Program-made: the position numbers and the translations under genes
Source of the DNA: Fonticula alba ATCC 38817
Taxonomy: Eukaryota; Protista; Nucleariida
NCBI GenBank assembly: GCA_000388065.2
Contig: KB932204.1
Strand: one strand, 5' to 3'
DNA length: 12,049 nucleotides
Shown here: one piece after another, positions 1-12,049 of the stretch
Numbering within the stretch: position 1 is the stretch's first letter
Layout: the number at the start of each line of letters is the position of its first letter
The notes under the pieces: generated by a model
Seen by the model: only the letters and a program-made list of their open reading frames with translations
Databases searched by the model: none
What the model was told of the DNA's origin: nothing

Positions 1-32
1 CCCTTTCCCTGTCCCCCCACGTGCCCCCACAG

Positions 33-245
33 TCCTGCTTCGACTGCCAGTCCGGCCGGCCGGTGGCCGGCTCGATCACCTACGGCGTCGGTCTGTGTGC
101 CGCGTGCGCCGGGACCCACGACACCGGGAGCATGCCCATTTCCGAGGTCAAGCGCTTTTCGGCTGGCGACTGGACCGAAGAGCAGCTGCGTGCTTTCCGC
201 GTTGGCGGTGCCAACAACGCCCGTGAGTTCATCTCCAAGAATGGC
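33..245 (+). other. ArfGAP zinc-finger domain (C4 type), in-window portion
   Basis: SCFDCQSGRPVAGSITYGVGLCAACAGTHDTGSMPISEVKRFSAGDWTEEQLRAFRVGGANNAREFISKNG has exactly 16 residues between the two Cys pairs. Confidence 0.93.
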
Positions 246-3200
246 ATCCCCTCTGGCTCCCTCGGCCCGAGCCCCACCATTGTGGACGTTCTCTCCTTCT
301 ATACGAGCCCCACTCTCGAGGCGTACAAGGGGCATCTCGCCGGGGCTGTGGCCGCCGAGAGCACGGTGTGCGTCTCCCTCTTCATCCCATCGCCCCCAGC
401 CTGCCGGGCCCCCGCTTCCGCGCTCACCCCCTGCTGCCCTTTCATTGTCCGCTTGCCATCTGGCCGCCATGCCTGCCAGGCGCCCGGGTGCCCTGGTGCT
501 CGACCTCTCGGACCTCTCGGGCCTCGGTCAGAAGTCCTCCAAGCTCCAGGCCACCATGCCGGAGGATGATGACTTCGATTTTGACGGCAACTTCGATGTT
601 GCCTCGGTGATGGCCGGCAGTCGTGCCGGCGCCACCACCCCGGCCGCCGCTTCCCAGGCCCCTGCGAAGGTGCGCTTGCTTTTGGTCTTTCACCTGCTTT
701 CTCCCCGGGCCCGGGGCAAGGCCGGCAGCAAGGCAATGGCGCCAATCGTTCGACCAGCCCCCGCCCATGGGCCGGCCCCTGCTCACCACATGGTCGGTCT
801 CTCCCTCTTCCACCTTCCCTGGCGCGCCAATGTAGCCGGCTACTTCATCCTTTGCCCCCCGTCGGCCGGGGGGTGGTCTGGGTGCCGCGCGTGTGGGCAC
901 CGGCCTCGGGGCCACCCGCCTTGGGGCCACCCCCATGCCGGCGGCTTCCGCCTCAGCCAGCGCAGTGTCGCCCAGTGCTTCGGGGATTTCCTTCGATGAG
1001 CTTGAGCGCCAGGCCCGTCTGGAGGAGGCCCGCGCCAAGGAGCAGGCTGCCCAGCGCTTGGCCGAGTCGTCGGCCCTCCGGAGCGACTTCATGAGCGGCT
1101 CTTCGGCCACCACGGCTGCCCCGGTCGCTGCTGCGCCCACTTCCTTTAACAACCCCCCGTGCGTCCGACATTGCCCGCTCCTGCCGCCTCCCCCCTGCCC
1201 GGCATCTGATCTTGCCTCAAGGGGACAGGGGAAACGCCCCTCTCTCCTCTTCCTGCCCCCCCCCCCCGGCTGACTCATGCCCGGTGCTTGCCTCTCTCCT
1301 TCTCTCTCTCTCTCTCCCCGCGCTCCCTTGCCTCCATTTTGCGCCCCTCCCATCGCACAGTCCCCGCCATACGGACCTCAACGCCGAGAGCGAGAACCTG
1401 GCCAAGGCCAGCGCCATGGACCGTCTTGGTATGGGTGCTGGCCGCCTTGGGTTTGGCGCCCACGCTGCCGCTGCCCCGAAGAAGCCGGCCACCACATTCG
1501 AGCCGAGTGCGTACCGACACATGGCATCTTTCTGGGGCGGGGCCCATCTGCGTGCGCTTGACTTGTGTGTGTGTGTGTGTCCGTGTGTGTGTCCGTGTGT
1601 GTGTCCGTGTGTGTGTGCCCGTGTATGTGCCCGTGTGTGTGTGCCCGTGTGTGTGTGCCCGTGTGTGTGTGCCCGTGTGTGTGTGCCCGTGTGTGCCATC
1701 GCCTACTCACCCAAGACGGTCCTCGCCCGCGCGTCTGTCTTCAGTGTCCGATAATGATCGGCAGAAGTACAGCTCAGCCAAGAGCATTTCCTCGGATACC
1801 TTCTTCGGCCGCGACAACTGTGCGTTTCTGAGCCTCCCCATCTGTCCTTTCGGCGTTGCCACGTGTAAATCCTTCGGCGACTGACTTGCTTCCTTGCGAT
1901 CCTCCGATTACCCCTTCGCCCTCTTCTTTTGCCATCCGTGCGCAGACGGCGGCAACCAGTACCATGGCGGGGACTCCGGAAGGTATGGTGCCAATGGCTA
2001 TGGCTACTAAGCGCTGAGAAGACGCCGCAGACAGAGAGGGAGGGCGTGTGCGTGTGTGCGTGTGTGTTTGCGCACATGCGTGCGTGGCTCGGACCAGGGT
2101 CCTGAGCTTCAGGGAATACGTGCGGTGACCGTGAGAGCGAATGCCTGGACACAGTGCACCCAAGCACCCTTTCCTTTCTGCCCTTTTTTTCGCATGGGAT
2201 TCCCACAGCCATGAAGTCCCTTCCCCTACTCAGGGACACGGGAGCTCATGCCATGCCTTCAGTTCAAGAGAGATAGATGTTGCTGATGATCCTAGACGTA
2301 TGTGTGTATGAGTGCAGGGGGGGGGGGGGGGTGCATGTATTTGCCTGTTGCAGACGATACAGGACAGTAGCTATGTCCCTGGTTGACTTGGCGCGCGTCT
2401 GCCTGGGCGAGAGAGAGAGAGAGAGAGAGAGAGAGCTAGAGCAGGGGGCAGGGACAAGAAACAAGATGACGGAAAGAAAAGGCCCGAGAACAAATGACAG
2501 CGAGGACAGGGAGCTGAACATGCGGGTGACCGGATCTGGCAAGCCGTGCCAGGTGAAATATTGACTGTGCTGTCCCACCTCTTTCGGGCAACGTCTCAGC
2601 GCCGGGGGCGGCTACTACCCCTCGGACCCGACCGACCCGAGCCTCTACAGCCATGGCGGCTACAGTGGCAACCAGCATCACCCCATGTTCATGGACTCCG
2701 GCCGTGGCAGTGGCGCCGGCGGTGGCGGCGGGGGTGTGGGCTACAGCAGCAGCAGCAGCAGCGGCGGCGGCGCCGGCGCCGGCGCCGGCCCCGGCGGCCG
2801 CACTTCCTATGGGCTGTATGACAGCGGCACGGACAACTACTCCGGCGTCCGGTCGGATCCCTTCGGCTCGCACCAGCAACACCAGCAGCAGCAGCACAAT
2901 CATCATCACGGTGGCCAGGGCATGGGTGGCGGCCCCAATCATCCAGGCGCCGGGGAGCTGTATGTGTCGCCTTCCGGCAATGCCATGGGCTATCGCATGG
3001 GGGGCAGTGCGCAGCAGAACGACAGTTTGTACGCGAACTTCGTGGCGTCCCCGGGTGCCACGGCCACCATGGCATTTGAGACCGGCATGAACACGGTTAA
3101 GGAGTCCAGCAAGAAGGTATGCAAGTGGGCACCATCTGGGGTGATCAGGACCGGGCCTCAGACTTGCCAACAGGTGGGCGGGCTATATTTCCCTGAGTGA

Positions 3201-3418
3201 GGGGGTCGGCCTTTCTTTCCGGCCTCAACTCATTATCCTTGTCGGTGCCTGACCAATGACGCGGGCATCGCCCCTCTTTTCGGGTCTTCTTTTTTTTTTT
3301 CCCCCATCTCCCTGCCCGGCGCGTGCTTGCTTTTCCTATTCGTGGCGCGGGCCTACAATGGCAGGTCTGGGATCTGGCCACGGACCTTCTGGGCGACCTG
3401 CAGACCCGCTACGGGTAA
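33..3418 (+). CDS. GLO3: ArfGAP2/3 (Glo3)-family protein, 5'-partial, with degenerate GAP active site. Exons 33-367, 480-669, 836-1158, 1361-1506, 1745-1819, 1946-1982, 2600-3116, 3365-3418 (1677 nt, 558 aa plus stop in window)
   Basis: All seven introns are GT..AG with matching phases (2,0,2,1,1,2,0) and the spliced length is divisible by 3. The translation shows CX2CX16CX2C (CFDC..CAAC), DW..QL..GG, a BoCCS-like segment (GGLGAARVGTGLGATRLGA..SFDELERQA), DRLGMG, a Glo3 motif (KYSSAKSISSDTFFG) and the end DLLGDLQTRYG*. These match ArfGAP2/3/Glo3 hallmarks as I recall them. An acceptor (CACAG) at 28-32 places the start codon upstream of the window. Confidence 0.92.
863..1030 (+). other. BoCCS-like (coatomer/cargo/SNARE-binding) region
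   Basis: Repeated LGA units followed by SFDELERQARLEE, similar to the GLGAKK/GLGAQKV..SFSEIERQA stretch of ArfGAP2/3 (from memory). Here the Lys residues are largely replaced by Arg, Thr or Ala. Confidence 0.7.
1564..1697 (+). repeat. Compound (TG)n repeat punctuated by CC/CCC every 12-14 nt, in ArfGAP intron 4
   Basis: About ten units of the CCGTGTGTGTGT / GCCCGTGTGTGTGT type, read directly from the sequence. Confidence 0.9.
1745..1819 (+). other. 75-nt exon encoding the Glo3 motif
   Basis: TTCAG acceptor ends at 1744 and GTGCGT donor starts at 1820. The exon encodes SDNDRQKYSSAKSISSDTFFGRDN (ISSDxxFG). Confidence 0.88.
2317..2331 (+). repeat. G15 homopolymer in ArfGAP intron 6
   Basis: Direct reading. 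Confidence 0.85.
2409..2435 (+). repeat. (GA)n microsatellite in ArfGAP intron 6
   Basis: Direct reading. Confidence 0.9.
3365..3418 (+). other. Terminal coding exon of the ArfGAP gene (C-terminal amphipathic helix)
   Basis: GCAG acceptor ends at 3364. Encodes VWDLATDLLGDLQTRYG, TAA at 3416-3418. This exon is absent from the ORF track as a sensible product. Confidence 0.88.
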
Positions 3419-3826
3419 ATCGAGACACAGGAGGGGGAGGTCCGAGGAGTGCTGCTTGACCAACGTGCCGCAACGCCCTGCTCAGGGAAGATGTCCTTTC
3501 GCATCGGCCCTCCCATCCTCATTTCCCCTGGCCGCCCTTTGAGTCGCTCGCTCGGCCAGCATCCCACTGGGGCTGCACGCCTGGAACAGGAGGACAAGGC
3601 ATCCGCACTCATGCGCCCCCCCCCCCCCACACACACACACACCCCACGCCCGCTCGCCCTTGTGCGAGCGCGGACACCCGGGCGCGCGGGGGCCCGGGGG
3701 CATGCCGTCGACCCTGGCGCGGACTTGACATGTGCATATATGCGGGCTAGCATGGCTGCCGGTGTCTACCCCGGCTGGCAGCCTGTATTCCGCGCAAGCG
3801 TATGCTGCTGTCCTTGCAAAAGGCAC

Positions 3827-3832
3827 AATAAA
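3827..3832 (+). terminator. Candidate polyadenylation signal AATAAA for the ArfGAP gene
   Basis: AATAAA lies in an AT-rich island about 410 nt after the stop codon, in otherwise GC-rich DNA. Confidence 0.45.
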
Positions 3833-4097
3833 AGAACCACGCAAAAGGGCAATTTTCGGCCACTACAACCTTTGATAGAAAAGAAGAAGGGGGGCGGGCG
3901 ATGGCGAATCGAGTGCAGAGGGGACACGTGTCGTTGTTGTACAAGAGGGGGGGGGGAGGGGGGACTGTAGTGTGAGGGGAGAGGGAGAAGGGCCACTACT
4001 GGACAGGTATATGCAGGCACACGCTGTGTGCGGGCATACAGAAACCACAAGCAGAGAACACTCCCATGATGGAGATCGACAGAAGAAGGAGCTGATA

Positions 4098-4493
4098 TCA
4101 CCTGCCGGAGGATCGGGCAGGGCGCTTGGTGGCCCAGCGGGCCGTCGGGAGGACGGCATCCACGGAGGACGTGTGAGAGGAGCGGGCTCCCCCTGGCAGG
4201 GAGGCGGAACGGGATGGGGAAAGAGGGGGAGAGGCATCCCTGCCGGCAGGGGTGCCGCCCGAGGCCGCCAGGCGGGTGGCAAATGACACAGGGCCGACAA
4301 CTTTTCCGGCTGACTGTGTCGTACTGCCGCTATTGCCGCCAGGCGGCCGCGAGGAAAGGGCCCGGGGATCGATGGAGGTAGTGGTGGGGGTGCTGTTGGC
4401 GGCAGTGGCAATGGAGGGAGCCGTGGTGTCGAAAGGGACTGGGGTTGTTGTGGCGACAGCACGGGGCGGCGTTTTCCTAGGCGACAGTGGCGT
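4098..4493 (-). other. Predicted terminal exon of the zinc-finger gene (131 aa, Ser/Thr/Pro-rich)
   Basis: Preceded on the minus strand by GCTGAC-CTGCCTCCGTTTCCTCCTT-GAGCCAG. Joins in phase 0 to give ..[17 protein letters not shown].., with the same composition as the preceding tail. TGA at 4100-4098. Confidence 0.75.
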
Positions 4494-4697
4494 CTGGCTC
4501 AAGGAGGAAACGGAGGCAGGTCAGCGCCATGCAGCCATGAGCGTGGACTCTCTCGCGCGCACGCGCGCGTAGGGGCCTGTTGGCCACCCGGCTGAGCTCT
4601 GGCCCACCCTTCCTCTCCCATCCACCCTCTCATTTGGAGAAGGGCAGCACGCAGCGGGCATCCATGTGTGTGTGCGTGTGTGTGTGTGCGCGCGCGC

Positions 4698-4751
<54 letters not shown>

Positions 4752-5879
4752 CGACGCTCGTTGCATGCCCGCAACCGCATGCCCGCAACCGCATGCCCGC
4801 AACCGCATGCCCGCAACCGCATGCCGATGCAGCATCCGGAGGACGGGCCTCCCTCAGGGAGGAAGAAGGCAGGAGAGGAGGGAGGGCCGCGAGTAGCATG
4901 GGAGGCAAAATCGCAGCAGCCGAGACTCTGCACCATCAGATTGATGTACACACACACACACACATACACACACAAAAGCTCAGCTTCGCACACATGCACA
5001 CGCACATGCACACGCACACCACCAACACATATACATATACGTATATATATATATATACATCACTCGCTCACGATCTTCTTCGAGGGCGAGGGCGGGGGTG
5101 GCGCTGACCGGCCAGCTTGCGACAGCCTCTCAGTGCCCGAGCGTACCGCGGGAGAGATGGACGCGCTGCCACCATTGGTTGACTGCTTGGCCGGCGGCAG
5201 GCGAGCCGAGGCCTTCGGACTGGAGCCTGCCCCGGGCGCCTTGCGAGGAGTGCCCGGCCCGGGAGGCGGGGTAATGGCCCGCGGACCGGCCGAGGCGGGC
5301 TTCTTGGAAGAGGCCCCACCACCATTGGTAAGGCCAGCCGGCGGAGAAGGAGTGGTCTGAGCACCGGGCCCGGTCTTCGATGCGCGCTTCGACGCACCCG
5401 GGCTGTTAGTGATGACGGAGCCGGCGCTGCTGCCACCGCGCGGGGAGGCCCCGCCGCCGTTCAGGCCATTGGCTGAATTGATCTTGGCCTTGCCGGCACC
5501 AAGCCCTGGGGCCAATGCCGCAGCGCGTGCCCCGGGGCCCTTGGGACTGGTTGAAAGGCCGCCGGCCGCCCCGCGACCCGATGACCGGCCCGCCGCCGCC
5601 CCGCGGGCCATGCGTCCCGATCCCATCGGCGGCGGGGTGCCCTCATAGGTGGGCGAGCTGTCCCCGGAAGATTGAGAAGCCGCCGCCACGGCCGCCGCCT
5701 CGCTGTTCAAGATCACCTGGGCAAAATGCTCAAACATCGACCCAGACGGGGCGGCCGGGTTGATCTTGCCGGCACGGCCGTCAGCGGCGGCGGCGGCTGG
5801 CCGCGACCCGCTCAACAGCGAGGGATCCATCCCCATGGCGCTGGTGCTGGAAGGCCTGGCGACGGCCGGTACCGAGGTC

Positions 5880-5959
<80 letters not shown>

Positions 5960-8471
5960 TTGCTGGGAGTAAAAAAGCGACAAGACAGGCTCATTGTAGG
6001 GATTGGCCTGGGCGCCTGCGGAGGAGGAAGCACCAGGCAATGGCCCGACCCCGGCGGCATGGGCAAGATGGGCCCCGGGCGGCCGAGAGGCAAGGCTGCC
6101 GAGAGGCCCGGGCCCCGGGCCGCCGGCCCGGATGCCGCCATACTGCGCGGCCATCGGCAGGAAACCGACATTCGGGTCCATGACAGCGCCGGGGCTGTGA
6201 GTGGCAGCCGCCGCCGCAGCCGCTGCAAGTGCCGGATTCGAGAGTATGGCCTTGGCACCGGGGCTGTGGATGTCATCGGCGCTGTCTCCGGTGATGGCAC
6301 CGGCGGCCTCGGCCGCGGCCGCGGCTGCCGCAATGGCCGCCACAGCCACCGAGGCGGCGGCCGAATTTGGTGGCAAAGCCGCGGCCGTGGCCATATCGTC
6401 GGACATGTCCCCCATGCTGGAACCACCGCCAAGGCCGGCCGTCAGATCCGCGGGAAAGCCTTTGGCCGCGGCGACACGCTCGCGGAATTGGCGCTCTTGG
6501 CGCTGGAGCTGGTGCTCTTTCTGAATGTGGGCCAGCTGCTGCTGCAGCAGGAGCTGATGGTGCTGGTACTGCTGGTCCTGTTGCGTTTGCAGATCAACCT
6601 TGGTGGAGTCCGGATCCAGGGACAAGGGTTGACCATCGGGCCCGGTGGGGTTGTTGATGGCGGCGACAGCCACGGCGGCGGCCGCCGCGGCGGCACTGTT
6701 CACCAACATCAGCCCGGTCAGGGCTCGCTGTGGCAGATGCGACCGCTGGTGCTCCTTCAGCGTGTCCGAGCGGCCGAACTGCTTGTTGCAGCCGGGCTCC
6801 GAGCAGACGTACGGCCGCTCGCCGGTGTGCGTGCGTAGATGCCTTGTCAGGTGCCCGGTTCGCGAGAAGCTCTTCTTGCAATCGCCATATGGGCACACAT
6901 GCCTTTGTTGCACATTGAAAGGGGGAGAGTTAGAGGAAAGGACCGGAGGGACCCCGTCGACCGATCGAGAGAGCGAAAGGAACGACCCGTGACAGGGTAG
7001 AGAGGCATCCACCACAGGGCAGCGACACGGAGGGGATGCCGGGCGGCGGNNNNNNNNNNNNNNNNNNNNNNNNNNNNNNNNNNNNNNNNNNNNNNNNNNN
7101 NNNNNNNNNNNNNNNNNNNNGGGGGTGCGTGGGGGTGGGGTTCCCGGGGGGGGCGGGACGTACTTGCGGGTGGGCGTGCTCGAAGACCGCGGCCCGGAAG
7201 AAGAGGGCGGTGTACTGACGGAGTCCTCATCCTCCTGGACGGTGCCGGCGCTCGGGAGGCCCATGTGATGATGGTGGTGGTTACCAAATGCATGGCCCGC
7301 CGCGAGGTGCCCCCCATGATGGAGTTGCTGCTGCTGCTGGTCATGGACACTGGGGTGGTGGAGATGCGGCTGGTGGAGCTGCTGGTGGAGCTGCGGATGG
7401 AGGGTGGACGTGAGGCTGGCGTCGCTGCCTTCCGGTCGAGTCGGAACCAGGGCAGGACGCTTCTTCGGCCGGTCAAGCCCGGCGGCGGACGGGTCATCCG
7501 ATTGGAAGGCATCCGAGGCGGAGCCCGACCGGTCGGCCTCGGTGGCGGAGTTGGCCCCACCAGCCGAGGAGACAGATCGCCGGCGCTTGGAGGCAGCCGC
7601 CCCGCTGCGTGACCCGCCACCCGTGTGCATTGACAATTGCATTTGCAATGCCTGCATTTGCTGCTGCGCATCGCCGGAAAGCTTGGAAGCAGCGGCGGCC
7701 ACGGCCGCCGAGCTGGCGCCACCCTTGCCGGCGCCATTGGCAGCGGCCCCGCGCAGGGGCTGGTGCTGTTGCACGAGGGCCGCCGCCGCCGCCGCCGCAT
7801 TCACCAGACCGCCGACCAGGTCCGATCTCGAATCCAGGTGAATGCGCACGTGCCGAGTCAATTCGTCACACCGGCTGAAGCGCTTGTGGCAATTGGGGAA
7901 GGTGCATGCGTGTGGCCGCTCGCCGGTGTGCGTGCGAATGTGCCGCGTCAGGTGCTCATGGCGGATGAAGGTCTTCTCGCAACCGGCATGGGTGCAACGG
8001 AATTGCCGGTTGGTGGGGGGGGCCTTACGCCGGGTGGCATCGGCCGACTCGCCGGCCGAGCCGGCCTGCTTGGACGCCTCACTTGCTCCGGTAGCAGTAG
8101 CTGCTGCTGCTGCTGCTGCTGTGCCCGCGGCCGAGTTGAGCGACGCCGAGGAAGAGGCACTGGTCGGCGCGAGGGTTGTCGATGCTGAGGATGACAAGGA
8201 TGCTGTCGAGGAGGAGGAGAGGCCCGGGGCACTGGCGAGGCCATTCCCGCTGGCAGCCGCCTTACGAGGGGCCACAGGAGCCGCCACCTTGCGATGAGTC
8301 AGCGCCGCGGGTGACATCCCCGGCGCACCGCCACCGGCGCCGCCTCCGGAAGAAGGGCTGGGAGAAATGTTAACTGTGACACTGGAGGAGGAGGCCGAGA
8401 GACCGGCGGCGGCCGCCGCCGCGGCCGCTGCAGCCGCTGCCGCCCCGATGGAGTGCTGCTGCTGCTGTTGT

Positions 8472-8525
<54 letters not shown>

Positions 8526-8696
8526 TGTCCCGAGGGACTCATGCCGGCGGCGCTGCTGGTCAGGTGCCCCAGCGGTGACTGGGACATGATACCGCCGCCC
8601 AGCGGAGATCCCTGCATGTGAGCCCCGGGTTGCTGGTGTTGGGAAAAGTAGCTGGGAGCGAAGATGGGTGTGGAGAAGACCGCTGTGGCGGGATGG

Positions 8697-8732
<36 letters not shown>

Positions 8733-9739
8733 GGTTGTTGTTGCTGTTGCTGTTGTTGCTGTTGAGGCGCCGGAGATTGTTGGCCAGGGGGCAGGGTGCC
8801 GGGCTGCGGCGTGGACCCGAGGCCGGCCTGCTGCGGGCTGGCCAAAGACCCAAGGGTGCCGGTGCCCGAGGAGTTGGCGGTGGCGGCGGCGGCGGCAGCG
8901 GCGGCGGCGGCGGCGGCCTGCGTTGACGCGTGATATTGGAGCAGGTGGCTGTTAAAGACAGATGAGTCTCCGCCGATCAGATGCGAGGTGAGATGGGCCT
9001 GGGCAGCTGCGTTTGCGGCCGCGACGGCTGCATTATTCGGGCTCTGGTGCAGGGCCATCGGTATCCCCTCAAGACCGGGGACCATCCCGCGGAAAGTTGA
9101 CGTAAAGCCGAAGGGTGACTGCCCGCCGGCAAGGACCTGATGCAGGGGGTTGGCCTGGGAGTCGCCGCTGGCCGGCGATCCGACAACATGCGCATGGCCC
9201 ACAGCCTGAGTCGACGGGTGGGGATGGTGTGACAGACTGGCCCCGAGGGTGGACCCGAGGACTGAGTGGTGCCCGTGAAGACCGGTCCCGCCGCCGACGC
9301 CGCCGGGGCCCAGTTGCAAATGGCCGCCGCCGGTCTGTGCGGATGGGTGGTGGAGGACACCATGCGATGGTGGCGGCAAGCCGTGGTGGCCCAGGTGCTG
9401 GCCATTGTTGGAAAGCGAAGTGTCGAGCAGGGATCCGGTCGTGTGGTAGGCTGCCGGAGTTGACTGGCCGCCGGACATGAAGGGCGCAATCAGCTGCGGC
9501 TGGTGCTGGGAGGACAGGCCGGCTGGCAAAGCCCCTTGTGACAGGGCCGAGATGGCATGCGGTAGGGCCAGGCCGGAGGACAGGGCATCCTGCTGGCCGC
9601 CGGATGCCTGCTGCGGCCCAGCCAGGGCAGTCGGGCCACTGGCGCCGGGGAACTCATGCCCGGCATGCAAGTGCCCGGCAGCCGTGCCCTGATGGCCACT
9701 GCCATGGTGATGGAGGTGGTGCCCTCCGCCGGGGGACAT
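4098..9739 (-). CDS. Large low-complexity C2H2 zinc-finger transcription factor with two finger pairs (CreA/Mig1/EGR-KLF-like). Exons 9739-7164, 6902-5072, 4493-4098 (4803 nt, 1600 aa plus stop if Met at 9739)
   Basis: Long open frame with four C-x4-C..H-x3-H fingers, TGERP linkers, and polyQ, polyA and His tracts. Intron 7163-6903 has a GTACGT donor, CTAAC branch point and CAAAG acceptor (phase 2). Intron 5071-4494 has a GTGAGC donor, CTGAC branch point, pyrimidine tract and CCAG acceptor (phase 0). The start codon is uncertain because an acceptor lies just upstream at 9756. Confidence 0.88.
4665..4748 (+). repeat. (TG)n/(CG)n microsatellite in the last intron of the zinc-finger gene
   Basis: Direct reading. 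Confidence 0.9.
4763..4825 (+). repeat. 14-bp tandem minisatellite (GCATGCCCGCAACC) x4.5
   Basis: Four perfect units at 4763-4818 plus a 7-nt partial unit. Confidence 0.93.
4947..5058 (+). repeat. (CA)n and (TA)n microsatellite cluster at the 5' end of the last intron
   Basis: Direct reading, including GTATATATATATATATAC at 5041-5058. Confidence 0.8.
5882..5965 (-). repeat. Coding CAG/CAA repeat, Q28
   Basis: 84 nt of CTG/TTG triplets on the plus strand, in frame with the zinc-finger ORF. Confidence 0.92.
6737..6901 (-). other. C2H2 finger pair 2
   Basis: [55 protein letters not shown]. Confidence 0.93.
6903..7163 (-). other. Spliceosomal intron containing the first assembly gap
   Basis: CGCAA/GTACGT donor, CTCTAAC branch point, pyrimidine tract and CAAAG/G acceptor. 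Splicing restores TPTRK-HVC directly before finger 3. Confidence 0.85.
7050..7120. other. Assembly gap (71 N)
   Basis: Run of N flanked by G-rich sequence. Confidence 0.99.
7838..8002 (-). other. C2H2 finger pair 1 (CreA/Mig1-type recognition helices)
   Basis: [55 protein letters not shown]. Compare CreA/Mig1 RLEHQTRH..HTGEKPHAC.FPGC.KRFSRSDELTRH (from memory). Confidence 0.93.
8456..8527 (-). repeat. Coding CAG/CAA repeat, Q24
   Basis: 72 nt, in frame. Confidence 0.92.
8699..8764 (-). repeat. Coding CAG/CAA repeat, Q10-P-Q11
   Basis: In frame, direct reading. Confidence 0.92.
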
Positions 9740-9755
9740 GTCGAGGCGGAGGCGT

Positions 9756-9810
9756 CTGTGGAGCCGTCATGCACACACACACACACACACACACGCATAT
9801 GCACATGCAC
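9756..9810 (-). other. Candidate 3' splice site upstream of the zinc-finger Met (intron end with (TG)n tract)
   Basis: The minus strand reads CTTAAC..(TG)n..CTCCACAG/ACGCC. An in-frame TGA at 9769-9767 closes the frame just upstream. Confidence 0.55.
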
Positions 9811-10225
9811 ACGAGTTAAGAGGGCGTGAGTGAATGCACGGAGAAGGGGGAGAGAAGGAAGGGGAGGGGGGACAAGAGGAGGAGCCGATTGGCGCGCACA
9901 AAGAGACGAGAAGAGCGACTTGGCTCCGATGGAAGGGGGAAGGGGCGGAGAGGAGAAGAGGGTGGACGGAAGATCCGAGGGCCTGAGATGGGGTTCACCG
10001 AGAAGGAAGGGTATCAGCAGCCGAAGTGAAGCCGGGAAGGGCGGTCGAGCAATTAAGAAGCACACACCGGCGGCAGGGGGACCACCGGGGCAGAGGAAAG
10101 TGGAATAGATGGATGGGTGGGGCTCGGGTTCCCTCCGGGGTGGGAGCAACTCGGCTTGAGGGAGGGGGAGGGGGGCGAGGGATATGGAGAGAGAGATATA
10201 TATGTAGAGAGAGAGGGGGGGGGGG

Positions 10226-10606
10226 NNNNNNNNNNNNNNNNNNNNNNNNNNNNNNNNNNNNNNNNNNNNNNNNNNNNNNNNNNNNNNNNNNNNNNNNNNN
10301 NNNNNNNNNNNNNNNNNNNNNNNNNNNNNNNNNNNNNNNNNNNNNNNNNNNNNNNNNNNNNNNNNNNNNNNNNNNNNNNNNNNNNNNNNNNNNNNNNNNN
10401 NNNNNNNNNNNNNNNNNNNNNNNNNNNNNNNNNNNNNNNNNNNNNNNNNNNNNNNNNNNNNNNNNNNNNNNNNNNNNNNNNNNNNNNNNNNNNNNNNNNN
10501 NNNNNNNNNNNNNNNNNNNNNNNNNNNNNNNNNNNNNNNNNNNNNNNNNNNNNNNNNNNNNNNNNNNNNNNNNNNNNNNNNNNNNNNNNNNNNNNNNNNN
10601 NNNNNN
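10226..10606. other. Assembly gap (381 N)
   Basis: Run of N flanked by G and C runs. Confidence 0.99.
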
Positions 10607-10656
10607 CCCCGCCCCCACCCCCGCGAAGGCCGAGCTGCGCCCAGGATCGCACTCAT

Positions 10657-10685
10657 CACACACACACACACACACACACACACAC
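10657..10685 (+). repeat. (CA)n microsatellite
   Basis: Direct reading. Confidence 0.9.
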
Positions 10686-11201
10686 CGCCCCCGGCCTCCT
10701 CCACCCCTCGGGAACCCTCGCCGGAGGGGGGGAGGTTGCGCCAGCACGATCGCCCGGCGCGGCCACCCAGGTCCGATCGAGCCGAGGCGCCACCAGCACC
10801 GACCGGGACGGGTCCAAGCGGGCTTTCTGGACCGGGCCAGCCGCCCGGCTAGGAAGGAATGCACATGGGCCGGGGCGGGGGCGGGGGGGCGGCGGCGCAC
10901 CCGCCCACGCCCACGCCCACTCAGAGACCCCTGGGGACGGGTGCTGAGACCCATTTCCGGGGTGCGGAGAACGAATGAGCGCACCAGCACCCGGGTAACA
11001 GCTGTGCGCGCACGCCCACACAGACATGCCCTCCTGGGCTCCGGTGCGCGATCGGGCCAGGTAGGCGCGATCAGTGCCGGTTCACGGCAGGCCCCCCCCC
11101 CCCCCCCCGCACACTTCCCCAAGGGCGAGACGATCGGCGCGGGGGAGGGGCCCGGGGGACGCCCCCCACGCCCCCCGCACCCGCACCACCCCCCCGGCGC
11201 G

Positions 11202-11203
<2 letters not shown>

Positions 11204-11252
<49 letters not shown>

Positions 11253-11265
11253 CGAGAGAGAGAGA
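11204..11265 (+). repeat. (GA)n microsatellite, imperfect at the 3' end
   Basis: Direct reading. Confidence 0.9.
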
Positions 11266-11562
11266 AAGAAGGGGAGCGAGAGCGAGGAAGCACACGCCGA
11301 GGTGAAACGTGAACCAACCTCGGCGGCTTCCCGCGCGCCCATTCGCAGCAGGCCAGCCGGGCGCCGGGCGTCCTGGGCGATGAGAAAGCTCCCCGGCCCC
11401 TCCACGGCACCCCCCCCGCCCCGGCCCCCCGGGCGCGCCGGTCGTACCCGAAGTTGGCCAAGGCGTGCCCACATGCTCGGGGAGGGCCGGGCGGGAGGGG
11501 CAGCCAAGCAGGCGCGCCCGCGCCCAACCCCTACGTAAGCACACGCGCGTGCGTCTATGCGC

Positions 11563-11612
11563 GCACGCACGCACTCACACACGCACTCACGCACGCACGC
11601 ACGCACGCACAC
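11563..11612 (+). repeat. (GCAC)n tetranucleotide repeat
   Basis: Direct reading, imperfect. Confidence 0.8.
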
Positions 11613-12049
11613 AGGTACGCACGCATGCATCTTTGCACTCACACACCCCTGCAGTCAATCACATCCGGGCATATATTTATCTGCGGCTGTTCGCCGGGCC
11701 CGGGCATTCACGCGGGCCGCGTTTCCGGGGCTACGTGAGCCTGGCCGCGAAGGCACGCAGAGGTGGCAGCATGAGTGAGCGACCGAGGCGGGGGGGGGAT
11801 GGCCCCGGCTGGGAAAGCGCTCCCTCGAAGCGCCAGGCCGCTTCCGCCCCCTCACCCCCCCCGGCCTCCCGAGGCGGGGGGCTTTTCACGCCCCGGGTAG
11901 GCAGGCGCGGCGCCGGGTGGATGATGGCTTGCCGACAAACGGGCCTGAACAACAGACTGTTTTGATCGCCGGGCCGTGCCCCTAAGTGAGGACGCCCCCG
12001 GCTGGAAGGGCGAGATAGGAGCGCCGCGCCCCGCGCCCCCCCCCCCCCC

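Follow-up and report, generated by a model that had tools for sequence, protein, structure and literature searches.

Whether a Glo3-type protein can be kept in use once it has lost the arginine finger, whose mutation abolishes ArfGAP activity (PMC6724607; PMC6737914), and what it might then do, is the question raised by a gene at the start of a 12,049-nt stretch of Fonticula alba DNA (hereafter, the window). The original prediction, made from the letters of the window, held that this gene encodes a Glo3/ArfGAP2-3 homologue with an aspartate in place of the finger, that its splicing, open frame and C-terminal modules are intact, and that its product is a catalytically dead scaffold or competitor stabilising Arf-GTP coats. 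We have examined the family to which the protein belongs, the authenticity of the aspartate codon, the state of the remaining conserved positions and the fate of the linker and tail, and have weighed the explanations that these results leave for the function of the protein.

The gene product belongs to the Glo3/ArfGAP2-3 family

The window has a GC content of about 65% and begins within a eukaryotic gene of several exons, on the plus strand. The encoded domain matched the Pfam ArfGap profile (PF01412) at E = 2.8e-14, scoring 53.6 bits where the cut-off is 28.7; the initial ~15 positions of the profile fall upstream of the window. In a phmmer comparison with PDB sequences the top match was yeast Glo3 (7jtz, E = 6.8e-15), followed by ArfGAP2, ArfGAP3, ArfGAP1 and SMAP, and the ranking by fold agreed on the subfamily, with Glo3 first and ArfGAP2 next. 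The gene model in turn aligned over its whole length (residues 2-357) with fungal Glo3 proteins (for example, with E = 2e-32 and 33% identity), and a multiple alignment showed that the order of its elements is collinear with that of 15 Glo3-type proteins of fungi, plants and stramenopiles. The order shared by all of them comprises the GAP domain, the Y-T-S...Y-K helix, an acidic D-D-D-F stretch, G-L-G-A-basic units, the I-S-F-D-E-L-E-R helix, R-L-G-F-G and the Glo3 regulatory motif (GRM). Taken together, the PDB ranking, the fold ranking and the collinear alignment bear out the proposed homology and, judged by its sequence, the gene product descends from the Glo3/ArfGAP2-3 family.

When 1.84 billion cluster representatives were scanned in full with HMMER, no true relative above ~43% identity emerged. 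A seeded alignment search with a 500-aa fungal Glo3 as its first row recovered canonical fungal Glo3 proteins only and no close relative, and the clusters retrieved from the ESM Atlas were all generic ArfGAP ones. A look-up of contigs encoding an ORF of the window gave no record. Since the searches did not bring up the window's own protein or any close relative, the source proteome appears to be absent from the protein databases searched. The single locus found in a metagenome scan was AT-rich and unrelated, and was judged spurious. Four proteins with the top library scores were also rejected as homologues: P0001, P0002 and P0004 are giant proteins in which T-W-T-F-T-L-N units recur, and the repeats of P0095 are of a CxxCH, cytochrome-like kind. 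The three giant proteins, of 2087-4788 aa and with 6-21 tandem repeats containing A-Y-G-T-I-x-V-T-G-x-Q-W-T-F-T-L-N, score above every true ArfGAP when compared with the exon, a coincidence of composition and motif that may mislead automated annotation.

The gene is spliced and expressed

The six exons within the window (Table 1) code for 377 residues. The structure of the gene was compared with a spliced RNA contig, X10, which aligned in pieces covering positions 31-367, 480-667, 834-1158 and 1361-1506, with GT..AG joints between them, and continued at 1745. At its 5′ end, X10 has 184 nt that lie upstream of the window, and the last 30 of these are in frame, reading ...A-T-L-L-G-H-S-A-F-E before S-C-F-D-C; the exon at 33-367 is therefore not the first of the gene. 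All five donors (368, 670, 1159, 1507 and 1820) read GTGCG[TC] and lack an A at +4. Canonical GTGCG[TC]...AG sites delimit all five introns in the window, and four of the joints were found in use in RNA. The remaining joint, 1819/1946, would restore the sequence G-R-D-N-Y of canonical Glo3 proteins. If intron 5 were retained, translation would meet a stop at 1882-1884, 21 codons on, so that the protein ends soon after its first ISS motif in either case. X10 contains 422 nt beyond position 1506, and the 3′ UTR probably extends to about 2290. A hidden alternative exon of canonical sequence was ruled out, as the transcript runs straight from its upstream exon into position 33 and the window contains no second ISS motif.

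Table 1. Features of the gene and of the remainder of the window, with the evidence for each
Feature	Positions	Strand	Evidence
Exon, ArfGAP zinc finger and helical extension (Y-T-S-P...Y-K)	33-367	+	Pfam PF01412, Glo3 7jtz, RNA X10
Intron 1, GTGCGT...AG	368-479	+	joint 367/480 in RNA contig X10
Exon 2, linker with acidic D-D-D-F-D-F-D stretch	480-669	+	RNA X10 piece 480-667, cut +2; aligns with D-D-F-F of Glo3-type proteins
Intron 2, GTGCGC...AG	670-835	+	joint in RNA contig, cut +2
Exon 3, BoCCS-like linker, two G-L-G-A-x-R units (no Lys) and I-S-F-D-E-L-E-R helix	836-1158	+	RNA X10, alignment
Intron 3, GTGCGT...AG	1159-1360	+	joint 1158/1361 in RNA contig
Exon 4, R-L-G-F-G motif	1361-1506	+	RNA X10 piece 1361-1506, alignment
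Intron 4, GTGCGT...AG	1507-1744	+	loose RNA contig end past 1506 reads sequence starting at 1745
14-nt tandem repeat inside intron 4	1569-1695		TRF
Exon 5, Glo3 regulatory motif, first ISS repeat K-Y-S-S-A-K-S-I-S-S-D-T-F-F-G-R-D-N	1745-1819	+	motif scan, alignment
Intron 5, GTGCGT...AG	1820-1945	+	deduced from restored G-R-D-N-Y
Last coding exon, 21-residue Gly/Tyr-rich tail, stop TAA at 2008-2010	1946-2010	+	gene model
1559-codon open frame, poly-Q/poly-A-rich	5060-9739	-	Pfam zf-C2H2
Assembly gap interrupting the 1559-codon frame	7050-7120		
Assembly gap, run of 381 N	10226-10606		

Expression was also apparent from public sequencing data. Four RNA runs contain about half of the words sampled from the region, which is approximately the exonic share, and together with X10, which matched with 0 differences, they confirm that the gene is spliced, as had been proposed, and that it is expressed. 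Matching DNA was present in public metagenome runs from soil, sediment, compost, sludge and gut.

With regard to the rest of the window, the tandem repeat in intron 4 consists of 9.5 copies of the unit GTGTGTGTGTGCCC. The long open frame on the minus strand encodes C2H2 zinc fingers in two pairs that lie apart, and a comparison of its first 330 residues with 5.8 billion proteins revealed no homologue. The second assembly gap is placed between (GT)n and (GA)n microsatellites, and an apparent dip in GC content at 10001-11000 is due to this run of N. No Rfam family or tRNA was found when the window was scanned.

The arginine-finger position is occupied by a genuine aspartate

Translation of positions 33-362 gives C-F-D-C, 16 residues, C-A-A-C and then A-G-T-H-D, and the codon at the CX4R position (120-122, plus strand) is GAC, for Asp. 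When the domain was aligned with yeast Glo3 (phmmer against 7jtz), its H-D fell on the H-R of Glo3, placing the Asp in the column of the finger residue Arg59. The predicted motif, CX2CX16CX2C-AGTH-D, was thus recovered by translation, by alignment to PF01412 and by alignment to Glo3. The Arg codon nearest to GAC is CGC, two changes away, in agreement with the earlier statement that at least two substitutions separate it from any Arg codon. To put this replacement in the context of the family, we used 150 homologous domain alignments, that is, the best library matches once the four spurious proteins (P0001, P0002, P0004 and P0095) had been removed. The finger column was 99% Arg, and the only true ArfGAP domain without Arg among these best 150 matches was that of P0116, which has Gln.

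Sequencing reads and contigs were compared with positions 1-1540 of the window, and public runs were looked up for positions 1-2400. The RNA contig X10 (1602 nt), built from RNA data of the source organism, covered 31-367 with 0 differences, and a DNA contig (X5), from a run of 2025 that carries a second organism label, covered 21-1260, again with 0 differences. These matches indicate that the Asp codon is genomic, that it is transcribed unedited and that its exon is present in the mature message. With the RNA and two DNA sources identical, sequencing error and RNA editing were ruled out as the origin of the Asp, and the earlier claim that GAC is not a base error, for which confirmation in reads and RNA-seq had been proposed, holds. 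A further RNA run (X22, from 2026 and under the second organism label) gave 0 reads in a sample of only 6%.

The finger loop is rebuilt on a retained zinc-finger scaffold

Conservation was then evaluated in a curated alignment of 50 rows (the query and 49 homologues). Results showed that nine of the 25 columns conserved at 90% or more are changed in the query, whereas the 49 homologues average 0.55 such changes and never exceed 3. Most of the eight near-invariant replacements that accompany the loss of the finger sit in or around the finger loop. The Trp of P-x-W (99% conserved) is Ala; the G-V-H that follows the finger (100%, 89% and 97%) reads S-M-P; and Glu stands for a Phe (91%), Arg for the Ser of V-R-S (99%), Gly for the Asp of L-D-x-W (99%) and Ala for the Asn of G-G-N (99%). 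In addition, A-A replaces L-D within the second CxxC. The losses noted earlier in the neighbourhood of the finger, such as those of the Trp of P-x-W-A-S, of the invariant Gly and of L-D, are therefore real. In view of the ASAP3-Arf6 structure and of mutagenesis of ASAP1, the altered residues would lie on the face of the domain that contacts Arf.

The query keeps the remaining 16 of the 25 conserved columns. The four Cys (residues C2, C5, C22 and C25 in the translated exon, in columns that are 99-100% Cys), Y-G-V, the His, I-S-x-V, the Trp, Q-L, G-G and the helical extension are retained, so that the homologue alignment also confirmed the proposed retention of the zinc ligands and of these family residues. 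An AlphaFold2 model of the domain, which is driven by the alignment of canonical homologues, reached a pLDDT of 88.8 and had the GAP domain of yeast Glo3 as its best PDB match (TM 0.83, rmsd 2.1 Å). In a maximum-likelihood tree the terminal branch of the query was the longest, with 1.38 changes per site versus a median of 0.25, and that of P0116 was the second (1.07). The combination of a preserved scaffold and a rebuilt finger region is to be expected where a domain has lost catalysis but is still needed for its structure or for other contacts, and it does not resemble uniform decay. Overall, the sequence predicts a catalytically dead GAP domain, as originally proposed, with a genuine Asp and eight other near-invariant residues replaced.

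The linker has lost its lysines and the tail is shortened

In yeast Glo3, the lysine clusters K233-235 and K251/252/255 of the BoCCS region bind an acidic patch of β′-COP (PMC9960064). In the BoCCS-like linker of the query, the G-L-G-A-basic units and the following helix can be recognised in the alignment, and the 45 residues that precede the I-D-F-D-type helix contain 0 Lys and 4 Arg. The same span in 118 Glo3-type proteins has on average 6.7 Lys and 3.1 Arg (9.8 basic residues).

The GRM of the query consists of one near-canonical repeat of 19 residues, K-Y-S-S-A-K-S-I-S-S-D-T-F-F-G-R-D-N-Y, which is close to the consensus and nearly identical to the versions of fungi, plants and stramenopiles. 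Two ISS repeats are present in 105 of the 118 Glo3-type proteins and only one in the query; a scan of the six frames did not find a second ISS motif anywhere in the window. After the first repeat the query continues for just 24 residues, with a Gly/Tyr-rich end, whereas all 118 comparison proteins have at least 45 (mean 91). According to the 15-protein alignment, the second ISS repeat and the ~70 residues usually found after it, with the C-terminal segment, are absent; in yeast Glo3 this segment is an amphipathic helix (PMC6737914). The C-terminal modules, expected to be intact, are thus so only in part: the first ISS repeat is near-canonical, and the second repeat, the C-terminal helix region and the linker lysines are gone.

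Comparison with other ArfGAP proteins

The query has its best matches in sequence and fold (7jtz, 2p57, 2crw and 5nzs) in the COPI-associated subfamily of yeast Glo3 and mammalian ArfGAP2/ArfGAP3, and shares with these proteins the collinear order of elements. Unlike them, it has Asp for the finger and eight other near-invariant changes, lacks clusters resembling K233-235 or K251/252/255, contains one ISS repeat instead of two, extends 24 residues after it instead of at least 45 and has no C-terminal helix region. AGFG1/2 (Hrb/RIP) also display the ArfGAP zinc-finger fold and appeared as weak PDB matches (2d9l and 2olm), but they belong to another subfamily, carry FG repeats and have no GRM. 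AGFG1/2 are not known to have GAP activity and would use the fold non-catalytically, and they still carry the finger Arg. The other Arg-less domain, that of P0116 (261 aa, from a public assembly), resembles the query in its long branch. However, P0116 has the family residues W, G, H, S and D in place near the finger; it lacks an ISS motif, ends in a hydrophobic C-terminus and is not of the Glo3 type.

A probable non-catalytic Glo3 derivative and its alternatives

On this evidence, the gene most likely encodes a natural, non-catalytic "pseudo-GAP". In a more complete form, the explanation that we favour with moderate confidence, reading it from the sequence, is that of a Glo3 derivative maintained by selection, which would be non-catalytic and impaired in Arf binding and would work through its linker and tail. 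The loss of the Arg finger together with the eight other changes is predicted to leave the protein unable to stimulate GTP hydrolysis on Arf; the rebuilt surface of the finger loop would probably bind Arf-GTP poorly; and the disappearance of the linker Lys may have weakened the binding of coatomer. Selection would meanwhile have retained the zinc-finger scaffold together with the helical extension and, further along, the acidic stretch, the I-S-F-D-E-L-E-R helix, R-L-G-F-G and the first GRM repeat. The role of such a protein would most likely be that of an accessory or regulator of COPI-type traffic, through contacts of the linker and tail with coatomer, cargo or SNAREs and not with Arf. In short, from what is directly observed, namely the sequence with its pattern of losses, its expression and splicing and its place in the family, we infer loss of activity, weakened binding of both Arf and coatomer, and a retained function.

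The mechanism first put forward, in which a catalytically dead protein competes for the GAP niche on Arf-GTP/COPI and stabilises the coats, agrees with the Glo3-family architecture of the query, its retained GRM repeat and some basic residues in the linker. It also has an engineered precedent in the GAP-dead Glo3 R59K, likewise a Glo3-type protein without a functional finger, which occupies the niche unproductively in yeast (PMC6737914). However, a stabiliser of this kind needs an intact Arf-binding surface. Apart from its finger, R59K has the Arf interface, the BoCCS region and both GRM repeats intact, whereas in the query eight further near-invariant residues are replaced, the BoCCS basic residues are lost or weakened and one ISS repeat is missing. 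With the Lys clusters gone and the finger-loop surface rebuilt, stable docking on Arf-GTP is doubtful. Moreover, R59K is dominant-negative lethal in yeast, a toxicity for which the basic residues of BoCCS must be present and the GRM functional (Arakel et al. 2019; PMC6737914), so that a natural protein docking on Arf-GTP without hydrolysis would be expected to be harmful. We consequently consider this mechanism improbable. Loss of Arf engagement is more likely than Arf-GTP docking, and the eroded finger loop, the lost Lys clusters and the shortened tail fit better with a protein that does not engage Arf productively.

We give equally little credence to a protein that would still work as an Arf GAP, its finger being supplied by another residue in cis, such as the Arg of V-K-R-F or of Q-S-G-R-P, or by a partner in trans, for instance coatomer. 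The query does have Arg at two sites, one of them Ser in 99% and the other Asn in 76% of the family, and enzymes of other families are known in which a catalytic residue has moved, which counts for this possibility. Against it, the W, the G-V-H, the S, the D and the N of G-G-N (conserved at 97-100%, the Val at 89%) are replaced as well, which would be unexpected had the geometry of Arf docking been kept, and no ArfGAP with a relocated finger was found in the literature searched.

Decay deserves somewhat more weight, although it too appears unlikely. In that case, the gene would be an expressed but functionless duplicate of a canonical Glo3 gene located elsewhere in the genome, that is, a transcribed pseudogene in the making. 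The query has the longest branch in the tree and no relative above ~43% identity among the cluster representatives scanned, and its loss of catalytic residues, Lys clusters, second ISS repeat and C-terminal region could equally mark a paralogue nearing loss. The open frame has to be read with caution as well, because GC-rich DNA leaves frames open by chance and wrong-frame ORFs of 300 aa occur in this same 65% GC DNA. On the other hand, the canonical sites of all five introns in the window and the use of four joints in RNA speak against a decaying copy. The same holds for the presence of the transcript in four RNA runs, for the retention of the four zinc ligands, the His and 16 of the 25 conserved columns despite 1.38 changes per site, and for a 19-residue GRM that is almost unchanged. 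This uneven retention, with zinc ligands and GRM kept and the finger loop eroded, argues for constraint over free decay and thus for the selected, non-catalytic derivative.

Implications for the Glo3 niche

For kinases, phosphatases and Rho/Ras GAP-like proteins, pseudo-enzymes are an established phenomenon. A natural, expressed member of the ArfGAP family without its finger was not found in the literature searched. As the lethality of R59K depends on BoCCS and GRM, and the query has lost the Lys clusters and one ISS repeat but kept the first repeat, the gene would represent a natural separation-of-function allele in which the roles of the Glo3 linker and GRM can be considered apart from GTP hydrolysis.

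A further implication depends on whether this gene is the only Glo3/ArfGAP2-3 orthologue of the organism, its COPI coat being run without a catalytic Glo3-type GAP, which we think rather unlikely. Were that the case, all GTP hydrolysis on Arf would be left to ArfGAP1-type or other GAPs and the Glo3 niche would be served by a non-catalytic protein. In yeast, the Glo3 niche is essential for GTP hydrolysis on γ-Arf1. A sole Glo3-type gene of this kind would therefore challenge the universal need for hydrolysis in the γ-Arf niche.
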